Source: Pseudogymnoascus verrucosus (taxonomy: Eukaryota). From it: a stretch of 64,000 nt of DNA. Below, piece after piece: positions 1 through 64,000 of this stretch; positions within the stretch are counted from its first letter, which is position 1; each line of letters opens with the position of its first letter. The stretch lies in assembly GCA_001662655.1 (NCBI GenBank), contig KV460223.1, one strand, 5' to 3'. The translations under genes were made by a program, and so were the position numbers. The notes beneath the pieces are model-generated. The model was not told the DNA's origin, searched no databases, and saw nothing but the letters and a program-made list of their open reading frames with translations.

Positions 1-542
1 CCCTCGTGATTGAAGACCGCGAGGTATGGGATGGGGCCAGCATTGAAGATGTCCGCGCCCATTTTCGGGACGCGATTTTTCATGAAGCCCTGGAATTGCA
101 ACGTATCAGCTATGATCCGGAGACGGAACACACTACTCCAATGACGCATCTTGCGCAGGATCCGAAGAGTTCCATCTGCTTAGTGATAGATGCTGAGGCG
201 TTGAGCTGGATGACGAATAGCGAGCCTCGGGAGAGGGGGATGTATTGTTTGAGGGAGGAGGAGCTCCGGGCGATGCCGAATGATCCTATGATGCATTTGG
301 ATTCAAGGCCTTTCAAGTGGGGGCAGCATGGCCGCGTGAAGGGTGTGGATGCTGATTGGCCGCGGCACAGTGATATTTGGGAGACTGATGAAAATGAGCC
401 TAGTATGCTTGGTGCGAGGAATGGTGTACCCGATCCACCTCGGCGAGTGTCACAGTATCACGGATGGAGGCCCGTGGAATGTGAAGAACTGTGGGGTTTG
501 TATAATGATGAGTTAAGAAACGGCGGAAGGCTAGGAAGATAG
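1..542 (+). CDS. Hypothetical fungal protein, 3' part (5' end probably outside window)
   Basis: Open frame from the window edge to TAG at 540-542 with protein-like composition (IEDREVWDGASIEDVRAHF...CLVIDAEAL). No family recognised. Confidence 0.55.
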   Translation, partial: LVIEDREVWDGASIEDVRAHFRDAIFHEALELQRISYDPETEHTTPMTHLAQDPKSSICLVIDAEALSWMTNSEPRERGMYCLREEELRAMPNDPMMHLDSRPFKWGQHGRVKGVDADWPRHSDIWETDENEPSMLGARNGVPDPPRRVSQYHGWRPVECEELWGLYNDELRNGGRLGR

Positions 543-850
543 AAAACAACTTGTAGATAGAATGAATCTATACTACTATCGATATCTAAATTTAACCCCA
601 GCAGCCGTGCATGCCATGGTTCATTCAGAAGACGGATTTGCAAAGGCTCTTAATCGTCGGAGCTACCATTCGCTTTGCACACAATTAGTGGTTGGATCTA
701 AACGTCCACTCTGCCCATAGTTGGGGGAACCGACGTGCATCATCTTAGAAAAAAAGCAGGGTACCATTACTTAGTAGATTGTGGATAGAGAACTTAGAGG
801 TACAGTTCTAGGTTTTGAAGTCTAATGTTCTAATAATCCTTTGTAGAAAC

Positions 851-1905
851 TCATGGATATCCCGCGACATGAAGCCCAGTTGCCACCATTTCCACACGAT
901 AGACATCTAAAGTTCGAACGTTCTGCAACACCAATGCCTTGTCAGGATCGTTAGCTGGCCGCGCGTTGTATACTCTTTCTAGTTCCCTGAGCCAGTCGTC
1001 CGCAAATTTATTAGCCCTCTCAACGATTTTCGGCATCTGGTAAGAAATAAATGCCTCCCATGAATCGGACAAATAGAGATCCCTATTAGGTCCGGGGGCC
1101 TGCCAAACATCTTCGATCATAACGAGCTATTCGCGGATAAGGTTGCAGAGCTGCTGCAGGCGACTCATTACAATAGGGGAGTTTAAGTAGTGTGTAACAG
1201 CAATTACCTATTGTTCGGTTAGTAACTTTTGTATGGAAGGGATCGCAAACGTACTCTTCGGATGTAGCTGAGAGCTGTACCAGGCTTATTACGCACAGCA
1301 TCATTCATTTTGTCGTCAGAAGTGGAATTGACACCTGCCCATAACTAAAATAAAATGGTTAGCGTAGGCAACGTACATAAGACTATTAGGCTTACTCGGG
1401 ATTTCGCGCCATTAATTGTGTCTCGTAATAGAACAAAGTTTCCGTGGTTCCATGTGCTACCTAGGGCCTCCATGATTCTATCACTTGGTATTTGCAAATT
1501 TGCAGTCTGACTTTGTACTGGGGTGATGAGGGGGGAGGTCGTGGGGATTATTTCCGAATTAAACCCCTGTGTAAAGAAATCGTAGGGGGTAACCGCTAAG
1601 GTGGTGCCGGGCACAATAGTTCTGTTAGAGAGATAGTGAAAAAAAGTATTCATCCCTTGAAACTCGATGATATGCTTAGCTAGGTAAGTTAGAAAATCTG
1701 TCGGTAACATTAACATTCTCACTTACTTTGGAAATAGTGAGGTTGCGGCAACATAATTGGAAGTCTAGTAGGGTCAATATGAGCAACCCTTGGATTAACA
1801 CAATCTTCCTCGTCCTCATAGTCGAAAATGCGGTCATAAATGGGATGATTTGAATCCCATTGTCCTCCGGAAGTAAATGGTTGTTCAAGGTACGAGATTG
1901 ATCCG
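851..1905 (-). pseudogene. 5'-truncated pseudogene fragment resembling the C-terminal region of large fungal subgroup C GH18 chitinases
   Basis: Three canonical introns (1680-1726, 1345-1395, 1208-1254) join the ORF pieces into SYLEQPFTSGGQWD...YFQTKHIIEFQ...PSDRIMEALGSTWNHGNFVLLRDTINGAKSRLW...IAVTHYLN. In-frame TAG at 1127-1129; no start codon or catalytic domain. Family call is from remembered motifs (TEHIxExQ; RIMxALGSxxN...INxxKxxLW). Confidence 0.6.
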
Positions 1906-1935
1906 AGTCTTCCTGCATACGGTTCTATCCTCTGT

Positions 1936-2676
1936 ATGACGCCGCAAGGCGGAACCGTTACTGCGACAGCACCAGTACCTGGTATCAGTATTGCGCCTGG
2001 TTATAATAAAGGATATGCGCAATATCTGGCTCTACCACCTGCAAACGCAACGACGGCAACTGGCACGACGCTTAATTGCGGGAAGTACCACGGAGCAGCT
2101 ACTGGCGAAACTTGCGCTACGATCTGTGTCAAGGAGGCGATATATATCGCATTGTTCCTTCAGGTGAACCCGAGCTTGAATCTCAACGATTGTACTGGCA
2201 GTTTGGCCGTAGGGAAGACTTACTGTGTTGGACCTGTTGCAGGGTGGGAGAACGATCCAATTATCGAGACGGACACTGACACGCAGACGGCAACATCGGG
2301 GCCTCGTCCTCGACCACTACAGCCACGTACTACCTCGACCTCTACATCTCCCTGTAAAACAGTCTCTGGCTTAGTCTCACCGACACCCCCAAGCGCTATT
2401 TGTGGGCAAAGGGGGACCTCGCACGCCCTAGAAGGATCTGGGACGTTAGTTGCCTACACAAGTGGTTCTCCACAGGTTGGCTCTATGGAAGCTTGCGCTG
2501 CACAGTGCGTCGCAACTGGGTGTTGCACGGCCTTCTATTTTATCAAGGGAGCTAACTGCAACTTAAAGTATGGGGCAAGAGCGTTCGATCAAAATGCTGC
2601 TGGGCCTGGAGGTATCCTATACGACTATTACGACCTTTCCTGTTTTACCTGTACTCCTAAATTTTGCTCGACTTAA
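1936..2676 (+). CDS. LysM-domain protein with C-terminal Cys-rich PAN/apple-like module, apparently 5'-truncated
   Basis: Fungal LysM pattern CGKYH...GETCATIC...IALFLQVNPSLN..DC..SLAVGKTYCVGP, then a Thr/Pro linker, then CAAQC...CTAFYF...CNLK. No signal peptide. The in-frame upstream YGSILCMTPQGG looks like the end of a lost preceding LysM repeat. Confidence 0.75.
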   Translation: MTPQGGTVTATAPVPGISIAPGYNKGYAQYLALPPANATTATGTTLNCGKYHGAATGETCATICVKEAIYIALFLQVNPSLNLNDCTGSLAVGKTYCVGPVAGWENDPIIETDTDTQTATSGPRPRPLQPRTTSTSTSPCKTVSGLVSPTPPSAICGQRGTSHALEGSGTLVAYTSGSPQVGSMEACAAQCVATGCCTAFYFIKGANCNLKYGARAFDQNAAGPGGILYDYYDLSCFTCTPKFCST

Positions 2677-3530
2677 CAGCGGGTAATGTACAAATTTATC
2701 AGTTGGTTCATTAGGCCTATATAGATTAGCTCATAAGATCAACTTTTTCTATTGCTAGCCATACACGCTGTGCTAATCCATCGCATACCTAAACCTGCGG
2801 GCCCACCATCGCAACGCTGCATCGGCTGTGTATAACTTTTTGGGATATATTCCCCGCCTTGTTATCCGTTTGTCCTCCACGATGCCTATATGTCTGTCTT
2901 TTTTTTTGTACGTGACCCTAGTGTCGGCGTTATGCCTCATCTCACATCATCCATCCCATCTCACCCGCTTCCCCAGCCATCCTCGCAGAAAAATCAAACC
3001 AAAAATGCATAGCAAAACAGGTATGCAAGCAAAAGCACCAAGCGGTAAGTGAGATAAAAATAAGGCGATCGGGAGACAAGAATCATCATGAGAAGATGGA
3101 AGGAAGCGCCAAGATAGAAGCACACGAAACCACAAAGCACTTAGAGAGAAGCAAGGAAGCAAGAAGTATAAAGTTAATAATAGTAATAAAAAAAACTAAA
3201 AGCCAAAAAAACAATAAGCAAAGAAGCAGAGTTGTTTAATTGAAGCGTTAAAAAATGTAGTCATTATGCCGTTTCAGGTGTCGGGATTAGGTTAGAAGAA
3301 AGGCGTTGTGGTGGCGGCGGTGGTGGTGAAGTTTGAGGTTGTGCGTACGCTGTATCCCAAAAAAAAACATCCAAAAAAATCATGACTCCTGTCCCATCTT
3401 CATCTGTCTTCGTCTGTCTCATCTGGTCTGTCTGTTTCCACCCCCAATTTCTCCTCTCTCAAACAAATTATTCTTTAATAAAAAAGATGTCGCTGCTTGA
3501 CTCGGCAGTTATTAAAATCGAAAGCCAGGC

Positions 3531-5331
3531 TTAAAGGCCCTGGTAGAAGTTGTTGCCAAAAACTGCGAGTCCACATGAGCCCTTGTCCTTACGTATAGCC
3601 ATAGAGGCGTTCATCCATAAACTGACCATGCTGCTGGTGCGAGAAGTCCCTCGCGTCTGATCCATCTTGGCTGTACTGCGGGCACCGTTAGCCTCAGTGT
3701 TCAACTCCTGGTTACGCGCGGAGCGGGCACGACTTACTATATCACCACCCCCTTCAACGCCACCTTGCTCATCCATCGGCTGGGAGGTCACAATGGAATT
3801 GCCGAATTGCCGTGTAGTCGACATAAACTGGCCCTGGAACTGCTCGGGAACAACATGGAGGCCCCCTTGCTGGCGGAGGAGATTCATGTTCTGCGCGATA
3901 AACAGAGGCTGCTGTTGCTGCTGCGCGGCCGTGGAGTGGGACTCAGCAGCGGCCCAGCCGGCTTGGAGGGCGCGGTCGTGCGGCCATGCGGTGCCTTGGC
4001 GCGAGACGTCCGAAGGGGTGGACCAGTTGGACTCAGAGGAGTTGTAGGGGGGAGAGGCGAGGGAGGGGTTATAGGCGGGGTCGGGGACTTGGAGGGTGAG
4101 TGGAGGAATGTCGCCGGGGCCAGAGCCGGGGTATACGTTTGAGGCGAAGGAGGAGTAGGTGGATTGTTCGAAGGCAGGACCGAGGGTGGAGGGGTGGCTG
4201 AGGAGGAAGTCAGAGGTCATGTTGGTGCTCATGGGGATGGTGTGGTAGGTGCTGGTGTTGAGGGCGTGGGAGGTCATGGAGCCTCTCGCGGGGGAGAATT
4301 GGAGACCAGAGCTCTCGGAGCCGTCGGTGCGACTATGGGGTCGTTGGTTGGAGGATTCTGAGACGTTAACCGCCTGGAAGGAACCCATTATGGGCTCGTA
4401 TTCTTTAGACAGGCGCATATTTGCACTTGCATTCGCCGTGGGAGCCTGGATGTTGGGAGATGCATAGTTGGAGTTGGGCGCATTCATGTTGGGCCGCTGC
4501 GGCGAATACTTTTGCGGTGGTGTTCGTGGGTTGCTGGATGTCGACGACGATCGTGATCTCTGCTCGTTGTCGATGGGCTTGTAGTCGCTGGTTCTATACG
4601 GCCCATCACCTTGGATTTCACTGCTTCATTATTAGCTCAGCTCTCGAGACGGGTGTTGGATATCTTACTGCCGGCTCATGTGCCGAGATAGAAGGTCAGG
4701 ACGGTGAAAGACCCTCTCACAATCTGGAAATGTGCACGGAAGCTTTGCTTGTTCGTGGCTTAGTTGGTGGCGTCTGTGAGATTCGTCAGTAAACCTTATC
4801 TGTCTCAACTATTTGAGATCCGTACCGTAAGTGCTCCGCTCTAGTGAAGGCCTGGCAACGTCAGCATGAGTAGATCAATGTCATCATATAAAGACTTACC
4901 TTTGGCTCATCACATTGCTCACAGACATGGACGGGCTGGCCCTTCTTTGCCTTGCTCACACGTCCAGTGACTGGAGTATATCGGACGGGTTGATCTGCCT
5001 CGAGCCCGCGCGGTAACGACGGTCTCGCATTATTTTGCGAGCCGCCTTGCCCGTAACCCGATGGATCCATCAACTCTGTGGCGCCGCTACTGCGCCGACG
5101 TGCTGTGCCTGAACGTGATGACCCCGCCGACGATGATGGCTTGCTGATGCGGGTTGGGCGTTTCCTTTTAACGGACCGCTGTGTAGTGCTTCGTTCTGTC
5201 CTCGACAATGAATTCGTTGGTCGTGTGTCGAGGGATTGGTTTTGAAGGAGCGCGATGTCTCTTGATCTTTGGATGGCTTGAGACTCGAGAGGCTCCACAT
5301 CCACGTCCATTATATCTCGTAGACTAGACAT
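3531..5331 (-). CDS. C2H2 zinc-finger transcription factor (multi-exon)
   Basis: Splicing gives YTPVTGRVSKAKKGQPVHVCEQCDEPK-AFTRAEHLR-RHQLSH...PCTFPDCERVFHRPDLLSRH (two C2H2 fingers) followed by a long Ser/Pro/Gln-rich exon ending at 3531. Confidence 0.85.
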
Positions 5332-5748
5332 TCTGGGCGATTGGAGACTTTATTTCGATAACGAAGGAAGACCGAGGCGGGATAGACTCCTTCAGCCCCA
5401 CGGGAATAGATATTCGGAGCTCGACGAATGGAAGAGGAAGAACAGATAGTGAGAGCGGAACGCAGATCCAGAATGTTACTAAGAATGTCACAGAGACAAG
5501 GAAGATTGATTGAATACCAAGCAATTGCGGCGGTATGACCAGAAAGAAGCGGACATCTGGGGGCGCTGCTACGCACTGCTGAACGATTTTGAACGGAAGG
5601 AAGGAACGAGATAGAGTGGTAAGTATTGGAGAGGTAGTATGGAGAGAGGAAGAAGAAGTCGAGTCTCTTTGGGGTCCTTATTTTTCCCCACCGAGCCTTG
5701 GCCAAAGCAAAGAAAGATATGTACCGGGCGATGGGGTGCAACGATGCC

Positions 5749-5833
5749 GGGGTGAGGGGGGTAGGGGAGGGGGGGGTAGGGGAGGGGGGGGTAGGAGGAG
5801 GGAGGGGATGGGGGTGGGGTGGGGTGGGATGGG
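5749..5833 (+). repeat. Dense G-tract low-complexity region (G-quadruplex-capable)
   Basis: More than ten runs of 3 or more G separated by 1-4 nt. Confidence 0.7.
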
Positions 5834-6734
5834 TGATGTTGGGGAGAATGAGATCAAGAGATTTTTTTGTAGGAACCTACCTAAGATCCCTGGGTTTGTC
5901 CATTGGTGAGGGTGAAGATGAGGGCGAGTAAGAGGGGGATGTTGGGATGTTTCGGTGTGGTGAGGACCGCGATTGGTGTATAGGCGGTATTCCTCGGCGC
6001 TTAAACGCGTCTTAAATAAGACCATACTAAGATGGATAGAGATGGTTAGTCGGGAGACGCAAAGCATGTAGAGTACAATACAGTACAGTGCATACCTTGT
6101 ACAGAGCTAGGATCTAAGATCCCTGTGTGATAATAAGTGTCTCTTGTGGTTTGTTGTTTTGTTCCTTTTGTTCAGTTCTGTACCCAGTGTACTGCATACG
6201 GAGTAGAGTAGTTTACTCGACGTGGTACTCAACCTCGGCCCTTGTGTTGCAAGCCAAGAGAAATGTGAGCATATTTAGAATAGGCATGCAGTAATTCGTA
6301 GAATATCGACTACTCCTGCGGTTATTTTAGATTATAGATTAAAGATTGTAGTGGGGATTGAGGGGAGGATGAGGTGCAGAATGGAGATGGATGGGAATGG
6401 GATTGGGAATGGGAATGGGATTAGGATGGAACAAAAGCAAGGGTTGGTAGTTGGGTACATGCACTGAAGACTTGAAGATGGTGGTGGTGAGTGGGTACTT
6501 TGAAACGCACGTTCCTTGGGTGGTGGTGGAAGTACCTTGTTAGAAAGTCTCACTTAGCCGTCCAGCGTAGCATTGCGATATGAGCAGGATTAGGGCACTG
6601 GTTATCGACAACGAGCACAATCAGTTGTCTGCGGTCTCGAATCGACAGCGTGAGGCATGATAAGCAGTAAGCAGCATGCACCGTAGGTATAGATAGAGTT
6701 TACAGCGCCAGCGGGGAGTACAGTAATACGGGAC

Positions 6735-6789
6735 TGTCGATTGTCGATTGTCGATTGTAAGATCTTCGATTCGATTCGATTATCGATTG
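6735..6789. repeat. Short tandem repeat (TGTCGAT)3 / (TCGAT)n
   Basis: Directly visible tandem units. Confidence 0.7.
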
Positions 6790-9721
6790 CTGATAGTACT
6801 GTACAGAGGCTGTGGCCGTTGGAATAAAGCCCAGGTCCGTAGCAGAATAAGCACAATAAGACCCAGCCATGAATCCCATGAAGCATACACAAAGGAATCC
6901 CGCGCGGGTTCCTTACTTACTCGCATGCGCACGCAGGCAGTGAATCCCACGGGTAGAATCCTATAGCGGCGTGCATATTCTAGACACGAGCAGTCCAGCA
7001 TCAGTACTCGGCTTCAGGACCCGACTTCACAACCCAAAGGAGCATCAAACATTGTGAGATGTTCGGGCCGTCAAAACAGCCCCTCGCAGCGTGGTGCAAT
7101 GGCATGCAGTGCAGCAGTGTTTGTTTGTTCTTCGAAGGATTCTCATCCCGGGGAGTTGTTCCCATCATCCCATCCCCACACACTTTTGGTGCGCTGCGTG
7201 TGTTGTGCTGTACCTTACTTGGCAACTATCCACATGCACGGCTGGACACAACAAGCAATCCATCCACCCACACGTTCTCAGCTCTGGGTATATTCGTACA
7301 TAATTCGTACATACTCGTACAGTACATGCTGATCGCTTCGTGCGTGTGCCAGCGTGTGAGCGTGTAAGCGTCAATTACGGCAAGGTAGAGAGAGTGAAAC
7401 ACCGTAGAGCGTGGTCGAAGTACCAGAAGTTGAACATTTTGACAGTGACACTGACAGGGACAGGGGTTCGACTACGGGAGACGGGAGGTGTCGTTTGAAA
7501 GGCCGCTATCCCCTGAGTGGCTTGGACTAGGATCGCGATGCTGTTCTATATTTGGCACCAACCAACGACATCCATGTCTGTCATCATCTGATGTCTGCCA
7601 TATTGCAGTACATTCTAGGCAGCAGAGTTAACAACAATCTACGGAGTTACTCTATTGTATTATTCTATACTACGACCCGACAATTCTATAGTAGTTTCTA
7701 TAATTGTGCTTCAGTCATAACTCCTATAACAGCTTATTGAATATACCATCTACGGCATACTATCTAGAGTCAAACACAGTAAGCACAGAACTCGAAACAA
7801 ACCCTCCTCCAACCCATCCCATCCGCTCGAGCGAACAAACACCCAATACCACGTCCAGTCCCTCACCTCACTCCACCGGCAACCGCAGAAATTCACCCGG
7901 CGGCAGAAAGCACAAAATTTCCGGCCAGACGGCATCACACCGCCCAATCGTGCTCCCCCCCCTCATCCCTGCACCCCATCCCAATCCCCATTCCCCATTT
8001 CCATCACCACCATCAATCACCAAGTCTCATCATCGTCGCACAAGCCATTCCCAAGTCCAAACACCCCAAACCCACCATCCAACCACCCTCCCCCTCGGTT
8101 CCCGAGACCATCACCCCATCAAACCCCCCCCCAACCAATCACCCCCCACCCCTGCAACCCACCAAACCTATTTTTACCCTCCGCCATCCCCACCTCTCCC
8201 CTGCACAAGCGCAGCCACGCCCGCCTCCAGCCGCCGTATATGCACCTACCCGCCCCCTCGCGCTCGCTTCATCCAGCAACCATGCGCGTGCGCATGCGTG
8301 TGCGTGGACCTGCGTGTGTCTGCGCGAGTTAGATGTGTGCAATCAATCAATACTCCGAGACAGGTTCACAGCAGACAGACACACACACACCCCACCATCT
8401 GGCGCTATCGCGCGCCGCAGCCGTGTAAGCGCCGGGCGCCCTGGGACGGGGGTTGTGATTCGCGAGGTGCAGGGGCCGGTGTCTACGCCGCTGCACGTCG
8501 TGTGAGATGGCTTTTTTTAGGAGCGCGCGTCGTTCGCTGGGTTTCTGTGTGCACACTCACTTGCGGAGGGAAACAAACTGTCCTCCAGCACAGAGCGACC
8601 AGTATAACCCGAACAGGACGCTGCGCGCGTAATAGTCTCCCACCGCGTCGCATCGCGCGACGTGGCGCAGACAAATGCGGATAAGAGAAGCGCGGCGCAA
8701 GCGGCGCGGCGCGGGAGGTGCTAGGTTCTAAGTTTAGCTCTCACTGTCCCGCCCTCCCCTCCTCCTCCCCTCCTCCTCCCCTCCTCCTCCACTCTTCCCA
8801 ACTCCCAGCTCCCAACTCCTCCCTCGCCCCACCCCTGCTCGCATCTCACACCATTCCCGTCCTCGCGGCGCCGCTTTGGTCTCCCCTTGGCCTGCCCCTC
8901 CCTCTGTGGATGCGACCAGGTATCCAGCCAGGCAGCCACGTAAGGCACGCGAGTGGAGAAATATTGCTCCCGCCCTCCAACACCTCTGATACCGCACCGG
9001 CGAAGTACAGATCCCCGAGGAGGATTCCCGAGTAGCTGAAGGATGGTAAGGTCAGGAGAGGGCCCGCTGCGGGACGCGGTGGGCTTGCTTACACCCGGTT
9101 CTGGGCGCGCGGAGCGGGCCATGTTGGTGCCGTTGTGGGGGCGTGTTGGTGGATCGGGGGGCGGGCTGGAGTAGGACGGGGGACGGGAGACGGGAGACGG
9201 GGAGGAGAAGGAAAGGGGAAGCATAAATTAAGGTGTGTGGGGTGTGGTGTTGGTGGTGGGTGAGGTGATTTGTTGGTTCGGTCTGCTGAAGGATTTGGGT
9301 TTAGGCAGCAGAGAAAGGGCGGGCAGTGGGGGCATGTCCACTTGCTCGCGGCGGTGAGGTGTCGTGCTTCACGGTGAGATAACTCCCTCGTGATGGACAG
9401 AGACCGCGGAGGAAGCTGGGCGAGAGTGGAACATTCACGGAAAAAATGAGACCGAGGCTCATGATACGAACATTTATGTTCATTTGATCTTTATCTGTAT
9501 GCTCTTGATTCCCATTTCCATTTCCATTTCCATTTGCTCGCAAGCAGCAACAACGCCTTGAAGCTGGAGCTTGATATGCCCAGTATGCTCACTTTCCCAT
9601 CCCAGAATGCTCACTATGTATGCCCATCATGTGTGATTACATGCCACACCGTTATCACCCTTCAACCTCCTAGGCTGCCTCTACCCTTCTTAGATTCTCT
9701 CCATTACATCCCCATCCTACC

Positions 9722-12700
9722 CTACGTCCTCACCAATCCCTTGGCAAGCAGCAGATTCTCCTGCGAAAAGATCCTCTGCCAAATCTCCAACCATCTCGCC
9801 AGACCCTCAGGCATGGGCTTCCCTGGGTTCTTGAAGCTGCGCGTCATGATCTCGCGCAGGCGCGTGCGCAGCGTCCGTAGTACGACCATGGTCTTCCAGT
9901 CTGAGACGGCGAAGCGCGCACGGTTGCCATCGAGGATTAACACGCCGGCGTAGAAGTCGCAGCGCACGTCGCCGCATAGGAGGGCGATAGCGAAGTCGGT
10001 TACGGCTGTGGTTTCGTGCGCGTTGTAGAATCTAAATTATGGGGTTAGTATGGAGATTGGTAATGAGTAGGCGACGGGAACTTACTGCTTGGCTTGCATG
10101 ATGTGGTAGTAGGAGAGCCAGTTGATCTCATGGTGACCTTTGTTGACGGAGGTGGGGTGTAGGGATATGGATTGGTTGTTTGCGACGTTGCGGAAGCCCT
10201 TGCCATCGCGAACGAGTAGCTTCGGGTACAGCGCCCAGGCGATGACGGATTGGGTGATCAGGTCGTTCTCGCTGTTGATGTTGGCGCGCTGCGGGAGCTC
10301 GAAGAAGTCGTGGCGTCGGCTCGAGTATCTGTTTCGCTTGATATGCGCGCGCTCACGTTCCGTCAGGGGCAGGAACCCGGAGTCGACGAGGGAGACGGTT
10401 AGTTGGCCCTTGAGATCTTCAATGTTGGATAGGGTTTGGGGGCTCAGGAAGTTCTTGCGGCAGAACTGGTACTCGGATCCGGTCGTGTTGCACACGCGTT
10501 TCCAGGCTAGGTATGCGTTGTAGTTTGTCAGCAGGTCGCTGTCTCCGCGGCGGAAGGCGAGCCTGACTGTGTCTGCTTGCTGGCGTGCGCCGAATGGGGC
10601 CTGGAATGGCGACTTGGAAGATAGGATTGCTGCGACGGTGATTGTTGCATCTAGGCACTTGAATATACTTCCTAGCAGGATCAACTTGCCCAGGAATACA
10701 TCGAGAGGTAGCCGCGACAGTTGTATGCCCAGAGGTGTGAGCTCTTCGGCAGCGGTGAGCGCTCTAACATCAATGAGTGCGTCGACAGCTCGGCGAATGT
10801 TCTTTGCCGACGGGGGATCGAGGGCCTGACCCAGCGTCTCCTCGATTCCTCCCAGCTTGCAGGTCTTGACTCGGATAGCCAGGTCTTGCAGTGATAGTCG
10901 CAGCAGCTCCGGAGTTTGCTGATCAGACATGAGCTCATCGTGCCGGTACTTCGTGAACAGATGGAAGCATAGTCCTTCCTGCACACGACCAGCTCTTCCT
11001 CGTCGCTGCTTCGCGTTGGCTCGCGAAATAAACGTCTCTAGTAGTCTCGAAAGTTGTCGTCGCTCATCAAACCTCATCTCGCGGTGCTTCCCCGCATCTA
11101 TTACGCAGGTAACATCCGGGATTGTGATACCGGTTTCGGCAATGTTCGTAGCTAACACTATCTTCCGGGTGCCAGGAGGAGGCACCAAAAATGCCGCTTC
11201 TTGGTCCTCACTCGCGATAGACGAATGCAGCGGGTATACATACCAATCCGTTCGGAAAGTAGGCAGCCCAAGGAGTATGTCATTCAATTGGCGGATTTCT
11301 CCAATACCTGGTAGGAATACCAAAATGGCCTTGCTGAAGGGAACATACCGCTCGTCGGTAGCGATCTTGGCTATGAGTTGTGCCACCAACTCAAAATCAA
11401 TCCGGTACTCATCCATTTGGAGGATGGTGTTCCGGGTCTTGGCGCTATAACCACGCAGCAGCTTCGTATTCTCTGCCTTCGTCTTTTCGCTCGTTGGTGC
11501 ATCCTCTAATTCGGCATCGTCGTCCAAGTCGGTATATCTCTTATTTTGTGAACCATTATCCAAAGAATAACCGGTAAGCTCCACGGCATCCTCGAGGTAG
11601 TATGAAGTAACTGGGAAGGTCCTTCCGGGGACTTGCAGAACCGGGGCGCCGTCCAGGTACTTCGAAAACCTTTCGGCATCGACAGTAGCAGACATTAAGA
11701 CAACCTTGAGGTCTGGTCTCCGGGCCATCAGCTTTCGGAGGATTATCAGCAAAAAGTCGCTGTCAATAGTTCTCTCGTGCACCTCATCCAAAACTATGTG
11801 TGTGATTTCTTTGAGATCGTTGGAGCTTTCCAACATGCGCATAACAATTCCAGTGGTGGCGTATACAACGCGAGTCTCCCGAGACGTGTTGGTTTCAAGG
11901 CGGATTGCATATCCGATCAATGACCTAGGCGTCCCGACGTCCCCTTTACGTTCCCCAAGCTCCTCGCTCACGCGCTTGGCAAGAGAGATTGCTGAAATTC
12001 TGCGTGGTTCTGTGCAATACAGCTTGCACGGCTTACCTTGTGAAAGCTGGTGTTCTAGAATAAATGCGGGCACCTGGGTGCTCTTACCACAACCCGTTTC
12101 TCCACAAATAATGACTACTTGCTCCCGATCAATTGTACGAAGAACTTCCTCTTTGTAGCCCCACATAGGCAATTGCATGCGAGACTGCCGCATTGTTTGG
12201 TATGAGGGCGTGTTGCTCTTGTCATGCCATATCCTCTTGAGAGTCTCGGGGGAGACACTAGAGCTACCTGGCGTCTCCGTCCCAGACTCATCGCTGGTAT
12301 CATTGGGAGTTAATAAGGCACGGCGTCTAAAGCTAGTCGTCAGCACGACACCATCTTCCTCTTCCCGATCCCTCTTCTGCCTGATAGTATCCCGAAAGCC
12401 GCGAATAGCTTCTCTATCGAGCGCATCCGCTTTTTCTTTCCTTGCAACAGCAAACTCCGTCCATAGCTCACGCCATACCGGAGGGAGTCGCAGGAACACT
12501 TTTTCTTCCCTCACTGAAGTGCTGAATATGAGAAACAGCGCTACGGTTGCGGCGTAAGATTCCGATTGGGCCGCATCAGGAGTAGAGATGCTGGTCATTG
12601 TAATCGTGATTGATTTTGGTGAACATATGCAATCAATCTCGGGAAAATCCGAAGTTGGCGACGGGACTTCTTGGGCCTTGGACCAATTTACCCTGACGGA

Positions 12701-14310
12701 ATGGCGGTTGGAATAGCTGGTTTTGGAGACAAGCGTGTAGACTATCTTCACGGAAGAATCTCTAGAACGGCAAGCTTCTTCCAATACCCTTCTAGGACTT
12801 ATGCCTGTAGATTTTCCAAAATCTCGGAGGGTGATCTTGCCGCCATTGGTATCGTTGATAACCACAGTGCTCTTCCCGGTGACTGGGTCAACTTCAGTAA
12901 CGGGGAGATTTGCGAACAAGTCCGCAATGGCACCATCGTCATCGCTTGAATCATCTTCGAGTAAGTCTGCTCCCATTTTTGCAGCTGCGCGCATAATCTC
13001 ATCATCAGAGTCATCATCACTAGACTCAGCAGGGTGTGGGATCCTCGGGGGAGGGCCACCAGACAGTTCCTGTCTTTTCGCAGCAGCTTCTTTCTCAAGA
13101 GTAATCTTCCGCTTCTGCCACTCCTGTTCGGCCTCGTATCGATCAAAAAGAACGTCAGATTCGATCTTCACCAGTTTCCTTTGTAGCTTTGCCATCTCTG
13201 GGTCTTGGGGCGCTTGGCTACCCTTGTTTCTCTTGCCATTGACGGCCCCTGCTCCACGCTGGGCTACAGCCTGTGCCGAGTTTTTCGGGGGCTGTAGATG
13301 GAAAAGTTTCGTCTTTGCTTCCAGATATTCCGGGAGTAGATCGTCCGCATCTATATCACTCTCGTACTCGACCACTGCGGGCTTTGCGGGCCGCGCGGCT
13401 AATTTTGTAACGGGTTGTTCTGCAATGGTTTCTTTCGAGTCTACGTGGCGTATATCTGCTTCTATCTGCCGTGGTGTGTTCATTCCTGACGCCGTGGGTG
13501 TGCCGGCTTGAGAGTCTAATTGTTGGTCGGTTAGCTAACTGACCCAAAGATACGCTTCGCCCACTATAAGGACCTACCCATTTGTAACTTCAACGGCAAC
13601 AGGGATTTCGTTTGCCAATTCTCGTAGTCTGGCAACTCGTCTCGGGAGCATTCACGTGCCATCCATTGGAGAGATTCCTCAAGACCCCAGATCGAATCTT
13701 TATTTCCGCTGACCATCTTATCGGATATGCTTAGAATGTATGTGAGGACCATGCGGACTCTGTCGTCAGGGAAGCCTGCGCCGGCCAGAGCTTGCTGTAG
13801 GGTCCATAATTTTATGGTTAAATCTTCCTCTGTCAGCGGCTTCAACGTTGCAGGGGAGTCTGCTGTGCTCGGTCCCAAGGCTCGATGATCCGCAGTAACT
13901 ATATCCAATATCTCGTCCATCAAATCCGGAGGAAGCCATTTTCGTGTATTCAAAAAGTCGGCTTGACCTCGTAGTAGGCGGCGATCTGTCTGGAGCCTGG
14001 TTACCTGGCGAGCAGCATCCCGTTTGGCTTTTTGCGAGTACTTTTCGACCAGTACTTGAAGATCTGATTCCTCGAGTTGTTTCTCGAATTCCTCGGGGGT
14101 TAGCTGCGTATCTGTATTTCCGGTTGTTGTGGACGTTGACAAGCTTTCTGTCGCTGTCTCATCCTTCCGTTGCTCTGATTCATTGTCTGGGCTTTCGTCT
14201 GAAGGTGTGGTTTCAGCAACTTCAATCCTCACCTTTGATGCCACCGAGGTCGTAGCAAAGCCACGGGCAGGGTTTGATGCTGGCTTCTTTTTCTTTTTGC
14301 CTCCCGCCAT
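9722..14310 (-). CDS. DEAH/RHA ATP-dependent RNA helicase, DHX29/DHX57-like
   Basis: Motifs GETGCGKSTQ, EPRRISA, DEVHER, MSAT, TNIAETGITI, QRRGRAGR and an HA2 region. ATG at 14310 (MAGGKKKKKPASNPARGFATTS); introns near 13520-13577 and 10033-10085; last exon ends ...GLVRT stop at 9722. Confidence 0.92.
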
Positions 14311-14516
14311 AGTATTATAATTTTGTCGGCGTTCTATTGAAAAAAATGGCGGGGGGTCACCGCGTAAATAAAGTTGAATGACGCGGGGGTGCCAATACCT
14401 TAGTAACTTCGGGTGAACTTTAATCCTTTGTTCAGCGTCCCTGGCGACCAAAACTTCCATGTCGGGTGAGAACTATCTCGCCTCAGTAATCCGCTCCATT
14501 GCCATAAAACTGCAAG

Positions 14517-17500
14517 ATGGTAGGGGCAGATCTGAAAGATGTAAGGGGAATGGACCTCGAGGCCAGCAGAAAGGCGCTCTCCTCCTCCTCGACGGCGACC
14601 CGCACAGCATATCTTCACAGTATTGATGAACGACTCTCAAACAAAGGTGCGTGGCAGGATGAACCTATTCAGTGAGCATGCTAACCTCTGTTCTCTGTAG
14701 AAATCGAGCAGTCATCGTATCCAACTCTACTGGAACTTATTTTCACCACATATTCCTTTTACCAAGACCGAAGCTCTAGACGCCACGTTGAACAATGTCT
14801 GAGGACAATATTTCGAGCAGGCGCAAGCCCAGACATTCTCTCTCCCTTCATCAAATCTTTACATACCGAGGCATCGAAAACCAACATAGCAGCTAGCAAC
14901 GCGTTTGTTTTAACTGAATGGTTCAGCATCCTTATTCAGGAGTGCAGTGGGACACCTTATTGGGCGATCTGGGGGCAGCAACTAGTTGCAAGTGACGCAG
15001 AGGTTCTAGAGCAGTGCCAAAAGACAACTACAAAACCCAATATTAGGCACTCTGCTCTCGTTGTGACTAGAAGGGCCTTCCGAAAGGTCGTTTCTTGCCA
15101 GGATTCGGCCGAGGCTTCGATTAGTGATGCGATTGAAGGACTGAGTGCGAAAGCTGCCCAGCCCAGCGCAAGAAATGCCATCATGCTGGGCGTCATCGCT
15201 GGGGTCTGTTCGAGAAAACCAGAAGCAAAAGGCACTCTTGAAAGAAAGAAGGAAAATTACTACAACTTCTACACAAGAGAGATTATTGGATCTCGGACGC
15301 CAGTGCCCGCTCATATTGCAAATGGACTTTATGATTTCTTTTTGGATTTCACTAGTGCAGAGGAGTTGGCGAAGCACGTAGCACCATCCCTTGTAAAGGC
15401 CTTGCTCAGGGCTCCCGAGATTGTCCTGGATGATCTCATTACGCCATTGGTTGAATCGCTACCTCAGAGCATCGACCTTTCAAAGATTTTGCAAGGGAAC
15501 CTCTTGAAACCATTACTATCAAACCTTAAATCAACAAACGCAACCATTCGAAACGGTGCGCATACCGCTTTTCGAGTCACCATACCTCGTTGTCACGACG
15601 ACGCTGCACTCAGCGTTATCACCAACGAGATACTGCTTCCCTTAAAGTCTGGGAAGCTTCCGGCAGCGGATCATCGAATCCTGCATTCGGAAATTCTGAA
15701 GGTTTTGCCGATAACTGAAAGCTTGGTGGAAAAGGTCTTGCCGGCAGTCTCTGCGGTTGCGGCAAAGGAACCCAACGAAGGAGCGTTGAGTGCAGAGACA
15801 TCGGTTCTGTCCCTTTACACATCGTGGACACTGACCAATGGGACAGCACTTCCCAAGGTGGTCCTAGAAGCATTCAGCAAAGGCCTATCAGACAAGAAAG
15901 CGCCACTACGAAAGCTGTGGACGCTTCGACTAGGTGATATTTTGTGGGCACAGGGGGGTTCTAATCTTGAAAATAAGAATGTTGTAGAGCTCGCTGAAGC
16001 CAGCATATCAAGCCTGATTCAACTTTTCGATGAGGTTGCCTCAAACCCCATTGCTGCTGGCCAATCCGGCGTTGTTGTTGGTGGTTATGTTTTGACAGCT
16101 CTAGCAGCGGCCAAGCTCCCTTCTTTGAAAAGTTCGAAGATTAACGAAGCCATCAAAAAAGCAAAGGTTATTCAACAAGCGCTGGCATTTGAGCCCAAAC
16201 CTTCATTCTTACTCAATCATCGGGTTTACAGTAAATTAACTAATGATGAGGATCGTCTCTGGCTTATTCGTGCCCTCTCTGCTACAGCTGATGAAGCCTC
16301 TACATCCGGTCCAAATTCGGCGACAGCCCTCGCGTGGTCACAGGGGGTAATATCCTGTATTTGCTCCGCAAACGTTCCACCTGCTGTGAGACGACAATGC
16401 ATAGAGGTGCTGTCGAAAACGTACGCACGACTCCCCCAAGAAACTTCATCGATGATTGTCTCTGGCCTATGGCGTTGGGTTCGCGACATCGAAGTTGGAG
16501 AGAAGGACTGTGCCGCAGCAGCCTCTAAATCCGACAAAGCCAATCTCCACTTTATCGCAAAGGCCATCTGCCTTTCCGCCGCAGATGCATCGAAATTCGG
16601 CTTCGAGATAGACCAGTCCATAAAGGAGAACCAAATGGTAAAGATGTTGGTTATTGCTCGTCCCGAGCTGCTTCCTGGCGTTCAGTGGATTGAGCTTTGC
16701 CTCAGAGTCGGCGTGGACCCCGGACAACTCTGTAGACAGTATAACGATGCTATTATTGAGCAAGTTTTGGAAATCACAGATTTCAAAGAGGTATGTTCAG
16801 TCTTTATCAATTTGTACATCACTAACTTTTTTGCAGACTGCAGACCAAACCCAATACACTATCAAAAGTGCAGCTTTCAATGCCGCAGCAGAACTTGCCT
16901 TTGTGGCGCCTGACGTTATGACTTCCCGAATAGTTGATCTATTTCAACACGATCTCGATCCTAAACAGCTGGATGATGTTGGCCCTACAGAAGCCGCAAT
17001 ATTCCGAACTCCTGAAGGCACTTTATTTGTTGATGTACTGGCTAAAAAGTCACAGGACTACGTGCCTAACAAGAATACTAAGGACTACGACACGATGAAG
17101 TGGGAGGAAGAGTTACGTACCCAGCTAGCTCAGAAGAAGGGTCAGCAGAAAAAATTGACCCCAGAACAAAACGCAAAGATAAATGCACAGCTAAAGAAGG
17201 AAGCCGCAATACGTCTACAAGTTCGGCAATTGGAAGCTCAACTAGTGCGAGGAATTGGCATTATCAAAAGTCTTGCTGTTGGCCCCCCAACTGAAGCTCA
17301 ACTGTGGATGAGCCCAGCTGTCACCTCTCTGATCAATATCATCAATGCTGGAGCAGGCCTGGTTACAGGCAATGCAGCTGCTGAGGCATATAGGCTTCTG
17401 TCGGAGAGGGTGGTCGCCCGCATCGGACCGGTTCGTCCATTCATCGGAATTGCAACGCTAAGAGCGTTGGGAATCACCCACCTACCCGAAGAGCTTACCC

Positions 17501-20500
17501 AAGAGTCCCTAGGAGAGCTCATCACCAGAGTTCTGTATCGACTACGGTTCTCTGGCGAGCAGAGGCCTTTCGATACGGTGTCTTTGACGTACATGTTACC
17601 TCTGGTATTCCTTGTGTTGCGCAATGGTGGTTTCGGTACGCAGGAAGATTCCGAGGCGCAAGTAGTACTCGCGATCGATTTTCTCAAGTTCCACACCGAT
17701 GCGTGCTCCGATACTATAGTGCCACGTCGCGAGGTTCTCTCGGTGCTTATTGAATCGATGCAAGCCTATAACCAGCACTACAAAGCTATCAAGGAGTGCC
17801 TGGCTGATCTTTGTCGCTCGGTTGCTCCCACTATCAACGACGATGAAATTGCAACACTTGTCCGAGGAGCTATCGTGCCTCAGACATCGGTCCGCACGTC
17901 AGTTTTACAATCCATCAGCGCCGAAATTGACCTCAGCGACATGGAATTCTCCGAGGAGATTTGGCTTGCATGCCACGACGATATTGAGGGCAACGTTGAG
18001 CTCGCGCACGAAATATGGGTAGAGAGCGGCTTTGAGGTTTCGAGTGATGCCGTCTTCACGATCCTACCATATCTCGAAAGAGAAGACAAGCAGCTCCGCC
18101 GAGCAGCCGCTCGAGCCCTTGCCGCGGCAGTAAAGCTGCACCCTGGATTAATTACAGAGATCCTCTCGCGCCTTGAATCCTCATACATAGAGTTAGCCAA
18201 ACCAAAAGTGCCACAGCTCGATGAATATGGCATGCCTAGAAAGATGGATATGAGAGATCCTTGGGAAGCTAGAAATGGCATCGCACTAGCCTTCAGAGAG
18301 TTGTCTGTCGTCTTCAAGGAGGAACTACTAGATTCGTTCTTGAAATTTCTCATTGAGCGCGGACCACTCGGTGACAAGAGCCCTCATGTTCGAGAAGAAA
18401 TGATCGAGGCCGCGAGAGCCATCATTGCATTGCATGCGAAAAACAAGGTCGAAGATCTGATGAAGACTTTTGAACAAACTCTTGAAGGGCCAGATAAAGG
18501 CTCGGATTTCAGCGACAGAGTGAACGAAGCCGTCATTATCCTGTATGGCGCACTCGCGAGGCACCTTAATCCAGGGGATTCTCGCATTCCAGAAGTTGTA
18601 GCAAGACTTCTTGCCACTTTGAGCACCCCCTCTGAGACGGTTCAATACGCCGTAGCTCTTTGCCTTCCAGATCTAGTCCGGGCCTCACCCGGCGAGGTTC
18701 CAGACTACACGCAAAAGGTCATGGACCAGCTGCTCAATGGTAGTAGCTATGCTTCACGCCGTGGTGCTGCGTATGGTCTCGCAGGGTTAATTCAAGGTAC
18801 TGGTATCGTTGCTCTCAGAGAGTATCGCATAATGCTCACCCTCAGGAGCGCCATCGATAACAAGAAAGATGTCAAGCACCGTGAAGGGGCGCTGCTGGCT
18901 TATGAGCTTCTCTCGACTATCTTGGGTCGTATTTTTGAGCCATATGTCATTCAGATTGTGCCCCAGTTACTTTCCAGCTTTGGAGATTCTAGTGCCGATA
19001 TTCGAGACGGGTGTCTTGCTGCGGCAAAGACATGTTTCGCTAGTTTAAGCTCATACGGTGTCAAAAAGATCCTTCCTACACTTTTGGATGGCCTTGATGA
19101 CCAGCAGTGGAGAAGCAAGAAAGGTGCCTGCGACCTTCTCGGCGCCATGGCCTACCTCGATCCTCAACAGCTTGCCCAAAGCTTGCCAAAGATTATCCCC
19201 CCGCTTACTGGTGTTCTAAATGACAGTCACAAAGAAGTGCGCCTGGCTGCCAATCGCAGTTTGAAGCGCTTTGGAGAAGTCATCAGCAACCCCGAGATTA
19301 AGGGTCTTGTGGACATACTCCTAAAGGCTTTGAGCGATCCGACAAAGTACACGGATGATGCACTTGACGCGCTGATCAAGGTTTCCTTCGTCCATTATCT
19401 TGATGCACCTTCTCTCGCACTTGTTGTTCGTATTCTGGAGAGAGGTTTGGGCGATCGATCTGGAACAAAGAGAAAGTCAGCACAGGTTATTGGAAGTCTT
19501 GCACACCTGACTGAGCGTAAAGATCTCATATCTCATCTTCCGATCTTGGTTGCTGGTCTAAAGATTGCCGCGGTAGACCCCGTACCCACCACGAGGGCTA
19601 CAGCGTCCAAGGCTCTCGGTTCACTCATCGAGAAGCTGGGAGAAGATGCCCTTCCAGATCTTATCCCAGGGCTCATGCAAACACTCAAGGCCGATACTGG
19701 AGCAGGAGACCGCCTCGGATCGGCACAAGCTCTCAGCGAAGTCCTCGCAGGCCTGGGCACGAGCCGCCTCGAAGAGACACTGCCCACGATCCTACAAAAT
19801 GTCTCGTCATCGAAAGCATCTGTTCGCGAAGGTTTCATGTCTCTTTTCATATTCTTGCCTGTTTGCTTTGGCAACAGTTTCGCAAATTACCTCAGCAAGA
19901 TCATTCCTCCTATTCTTACTGGTCTTGCGGATGAGGTTGAATCGATTCGCGATACATCTCTCAGAGCTGCCCGCCTCCTTGTCAAGAACTTCGCTACCAA
20001 GGCCATCGACCTCCTCCTTCCTGAACTTGAGCGTGGCTTGGGAGACGATAGCTACAGAATCCGTCTCAGTTCCGTTGAGCTGGTTGGGGATCTTCTTTTC
20101 AACCTAACTGGTATCAGTTCCACGGACGAGGATGAGGTTGAAGAGGGCGCCAAGGAAGCCGGAGCATCTCTGCTGGAGATCCTCGGCGAAGAGAAGCGAA
20201 ACAAGGTTCTCTCTGAGCTATATATCTGTCGCTGTGATACTGCCGGCCAGGTTAGAACTGCAGCTGTCAACGTGTGGAAGGCACTTGTTGCCAGTCCTAG
20301 GGTTCTTAAGGACTTGGTTCCTACACTCAGCCAGCTTATTATTCAACGCCTTGGATCCACAAACGCTGAACAGAAACTCATTGCTGGGAACGCTCTGGGT
20401 GAACTCATCCGTAAGGCTGGTGATGGGGTGCTCTCTACCCTGCTACCTACTCTCGAGGAAGGCCTCCGGACTTCTACAGATGTTGACGCCAGACAAGGCA

Positions 20501-22699
20501 TTTGTATTGCTCTTCGCGAGCTTATTTCATCTGCATCCGAAGATGGATTAGAGGACCATGAGAAAACACTGATATCTGTTGTTCGCGTTGCTCTTATTGA
20601 TTCGGATGAAGAGGTTAGAGAAGCCGCCGCTGATGCATTCGACTCTATGCAGAACATGTTTGGCAAGCGCGCCGTGGACCAAGTCTTGCCATATCTCCTC
20701 AACCTTCTCAGAACAGAGGGCGAGGCCGACAATGCACTGTCTGCACTTCTAACTTTACTGACGGAGACCACTCGCTCCAACATCATTCTCCCGAACCTTC
20801 TCCCAACCCTCACAGCCTCGCCAATCAACGCATTCAATGCAAGGGCCCTGGCTTCGCTATCAACTGTAGCCGGAGGAGCTATGACAAGGCGCCTATCGAC
20901 CGTTATCAACGCATTGGTGGACAATATTATAGTGTGCAAGGATGAGGAGCTCCGCGCTGATCTCGAGTCATCGCTGGACACTGTGCTCCTTTCCATCGAT
21001 GAGTATGATGGTCTCAATACAACCATGAGCATTATGTTTGGCCTTGTCAAGCACGACGACCACCGAAAGCGCGCAGCCGCCGGATATCGCCTTGCCAACT
21101 TCTTTGCAAATACCGACGTCGATTACAGCCGTTACAACCAGGATATCGTCAGGAACCTGTTGATTTCGTTTGATGATACCGATCTGGAAGTGACCAAGGG
21201 TGCATGGACTGCCCTGAACGAATTCACCAAGCAGGTGAGCAAGGTAGAAATGGAAGCTTTGGTCCACTCCACCAGACAAGCCCTTCAACGAGTTGGCGTT
21301 CCAGGATCCGACCTGCCAGGGTTCTCATTGCCAAAGGGAATCAATGCCATCCTCCCGATATTCTTGCAGGGTCTCATGAATGGCACGTCTGACCAGAAGA
21401 CGCAGTCTGCGTTAGCCATCTCCGATATACTCGACAGGACTAGCCCTGAGTCTCTCAAACCATTCGTCACGGCCATCACCGGACCTCTCATTCGAATCGT
21501 ATCAGAAAAATCGACTGATGTGAGAGCTGCTATTCTCCTAACCTTGAACAATCTGCTTGAGAAGATTCCAGCTTTCTTGAAGCCTTTCCTTCCTCAGTTA
21601 CAGAGGACGTTTGCCAAATCCCTCGCGGACACGTCTAGCGAAGTTCTGAGGACTCGTGCTGCGAAGGCGCTTGGAACTTTGATCACCCTAACTCCTCGGA
21701 TTGATCCTTTAGTGGCAGAGTTGGTGACAGGATGCAAGACCTCTGATATCGGCGTCAGGAACGCCATGTTGAAAGCCTTGTATGAGGTTGTCAGCAAGGC
21801 CGGAAGCAACATGAGCGAGGCCTCGCGCTCTGCGGTACTGGGTTTGATTGACACCGATGTGGAGGACAAAGATGCCACCATGGTGATAACAAACGCAAAG
21901 CTATTTGGTGCACTGATCAAGAATGTATCGGAGGATAACGCCACAAGCCTAATCAAGAACCGCGCCATGACGACTCACTTTACCCACGCTTCTATTTTGG
22001 CCCTCAACTCCGTTCTACTACAGGCACCTCAATCATTAACGGAGTCATCATTCGCTGAGGATCTGCCGTCTGTGATCTGCAAAGGCATAGCTAGTAAAGA
22101 CGTGAGTATTCCTAGTCTATATCAGAGATTATTACTAACTTAATTAGCCCTTCATTTCCGACAACTCTGTGTTAGCAGCTGGAAAATACATATTGACGGA
22201 AAGCCCAAAATCTTTTGAAGCCAGGAAGCTGATTTTTGAAACACTGGCTACTTACATCCCAGCGGGAAACCCAGCAGATACGCGAAGGCTGGCTTTGGTT
22301 GTCGTCCGCACCGCTTGCCGGCACCACATGGAGCATGTAAAGCCACACCTTGCAGTATTAGCTGCACCGATTTTTGCCAGTGTCCGAGACACTATTATCC
22401 CAATCAAGCTGTCAGCTGAAGCAGCCTTCATGGCGCTCTTTGATGTAGTTGATGAGGAAGGAAAGGTCTTCGATAAGTTCATTGCGAGCCAAACGCAGAT
22501 GGCGCCGGTCTCAAAGAGAGCTATGCAAGATTACTTCAAGCGTGTTGCATTACGTTTGGGTGCCCAGGCCAGGGAAAGGAGGGAGGCTGAGGGTGGCCAG
22601 GGCGGTCTTGGCCTGTCCAACGATGAAGTCGACGACGAACGCGAAATATGGAGCGTAGGCAAGGTTGATCTGGGAGAGGGAACTTCAAGTGATGACTGA
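14517..22699 (+). CDS. GCN1: Translational activator GCN1 (HEAT-repeat eIF2-alpha kinase activator)
   Basis: Very large HEAT-repeat protein with characteristic segments (LSTPSETVQYAV, GRIFEPYVIQIVPQLL, SSYGVKKILPTLL, WRSKKGACDLLGAMAY, ITGPLIR, LKPFLPQLQRTF). Introns at 14647-14700, ~16791-16836 and ~22102-22147. Confidence 0.95.
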
Positions 22700-23185
22700 T
22701 GTATCAGAACTATTCAATTCTGTAAAGCATGGCGCTCTTGATATTAGGGGAAGACCAGAAGAGTAGGATCTGGTTCACAGGGGTAGAGTCACGAGAAATA
22801 AAAATGTATATTTGAGCATAGCCAATGTTGTTTAACCATGAATTCGTGCTTCGCCTTTCCGTAGTGGTTTATAAACAGTTATTCATTAATAACTATAGAA
22901 ATACACTGGTCGCCTCATACATTATTCCTGTCACGGTTGACCAAGTCGTTGGTCGCGTGGGGTGATCCTCAGGGGTCTTTTAATCCCTTATCTTATCTTA
23001 TCAGTGGTGAGGGCTAACCCTCCACTTCTCCTCACAATTCGGTGGTTAATCCCCGAAGAAGTTTAGCGTTTTGCCACAAGCGAAAGCCGCCATCTTTGAA
23101 TTCCATTCCGACAAAGTACAGAGACGAGGTCGAGAGAATTCACGACAACCATCGACAACCAACGGAACCCATCAGGAAAGACAAG

Positions 23186-24106
23186 ATGTACGTGTGCGAA
23201 AATACTTCTGGACGGAATACCTTGAGATACCCTATCCGAAGACATTAGTTACGATCGAGTGGGAGCACCCACGATTGATGGAGTCATCGATATGGAGATC
23301 CCACTCGTCAAAACTATTCACGACAGAGTCGGCCACGACACTTGAGGGAATCCGTCCAGCAGAGGCTTCTGATTAGCATGAACTAACGGGTTATCTTTAG
23401 GGTTAACCTTCGTACCCAGAAGCGCCTCGCGGCGGCCGTTGTGGGATGCGGACAGCGCAAGATCTGGCTCGACCCGAATGAGGTCTCCGAGATCTCCAAC
23501 GCCAACTCCCGTCAGACCATCCGCAAGCTCGTCGCTGATGGCCTCATCATCCGCAAGCCAGTCACCATGCACTCGAGGGCACGCGCTAGAGACCACACCG
23601 ATGCGAAGAGACTCGGTAGACACAAGGGTTTCGGTAAGCGTAAGGGTACCGCAGATGCTCGTATGCCAAGGTATGCAACACAACTCCGATAATGCGCTTT
23701 AGAGGGCGAGAGACTATGGAATGGGCACTGACAACCACCACAGCCAAGTCGTTTGGATGCGCAGACTCCGCGTTCTCCGCCGCCTCCTCGTCAAGTACCG
23801 TGCCAGCGGCAAGATTGACAAGCACCTTTACCACGAGCTTTACCACCTGAGCAAGGGTAACACCTTCAAGCACAAGCGCGCTCTGGTTGAGCACGTACGT
23901 TACACCTCAACACAATTTGCATCATCTGAGCTAACAATGCGCAGATCCACAAGGCCAAGGCTGAGGCCGCCCGTGAGAGGACTATCAAGGAGGAGATGGA
24001 CGGCCGTCGTGCCAAGACCAGGGCTGCTCGCGAGCGCAAGCAAGAGAGAGTTGTCGCCAAGCGTGCTGCCATGTTCGGTGATGAGGAGGAGACCGAGACC
24101 AAATAA
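23186..24106 (+). CDS. RPL19: 60S ribosomal protein L19 (eL19)
   Basis: AT|intron 23188-23400|G gives [14 protein letters not shown]...KIWLDPNE...[10 protein letters not shown]...[12 protein letters not shown]...[21 protein letters not shown]. Three introns; stop at 24104-24106. Confidence 0.97.
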
Positions 24107-24858
24107 GCATTGCAACTTTTTACGGGGTAGCTGGAGCGGGGCAATGGTCTTACAAATAAAAGGCTCGGTTGCTTTTCGTTATCAGGGCTTTCTGCATGTA
24201 CTGCATGGACAATGGTGTCATGAACTCTTTCAAAGCGTGAAAGCCTTCTTCTGTTCGTGGTGACAACAGGAGATACTGATCTCCCTCGTGTGGCCGACCC
24301 CCGTCCAATGCCCATGGATACTGTGTTTCTGTCTACTGACCGTGAAGGACCAAAGCAACTCTTTTCAGGTGAGCGCCACGTCAAGCTTTCGCCGTGACCA
24401 ACTTCTCTCGTTTGACAGCGAGTTTTCTTCGCATCTACAACATTCCAACCATTGCACCCATCAGCCACATTGTCAGCCATGATCAAACGCAACTTCCAAG
24501 AAGTTGTTCCTCAGTACCTATTTCTACTTTGTCTTCATTTTTCTTTACAATCTGTTCCACAGTCCACAACTGTGTTCCCCAAATCAGGCATTAGTGTGTA
24601 CAGCATTTCGAGCTCTCAATGCTCCTCTGCTGAAGGATAACTATCTTTCGTGCCAAGATCTACCACCAAACCCTTTCCTTACCAAACACCTGCTCCCTAT
24701 TTCTCTCTGGGAAACTGGTGCATGAAGAAGGGGTTACATTTTACCTACTATGCTGTCTATTATAGACGTGTAATAGTTTTGCGGGCTTTTGGGGGTATTC
24801 TACTTGTAGAGGTATGCATATATTTTCTTATAATTGTGATGTCATACATCATCGCCCA

Positions 24859-24951
24859 TATAATGATGACAAATGGTCAAGAGACCAGATATATAACCCA
24901 GCTCGTTGAGGCACAAGTTGCCCTATGAAATAAGAAACATGTTCTGAAACA
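24859..24951 (+). ncRNA. Box C/D snoRNA, snR69-like, copy 1 (intronic)
   Basis: Box C ATGATGA 24863-24869; guide AACCCAGCTCG 24895-24905, complementary to conserved LSU rRNA UGAGCUGGGUU; D' TTGA 24906-24909; box D CTGA 24944-24947. Confidence 0.8.
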
Positions 24952-25112
24952 ACAACAACGATTCCACGTTACTATAACTCAAGCTACTCTGTTCAGTTGC
25001 TAACGTTGATTGTAGTCATTCCACTTCACTGTGGCGACAACTACAAGTCTGAGAGACAGAAAGTCTTTTGAAGAGGGTATGTTTTATCAATTTCTTGTTC
25101 AAATTACTCCCC

Positions 25113-25209
25113 TATAATGATGACAAATGGTCAAGAGACCAGATATATAACCCAGCTCGTCGAAGCACAATATACGTGCATTGTGAGATAAGAAACATGT
25201 TCTGATATT
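25113..25209 (+). ncRNA. Box C/D snoRNA, snR69-like, copy 2 (intronic)
   Basis: Box C ATGATGA 25117-25123; same guide 25149-25159; D' TCGA 25160-25163; internal GCAC/GTGC stem; box D CTGA 25202-25205. Confidence 0.8.
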
Positions 25210-25533
25210 TATTTAACTTCATCTTTTGAATCAAACATATATTTTGGCTCACCATACTAACTTGGTATGAAGGTCTTCTCTCTACGACTTGGACATTGTT
25301 CTTGGGGCTATAGCTAGACAAGTGTATATAAATGAAGCATTATTACACTTATGATTGTTAAACCGCGTGAAATTCATATTCGTGTTCCATAAGCACACTT
25401 GCAACTAATAACCTAGGAAGCTAACTGTATCCCATGATCCACATACAACGTAAAGACTAGATTCCTATGTGCAACGAAGTAGGTATTCTACAACCACTTG
25501 ACGCCAAAACCGCCCATTTTATCTGCCGGGCCA

Positions 25534-27257
25534 CTAAGCAGTGGAGTCCCATGGCAGAGCAAACGTACCAACCCATTCCTCAACCTCGCTGCGTAGCTGT
25601 ACAATCTCCGTCTGTCCATCTCCCTCGCCGACGAACTCCAAGAAAGCCTTGACGCTGCCAGGGTTCTTCCTTCCCTTCTCAGTTTGGGCCTCAAGAGCCT
25701 CCTTGTCGAGCCTCTGGGTAATGGTAACGGCGCGGTTGACAATGTCTGCCACGCGAGAGAAGTCCTCGGGTGTGAAGCCACGGGTCGTCATTGCTGGCGT
25801 ACCCATGCGGAGTCCACCGGGCTTGAGGGCGGACTTGTCACCTGGCACGGTGTTCTTGTTCGAGGCAACGCCGACGAGCTCAAGGATGCGCTCAACACGG
25901 GCACCATCAACACCCTGTGGCTTCAGGTCGATAAGGACAAGATGGTTGTCAGTACCGCCAGAAACGATGGTGTAACCGAGACCGCCCTTGTCCTTGGAGT
26001 CTCCAAGGCGCTTGGCCAAAGCTTGTGCGTTTACGAGGACGTTCTCCTGGTATGCCTTGAACTCTGGGCTTTGGGCCTGCTTCAATGCAACGGCAAGGGC
26101 CGTGATAGTGTGGTTGTGGGGGCCACCCTGGTGACCTGGGAAGACGGAGGAGTTGATCTTGTCCTCGAGGTCGTACATAACCTCCTTCTTAGTCTTGGGG
26201 TCAACCTTGCGGACTCCCTTGCGGTAGAAAATCATGGCGCCTCTCGGGCCACGAAGAGACTTGTGTGTCGTCGTGGTAACAACGTCGGAGAAGGGGAATG
26301 GCGAGGGGATGACGCCAGCGGCAACAAGTCCGGAGATGTGAGCCATGTCACTGAAGAGATAGGCTCCGGCCTTGTCGGCGACCTCGCGGAAACGCTTGTA
26401 ATCAAGGAGTCTGGAGTAAGCCGATGTTCCGGCAACAATCAGCTTCGGCCTGTATAGCATAGCCAGCTCTTCCAGCTTCTCGTAATCGATCAATCCAGTC
26501 TCCTCATTGAGGCGGTACGGGAGCGTCTCAAAGTACTTGGAGATGGCCGAGATCTTCTTTGTAGGCGTTTGGTATCCATGTGATAAATGTCCACCGTGCG
26601 GCAGGTCGAGGCCCATCAAGCGATCATGAACATCAAGGACAGCAGAGTAGGCATGGAGGTTGGCGGGAGAGCCGGATAGTGGCTGGACGTTGACGCCCCA
26701 TTCAGCGGGGTCCAAGCCAAATGTCTCCAGAGCTCTCTTCTGGCAAAGCACTTCCGCCTGGTCGATGAACTCGTTACCGCCGTAATATCTCGCACCTGGG
26801 TATCCCTCCGAGTACTTGTCTTTGGCAATTGGTTAGCATTGTTCCGGCAATTGCGGGGTGGTTCAACTAACTTTGCATCACACTTCCAAGAGCATCAAGA
26901 ACAGCTTGCGACGTGAAGTTCTCCGATGGAATCAGGTTGATGAAGTGCTTCTGGCGACGTTTTTCCTACAGCAGTGTTAGTAGCAGTTTTCTCTGACTGC
27001 GCGATGGCATCGCTCACCTTCTGCAGGATCTCGTAGACTTGGGGATCGCCATGTTCGAGGTCGAGCGTTAGAAGCTGCAATTGGGAAGCAGGAGTCAGTG
27101 GAAGTCCTTCAGATTCGCTAGATTTCTGTACTTTCTGCTGGCCTTCTGCGGACCTCGAGGACTGTGCTCTCCGTGCAAATGCTACTGAAGCAAATGCAGT
27201 TCGAGGGAACGGCCTGGAGGCCACAGCACCCAAACGAGACGCGAGTTTCAACGACAT
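25534..27257 (-). CDS. SHM1: Serine hydroxymethyltransferase, mitochondrial
   Basis: [28 protein letters not shown] and the PLP lysine motif [13 protein letters not shown]. Arg/Ala/Ser-rich presequence. Three coding introns plus a probable 5'UTR intron at 27265-27321. Confidence 0.95.
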
Positions 27258-27946
27258 CGCAATTCTGGAGAAACGCGATTAGTCTCTGTCGATTTCGTTA
27301 ATATAGGGTGTGCCGTCTTACCTCAGAAGGCCGATATAGGTGCCTCTTATTCAGTGCTTATGTATTTATATATACATATATTATCGGGCGGTTTCTTGTG
27401 CTCTGAAGCCTTTCGGAATCGGAAGTCCATGCCCGTACTAGATAAGCTCGGTAGGGTAATGTGACGCATTCAAATATTTCCCCTCCGCGCAAATCTTGGC
27501 TTGTCACTCTACCGGCCAATTGGCACAACTTGGTTCTACAAACTATTAACAGTCCTCCATGGAATGGCTACAGAGCTGCACAGGCAGGTCCAGCTCACGC
27601 CAATTATAAAATATTAACAGCAGTTTGGTAAAGTCGTTATTGCAGCCTCAAATTGCATTTCTACCATGTATTCATGCAAACCCTCAACTTCGCCGTCAAG
27701 CTATGAGACTTTCTTGGCCAAGAAGGTATTACAGGTAACGTGTGTATCTTCCACTTACATCATCGACCAGGTCAATCAAAAATATCCTTTCAATCAGCTT
27801 CATCAGGGCTAAAAATAATATTTTGTCGCTCACGACATCTCGTTGCGTATTTGTGGTTGATACAATTACAGCTATAGGCGCTACGTACTTGGTACGAACT
27901 ATCAACTTCTCCGCCCCGTCCATATTTACATTCATCATAAACCCAA

Positions 27947-28856
27947 TTAGATCTTCGATCCAATAACACTTCCGCCGTCCAGCGTGATGGTTGCTCCATT
28001 GACATAAGAACCAGCCCTGCTGCTTAAAAACAGGCAGGTTCCAGCCACATCCTCAGGGCTTCCAATCCTGTTAAGCGGGATCCCGGCCTTGATAGATTCT
28101 CCAAAGTCCTTCAAGGTCTGCGCCATCATTTTGCTCTCAAATGGTCCGCATGCAATGACATTGCTTGTAATGTGTCTCTTTCCAAGGTGGTTGGCCAGGA
28201 CCCTGGAGAGATGGTGCAGACCAGCCTTCGAGGAACTGTACGCAAAGGTCTCGAGAGTCGGCACACGCAGGCCGTCGACGGAGCCGATGTTGATGATGCG
28301 AGAGGGAGAGTCCTGGCCAGCCTTTGCTTCCAGACTAGGTGTGAGGAGTTGGGTAATTGTGAAGACGCGGTGCAGGTTCAGGGTAAGAACACGGGTCCAT
28401 GCGGCATCTGGGTATTCATCGAAGGAAGCGCCCCAGTTGGACCCACTGTTGTTGACGAGCACGTCAAGATGATCCTCACGCTTCCTGAATTCTTCGGCGA
28501 GGCGCTTGCAGTCTTCCAGCTTGTAGAAATCGGCGGGGATCGCATGGGCGGACCCAGGGCCTTCATGGTTGGAGATGTCAGCAATTGACGGCAGATGGCG
28601 GATGTGATGTAGTATTGCTCACCCAGCGCATTCAGCTCAGCGCAAGCCTTGTCGCACGCCTTTGCGTCTCTAGAGGAGATGTACACTTTGGCTCCGTTGG
28701 CAACATAGCCCTCGGAGATCATACGCCCAATGCCTTTGGCACCACCGGTGACGAGAACGACCTTGCCCTGTATTCGGATTCAGCCCTCAATTCTGTAAGG
28801 TCATTCCAGACACTCAAGTAGCTTACCGTGACGTCAAAAAGAGTAGAACGATCCAT
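27947..28856 (-). CDS. Short-chain dehydrogenase/reductase (classical SDR)
   Basis: VLVTGGAKGIG, LVNNSG, INIGS and YSSSK catalytic motif; two introns; ATG at 28856. Confidence 0.9.
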
Positions 28857-29273
28857 CTTGAATATATTTCCAACTTCTGCTGCAAAGATATACACAATTA
28901 AATGATATTTGTAAAGTAAATGTAAGAGTAATTGAATGTTGCGTTCCCCTCCAGACCTAATATGTCAAATCTATGCCTCGGCCCGTGGGCAAGTTTGCTA
29001 TGTTTGACAGAAAAGGGTCCCTCCACACTTGGCCGTTCTAGACCCGACTCTCCACCTACGTAAGTATTGATTAATAACCATCGGAAGTGATGATGATGAA
29101 CTCCCGTGGCGGGGTACTGAGTCTGGCCTTCCAAACTTAGTAATGTGATATTTATTAGAAAAGATATAAACTCGTTCGTTAGCTAAAAGATACCTTCTCA
29201 TCCACAAACACAAACCAGTGAAAGCTTGAAGCACCCTTTTCAAGACCACAAACCACACACATAAGACGTCACA

Positions 29274-30172
29274 ATGGCCAACACAGAGGCTCGAGAGCGC
29301 CTCCGCCAACACTTTTTAAATGCACAGGAATCAGACCATCCTATTAAATGGAATGAGCTCTACCGCGAAGGCTTCATCCCCTGGGACAAAGGCCTCCCTT
29401 CCGCCCCTCTCGCTGAGGCCCTCGCGCGACGCGATCTGATCAGTGAGCCTCCTGTTGCTGTATCTGGCTCAGGAAAGCAACGCAAGCGAGCTCTCGTGCC
29501 GGGCTGTGGCAAGGGCTACGACGTGCTACTTCTTGCTGCGTTTGGATATGATACCTACGGTCTCGAGACGAGTGAACTGGCACTGAAAGGAGCGAGGGAG
29601 ACAGAGGAGAAGCACGGTGGTGACGAGGTGTATCGAGTGAGGAACGAGGAGGTCGGAAAGGGGAAGGTTACTTGGATTACTGGGGACTTCTTCAAGGATG
29701 ATTGGGCAAAGAGTCTAGGAGAGGAGTTCGATGGTACTTTCGATGTGTTGTTCGATTATACCGTATGTTCTAGATCCAAGGTGATAACTCCAAAGCTAAT
29801 CTCATCTAATAGTTTCTAAGCGCGCTGCCGCCTACTCTGAGGGCAGCTTGGTCACTCCGATATAGTCAACTGCTGGCGCCTACTGGCCGCCTCATCTGCC
29901 TTGAGTTTCCAACTTATAAACCTATCAACTCGGGAGGTCCGCCATGGGCTCTTCCCCCGAGTGTATATATGGCGCATCTGCCCCGTCCAGGGAAGACGCT
30001 GGAGTATGATGATCAAGGCGGAATCGTTGACGCCAAGCTGGGCGAACCGCTGAGCAACGGCCTCGTGAGGATAGCACATTTCCAGCCACAGAAGACTCAT
30101 GCGGATGGATACGATGCGGACGGTAACATGACGGATTGGGTTGGTGTCTGGGCGCACCCTATACTCGAATAA
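29274..30172 (+). CDS. SAM-dependent thiol/halide methyltransferase (TPMT family)
   Basis: PWDKG, ALVPGCGKGYDV, GDFF, FDYT|FLSALPP, LICLEFP, GGPPW; one intron ~29763-29811. Confidence 0.88.
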
Positions 30173-30207
30173 TAAATTCGTCCATCTGGTAGAAATTAGG
30201 ACACCAT

Positions 30208-31113
30208 TCAAGGTGCATTCCGAAGCGAGTTATAGTGCTCGCCCAATCCGTATCCGTGGTGATAGTATGCCAGCCATATCTTCTTGGCTTCTTCTCCTGT
30301 CTCCTCGGGGGAGAATTTGTCCAGCCTGCCATCTTGTAGAACACAAATCTCGACATTGTAGCTCTTCGCAAGAGCAATAAGCTCGACTTGTCCACCCCAC
30401 TCCGCAGAATTTTCTATCTTCTGTACATATGCCGGAAGCGGCTCCTCCAAGAATGCCTCAAACTCGTCGGGGTGGCCTTCAATGTATTTCGCCGCGGTCC
30501 TCCTGACTGCCTTGTATCTGAATGCTTCCGTTTTCTCGGCTTCGTTCTTTGTCCTAAGATCTATGCCAGCTTGGTCGAGTTGATCCGCGACAGACGAAAA
30601 TAGACAGTGGCCATCTGGTCGGATCTCTTTTTCGTCCAGCTTGTGAGTTTTGAACGCCTTCAGCATGGCAGTCCTTTCTTGACGCTTCCAGTTCGGGAGT
30701 TTCGCGGCTTCCTCTTGGGCTTTTATTGCCTCTGCTTCTTGCTCTGCGGCGCGGCGCGCTAGACGCTCTTTTTGGCGGTTGCGTTTGGGTTGGGCATCTT
30801 CTGAAGGTGCGGGGTCGGAAATGGCAGTTTTCTGAAGATCCGCGGCGAGGGTCTCGTCCTGGGTAGGCGCAACGCTTGCATCGTCATGCTCTCGCTCGGA
30901 TTCTACCTCTGGCTCGTCTTCCGGGGCATCTCCGCGCAGTGCAGCGAGCTCAGCTGCCTGAGCCTCTTTCAGCTGCCTTTCAAGCTCCGCGCATTCATCG
31001 TTGACACCTTTACGTGTCTTTTTGGTGGCCTGCTTCTTTTTTTGGGTGATGCGCCCCTGGAGGTCTTTATTTTCTTTGCGATGTCTCGCCTGGGCTTCTT
31101 CCAAAGCGTCCAT
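30208..31113 (-). CDS. OTU2: OTU-domain deubiquitinase (Otu2/OTUD6-like)
   Basis: PDGHCLF (catalytic Cys), WGGQVEL, YGLGEHYNSL; charged coiled-coil N-terminus. Confidence 0.92.
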   Translation of the reverse strand: MDALEEAQARHRKENKDLQGRITQKKKQATKKTRKGVNDECAELERQLKEAQAAELAALRGDAPEDEPEVESEREHDDASVAPTQDETLAADLQKTAISDPAPSEDAQPKRNRQKERLARRAAEQEAEAIKAQEEAAKLPNWKRQERTAMLKAFKTHKLDEKEIRPDGHCLFSSVADQLDQAGIDLRTKNEAEKTEAFRYKAVRRTAAKYIEGHPDEFEAFLEEPLPAYVQKIENSAEWGGQVELIALAKSYNVEICVLQDGRLDKFSPEETGEEAKKIWLAYYHHGYGLGEHYNSLRNAP

Positions 31114-31760
31114 GGCTTGGTGTAACTAAAAGAAGCTGGCAGATGTTTGCGTCTGCTACCACAAAATTTCGCTGTTACCCCATGAAGTAGTGATGCGTAC
31201 GCGGGGGGGGTGTGCATATAGCAATTGTAAGAACCCCTCGATAACGGCACAAACTGTTAATCTTCACCGCTAGCGTCTTTTGAGCCTCGGCCATCATTCG
31301 TGGGGGAAACTTCACCCGCTAAAGTTATATTTGCGTGCCGTCACTGCCGAAATCTATACCCCGAGATTCCACCTTCCCATACAATTTCTTAGCCGTACAC
31401 CTAAACTGGGTACCAAATGACGCCAATTCCCAGGATGGTTTCCCAAAATGTTAAGCTTTTTACACCGAAACCTCTAGAGGCTTATGGGTTTAGTTGTAGG
31501 CCGGGCGGCTATGTAAGGACTCCATCCCCCCGCTCTCTGGGCCATAGTTGATCCCAGCATTCTCCTCATGTTATTTCCTCGGCCTCGTTCTATTTAACGG
31601 ACATTTGCACATAAATATACATACGTCCATGTCCGTATACATATGTTCCAATTGTATAATTTTCTCTGTGGCAGAACTTTCTCTGCTAGACTAACAAACA
31701 GTGTACTTTGAGAGCTCCTCCGGTATCGCCATTACCTCGGCGTGATATCTGACTGTTATT

Positions 31761-33568
31761 ATGGTAGATGAGCCAAGGTTAGGCAAGACACTCGATGAGA
31801 CCCAAGACGTAGAAAAGGTGCCTCTGGGCATTGTCTCGGAAGCTGACCACAATGGCGAATGTGGTGCCGTCGATAATGGAGAGAAAGCAAAGAAAAGCGT
31901 GGATGGCCTCTCCATTTCCGCCCCCTCAACTAGCTCCATAAGAGCGGACCGGGCTGGAGAAACCAAGGAGCATACTCGATCCAAATCTCAGTCAGCTTCA
32001 GTACGGTCAAGGGCTGTGACCATAATTCCGCGGTCCAGGAGGAGGGGGTTGCTTGGGCGTCTCGCTCTTATTCCCGAAGTAACAAATCCTCCGGAATATG
32101 CGAGGAAAACGAAATGGCTCATAACACTTATCGTGGCATTGGCTGCTGCGGCTGCGCCCATGGGGAGCGCTATTCTCTTTCGTGAGTCAATTCACGGCTC
32201 TCAGCTGTATAATTTGAATCTCTTTAGCTCGAGTACTGATTATTTTTAGCTACTCTGCCGCAGTTGTCAGCAGAGCTCCATGCCTCATCCACGGTCACGA
32301 ATCTTTCAGTTGCTTTATATATGCTTGCCATGTCTATATTCCCGTTATGGTGGTCTTCATTTTCCGAGACGTTGGGTAGACGAACCATATATCTTGTGTC
32401 ATTTACACTATTTACTTTATTCGCCATTCTCTCTGCGATCAGCACTTCGATTAGTATGCTAATTGTCATGAGAGTCTTATCTGGCGGTGCTGCCGCATCG
32501 GTCCAGGCCGTTGGTGCAGGCACCATTGCAGACATGTGGGAACCAAAGGAGAGGGGGAAGGCTATGGGGATTTTCTACCTTGGACCTCTCATGGGCCCTC
32601 TGTTTGCACCCATCATCGGCGGAGCCCTTGGGCAGCGATTTGGTTGGCGAAGCTCGCAATGGTTTCTTGCCATCTATGGCGGTTGCCTGATTTTGGTCCT
32701 CACTTTCTGTCTCCCGGAAACGCTCCAGAAGACCGTTCCTATCGGCGAGCTTGCTTCCGGAAACCCAGAAACTAGTGAAGACGCCGTCATGCCAGTTGCA
32801 TCACGCATCACGACTCGCCAGTCGGTCAAGGACCAAACTGTCACCGTCGCCCGCGTTTTAAAGCGGTGCTTTATCGACCCGCTCATGATTGTCACGTACC
32901 TGCGTTTCCCTGCTGTTGCGCTGACAGTCTACTATGCGGCAATCACCTTCGGCTGCCTCTACATCCTCAATATATCAGTCCAGGAAACGTTCTCGTCCGC
33001 ACCATATGGGTTTAGTACCATGATTATCGGCCTCATGTACATCCCTAACTCTTTAGGCTACGTCTGTGCGGCTCTCTTCGGCGGCCGCTGGTCCGATATC
33101 ATCATGGCGCGTGAAGCCAAAGCTGCAGGCCGCTACGACACCGAAGGCCGGCTCATTCTCCTCCCTGAAGACCGTATGCGTGAGAATGCGTACATAGCGG
33201 CAGCCATGTACCCGCTTGCATTGGTTTTGTACGGCTGGATCGTATGCTATGGGAAGCATTGGATAATTGCTGCCGTAGCAAATTTCTTTTTTGGCGTTGG
33301 CAGCATGATTATTTTCAGCTGTGCCACGACCATGCTGACAGAATTCATGCCGAAGAAGAGTAGTAACGGGGTTGCATTGAATAACTTCGTGCGGAATATA
33401 TTCAGTTGTGTGGGAGGCATAGTGGCGAGTCCTCTCATAGATACCATTGGGAATGGTTGGTTATTTACAGGCTTAGGTGTATGGGCATTGGGGAGCGGGT
33501 CAGTAGTATGGGCGTTGCGACGTTTTGGGCCCAAGTGGAGAGATGAGATGGTGAAGATACAAGGGTGA
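31761..33568 (+). CDS. MFS drug:H+ antiporter, DHA1 family (Dtr1/Qdr-like)
   Basis: SETLGRRTIY, GAGTIADMWEPKERGKAMG, GPLMGP.FAPIIGG, WRS, LPET; many hydrophobic segments; intron ~32183-32249. Confidence 0.9.
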
Positions 33569-34497
33569 GAAGAGAGGCGTGAGGGAAATTTGTAAAGCTC
33601 GGCGTCTGGGATTTATCAAACATATGGGGAAGTCTCAATTTTGGGAATTTGAAGCGGCTTGTTAATATATTATTGGCAGAACCGACATGTCATGTTAGAA
33701 ATGTTGGAAACCTTCCAATTTACAAATCATTTTTCTCAACCACCTCCTTGCTTGTCTGCCTTTTATATTGATATTCTGGTCATGTCACATGGATGTGACA
33801 AGATTTGGGGTTTTTATCCCGAGTGGCAGGTTCGTCTGTGTTGACAAGCTTTATATCAAATCCGGTCTTTTCAAGGCCGAGAACCAACGAAATAGCATGG
33901 TTGGTTGTGAAGCGTTACTAGCATCTAAGACAAAGTTGGGCTACAAATCTGTGGCATGTCTTATGCGGGTGCGGATAGTACTGATACAGTTTGATTTCCA
34001 ATTCTACGTAGTGGACAATGCCGTGAAACAAAAGGTTCCTTCTATCGAAGACATGTGTGGATTCGCGGCAAAACAACCACTCCACCTTGCCAGAACGGTG
34101 GAAATGTAACCATGCTCATGGATCCCCCACGTCGGAATTAACAAAGTAAGTGAATGAATGGGCTTTATGATCGACTATATTTCACGGCCATCCCCTTTGG
34201 ATGGCCTACTTTCACAACTTAGAACATGCAGGGATCGGGCAATCTTCATAGTTCTCAGTTCTAAAACTAGCACTCTTTGTTCCAATTTTATATTCACTAC
34301 TCTCCACTCATTGTTATTGAGGACAAGCCAAAGACTATTCACCTCACTTCGGCACCATTCTGTCCTTGGCATCACACATATATACCTCCAGGTATCCGTG
34401 AATCTGCTGCCACTCTCAGAACTTTCACATCACAACCATTTTTGAATATCAAGTATCCTACTCTCTTACAACTTGAGCTTTTGGATATATCATCATC

Positions 34498-37177
34498 ATG
34501 AGCTACGTCCAGTGGCTCTTCAAGGGCCTGGACTACGACCAGAATAAACCTGTGAGTTTGATATCACTTCTTCCCTGCCCATGACTTCATAGATGCTAAC
34601 TTTTCTAAATCAGATCTATATCGATGCGAACAACCCAGATCGCGGCCTCTCCGCTTCCCAAGTCAAGACTTTAGTCCTAAAGATAGGTTCAGGCTTGCAA
34701 AAGTTTGGCCTCCAGAAAGGCGACTGTGCTTGTGTGGTCAGCCTCAACGATGTAAGTTTTTTTTTGTCTCATAATGTCTCATTCTAGAACAATGGAGCTG
34801 ACCGTTCTAGATTTATTACACGCCGACATACCTCGGCATCATCGCCGCCGGAGGAATATTCACTGGTGCAAATCCAGGATACACAGTCTTCGAGTTAGCA
34901 CATCACTTGCGTGTGTGCAATGCGAAATTCGTCGTCGCCGACTTACAAACCTTTTCTAAGGTTAAGGAAGCTGCCGCCGAGGTTGGGATCCCAGAATCCA
35001 ATATTATCATTTTCGATGTGCACCACGAGGGTGTGCCATCTGGGACAACGTCCTTCTGGGACCTCATCGGCGATGATGAGATTACCATTGAGGACATTGT
35101 CGACTCAGCAAATGTCCCTGCATCATACATCAGCAGTTCCGGCACGTCGGGCCTCCCGAAGGCTGTGGTGATTCCACACGCATACTTGATCAACCAGTGT
35201 CAGATCCAGACTGAGAGGAAGATGCCATACGAGGTAAGTGTTTTCTTAGTATTCCAGAGACCAAACTGACTGTGTCTAGGTTAGCAGACTGTGTTGTCTT
35301 CCTCCGTTCCCGGCCTATGCCGCCCCATCGCAGCATGGGATGCCACTTAAGACAGGATCTCCCTGCTACATTATGCCGCGTTACGATGGAAATGCGGTTT
35401 TGGATGCAGTTGAGAAATATCAGATCACGGAGGTTCTACTTGTTCCACCGATGGTCCTCTCGCTGCCCTTGTTACCAAAATGCACAAGCTCAACTGTGGC
35501 ATCTCTGCGTCAGGTTTTCTGTGGCGGAGCGGCGATTGCATATCATATCCAGGAACAGCTGTATGACATTCTTCATCCAGATGCTCGCATCAACCAGATC
35601 TTTGGAATGTCGGAATGCGGCTGGGTTTGCGGATTCCAATATCCAGAGAAAGACGAGACCAGTAGTGTTGGTCGGCCATTTGCGGGGTTCTCCCTCAAGT
35701 AAGTATTCCCTATATCCTTTCCCAATTCAAACTTCCAAGCTAACCAGATCACAGAGTTGTAGATAATGCTGGAAACGACTGCCTCGAGGACGGCCAAATT
35801 GGCGAAATCTACATTAAGCCTCCTTTCCCGATGCTGGGGTATCTCAACAACCCCACGGCAACAGCTGAAGCTTTTGCTCCTGGTGGTTGGACCAGAAGCG
35901 GAGATGTTGGATACGTCAAAGACTCTAAGTGGTATGTCCCTGACCGCAAGAAGGACGTCATCAAGGTCAAGGGTTGGCAAGTGAGTCCAACGGAGTTGGA
36001 GAGCGTACTCTTGCTACACGAGGACATCATCGACGCGGGTGTGATTGGCATCCAGGCCGCCAATACATACGACGGCATACCTCGCGGTTTTGTTGTTCGG
36101 CGCCCAGGGAGCACTGTTACTGAAGATGATGTCAAGGCTTGGATGAAGGAGAGGCTTGTGAGGTATAAGCAGCTGGATCGAGTTATTTTCGTTACAGATA
36201 TCCCGAGAAACCCAACGGGAAAGATTCTGAGGCGCCTGCTGCAGGAAGGCAAATACACCGAGGAGGTCGCGGCTGTTGGCGAGCAGATTTCTGCATCGGA
36301 GGCCGTTGTTGAGAAAGTCCCTATCACTGAGAATGGGACTTCGGGCTCTGAGGATGCCGACGAACATGTTACTACACCAGAGGCTATTGCTGAGGAGGCC
36401 CTTGTCACAGAGAACGGAAATTCAAAGGTTCTCGTCACTGAGAATGGACATTCAAACTCTGTGGCTAATGGCGAGCATGTTACTGCACCAGAGGCTATTG
36501 CTGGGGAGGTCCTTGTCACTGAGAATGGAAATCCAAAATCCCTCGTCACTGAGAACGGACATTCAAACTCTGCGGCTAACAGCGAGCAGATTGCTTCACC
36601 AGAGGTCATTGCTGAGGAGGTCCTTATCACTGAGAGCGGGAATTCAAGCCCTGCAGCTATCTATAAGTATGTTGCTTTGTCAGAGCCCGTTTATCAAAGG
36701 GTCCTCGTTACTGAGAACGGAAATACAGGCCCTGCAGCTCTCTATGAGTATATTGCTTTGCCAAAGACCGTTTATCAAAGGGTCCTCGTCACTGAGAACG
36801 GAAATTCTGGCCCTGCGCCTGTCTACAAGTATATTGCTGTGACAGAGACCGTTTATCAGAAGGTCCTCATCACGAGGAATGGAAATACTGGCCCTGAGGT
36901 TACCAGCGAGCAGATTGCTGCACGAGAGATCGTTAATCATAAAGGCTCCGTCACTGAGAATGGGTTTTCAAGTTCTACGACTGACTGCAATCACATCGTT
37001 TCATCAGAGGCCGTCGCCCAGAAGGTTCTTTCCACTGCGAATGGAAATGCAAACCCCGCGGCTGCTTGCGAGCATATTGCTTTACCAAATGTCGTTGTTG
37101 AGGGGTTTCCCGTTGTTGGGAACGGGATTTCAAGCTCTGTCTTACCAAGCGAGGAGCATAGTGCTGTCCCTTCCTAA
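34498..37177 (+). CDS. AMP-dependent acyl-CoA ligase (4-coumarate-CoA ligase-like) with repetitive C-terminal extension
   Basis: SSSGTSGLPKAV, FGMSE, GYLNNP, WTRSGDVG, DRKKDVIKVKGWQVSPTELE, PRNPTGKILR; four introns; start inferred at 34498. Confidence 0.88.
36281..37170 (+). repeat. Coding tandem repeat, 81-nt (27-aa) unit, about 10 copies plus two 30-nt partial copies
   Basis: Recurring gtcactgagaa(c/t)gg = VTENG, with 12 recognisable T-x-N/S-G-like cores. Confidence 0.9.
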
Positions 37178-40100
37178 TTTCGCGGATTTACGGATGATAA
37201 CTGGGAGTGTGATAGGGCGTGAGCGGGCAACAGGGATTATTTTTTGTAGACAGATGATATTTTTTTACTAGATTTCCTTGAGAGTAGATGTGTTTATTTG
37301 CGGTAGACTAGCATTGAGTATTATTATTTGGCGTTTTTATTTTAAATACAAAAAATGTTATACAAATAACAAATAACATTTCCAATCGGCCCGCCCCCGC
37401 AATGTATCCAACGGCCCGAAATAATGCACATCATGCCCCGTAAATATATGACTTCTCCCGTGCGTCCTCATATTTCTAATACAACAATGACAAACTTGAT
37501 ATAAAATGTCTCAAACACGTGACAAGGCACCCTTCGGTGTGTCTCTCGGAATCTCGCCGCGACTCCTCAATCCAGAATTGCTTTTTCCCACACGACCAAT
37601 CACTCAAATTAATAAGCTGCAGCGAGATATTACCGCTGCACATGCATCCAACAGCGACCTCGATATCCAAGGTTCGAAACCAAACCACGTGATTGGAGAC
37701 ACATGCATCGTTGTCCCTGCAATATAGGCACGCCGGCCCTGTCCGCATTGCATATGGGACGCATGGTATGCAGCCAATATCGGTCCGGCCCTCGAGGTGT
37801 CTGAACTGGTCCTGTTGTTCCAGTGCTGTTGTTCCAGTACAGCTGTTCCAGGATTACCAGAAGTAGGAGGTTCACGGAAGGCATTGAAGGAGGATAGTCC
37901 ACGCGGTGGCACTCTAATTCACGCGGGGAAACGGAGATGTGTATCCACACCTGCTACCTGGATGCATGCACATGCTACCCTACGCGCAGTGCTTGACCTG
38001 GTTGGAGGTCGCCCCATGGAACCTCACCAGCTCCTCGTCTCACCAAACGTCTCCATACTTTGCGGCGACAAAAGAACGGATGAGACCTACTATCCGCATC
38101 AGAGCGCAAACCCGAGAAACCAACATCTCACCATCTCACTATCTCACTAGCCACAACAACCTCACACCCTACCATCGTCCCGCCTCCCCGGCCAAAAACA
38201 CAGCCAATAACCGCGCCCCTTGGCAACACCGATAATGAACGGGCAAGAGCCGATGGATCGACGGCGCTGCCGCACGCACAAGCCCCTTCAACTCACCCCC
38301 AAACTCACCGCCCGGCGTCCACTCGGTCTTCCCCCGACCCGCCGTCCTCGGACGGACGAGACAGGAGACGGACGGGATGTGAGAATCAGACAAAAGCGAG
38401 CGCCTCTGAAGATTCGCAGGACGCGCTACGAGGGGCCGGTGGCTGCAGGGTATGTGTGGCCATGGAACGGGATGGTGCTGCTGGGTGCAAGCATGCTGGA
38501 TTTGTCCGATGCATGGTTGCGCTGTATTTGCACACACACACACACACGCACTCACACTCACATTCACACAGCACATCACAGTAACCTACATTGCATCTCC
38601 CATCCCATCCCATTCCTTCTCTCTCCGCTCCATTATTGCGTCCCCGACCGCCGACCATCTCTCCCTCCCTCGCTCCTCCCTCTCCCCAAGACCATGTTTT
38701 ACAATCCAAATCACCGCCCCACGCGGATCCCCCCTTCCCTACCTAGCACTGTTGTCTTGCCCGTCCGTTTCCACGCCCCGGTTGCGCGGGCAGCCGGTCC
38801 TCCACGCACCCCGTCCCGACCAAGCGTCCCACCGCCATGGCCTGGTATCCCCGTGGCAGCGTGGCCCTCCCGCCGCCCCAGCTGGGGGGTGCGTTACGGT
38901 TACGCTCGGTCGGTCGGTCGGGCACGCGAATACAGTAGGGTGGTGGTAGGGGGGTGCGTGGTTGGGCACGCTGGTATTTAGGATTGGTGATGCATGGGCG
39001 GGCGGGCGTGCACAAGGTGAGGTGAGGTCGGTCGGTCGGCGGTTGCAGGCAGGCAGGTAGGTAGGTGGTGCAGAGAGAGGGAGAGAGAGAAAGAAAGAGA
39101 AAGAGAAAAAACAGCGCGTTTCTCCGCACCCTTGCCTTTTTTTGCTCGAACGCGGGTGTTGGCTGTGGTGGTGATGCTTGGTTTTTTTTCCTTGCCAGGT
39201 TTCCCCATCCCCCCGTACGTTTGTTGTTTATGCAAACCCGATTCCGTGCATTTATCCACGGAGAGAGAGAGAGCAGCGGCGGTGGTGCTGGCTAGCTGGT
39301 GGTTCACCATGAGCGAGTTGAATTGACTTGACTTGCTGGCGATATCTTCCGGCGGGGCCCCGGCTGTGGCCGCGGAATTCAATTGACGACTCCACCACTC
39401 AACTCCACAACTGGCGCGATGAGTGCGACAGTGCTAACCACAGTGGTGCTTTCGAGGAATCGCTACCAGCAATCTAGGCCGAATATAATTTCCCTCCCAT
39501 AAGCCATAGCTCCATTTCCCACACCAACCTAGCTTATTGAACAGGACATTAAAAACCACCATAAAATCCCAGCCCCCACGAGTAATGAGCCTTTTTTTTT
39601 TAACAAAAAAACCCATCTATCCTATGCAGTAAGTAGTCACAATAAAAAAAAACACTAGCCCACCAACGAATGCACGGTCCCCATCCAAACGAATTTCTGG
39701 CACCACCATGCATACATACATACCACGATCCTGCTGGCAGACAACAGACCTCCATCCATCCATCTCGGGATGCGACCACGGTAATCCCCCCTTGAGACCC
39801 CCTTCTACCGACCTAGAACTAAATGGGTGTGCGCGCGCGCGGGCGCTGGGGCACGCAACGAACCAGCGTTATCATAGAGGGAGTGGAGAGGGGAAGGGGA
39901 GAAGGGGAGAGGGTCCCTTCGCTGCTAGCTAGCCCTTGACTGATGCTCCGCTTCGGGTCTCGCCCGCCTGCCACTGGGGGGAGGGAAAAGATGGATCTAG
40001 GTTTCACATGTCACCAAGTACCTCTCTTCTCTTAGGATGTCCGTACTCGATAGTGATCAGTGTGTTGGAGTCAGTGCTCAGTAGTGTGCAGTTGCTATAT

Positions 40101-40933
40101 CCCCTCCCCACCACCACACAACACACAGACCCCGGAAAGGTCACCAAGAGAAAATACACACACACAGAGAGAGAGCGAGGATATTGTGGTATATCTATAA
40201 TAATTTCTAAGTAGTTGTAGTTAACTTATCCGTAAAATTTCCAATCAGCTGTGCTACGTAAAGTGGCAAGCCATAGATAGGTTTGTGAAGATGATCGATG
40301 ACAATCCAAAAAGATGAATGTGACCGGGCGAACAAGAAACCCCCCAAAACGTATGTGCTCGTTTCTCTCTCTCTCTGATATATATGTGCCTGCGGCGAGA
40401 GCCCTTTCCATCAAACAAAAAAAAAGTAGAGCTTTGCGCCGACAAACTCCACGCCATATTTGCAGTTTGTAGAACCCCAACACACATCTCTCATGACATG
40501 AAATGTGACCCTCGTTGAATCATACGCCAACGTTTGAACCCCCCCCCAACCATCCAACCACCCACCCAACCCAACCCTCTTTTGATACTCCGTTCGCCGT
40601 TGGGAGAGAAGAGCGGAACAAGAACAATGCGAATGACATGACGTGCGTGAAGATGTGATGTGATGACGGCGGACATACGTTTACACAACAACGTACGTCT
40701 GATGAAAAGACGAATTCGGGTAACAAACACCTGCTGCTCAAAGCTGGGGTTTCTGTAGATAGATGATGATGATAACAAACGACGCACTCCCGGGGACCAT
40801 GCCGCTTCGGAGGAGCGGCGTCGCTCGCGCAATCGATGTAGGATAAGAGGATAGAAGTCATAACGGTCATGGCACAGCCCAGCGCGGGGCCTGCTCGGCA
40901 TTCCTGTCGCTAGACGGGACAGGAGGAGGCCGC

Positions 40934-41752
40934 TCATAAAATAACACACTTCTTGGCCTTTTGCCTATCCTCCCTGTGGTTCCTCGGAGGCCTATCGCCG
41001 CGCGGCGCCTCGCCGAGCGCAGCACCTGCGCCCCTCGCGTTCGGCGTCGCGCGCAGGCTCTGCTGCCGTTGTCGGCGGAGCAGGCGCACGACGTCGTAGA
41101 AGGCCTTCTCGACGTTGATGCAATTCTTCGCCGAGGCCTCGACGAACTCGCAGCCCAGCTCGCGGGCGAGCGCGTGGCCCTCCTGCGTCGAGACTTCGCG
41201 CTCCGTCACGCGGTCTGCCTTGTTGCCTACGAGCATGATGGGGACGGCGCCGGGGGGGCCGGAGGGCGCGGAGAAGGACCCGGGGTATGAGGGCGGAGAG
41301 GCTTCCTTGACGCGCTGGATCTGGTGGTGGAATCGCTGGATGCGGGTGAATGAGGAGCGCGAGGAGATGGAGTAGACGAGGACGAAGCCTTCGCCGTCGC
41401 GGATCCACTGGTCACGGAGGGCAGTGTATTCCTCCTGGCCGGCTGTGTCGAGGACCTCGAGCATGCAGGATTGCCCGTCTATGACGACTTGTTTGCGATA
41501 GGAGTCCTCAATTGTCGGGTCGTAGCTGGAGAATTGAAAGTTAGCCACGCAGCTGGAGCTTCGGGAGGGGGGGAGCTACTCACGTCTCGACGAAATGCTG
41601 GAGGCATAGCTGTATCGTTAAAGCGGTCTAGAGCTGTGCGTGAGCTTTGATGTCCCAGGGGCGGAGGGAGAGAGGGCCGCGGGAGCACCGACCTTGCCAA
41701 CACCACCATCTCCAAGCACCACCAGCTTGTACAGGATCATCTTTCCCGACAT
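40934..41752 (-). CDS. RAS2: Ras-family small GTPase, fungal Ras2/RasB type
   Basis: YKLVVLGDGGVGK-TALTIQL, YDPTIEDSY, DTAGQEEY, NKAD, EASAK and C-terminal CAAX (KKCVIL); two introns. Confidence 0.95.
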
Positions 41753-42370
41753 ATTGTAGAGGTGTTGTCGTTCTGCAATGCTGCTTCGCTAGATGTTCAT
41801 GTATCTCGACTGTGGGGAAGTTTATCGGCGGGACGAGCTTCTTTCAAGGACGAGTAATGGTGGGGCAAGAGACAGGAGACAGGTTTTTGCACGGGCTTTG
41901 GGTTGGTTGCTGCTTGGTGGTACTGCTGGCTTGCTGCGGCTATTAATTGTCTGAGAGAGATCGAGATGGGCCAAGCTTCTACAACAGTACGTTCCTTCCA
42001 ATGCAGTCTCGTGCGGGAAGGGAAATTCAGGGAAGAGCGACGGCGGCGGAAGGAAGGAAGTAGAATTCAGGTGTAGTCGGAGTAGTCGCAGTAGTCGCAG
42101 TAGTAGTGGTGGTAGCTTGGGGGGTGATGGGATAAGAGCAATGCAGTAGTGCGTCCAGAAGCTCGGACGGAGTTTTTTGGGTGGTGGATAGGTGGGTAGT
42201 AGTAGTAACAGTAGTGTAGGTAAGGTAGTTTTTAGTAACAATCGCTCGATAATCAACAAATCTGATTCCGAGACGAGAGATATAATGGGGAGATATTGAG
42301 ATAATATTGGGAAATAATAATGGTAAACTAAAGGGCTTTTTCGGGATAGGAGGTTGGGTTTACTTTTCGG

Positions 42371-42480
42371 AGTACTAGTAGTAGTATAGTAGTAGTAGTA
42401 GAGTAGTAGTAGAGTAGTAGAGAGTAGTAGAGAGTTAGTAGCAGAGAGTATAGTATTATAGTAGACCAGTAGTACGAGTA
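42371..42480. repeat. Imperfect (AGT)n/(AGTAG)n microsatellite upstream of RAS2
   Basis: Directly visible; similar runs at 42073-42110 and 42197-42215. Confidence 0.8.
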
Positions 42481-43877
42481 CAGCTAGAGGACAGTGCAGT
42501 AATTAATTGTACAAAGCAAGTACAGCACAGTACAGCAAAGTAGTATGTGCGTGCAGTCAAGTCTTTCAGTACATGACAATATGCACAGTCGAGTTGCAAA
42601 ATCGTTCAAATAAACAGCAACAAGGTGCGTGTATACACACACAAAGTACAGCACAGCAAGGTACGGGTGCAGTCTAGAGTACAGTCTAGAGGAGGTATGT
42701 AAGTATGTAAGTTATCGTTTATTCCTCAAAAAACTCGTCGATCCCTACTCAACCCATACCTGCGTCTACGATATCCACCGAGAGATTTACAATACAGTAA
42801 CTATAGTTCGGGAAAGACAGGTAATCACTAAAACAGTAACCCCAAAACCCGCTCAATCCTTCCTCCTCTCATCTCCCTAAAATCCATTTAAACCCAAAAA
42901 CACAAATCAAGGTATAACGCAACATGCACCTTCTCCACGAAACTGTCACCATGACAGGAAGTCCCCATCTCGTCAGCACTCTAGTTACCGAAGCGACACC
43001 ACACTACACAACATACGCACACGCACACGCGCACACACAACCACAGCATCTTACATAAGCAAGGGTTACGACACCACCACACCACCACCACACACACGGG
43101 GCCCACAGACAATCAATGGAGCTTGGAAGAGCTGTGAGCTGTGCCTGCCTACTTGCTATGTGGACCCAGTGGCGCCCACAGCTCCCACTCCTCACCACTC
43201 CCTCCCTCCACGGACCGAATTGTCACAGTCAAGCGAGAGGGGTACGTGACACATCGCTGTATAAAAACCAACGTCTAGGCTCGATCAGCGGCTTGGGATC
43301 GGCGAGGGCAACCCGTCGTAATAGGCGCGAGGGGATGCACATCATCGGCTCTGGGGGGGAGTGGCGTGCGAGCGAGCGCACGCCGAGACGGTCGGACTTT
43401 GGGTAGGTATGGATTAAGCCGTTCTAGCCTCGAGCCATTGCGCAAATATCCGCGCGACTATTACTAAAACCACGCTCATGAGGAAAAGGGGGGGGGGGGG
43501 AAGAGGGGCCAATGGTATTGGTTATGCGTGAAAGGTGCTTGGAAAAGCTGTATTTGAATGTGTCGTAAATCGCCCGTCTGGCTTGCAGTCTGGCCTGCAG
43601 TTTGAATAAACCTATTTGCTTCTGCAACAATTTCATCCTCCATCCCAGCCATAACCTCCTCCCGGCTAAGATACCAGAAAAATCCTCCAAAAATCCATCC
43701 TATCTTAAAAACAAAAAGGAGTTTTCCGGCCGCAAAAAATAAAAGAGCCCGTCATGTCGTGGAGACTAGTTGTTGTCCTCCCAACTCCTCCAAACGCCCT
43801 TCCAAGTATATACATAGAAAAATCTGTCGGCTCGTCGTTGAGCCAGCCTTTGGTATTGGGTGTGTGTGAAAATGCGA

Positions 43878-45197
43878 TCAATCAGTCGCATGCTCGTCGC
43901 CAAACGGCGTCTCATCCTTCTTCTTCGCCTCCTCCTTAGCGCTCGCCTCGCTCTGCGCCTTCTTCGACTGAGCCTCCTCGATAACCGCGCTCAAGCTCCC
44001 CTTCTTCACATGTCCCTTCGTCTTCGGCGATGAAGCAGCTGGTGACGGATCGCTGAACGGCCCCTGCTCAACAGTGGGTGTGTCGTCGATAATGGTGATA
44101 GCTGCGGATTCGCGGCTAGCATCATTTTCCTGCGCCTCGGTCTCGCTCGACTCTGCGGTTGTAGATTTCGGCTTATTGATCTTCTTTTGAATCACTTTGA
44201 CCATCGTTGGCTTGATCTGCGTTGCTGTAGCTGCGCTGGCGCTGTTGAGGAAGGTGGAGCCGACGCTGAATGCTGGGCTGGGTGGGGGTTGCATGTTGTT
44301 GTTTTTATATCGGGTGTAATCCACGTTTGGAACTGGTGGTGTTAATTCACCCGGCGAGTGGCCTCCGTTGGACTTGACGCTGATCACAGCTGCCTTTCCT
44401 CTCATAACAGTCTGGGCGGGTAACGGTGAAAGAACGGCGTTCTTGCCGTAGATGGTAGATGCGACACTGGATCGTGGTGCGTATGACGTTCGGTCAGTCA
44501 TGGCAGAGTAAGTCGAGTCGCGGAGGTCGCCAGGCATGAAGAAGTGCTCGTCCTCGTAGCTCGGGGTGCCTGCGCCCGAGAGGGCGATAGGGATCGGAGG
44601 AACCGGGGGAACGAGGAGGCCGGGCGTTGAAGGTGCCGATCTGTTCGTAACGCCTGGAATATATGCAATCTGGATAATGTTGGATGCTCTGGTAAGAACG
44701 GTAGAAGCGATCGAGCCGACTGTATGAGTAGACGCACGCGCGTCCCGCCTTGATGCGAAATCCTTCTCCGAATCCGTCGCTTGGTTGGTATATTGCTCCG
44801 CATATTCCTCCTCGTACTGAGCCCTCCTGTTCTTGACGAAGAATCTCCACACAAGGTATACGACAATCGCAATCGCCGCCAGTCCTCCGATAACACCGCC
44901 CGCGATGGCACCGACATTGGGGCTGGAATCACCACCGCCAACTGTTGATGTATCAGGGTTCGCTGGGGTGACTACTGTAGGATCGACGATACAGGACGTC
45001 GATTGGCAGGTGTCGCAGGTCTGGACTGATATTGAGCATTTCGAGCCCGTCGGGCAGGATGGACAAGCAGGTGTTACTGAAGGGCAGGGGACACACTCGC
45101 GGGCAAACAGACCCCTCGACACTGGCAGATGTTAGAATCGAAAAGGGACGCAGGTGGGTTGGGTTGTCAACTTACTATCGCCGCCGAAGACTGCCAT
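43878..45197 (-). CDS. OPY2: Opy2-like single-pass membrane anchor (HOG/filamentation MAPK signalling)
   Basis: Cys-rich CVPCP...CPSCP...C...QTC.TC...C domain, TM helix GAIAGGVIGGLAAIAIVVYLVW and ASNIIQIAYIPGV motif. Short first exon MAVFGGD plus intron. Confidence 0.88.
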
Positions 45198-46877
45198 TTG
45201 AGCGATTTATGGGTAGTATATGATAGGAGTGGGAACAGGCCCAATGTATTTAGTAGAGAGAGCCTCTGCTAGCAAGGCAAACGATCTGAGCACAGCCCGG
45301 GATCGCCTTGCAACTTGTGGTTGCCGCCGTACCGAGTTCTGGTCCTGAAGTTGACGTGGCACAGCCGAACGAGTTTATCTTCCAACCACCTGCTGATGTC
45401 CTGTGGAACTCTGTTGCTTAACTCGTACGAGCTTGTTGTGTTGTGCCTGGGGGTTGTATAATGATATTTGATTGAAGTGGAACAGTGGATTGCAAATCGT
45501 AATAAATGGGTGCGTGAAAGTTGATATATAGTGAGCGAATGTGGTGGTATCTCGAGTTGTTGAGATGACCAGAGGTTATAGTTGCGAGCGTCTGTTTCCT
45601 AACATTGAGACGGGTCGATCAATTCGACTCGCTGGTTATGAAAGGTCGGTATTCGTGGTAAGATATTTGTTTGAATCGCGACAGTTGAAGCCAAGGCTAA
45701 GAGCGGATGTCGAGGGTCTGGGTTCGAAGTAGCGTTGGGGACCTGAAAAGTCGGTGAAAAAAGGTGCAGTTCGGGGAAATCGAGAATTGGGGAAGGAAGG
45801 GCAAAATGGGACCCTGAACAATGACACGGATGGGGTATGAAGTTGAAGATGAGGGTGAAGATGGAGATGGTGGTGAGGATGAGGGACGAGGCAGGTGGTG
45901 GTGGTGAGATGAGATGCGAGCTGAGGGGACAACGGGCGGGTCTGCCGTCGTGGGTGGTGGGCGGCATGGAAGCCGTGGCTGAATGATCGGAAATGACAAG
46001 GGGGGGTTGATAACGCATTAGGCCGAAATCAGCTAGGAGATATTAGCCGTGGACCCCCAGTGAGCCCTTCGTGTTCCTGGATGGCGGCGTCTGATTCGAG
46101 GGTTCCTGACTCTGAGAAGGAAAAAACGCGTCGTACTTTGAGTACTTTGGTGTTTGTACTCTTACGCATAAACGACGGCCAGAACAAATGATTTGCAGAC
46201 GGTGCTAAGGTGCTAAGATGCTAAGATGCTAACATTACGGTGTAATATTAGATCTATACGAAGTACGCTGTACGCTTATACCATTGGCAATGGCAATCAT
46301 ATGAAGAGGAGACACATGGCTGTCACGGGCGAAGGATCATCATCCCTCGCACAAGCACAGCACACGGTCTTCTCCTCCTCCAGACAATCAAATGCCGCTA
46401 TACAGTATAGATAGACAAGTACATACCAACCACGATCAACGATCAACGATCCAGCGCATCATCAATCCCTCTCCCCAACCTCTCCCACCGAAAATCCCTT
46501 CCACTCAAGCAGGATATGCACAACCAACACGAAATAGCGCGTCGTAGCCGCAGAAAAGGTGGCGTTCTGAAAAGATTCCCTGGCGTGCTTCTACGGAGGA
46601 ATGCCGCTGAAACATCGCGTCCGCGATCATCCCCACTATTAAGGTGATACCGCGGCCGTTCGCCATCACCCACGTTTCAGAAACAGTTCTCTCCACAACC
46701 ATACTCCACAGATCCGCTCGACTGCCGCTCAACTGGCTCTATATTGGTCTTTTTGGCAGAAAAGGTCTGGCCGGTTTACACGGTCGTGGGTGAAAGTTAC
46801 CTGTCTGTATCCACATATTCGTTCAGACAATCAATCGAGCGATTGAGTTGGTTGCTTGTGCTCGGAGTTTAATTTGC

Positions 46878-47009
46878 ATCACGATGCTGAATGCCAATGT
46901 TGCCTTGATCAAAATTGCACATGCGCAGGTGGTCAATGTGTGAATCACGATGCTGAACGTTGCCCTCCCTTGCCTGGTCGAAATTGCACATGCGCAAGTG
47001 GTCAATGTG
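46878..47009. repeat. Two-copy direct repeat of ~66-69 nt
   Basis: atcacgatgctgaa...aaattgcacatgcgcargtggtcaatgtg at 46878 and 46944. Confidence 0.85.
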
Positions 47010-47195
47010 AGGGAAGCAAGGGGAAACAACCATGCCGAACTTTGTACAGATCTCAAAAAGTATTGTATTGCATTATTCTAATGTCTCACAAAAAGAAAAC
47101 GATATCGTTTTTATACATGTAGCAACATACCCAAACACAAAAACGCCGGTCATTATATGTTGACGAGACATACTCGCGGGCGTAATACGCCCTTT

Positions 47196-50028
47196 TCAAC
47201 GTCTCCTGAAGCAGCGCATGATTCCGGACTTGCCCAGGAACCACAGGCATCCAATAAAGCGAACGAGAGACAGACAGGCTGTTGCGATGAGCAGGGCCTG
47301 GAAGAACTTGGCTGTGCGAGCAGATGCTTTGTTCTATGATATTGTTAGTTAATGTCGGATGGTATGTATGGATGTTTAAACTTACCCCGAATCCGAACGA
47401 ATCGAAGTTGTCGCTAGTAATGACCACGGCAAGAATGGCGTTGGAGAAAATCCAGAAAGCCACCAGGGTCGTTCTGAAAGACTTGTAGGAATCCTCCAAA
47501 GACTTGGACTCATCCTCCTTAGGCGCCTTGTATTCCTTGAGAGCGCGCTTGACAGTTGCCTCAAACTGACTATCAATATCCTCTTGCGGCTTGTCGATTT
47601 CTTCAATGACAGCCGCCTTGCCTTCGACCTTGGTTGTCTGTGCAGATGGCAAAGCATCGACCTTATCGGATCCCTTGGTTCCCCAAGACACATCGTGCCA
47701 GTTGCTGTAGGAGTAGACGTTGAGGATGTTGATGTACGAGGATGCGACAAGCAGGTATTGAGGGAAGGAGTGGAACATGTGCCATGGGTCCAGGTAAAGG
47801 AACGAGGCGACGAAGTATAGACCGAAAGTGGCCGCAAGCGCGATGAGAATGATACCAGAGCTGTTAGACGAGAAGATATTCGTGGTGAAGATCGCTGTTT
47901 TGTCCACGTTTGATCCAACAAACGCGCGTACAACCAGGAACATAGACAGCGTAATGACATACAGCTGGATGAACGAGAAGATCATGAACGATGTGATGTA
48001 TGTGTAACGAGATCCCTTTGGCCTATTTCCGAGGGCCAGGACGAATTGCATGACCAGACATCCGAGATATAGGTACTTTAGAATCGTATTGATGATCGGG
48101 GTCGCTGTGTCTCCGAAAGGCCATCCGTGGTGCTCTGCTCCGGTGTTAGAAGCTGGCTCTGGAAGACCAACAAGATCCATGATAACAGTCGTTGTAAGCC
48201 AGTAAGAGGCGAGCGAAAACCAAGTGAGAATAACCGTGAAGACGTTGTAAACAAGCTGGATATGGAAGAAGAACATGCGGACCAAGTTGTGTCCACTCTT
48301 GTACATTCTACCGAAATGCATGACAGAGTAAACACTGGCTGCAAATGAACCGTTGAGCCATCTACGACGCTGGCCAATGAATTCAGGGGCGCCCTCAGGA
48401 ACATCCGTTTCTCCCTTTGCCGCCTTGATGTAGGTTAAATGCCACTTCGAACCAGCCTTGGCGACCAACTCGAAGCAAAGAATACGATCCTCGGCCAAGA
48501 ACATGTTCTTCTTGAAAATGTTCATGCCCTCGATACCCTTCTTTCCAAGAATCGCAGAAAGCGTATGATCACCGTGGAAGTACTGCTCGAGCGGGCGGCC
48601 AATAATAGCACGATAACGGTATGCTGAGAAAGCACCCGGCAACACACTGACATATCCGAAAGAGCTCTCAAGCGGCTTGTCGAGAATGTTACTGATCTTG
48701 TACTCGAAGTTCTGAGCTGCAACCAGAGGATTGATCAGGTTGCGCCCGCCCTTGCCCAACATGGCATGGATTTCACCACAAGCTCCTCCGAGATCTTTGT
48801 CGTTGAAGAAACCTTCCCACAGCGACAAGAGCGATTTGGGGCCAGGCTTAGTACCCGCATCCAGCAGAATGCAGACTTCTGGGTTCAGAATACGTCCGAA
48901 AGCATTGAACAACCAACGATGGGAGTTAATCTTCTTGCTGTTCTTCTGCTTCAAGCAGAACATCATCTGCACGGGTGGCAGGTTGTTTGCCGCACCCTCT
49001 TGAGGACGCACAAGCTGCTGGTTGGCAGTCACCGAGATTTGCGTTGTGTACTCGAAGATATGAGCGACTGTCTCTTTTCCGTCGATGTCCTTCTTCATGA
49101 CACCTTCTTGGAAGACACCGACAGTGGCCAGAACGTCAAGAACCTCCTTGTCGCAAGCATCAAAACCATCAAAGACCAAGCAAACGACAATCTTTTGCCA
49201 TGCCTGTCCTCCCTTGTTCCAGAACTCAGTCTTCTTGAGACGGACAATGTCGTTGATGTTCTGCATGACACCGTGCAGCGTGCGCGAAAGCAGCGCCTTA
49301 TCTTCGTTATAGTATGTAATCGCAATCAAGAGCTCAGTGTGCCTATTGTACATCGCAGGCCTCAAATTGTAACCGTTCCTCATTGTGAAGTCGTTAGGGT
49401 CGCAGGTAGCCGCGGTGTATCTCATGTGGGTGAATTCTTCGTTTCCAGCTTCGACATCGGCTGTGTATTTCTTCTCTATCGAGTTCTTGATGGCACTCGG
49501 GACTGGGTAATCGATACTGAGGACCGAGCCCTGGATAAGCTTCACCTTTCTTGTAGGGTAGCGCTTGAGGCCTCCGCCGCCAGGAGCCTGACGCTTTCTC
49601 CAGGCATCTTCCGAGTCGATCGTTCGCGATGGCGACGGGGCTCGGTTTGTGCCTCCGAAAGGAATGTCCTCGAGTTCGATTCCTTGCTGGAAGGATGAGC
49701 CGCTCGAATACTCTGTCGCATGTTGTGGGTTCTGCTGCCCAGGCACTGCGTACGACTCTGTCAAGCTGTATGCTGTCGAGACAGGCCTCTGAATTTCCAG
49801 ATTCGATTGATTGTTTCCATCAAATGGGGACTGGTATGCATGCCCACCGCCTGGGGAAAGCAGGCCAAGTTCGGATTCATCGCGAGCGTCTGGCCTAGGT
49901 TGGTTATACTGGCCGTTTGTTAGTATTTGGCAGTAGTTGGCTCACCACGCCGAAGGGGTAACACGTACTCTAGGATCCGAAGGGTCCACCTCACGAAGAG
50001 GTGCCCCTGGATTGTAACGACCTTCCAT
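47196..50028 (-). CDS. Chitin synthase, division 1, class III
   Basis: [54 protein letters not shown]-terminal [13 protein letters not shown]. First exon from ATG 50028; last exon ends ...CFRRR stop at 47196. Confidence 0.95.
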
Positions 50029-52017
50029 TTGTGTGATATTGATGGAGGCGACGCGTGTATTGCGTTTAAACCATCAAATTATTGCGAAATCGATGGATCC
50101 AGAGATATCTGTGTAGTCTCCAGAGCAGGACGCGTTGCCTTTTTCCCGGTCGAACAAAAGTTGTTTCGGATTTCGCAGGTTCTGTGTCTAAGGATAGAGG
50201 GATAGCGAGAGACAAGAGGGCACAATGGAAGATGGCCTTTGAGGGGTGAGGATAAAAAGGGGTGAAAACAGGTTTCTTTGAAGACCTCAGTGTGAGGTTT
50301 TGGTAAGAAGTCTTGAAGCAGAAGAAATGTTTCACAAGTTGTGCCTCTGTGATTAGCACCGTTCAGCTTTGTGGCGTTGAGTGCTCCAAAGTCCCGCCAA
50401 GAAAAGATGGGGAACAGAATCCAAAGGTCCAAGGATTGTGAGGTGTGCCACACTCCACACAGCCTCACCATCAGCGGTACCTAGCATTGCCGGGACAAAG
50501 AAGGTACCACTGTAGTATGGTACTCTATTTTCAGAGTTCAGTTCATCTTGACTTTACTGTGTATGGGTGCATCATTGGAGATATTAATCTTGTCCGCCAA
50601 CTCTCTATGAAATCAAACTCATGCTATGCTTTGACTCCTGAATCCGATACTGAAAGTCCTGTTCCTGTCAATCAATATTCCTGTCGAAACAGACATATTC
50701 TCTGCACATGAGAGACAACAGGTCAGATTACTCTATTCCAGTGCAACAGTACTGCGGTCCTCGCACGTAAGCAGGATCCCCCTTTTGCTCTTTCGCCGAC
50801 CACCCTATTAAAAAGCAAAGGGGCTTTTAATGAAGTACCATATACATATCACACGCTGACGGTAGATCATGGACAAAAGGTATTTAGTACTCTTCGTATT
50901 GAACAAAGAAATGGGTCGGATGTACAGTAGAGTGTAGAGTGCACAGTAGAGGCGTAAGACTTCGTAGCTGGCAGACAGGGGCTAATGTATTTATAGACTA
51001 TTCCTTTCCCCCCCCTTTGCCAGATCCCGTACCCATCCGCAAAATTTGTCTTTGGTACCCCTAGCTCGCCGCGTACTGTGCCTACGACGTTGTACTCCAC
51101 TAGATGATGCTATGATGCTATTTTATACTGTACCGCTTTATGGAGCGGCAGCCAGCCGTGCTGGTCTTGCTTGCTTTATTCTAGGATTTTGGTGACGCCG
51201 AGGCATCATCATATCACAATTACAGTACTGCAGAGCACTTTACGCGTGGACAGGATTGTTAGGTTCACGATACTGTCTCTTATCCCCTCATTCTCGATTC
51301 GTCATACTGTCTTTGCTTGAATATTCAGTGTCTTGTTCACCAATCCCCGCTTCGTCGTTCCTCAGTACTACTAGCCCATCCCCCATTTCTGTAGTGGTAT
51401 TCTGCAGCACTCGTATGTATGACAGACTATCAGCGATCGTCGAATGGTCTCAGGACTTATTATCGTATAGGAGAAAGAATAAGGGTTGCGGAGTTGAAGT
51501 TGCATGTTTTCTTTTACGATATATGGAATCGATAGTTACAGCTTGCCGTCAGCCAGTTGCTAGGACAGTGTAACGAGAGCTGCAGTGCTGTTGAACTGAC
51601 ATATGGCTGCCGTTGACCGCCGTTGGCGACAGGGCCACCAGTTCGGTTAGAGCGTCCGCCGACAAATTTGCTGTTTGTCAACCAAAGAAGGTTCCTGGCA
51701 CATCTCCAAAACGTAGCTTACTCAACAACGCCACAAGAGCAATCTCACGTGACCACTATCAACCACGATACTTGAGATCGCCAATGTTCCGATAACAAAA
51801 CAAGTCACCCCCTCATTCTCCCAGCCCAACCCCCAATACTCACTTCCTGCTGCTGCCTCGCACTCCGCTGCTCTCTATTATATAAACCAGCTCGCCCTGT
51901 CACACTAAGGACTTGCTGTTCATCGCCCTCTATACGCCGTCGGAGAGGGGCGCCAGACAACCAGAACAGCACCGGGAACACCGTCCCGCAGGCGTCCAGC
52001 CTTGGTCTACCGCCACC

Positions 52018-52751
52018 ATGCTGAAAATATGGTCTATGGTATGCACATTCCACAGCTGATTCCCAAAGGCCCCGAAGCATCCCATTCTAACGCCCGATAT
52101 AGAAAGCAAAGGAGCAAGCAGCTGCCAACGCAAATGGCACGAAAAAGAAGAAGGTCACAGCAGCCCAACTGCGCGTGCAAAAAGGTCAGTCCAGTCCAGT
52201 CCAACCGATACCACCCCCACCAAGAGAGAGCGCCGTAGCTAATCAAGCCAGCTAGATCTCGAAGAGCTTGAGCCGAGCAGAACATGGCACACCGAGTTCC
52301 CCGACCCAAACGACATCCTCAACTTTACTCTTACGATCGACCCGGATGAGGGCATGTACAAGGGGGGCCGCTTCAACTTCTCCTTCGCTATCAACCAGAA
52401 CTTCCCGCATGACCCGCCGAAAGTAAAGTGCACGCAGAAGATATACCATCCGAATATCGATCTCGAGGGCAATGTGTGCCTGAATATCTTGAGAGAGGAC
52501 TGGAAGCCGGTGCTGAACCTTAATGCGGTTATCGTTGGATTACAGGTTCGTGGTTCCCCGCAGGTCCTTTATAACACTGCTAACATATGTGCCAATAGTT
52601 CTTATTCCTCGAACCCAACGCCTCCGACCCTCTCAACAAAGATGCAGCCGAAGACTTACGGTCAAACAGGGAGGGATTCAAGAGGAACGTCAGGACAGCA
52701 ATGGGCGGTGGCCCTGTGCGGGGTGTGCCTTTTGAGAAGGTTCTGAAGTAG
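52018..52751 (+). CDS. UBC12: NEDD8-conjugating enzyme Ubc12
   Basis: MLKIWSM-KKQ...[37 protein letters not shown]; three introns. Confidence 0.95.
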
Positions 52752-53480
52752 AAGGCCCACGGTATAGAAGCATATGGGAACTACGGAGATATTTTTGGTT
52801 GGGCATCTGAGGCGTTTTAGCACAGCGGGCTCTGGGAGTTTATTGCGGAGGCTTCGGTCGTCGCATTCGTAGAGGAATGCCCATATATTACTACAGGAAT
52901 TCATACTCTCAAGACAACACGATATGGTCTTTACAAGGTGGCATGTGATGATGTGTAAGGCCATAAGAAGGCGATACCCTTCAAGGGCCCATGCTACCAT
53001 TGCGTATAATGAGTAGCACCGCTTGTTATAAAGGTGATCGGAGCAGGACGACACAGTATGGCCGAGACAGAAAATTATAATTGTCCCAAGTCGCCGGAAC
53101 TGGATGTTTGTGTTATCTACCCAAATCTCGAAAAACGGTAGCAGTTACACGGCCTTCTTTTAGCCTTTCCATGATCTGGCAAACGAGCAATCAGATGAAT
53201 CGGCGGACAGCTTCGTGCGCTTATGGCAGTTTTGCACATGTTTTCTTAGGCTCTATCAAGGGTTTTGTCTGTTAAACGGGCGCTTGAACAAGTTGCTATA
53301 TTCCTAATTCTCAGCTACGGATAGTCCCTCCTTGGGCTTTTTGGACATCATGAGAACCTGTGAGTACTTGTACCGCCTAAAAGTATGAAGAGTGACTCTG
53401 CGCAACATTAAAACTAATAGAGCTTCCCCTTTTTGGTTTAATTTTGAGTGACCGAGGAGTTAAACGGCTCTAATAGTTTC

Positions 53481-53978
53481 TGAGTCATTTACAGCCTTCA
53501 TTGAGTTGCTGAAGTCAACTTGAGCGATAACGGTGGCTCCAGGCTGATCTGATCCTCTTAGTAGCTATTATGCACGGTCTTTTGCTCCGACTTTTCGGCG
53601 GCAAAAGTAACAGCTCTCAACGCCGAATTTATACCAGCTTTGAGTCACCGAAGACGGCAAAAATAATGACCAGGCTGGGGTTCGATCCCAGGACCTTTTC
53701 GGTACATTTGAAATGTTAACGAAACGTGATAACCAACTACACCACCCGGCCTATTAGATGTCGTCCGTAGTGATCAAGCTCATCAAGAACCAGCCTGTGA
53801 AATGATGGCGTCGAGAAATAGGCGAGTTTGTGGAGTAACTACGGTTTACCGTGGAGCAAAACCCCATAAACACGTGACTATGCCGCACTAGCGCGCTAAA
53901 GCTATGGGGCGTCGGGGAAGCGAGATCGGCCTCAAAAATTCAATACTCGAGCTACGTATCCCCACAGACCTTGACTCA
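53481..53978. promoter_or_regulatory. Gcn4/Cpc1-type sites and a Leu3/LeuB-type site upstream of ILV5
   Basis: TGAGTCA at 53481 and 53641, TGACTCA at 53972; CCG-N4-CGG (CCGAAGACGG) at 53648-53657; CACGTG at 53871. Confidence 0.7.
53667..53751 (-). tRNA. tRNA-Val(AAC) with 11-nt intron
   Basis: Reverse complement GGCCGGGTGGTGTAGTTGGTTATCACGTTTCGTTAACA[TTTCAAATGTA]CCGAAAAGGTCCTGGGATCGAACCCCAGCCTGGTCA folds as a cloverleaf. TTATTTTT Pol III terminator follows at 53659-53666. Confidence 0.93.
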
Positions 53979-54036
53979 CTGTTATAAGTATCAACAGCCC
54001 CCCCATCTTTCTTAGCCATTGAACCACAACACACAA

Positions 54037-55435
54037 ATGGCTTCACGAACTCTTTCACGAGCTGCCCGCTCCCAATTGGCACGCCAATTCTCTGCGCCAG
54101 TGGCTAAGCGTACCTTCGTGTCCGCCATCAATGCTGCTGCCAGGCCCACTGTCGCCAGAGCTGCAGCTCCTGTCCAGCAGTTCCGTGGTGTCAAGACCGT
54201 TGACTTTGCTGGCGACAAAGAGCTGGTCTATGAGCGCTCCGACTGGCCTCGTGAGAAGCTCCTGGTAAGTCCTCCCCGATGATGTAACCGCTCAATTGGC
54301 GATCCCACCGCCTTTTTGGGTTTTCGTGCGACCTCGGCTTACGATTTCGTAGGAGTACTTCAAGGATGACACTCTTGCTATGATCGGATATGGTATGTTG
54401 AACTCGCTCGGTCAATTGCGCGAACACTGCTAACCAATTGCTCAGGTTCGCAAGGACACGGTCAGGGTCTCAATGCCAGAGATCAGGGCCTCAACGTCAT
54501 TGTCGGTGTCCGCAAGGGTGGACAGTCCTGGAAGGAGGCTCAGCAGGATGGATGGGTTGAGGGCAAGAACCTCTTCGAGATTGATGAGGCCATCAGCCGT
54601 GGTACCATCATCATGAACCTCCTCTCCGATGCTGCCCAGTCCGAGACCTGGCCTCACATCAAGCCCCAAATCACCAAGGGAAAGGTACATCAGATCCACA
54701 TTCAATGCCTAACTTCGCATTACTAACACTTATTTCCAGACTCTTTACTTCTCTCACGGATTCTCCCCCGTGTTCAAGGAGCTCACCAAGGTCGATGTGC
54801 CAACTGATGTCGATGTCATCCTCGTCGCCCCCAAGGGATCCGGCCGCACTGTCCGCACCCTTTTCCGTGAGGGCCGTGGCATCAACGCCTCCATCGCCAT
54901 CTACCAGGATGTCACCGGCAAGGCTCTCGAGAAGTCCACTGCTCTCGGTGTCGCCGTCGGCGCCGGATACATGTACCTGACCACCTTCGAGAAGGAGGTC
55001 TACTCTGACCTTTACGGTGAGAGAGGCTGCCTCATGGGCGGCATCCACGGTATGTTCCTCGCCCAGTACGAGGTTCTCCGTGAGCAGGGCCACTCCCCCT
55101 CGGAGGCCTTCAACGAGACCGTCGAGGAGGCTACCCAGTCCCTCTACCCTCTCATCGGTGCCAACGGCATGGACTGGATGTACGAGGCCTGCTCGACCAC
55201 CGCCCGCCGCGGTGCCATCGACTGGAGCAACAAGTTCAAGGACGCCCTGAAGCCCGTCTTCAACGACCTGTACGACTCCGTCAAGACCGGCAAGGAGACC
55301 CAGCGCTCCCTCGACTACAACTCCCAGCCTGACTACAGAGAGAAGTACGAGGCTGAGATGCAGGAGATCCGTGATCTCGAGATCTGGAGGGCCGGAAAGG
55401 CCGTCCGCTCGCTCCGCCCCGAGAACCAGAAGTAA
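54037..55435 (+). CDS. ILV5: Ketol-acid reductoisomerase, mitochondrial
   Basis: Presequence; IGYGSQGHGQGLN, LLSDAAQ, LYFSHGF, APKGSG, SDLYGERGCLMG, EAFNETVEE; three introns. Confidence 0.97.
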
Positions 55436-56293
55436 ATTGTTGATGGGTCGTTGGTGGGTTTTGGTTGGTGAATGGCAGGATTTGTTGATGGGGGAATTTA
55501 TTTTCGAACGGCGCATGTTTGTACTATAACTCGGTTCTATTATATCATCGGATATGACGCCTAAAATGCAAAAAGTTGCTTACTCCATTAAAAAAAATTA
55601 CCTTACATAATGTCCTGATGAATTGTATGTGACCTCGCAAACATAATATCCTGATCAATCCGTATGTGAACTCGCACCATGCGAACTCGCACCGAACAGT
55701 GACTGAATGTATTCCAAGACGTAATAGTCCAATACTGACACATTCCTCCGCAATCGGCATTCCGCAATCAGCTGCCAATCCACTCCATTCCCCTCTCTGC
55801 CCCGGTTGTTCGGCGTTGCTCCGATATCCAGTTTTGCGGCTCGGTGTTCGGTGACCCAGTTAGTGCCTACCTGCCTTTGCGAGAGGAAATGTGGGGTTGA
55901 GGGTCTCGCCGCCGTTCTCGCCGCCGTTATCGTATCAGGGCTTGGAGATTAGTCACTGGTGCGGAGAAGATGCATGGTGGGATAGTTTTATGAGGGGTAA
56001 AATGTAGGGTTAAGCTCTAAGAATGGCTGTGATACGGAGTACGGAGAGTAAAGTCTATATGTGCCTCAAAGAGGCAGGTAATTGTAGAATCCAGGGCGTA
56101 ATATACACATACTAGCCAGGCCCAGACGCACCACCACATATGCTTACCCCGCATACCCCTCCATCTCTCTCGTAAAAAGATATCTTCAGCCCCTCACGCT
56201 CCATATCTTCTCCCTCACATCTCCATACCCTCAAATCTGTATACCCTCACACTCCTCTACCTGCCCATTACCACCACCATAACCGCCACCACA

Positions 56294-57520
56294 ATGGCCG
56301 ACCCCAACTCCCTCCCCCTCTCCCGCGCCTCCGTCCTCTCCGCCCACACCCTCATCAAGCCCTACATCCACCGCACCCCCGTGCTCACCTCCACCTACAT
56401 CTCCCAGCTCGCCTCCACCCCCCGCACCGCCGCCGAGCTCGAAGGCACTCCCTGGGCGGGGCAAACGCCCGCGAGCCCCAAGATCAGATTCTGGTTCAAG
56501 TGCGAGAATTTCCAGAAGGTCGGCGCGTTCAAGGCGAGAGGCGCGTTTCATGCGCTGCTGAGGTTGGTGGAGAGTGAAGGGTGGGAGGAAGGGGGAGGGA
56601 GGGAGAGGGGGGTGGTTACGCATAGTAGTGGTGAGTTCTCCATTTCCAGCCCAGGGTTTCCCTCTGGACTTCCGCCGTGGGGGACAAGATACAGAGCAAG
56701 TTGCTAACGAGATCCCAAAACAGGCAACCACGCCCAAGCCGTCTCCCTCGCCTCCGCAACCCTCAAAATCCCCTCCCACATCGTCATGCCCCGCATCAGC
56801 ACCCCCGCCAAAATCGCCGCCACCCAATCCTACGGCGCCAGCGTCCTCTTCAGCGGTTCCACAGCCCCCGAGCGCGAAGCCGTCGTCGCGGACGTCATCA
56901 AGGACACCGGCGCGACCCTGATCCCTCCCTACGACCACCCGCATGTGATGCTTGGACAGGGGACAGCGGGGTTGGAGTTGCAGGAGCAGGTGCTGGAGGC
57001 GCAGAAGGAGGTTGAGGTGGGGATGGGGAGGAAGGGGTTGAATGCTATTATTGCGCCGTGTGGAGGAGGGGGGTTGCTGAGTGGTACGGCGCTGAGTGCG
57101 CAGGGGACGGGGATTGTGGTGTTTGGTGCCGAACCGGAGTTTGAGGGCGCGGATGACTGTAAGAGGGGTCTGGAGGCGGGGAAGAGAATTGAGGTGGTGA
57201 AATCACTTACTATAGGTGATGGACTGAGAACACCGGTGGGAGTATGGCCGTGGAAGGTGATTAGTGATAAGAAGTTGGTCAGGGGAGTGTATAGTGTGAC
57301 TGAGGAGCAGATTAAGGCTACGCTGCGCTTGGTGCTGGAGAGGATGAAGGTGGTTGTTGAGCCAAGTTCGGTGGTGGGGCTGGCGGTTGCGTTGTGGAAT
57401 GAGGATTTCAGGAGGGTCGTGGAGGCGGAGCAAGGGGGAGAGGAGTGGGATTTGGGGGTTGTGTTTACGGGGGGTAATGTGAATCTTGAGGGATTGGGGA
57501 AGTTATTTGAGGCGAAGTAA
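56294..57520 (+). CDS. PLP-dependent serine racemase / threonine dehydratase family enzyme
   Basis: HRTPV, KCENFQKVGAFKARGA, HSSG-NHAQA, GQGT, PCGGGGLLSG, VVEPS, TGGN; one intron ~56632-56723. Confidence 0.92.
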
Positions 57521-58064
57521 GGGGAGGAGGGAAGTGTATCTCACATATTTGTATTTGGCGATTGGGTGTTATTATATTCGTTGTACCGATGGTATATCTA
57601 GAATAATATTACTTGTGGGATTTGTATGTCTCAAGTGCATATGCATTCTCAAAAACCCTTCGCTATTTGTCATCCCCCCAGTAGAGTATAACTTTTCTTT
57701 CTTTATCCCGTGTTATAAACCACCCTGATCAAGCCTCGTGGTGGTTTGGAGGGAATTGTGTAAAATAAAGCAGTTTTTAGCAGTTATAAGAAATATATAA
57801 ATATTTATTTATTCGGGGTCTATCATTTTCTCTGTTAATTGCCTAAAATTACAGCTAAAATAATAATTTATATTTTCTTAAATATCGACATCATTATCGG
57901 CTACACTGTCCCACTTCAGACCTTTGCTAACAGGAGCATATATGTTAAACTAGCAAAAGTAAATCAATACTCTTCCGAGGTAGTTTTTATGGTGGCTAAT
58001 ATCACAACAATATCACATATTCATGCCTTACCAATAAGGCATGCATGCCCCTCACCACCACTCT

Positions 58065-58107
58065 ACGCGAACGCGTACACAAACCCCACCCAGCCCAGAA
58101 TCGCGTC
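58065..58107. promoter_or_regulatory. MCB-like (MBF) elements upstream of RFA1
   Basis: ACGCGA 58065, ACGCGT 58071, TCGCGT ~58101. Confidence 0.6.
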
Positions 58108-58201
58108 AACCGTGTATTTGTCGCCTCTTCATTATCTGCCTCTTCAGCCTCCTTCACTCCTGCACGTACCTCTCCAGCAACAAACGATACGACCAGAAAT
58201 C

Positions 58202-60244
58202 ATGTCCACCGATCTTGCAGCATCGAAGATTACACCCGGAGTTCTGGAGTTTGTCTACCTGCCATAACAAGATCGCAGTCTGTGGAGCTGACTAACGTTA
58301 TCCAGTGCAATCTTCAACGACCCCGAACGACGCGCCACAGACTTCCCAGTGCCAGTATGCCAGTGCGTCCAGATCAAGCCTCTGGCCTCCCAAGGCAATG
58401 GAGCAGAGAGATATAGAGTGGTCCTCAGCGACACTAAGAACTTTGTACAGAGCATGCTCGCCACAGGTAAGAGGGATGATTGACGTCGCCTGGCACACCA
58501 GAATCTAACAACAGTACAGGCGCCAACCACTTTATACACGACCAGAAGCTGAAGAAGGGTTCGCTGGTGCGCCTGAAGCAGTTCCAGGCAAATGCCCTAA
58601 AGGGCAAGCGGTAAGTGAACCCCAGGTGTCCTCTATGCCAGGCACTGACTATTATAGTATCCTGGTGATCATGGACATCGACGTTTTGGCCGAGTTTGGC
58701 GAGCCGGACAAGATCGGAGACCCTCAGGCGCTGAAGGTGAAGGATGAGGAGGAAGATGTGAAGCCTGCCCCAGGCGCCGTATCAGGCGCCGGGTTTTACG
58801 GAAACAAACCCGCTCAACAACCAGCACAACAGCAATCGCTCCCGTCCCGAACCGGTCCTTCGAGCTCTGCAGGACAAGGAAACATATACCCAATTGAGGC
58901 GTTATCACCATACGCACATAAATGGACCATCAAAGCTAGAGTATCGAACAAATCAGAGATCAGGACGTGGCACAAACAGAGTGGCGAAGGGAAGTTGTTC
59001 AGTGTCAACCTGCTGGACGAAAGCGGCGAGATCAAGGCTACAGGATTCAACGAGCAGTGTGACCAACTATACGACTTATTCCAAGAGGGTTCGGTTTATT
59101 ACATTTCGTCGCCATGCCGGGTTCAGCTTGCCAAGAAACAGTTCACAAATCTCCCAAACGACTACGAGTTAACCTTTGATCGGGAGACGAAAGTTGAAAA
59201 GGCCGAAGATCAAGAGAACGTCCCGCAAGTCCGGTTCAACTTCACAGATATCGCGAGTTTACAGACGGTAGAGAAAGACACCACGATCGATATCATTGGA
59301 GTGCTCAAGGAGGTCGCCGATGTCACCCAAATCGTCTCAAAATCTACCAGCAAACCATACGACAAACGAGAGCTGACTCTCGTCGATGACAGTGACTTCT
59401 CTGTTCGTTTGACCATCTGGGGGAAGACTGCGGTGTCTTTTGATGCTCAGCCGGAATCGATCGTTGCGTTTAAGGGAGCCAAGGTTTCGGATTTTGGTGG
59501 GAGGAGCTTGAGCTTACTTTCATCCGGTTCTATGACCCTTGACCCAGACATTCAAGAGGCTCATAAACTCCGGGGCTGGTACGATACCCACGGGCGCAGT
59601 AACACATTTGCGTCTCACTCTGGAATGGCAAGTGCTGGAGCTGCAGGAGGCCGCCAAGATCCAGTCATGACCGTTGCCAAGGTCTACGAGGACAGCTTGG
59701 GCATGTCAGAGGCAACCGACTACTTCTCTACCAAAGCAACGATCGTTTATATCAAGCAGGAGAATTTTGCCTATCCTGCATGTCTGAGTGATGGATGCAA
59801 CAAGAAGGTTACGGACATGGGTGATGGGACATGGCGCTGCGAAAAGTGCGATATCACACACCCCAAGCCCGAGTATAGATATATCATGTCCCTCAACGTC
59901 AATGATCACACTGGTCAGCTCTGGTTGAGCTGTTTTGACGATGTTGGACGCCTGATTATGGGCATGTCTGCCGACCAGCTGATGGCCCTGAAGGATGGCG
60001 AAGACCCGGCTGCTGCTGGGCGGGCATTCGAGGAGGCCAACTGCAAGACTATGTTGTTCAAGTGCCGGGCCAAGATGGACAGTTTCCAGGACCAACAACG
60101 GTAAGCATTCCCATTGTTGACTTTGTTGAAAAGATTCTAATAGATTGATTTAGAGTACGTTACCAGGTCACTGGCGCAAGCCCCGTCAACTACTCGCAGG
60201 AAGCACAGAAGCTGGCCGAGCTGATTAAACTGTACAACATTTGA
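58202..60244 (+). CDS. RFA1: Replication protein A large subunit
   Basis: PIEALSPY..KWTIKARV, GEGKLFS.NLLDESGEI.ATGF, Zn motif YPAC...CNKKV...CEKC; four introns. Confidence 0.96.
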
Positions 60245-60799
60245 TTATTATGAGCGTCAAATAGTCTGAGTTCTCATGGTTTGTCGAATTCAGCCATCAA
60301 ACAGTAGCTAAGGAGATTGCTATGGTCTGAGTGAAGAATATCTCACTGTAACGAAAATGAGTCGTGGATGAATGGGATAAATATTATGTTAATGTTACAA
60401 CCAACCACTGAGAGGCATAAAATGAAGAAAATTATTCACCAACATCACATTAGTGACCATTCTGATTTCACAGTGGAATTTGTGGATTTATTGTAAACTT
60501 ACCCCAACTCTTGGATTGGTATGACGGAGAAGGACGAGATCGGTGCAGGTTATATTTGGCCTCGATTTGAATAAATTCACCTTACAGGATATCGCTTCCA
60601 CCCACGATTATATACATACCGGTGATAAGACATAGATAGGGAAGTTAATGAGATTAATTTAAAGTTAATTGGAGTAATTTTGTGTTACGGTCTCCTCATA
60701 CTATTCATTAATCCGTGACCCCGTTTGTCGTGATTCATAAGCTTCCACCCTCGTCTGTACACCCATCATCCCCTCTCCCCAATCCTGGCCTGATCTAGG

Positions 60800-62406
60800 C
60801 TACATCACAGCCATAAGATCTTCATCATCCGGACCAACAATCCAACCCAGATCATCTCCGCCATAGGCATCAGCATAACTAGCGCCGACCTGTTTCTTCT
60901 TCTGTTTACGGACCCATGTCAAATACTCCTTCTCATGCGTAAGAAGATGGTCAGTGGCTTTGATATCTTCCACCATAGTTTCGATGCGCTCCATGGCTCC
61001 AGCAAGTTCTCGCTCCACCGCGGTTTCATCGGAGACCCGTTCTGTCGGGGCGAAACGGAGAAATGCAGGTTGATCTTCCTGGGCGCCAACAAGAGTGCCG
61101 CGTAGTTCCCCTTGGGATATCATATTACTGACCAAGGCTTCCACAGCGCCTTGGGTCTCCAAACTGGCACCTGTCTCGGCACTCACGGTGTTTTGAGCGA
61201 TGTAAGAGACTGGAATAGTCTCGTACAAACTCGACAGCCTGCGTATTTGGTGTTTTTGATGGGCTCCCAGTACGACACGCATCAGGCCGGCATTTCCGTC
61301 TCCGCTCCAGATGTTCGTGCCCGCGGTAATCTCTGCGTTGAGTCTTGGAGCAGTTCCCGACTCGAACAAGCTGGCCACCATATCATAGGGCTTCCCAATA
61401 ATATGGTACGCCTTGGAAGCATTGCTGTTTGTATTAGGAGGAAGGGTCGGGACCTTCCCGGTCAGAAGCACCTTCACCAACGTCCACTTTTTGTAAGCCT
61501 CCACCATTATCTTGCTGACCGCAATGCCCCTGACCGGATATGTAATGACATTCTCAAGAGATTCCGCGGCATTCTCCCACTGTTGTAGACCAATGAATAT
61601 TGAGCCGCTGAACGAGAAATATTCGAGGATATCTTGTGTACTTATTTTCTTGGTGAGGCCAGACTCTATCGTGAGATACTCATGAGCCCTGAGACGAAGC
61701 GAGCAGGCCTGTTTCGGGTGACGGTCCGTGGTTGGGATATATAAAATGTGTCGCTCGAGGATGGGAACCGCACGAGAGAATTCCTTGGATTCAAGGGCCA
61801 GCCGGCTGAGAATAAGATGCGCGGATGTCAATGTCGATGCCCCTGGGTCTAGTCGCAGGATGGCACTGGCGATGGGTGAAACGGCAGCTCCAGGCTATAT
61901 ATATATTAATAACCTGTGTCGCGAGTTTGATGGGGTTGGCACATACCTGTCCAAGATGACGAGCAAGCGCTGCCACAACTGTAATGATTTCTAATGTCTC
62001 CGACCCGATATATCTGGCCTGCCTAGAGTCGAAGTTCTCCAGGAAGTGTACGATTTTCTCCCACAACGGCAACAGTTCCTCAGGCGGGGTGTTGTTTTGA
62101 GCCGATTTGGGGGCGCTTTGGACTTCGTTGACGCGGGCGAGAAGTGCAAACGCATACGGTATTGAATTCAGCGCCGGGTTGATAATCTGCACGAAGTCAG
62201 TCAATAGCAGTGAATTAGAGCGGTGAGAGTCTAACATCGAGAATATCTTCACCCCCAGAAGTCTTCTGGAGAAGTGTCTTTGGGGCAAGCTTCTTGATAT
62301 GTTTGATCTGCGACTTTATGGTCTCGTCATAGTGCTCGTCGGACAGAGGTTGAATGGGCGGCGGATGAACTGGAAAGGAAAGCAACGATGGAAGTAGTTT
62401 ATCCAT
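60800..62406 (-). CDS. CSN3: COP9 signalosome subunit 3
   Basis: VSKIMVEAYKKW.LV, PCI-like C-terminus and helical N-terminal region; two introns. Confidence 0.8.
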
Positions 62407-62789
62407 TTCCGTCTGTAGGGCGAGTTACTGTCAAGCCGTGACGTTGTGAGGTCGATAAGTTGTGAGGTAAACGTCAGATTTGTGGTCCAGGCGCCCACGC
62501 GATAGCTTCTTTAGCAAGACGCCTTACCTACCTTCAAGGTATTGCTTAGAGGAGAAGCTGAATAAAGATCCTGCAAGCACTACCAGTGTGCAAGAGGCGT
62601 CAGAGACCGTGCTGCCAAAAGTGGATGAGTCCTCTGCCGTGAGCCGGAAAACTATGTACTGTGATAGCTATCGTGCTGTACTGTACCTTCAAGGCGGCGG
62701 CACATGCGGGATGGTTGCGGAAGCATGGTTTTTCCGCGACGTCAGGTACCAATTGGATTGTATCTCGGATTGATCTCGGATTGTGTCTT

Positions 62790-62796
62790 TGAGTCA
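62790..62796. promoter_or_regulatory. Gcn4/Cpc1-type site upstream of PRO2
   Basis: Perfect TGAGTCA about 220 nt upstream of the PRO2 ATG. Confidence 0.55.
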
Positions 62797-63015
62797 ATCT
62801 ATCTCTCACAAATGATTCTCAAAGAATTATAAATCAAGCAATCGAGCTTTTCCACCCTCAACTACAAACTTGCGATCAGTTGATTCCTCTATACCCTGAT
62901 TCTATTTAGCGACGACATTGCCTCTCCCCCCCAGCCCACAGCAACAAAAGCTGTTCTCTCAAATTCGCCCCGCCATCTCGAAATCAAGTCCGAGCTTATT
63001 TATACCCCTCACTCA

Positions 63016-64000
63016 ATGTCTCTCTCCAACGCCCAACCCGTCGACGCCGGCAAGGCCGCCAAAATCGCCTCTCACACCCTCGCAACCCTCTCCTCGAGCG
63101 CCCGAAACGATGCGCTCACCGCAATCCACAGCGCCCTCTCCCAATCCAAGGACGAGATCCTGGCGGCGAATGCGCGCGACCTGACGGCCGCCAGGCAGGC
63201 GGCCGAGGACGGATCGCTGAGCGCGAGTATTGTGTCCAGGCTGGACCTGGGGAAACCGGGGAAGTGGGAGGATATGCTGAAGGGGATACTGGATGTGCGT
63301 GGGCTGGATGATCCAGGTAACTAAATGCTGTCCCTGCATTCAAATATGATATATGCTAAGAAATGCTTCTCATAGTTGGCAAGGTCACCCTCCGCACCCG
63401 CCTAGATGATGGCCTAGACCTCGAGAGAGTAACCTGCCCCATCGGCGTCCTCCTAATCATCTTCGAGGCCCGCCCCGAGGTCATCGCAAACATAGCCGCG
63501 CTGGCAATCAAGTCCGGCAACGCAGCCATCCTAAAAGGTACGCACGCCCCGTCCGACATCCCCCGAGACCCAAACTTACCAGACACTACAGGAGGCAAAG
63601 AATCCACCGAATCCTTCGTCGCCATCTCCACCGTAATTTCCAGCGCCCTCTCCTCCACAGCCGTCCCCAACGACGCCATCCAGCTCATCAAGACCCGCGA
63701 TGTGATCCCCCAACTCCTCGCGCTGGACCAGTACATCGACCTCGTCATCCCGCGCGGCTCCAACGAGCTGGTCCGCTTCGTCAAGTCGTCGACTAAGATC
63801 CCTGTCCTCGGCCACGCTGACGGGATCTGTTCCATCTTCCTCGAGCAGAGCGCCGACCAAGAACTAGCCACGAGAGTCATCGTCGATTCCAAAACCACCT
63901 ACCCCGCCGCATGCAACAGCGCCGAGACCCTCCTCGTCGAGTCAGCCGCCCTCGGTCTCCTCCCGAAAGTAGCGGAAGCACTGCTGGCCAAGGGTGTCGT
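63016..64000 (+). CDS. PRO2: Gamma-glutamyl phosphate reductase (runs off window)
   Basis: ILAANARD, CPIGVLLIIFEARP, KSGNAAILKG-GKES, IDLVIPRGSN, PVLGHADGIC, YPAACNSAETLL; two introns. Confidence 0.95.

Follow-up and report, generated by a model that had tools for sequence, protein, structure and literature searches.

The locus analysed here lies in a 64-kb stretch of the 30.2-Mb eukaryotic assembly of Pseudogymnoascus verrucosus (the window), where an A+T-rich gap (GC 0.38 at 24800-25199) separates RPL19 (plus strand, stop at 24106) from a convergent SHMT gene (Pfam E 1.8e-166). Intron signals and gene similarity suggest that the DNA is that of a filamentous ascomycete. The initial annotation had placed there a non-coding host gene with two intronic box C/D snoRNAs; both snoRNAs stood up to our analysis, which also revealed an exonic H/ACA-like RNA that had been missed, 70 nt upstream of the annotated 24812..25272 region. 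The best overall explanation, which we regard as highly probable, is that a spliced non-coding host located between RPL19 and SHMT yields three guide RNAs. No tRNA was found in the 64-kb window. The outline of the locus is given below.

23402..24106, + strand: last three coding exons of RPL19 (eL19), the upstream same-strand neighbour (Pfam Ribosomal_L19e, E 1.7e-27)
24812..25015, + strand: intron 1 (GTATGC...CTAAC...TAG), host of snR69 copy 1
25016..25076, + strand: exon 2, 61 nt long; neither its sequence nor its length is conserved (homologous locus L026: 82 nt)
25077..25272, + strand: intron 2 (GTATGT...CTAAC...AAG), host of snR69 copy 2
25273..25360, + strand: predicted exon 3, with an approximate 3′ end bounded by the convergent SHMT transcript

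The SHMT-side contigs of a close relative start at 25363. As a separate observation on the other neighbour, the RPL19 3′ UTR (24108-24263) was 82-85% identical in the homologous loci L026 and L075 of two other fungi, which is unusual for a UTR, and may carry a regulatory element.

The intronic RNAs were assigned first by Rfam, a check that the initial annotation had put forward. Both exceeded the gathering score of snosnR69 (RF00475; 52.8 and 54.8 against 50), and they were the only gathering-level Rfam matches in the 64-kb window.

24859..24949, + strand: snR69 copy 1, RF00475 at 52.8 bits (cut-off 50)
Boxes of copy 1, + strand: C 24863-24869, guide 24895-24905, D′ TTGA 24906-24909, C′-like 24925-24931, D 24944-24947
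25113..25207, + strand: snR69 copy 2, RF00475 at 54.8 bits (cut-off 50)
Boxes of copy 2, + strand: C 25117-25123, guide 25149-25159, D′ TCGA 25160-25163, C′-like 25183-25189, D 25202-25205

The ~90-nt imperfect direct repeat with ATGATGA and CTGA bounds that had been noted earlier resolved into a 62-nt part of 95% identity (24855-24916 and 25109-25170) and a 29-nt part of 86% identity (24919-24947 and 25177-25205). Both copies contain the C box ATGATGA, the D box CTGA and the guide AACCCAGCTCG (24895-24905 and 25149-25159), which adjoins D′. The D box precedes the branch A by 56 nt in copy 1 and by 55 nt in copy 2; this spacing was 51-56 nt in seven of the nine snR69 copies examined, and 65 and 112 nt in the other two. 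The layout of C, D′, C′ and D boxes and the guide AACCCAGCUC are common to the RF00475 family and the window copies, and CCCAGCUCGUCGA is shared with Afu-304 of A. fumigatus (RF01511; AM921929), although that match (E 0.27) fell below the cut-off. Afu-304 was cloned, migrated at 95 nt on a northern blot, is intronic and is the predicted guide of Cm2925 (PMC2377427).

The guide formed an 11-bp duplex both with an LSU fragment of another eukaryote (L118) and with the Rfam LSU consensus. The fifth base before D′ (G24901 and G25155) lies opposite the C of GAGC in LSU, in agreement with the target C that had been proposed from the +5 rule. We take this C to be the position labelled Cm2948 in yeast. 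Its equivalents are printed as Cm2906 for N. crassa (PMC2780460) and Cm2925 for A. fumigatus (PMC2377427). Pattern and Rfam searches of the assembly returned no intact rDNA of Pseudogymnoascus verrucosus, and no SSU either; the only LSU match was a degenerate ~170-nt fragment with a G at the snR69 target C. Because this fragment also differs from the Rfam consensus at adjacent positions, it neither supports nor refutes the target. It is found between two protein genes (L005:1367-1535, minus strand; contig C75 of G000) and spans the target position.

A second snR69 guide adjacent to the D box was considered and found unsupported, as the stretch varies among homologs. In only 3 of 51 distinct copies did the bases beside D form six or more pairs with the rRNA immediately upstream of the guide duplex, and the window copies form five; at most, the stretch adds some weak pairing, as has been described for yeast snR69 (PMC3116282). 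A small hairpin, TGGTC-AAGA-GACCA, is located between the C box and the guide (24874-24887 and 25128-25141); many fungal snR69 homologs retain it with substituted base pairs. The window thus almost certainly holds a pair of intronic snR69-family C/D snoRNAs. Both the family and the type of host are known, the copies are ordinary, and no new target is predicted for them.

To the host itself we applied coding and splicing analyses. The longest ATG ORF of the spliced host encodes 63 aa, and none longer was obtained when counting from 24240. This frame was lost in the homologs L026, L004 and L075, which have 30, 4 and 31 unrelated codons, respectively, and a 1-nt deletion at 24762 breaks it in the close relative. 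A protein-coding host was ruled out on these grounds, and the spliced exons, having no ORF conserved across the homologs and the relative, bear out the non-coding host proposed initially.

RNA-like evidence came from assembled contigs of 4 of the 24 listed runs (X1, X4, X19 and X20). X1 and X4 belong to two studies of the close relative, which is a few percent divergent. Because the contigs of both skip the introns of RPL19 (23671-23743 and 23895-23944) and of SHMT, they behave as RNA, although their RNA status is a guess and none of the listed runs is registered as RNA; no RPL19, SHMT or host splice joint was seen in X19 and X20. One X4 contig ended exactly at 24811, the last base before intron 1, and one X1 contig linked 24811 to 25109 through 86 intervening letters. 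In the window, exon 2 and the start of intron 2 together span 93 nt, and X4 shows the relative to have 7 nt fewer in this stretch (75 versus 68); 93 minus 7 gives the 86 letters, which therefore fit, by length alone, a transcript with intron 1 spliced and intron 2 retained. The contigs of X1 and X4 both stopped at 25301, the expected end of k=31 contigs whose paths merge at the acceptor 25272; the three later AGs predict ends at 25342, 25346 and 25351. These ends fit the intron 2 acceptor at 25272 and support it indirectly, and no intron 2 junction occurred among the contig pieces listed. In the sequence of the window, the splice signals lie where the initial annotation placed them (donors 24812 and 25077, CTAAC branches, acceptors 25015 and 25272, and the 61-nt exon). 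An RNase III hairpin across the junctions was also tried and rejected as inconsistent among homologs (1, 22, 74, 123, 78 and 1 of 200 mononucleotide shuffles).

The contigs of the relative left a loose end at 24586, which led to a second locus, L004, on another contig of the genome. About 157 nt of exon 1 were 78% identical there (E 1.8e-27), upstream of an intronic snR69, and the unit sits 162 nt behind the stop of a Brix-domain ribosome-biogenesis gene. The unit at L004:1501-1830 (minus strand; contig C12 of G000) consists of the H/ACA-like RNA and a single intronic snR69, and its H box is consensus, unlike that of the window. In a metagenome search, 104 loci matched a pattern of C box plus guide, 80 of them with full flanks, and the exon 1 element was present at two of the 104, L026 (E 4e-38) and L075 (E 3e-23). 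These loci of two other fungi have the same order as the window, RPL19 followed by the H/ACA-like RNA and two snR69 copies, with RPL19 as the upstream neighbour at both and SHMT downstream at L026 as well. The element, ~155 nt long and without an Rfam family at cut-off, is thus kept at four loci in three genomes, while the exon tail and the introns are not conserved.

24586..24741, + strand: predicted box H/ACA snoRNA in host exon 1, from homologs and a two-hairpin consensus fold, with ACA at 24736-24738
24587..24654, + strand: H/ACA hairpin 1, pocket strands GTGTGTA 24594-24600 and AAGG 24633-24636, invariant in all four homologs
24656..24661, + strand: H-box position, AGATCT in the window (not ANANNA), AGATCA in L004 and L026, AGAAAA in L075
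24670..24734, + strand: H/ACA hairpin 2, pocket strands CTTACCAA 24678-24685 and ATG 24722-24724, 14 nt from ACA

In the consensus fold, all four homologs form a hairpin, a hinge, a second hairpin and a tail, the last being ACA, or ATA in L075, and conservation drops right after this trinucleotide. The pocket strands are invariant and the upper stems variable. The fold z-score of hairpin 2 was -2.68 in the window and -5.10 in L004, and its pocket lies 14, 14 and 15 nt from ACA and 12 nt from the ATA of L075, where the rule is 14-16. The hairpin 1 pocket lies 23-25 nt from the H box in all four homologs; because this spacing fails the 14-16 rule, the RNA is classed as H/ACA-like and only as a predicted member of the class. 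An 8-nt one-sided bulge in the lower stem of hairpin 1 could take up the excess spacing.

These departures leave room for another reading, that the exon 1 element is a promoter or an RNA-stability element, or that the window copy is a decaying guide. The off-consensus H box of the window and the hairpin 1 spacing are in its favour, as are the lack of an Rfam family at cut-off and the weak covariation (5 of 42 pairs, a count reached by 22 of 500 shuffles of the 4 sequences). Yet the two hairpins, the fall of conservation behind ACA or ATA and an ANANNA H box in three of the four homologs argue against it, as does the contrast between invariant pocket strands and variable upper stems. The nearest Rfam H/ACA match, ceN49 of C. 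elegans (RF01639), shares the hairpin 2 pocket and ACA, a weak resemblance (E 3.1) that points the same way, and both pockets match uridines with a pseudouridine signal in Chaetomium. We therefore consider a regulatory element or a decayed guide improbable, and the exon 1 RNA very likely to be an H/ACA guide, as predicted from its homologs and fold.

Further homologs were sought with a covariance model, which returned only its four training sequences among 61 sources; two matches to an H/ACA 18-mer in the prokaryote collection had no profile match and were taken as chance. In seven supplements of PMC2780460, the H/ACA motifs were absent except for unrelated C/D matches. Neither the cluster nor the H/ACA guide was found in the open-access literature or, at cut-off, in Rfam, and the layout and the third RNA appear to be undescribed, with parts of known kinds. 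The RNA may equal "intergenic structure 3", which is listed without a target by Gao et al. 2021 (PMC8216456); the targets given there differ from those predicted below.

Hairpin 1 is predicted to target SSU rRNA at CCUU-[U]-G-UACACAC, with 4 + 7 = 11 Watson-Crick pairs to the SSU fragment L121, and hairpin 2 to target LSU rRNA at CAU-[U]-U-UUGGUAAG, with 3 + 8 = 11 Watson-Crick pairs to the LSU fragment L122. Shuffled rRNA-like sequences of 5.4 kb matched this Watson-Crick pairing in 2 of 1000 cases for hairpin 1 and 5 of 1000 for hairpin 2; with G-U pairs allowed, 81 of 300 and 21 of 300 shuffles, respectively, paired as well. The search covered 2345 nt of non-fungal or unplaced rRNA fragments, two of them chosen for containing the expected motif, so that better targets may lie elsewhere in rRNA. 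To our knowledge, budding yeast lacks both of the targeted pseudouridines. By numbering, we take the U paired by hairpin 1 to be Psi1692 of 18S. In human, 18S Psi1692 is guided by SNORA70 (PMC9610020), for which no Rfam match to the H/ACA-like RNA was found at E up to 10.

Published Chaetomium data bear on both sites. For C. thermophilum, 26S Psi1105 was positive by four of four methods (PMC12723226, Suppl. Table 2). Nanopore signals along the five-U run of LSU were 1.7, 69, 19, 49 and 2.3% in this species (PMC12723226), and the predicted hairpin 2 target, the second U, coincides with the top signal of 69%. The site of yeast snR5 and N. crassa ACA6 is the fourth U of the run, and hairpin 2 points two bases before it; that ACA6 (Nc Psi1105) corresponds to the fourth U is inferred from numbering offsets (PMC2780460). 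At the SSU U that precedes G, the signal was 35% for C. thermophilum and 32% for C. globosum, where the neighbouring U gave 33%; by the Psi call alone the values were 12.8% and 9.5%, below the 20% bar of that study (PMC12723226). The register of this U in the Chaetomium data was inferred from the pattern of U and non-U. On balance, both predicted targets are probably correct.

The three RNAs may derive either from a host gene of their own or from the tail of RPL19. In the latter case, RPL19 would have a lengthened 3′ UTR or a read-through isoform that includes the cluster, as would the Brix-domain gene at L004; the ribosome-biogenesis mRNA itself would then be the source of the snoRNAs, the introns would be 3′ UTR introns and a separate host gene would not exist. 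One X4 contig does span the spliced RPL19 exons up to 24811, and one X1 contig reaches from the last RPL19 exon across intron 1 in spliced form, but a contig over two genes is no proof of a single transcript. RPL19 is upstream on the same strand in all three genomes with the double cluster, the Brix stop codon at L004 is only 162 nt from the H/ACA-like RNA, and the N. crassa H/ACA RNAs ACA10 and ACA16 are listed in 3′ UTRs (PMC2780460, Table 2), although 16 of the 20 N. crassa H/ACA genes are intergenic according to the same source. Against read-through, conservation past the RPL19 stop ends at ~24240-24263 and resumes ~320 nt further on at the H/ACA-like RNA, 480-634 nt from the stop; this gap would suit an ordinary 3′ end with a promoter behind it, and a pyrimidine-rich stretch precedes the H/ACA-like RNA. 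The depth of the downstream X1 contig was 420 compared to 3246 for the RPL19 coding contig, although such depths cannot rank genes. We judge a host with its own promoter somewhat the better supported arrangement, and an extended RPL19 transcript unlikely.

In its fullest form the read-through reading would make the cluster the processed tail of transcripts that continue beyond the RPL19 poly(A) site, with a 3′ UTR that gives two methylation guides by splicing and, from its exon, a hitherto unknown double pseudouridine guide. The design would have been rebuilt behind the Brix-domain gene, with the four snR69 copies kept alike by conversion and the H/ACA-like RNA being the missing fungal guide for two pseudouridines. 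We consider this whole chain quite unlikely; if true, it would tie ribosomal-protein mRNA output to rRNA modification.

The genome contains four snR69 copies: the two in the window, one at L004 and one in an intron of the YchF/OLA1 GTPase gene. They differ from each other at 5-12 columns, whereas the two of L026 differ at 2, and the guide is identical in all four. The YchF/OLA1 intron (L002) is a widespread snR69 site, with flanking exons matched by 59 of the 104 metagenome pattern loci and 44 pattern matches falling between both YchF exons, although the loci include repeats of the same organisms. In other fungi, this intron can hold two intron-like units joined AG|GT or AG|GC with no exon between (L047:1-400, L046, L037, L018 and L040); both snR69 copies are intact in L047, one is decayed in L046 and L037, and the first unit has shrunk to ~50 nt in L018 and L040. 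This is an independent doubling of snR69, of the "complex intron" type of Luo et al. 2013 (PMC3596301).

The initial annotation ascribed the pair in the window to tandem duplication of an intron-plus-snoRNA unit, and the comparison of copies does not uphold this in its simple form. When the intron flanks and exons of the two window units were compared with each other, 75, 239, 154 and 86 of 300 shuffles scored as high, two near-identical copies reside on other contigs, and the copies group by genome. In the tree of nine snR69 copies (89-column alignment), the pair of L026 grouped with support of 95/92 and the pair of L075 with 90/90, by genome and not by position. A clade of first copies was rejected (p-AU 0.010); a clade of the second copies of the window and L026 was rejected weakly (p-AU 0.042), and a clade of their first copies was not rejected (p-AU 0.068).

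A single tandem duplication, with both positions inherited ever since, would explain the tandem copies behind the H/ACA-like RNA in three genomes and the like geometry of the two window introns, and other fungi offer a parallel in the tandemly doubled snR69 introns within their YchF intron. It is opposed by the absence of detectable homology beyond the snoRNA body, the rejected first-copy clade and the grouping of the L026 and L075 pairs by genome on those 89 columns, and the L075 second copy, for which a canonical donor is missing within 110 nt; all these data would nevertheless be compatible with an old duplication followed by conversion. Because the flanks show no homology and the copies cluster by genome, a single tandem duplication is possible only if it was old and followed by conversion, and repeated duplication fits equally well; we give the single event a little less than an even chance. 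The second copy of L075 (L075:1783-1880), in which the first branch-like motif lies 112 nt downstream, may now be exonic.

Fungal snoRNA families usually have one copy per species (PMC5824354), whereas four near-identical snR69 copies are found here, three of them outside the YchF/OLA1 intron. The "Paralogs of AM921940 in Leotiomycetes" of that paper are Afu-298 and not the snR69-like Afu-304, and do not pre-empt this finding. Non-coding snoRNA hosts have been described as clusters I-VI of N. crassa (Liu et al. 2009, PMC2780460) and as clusters I-III of Euascomycetes (Luo et al. 2013, PMC3596301). Those hosts are spliced, with short ORFs and poorly conserved exons, and each intron carries a single snoRNA, placed 41-60 nt from the donor; the present host would follow a similar plan. 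Cluster III also has one exon-encoded snoRNA (PMC3596301). The six N. crassa clusters (PMC2780460) have C/D snoRNAs only, whereas here an H/ACA-like RNA comes first and both introns carry the same family. The mixed clusters of PMC12508059 have intronic and exonic snoRNAs in one precursor, as predicted here, and SNHG25 among them mixes C/D and H/ACA RNAs; the exonic snoRNA is last in 10 of those 12 clusters, in contrast to the first position here, a minority layout (2 of 12).

These results suggest the following model. A short, spliced, non-coding RNA polymerase II transcript would carry all three guide RNAs. Each snR69 would be freed by splicing, debranching and exonucleolytic trimming, as in established snoRNA biogenesis, and would direct 2′-O-methylation of LSU at the C within GAGCUGGG, close to the peptidyl-transferase centre. 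Exon 1 itself would be a double-guide H/ACA snoRNA, with its 3′ end trimmed after splicing or decay of the host; conservation and pairing suggest that it directs pseudouridylation at two sites, the U in SSU CCUU-U-GUACAC and the second U in the LSU CAUUUUUGG run. Historically, the YchF/OLA1 intron, the widespread site, may have been the source from which snR69 was copied to an intron downstream of the H/ACA gene, giving an H/ACA-snR69 unit now present at two loci, with copies that would stay alike through conversion or repeated re-duplication. Because the guide is identical in all four copies, the benefit is likely dosage and co-expression rather than a new target.

This locus adds three things to what is known: a predicted H/ACA guide in an exon, a conserved mixed layout that begins with the exonic RNA, and four homogenised snR69 copies, which together form a compact example of snoRNA relocation and of homogenisation within one genome. 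An exonic-first mixed cluster also raises the question of how the 3′ end of the exon 1 snoRNA is freed from the spliced host. Many rRNA pseudouridines of filamentous fungi have no assigned guide (PMC12723226), and the locus provides a concrete, deletable candidate guide for two such pseudouridines.
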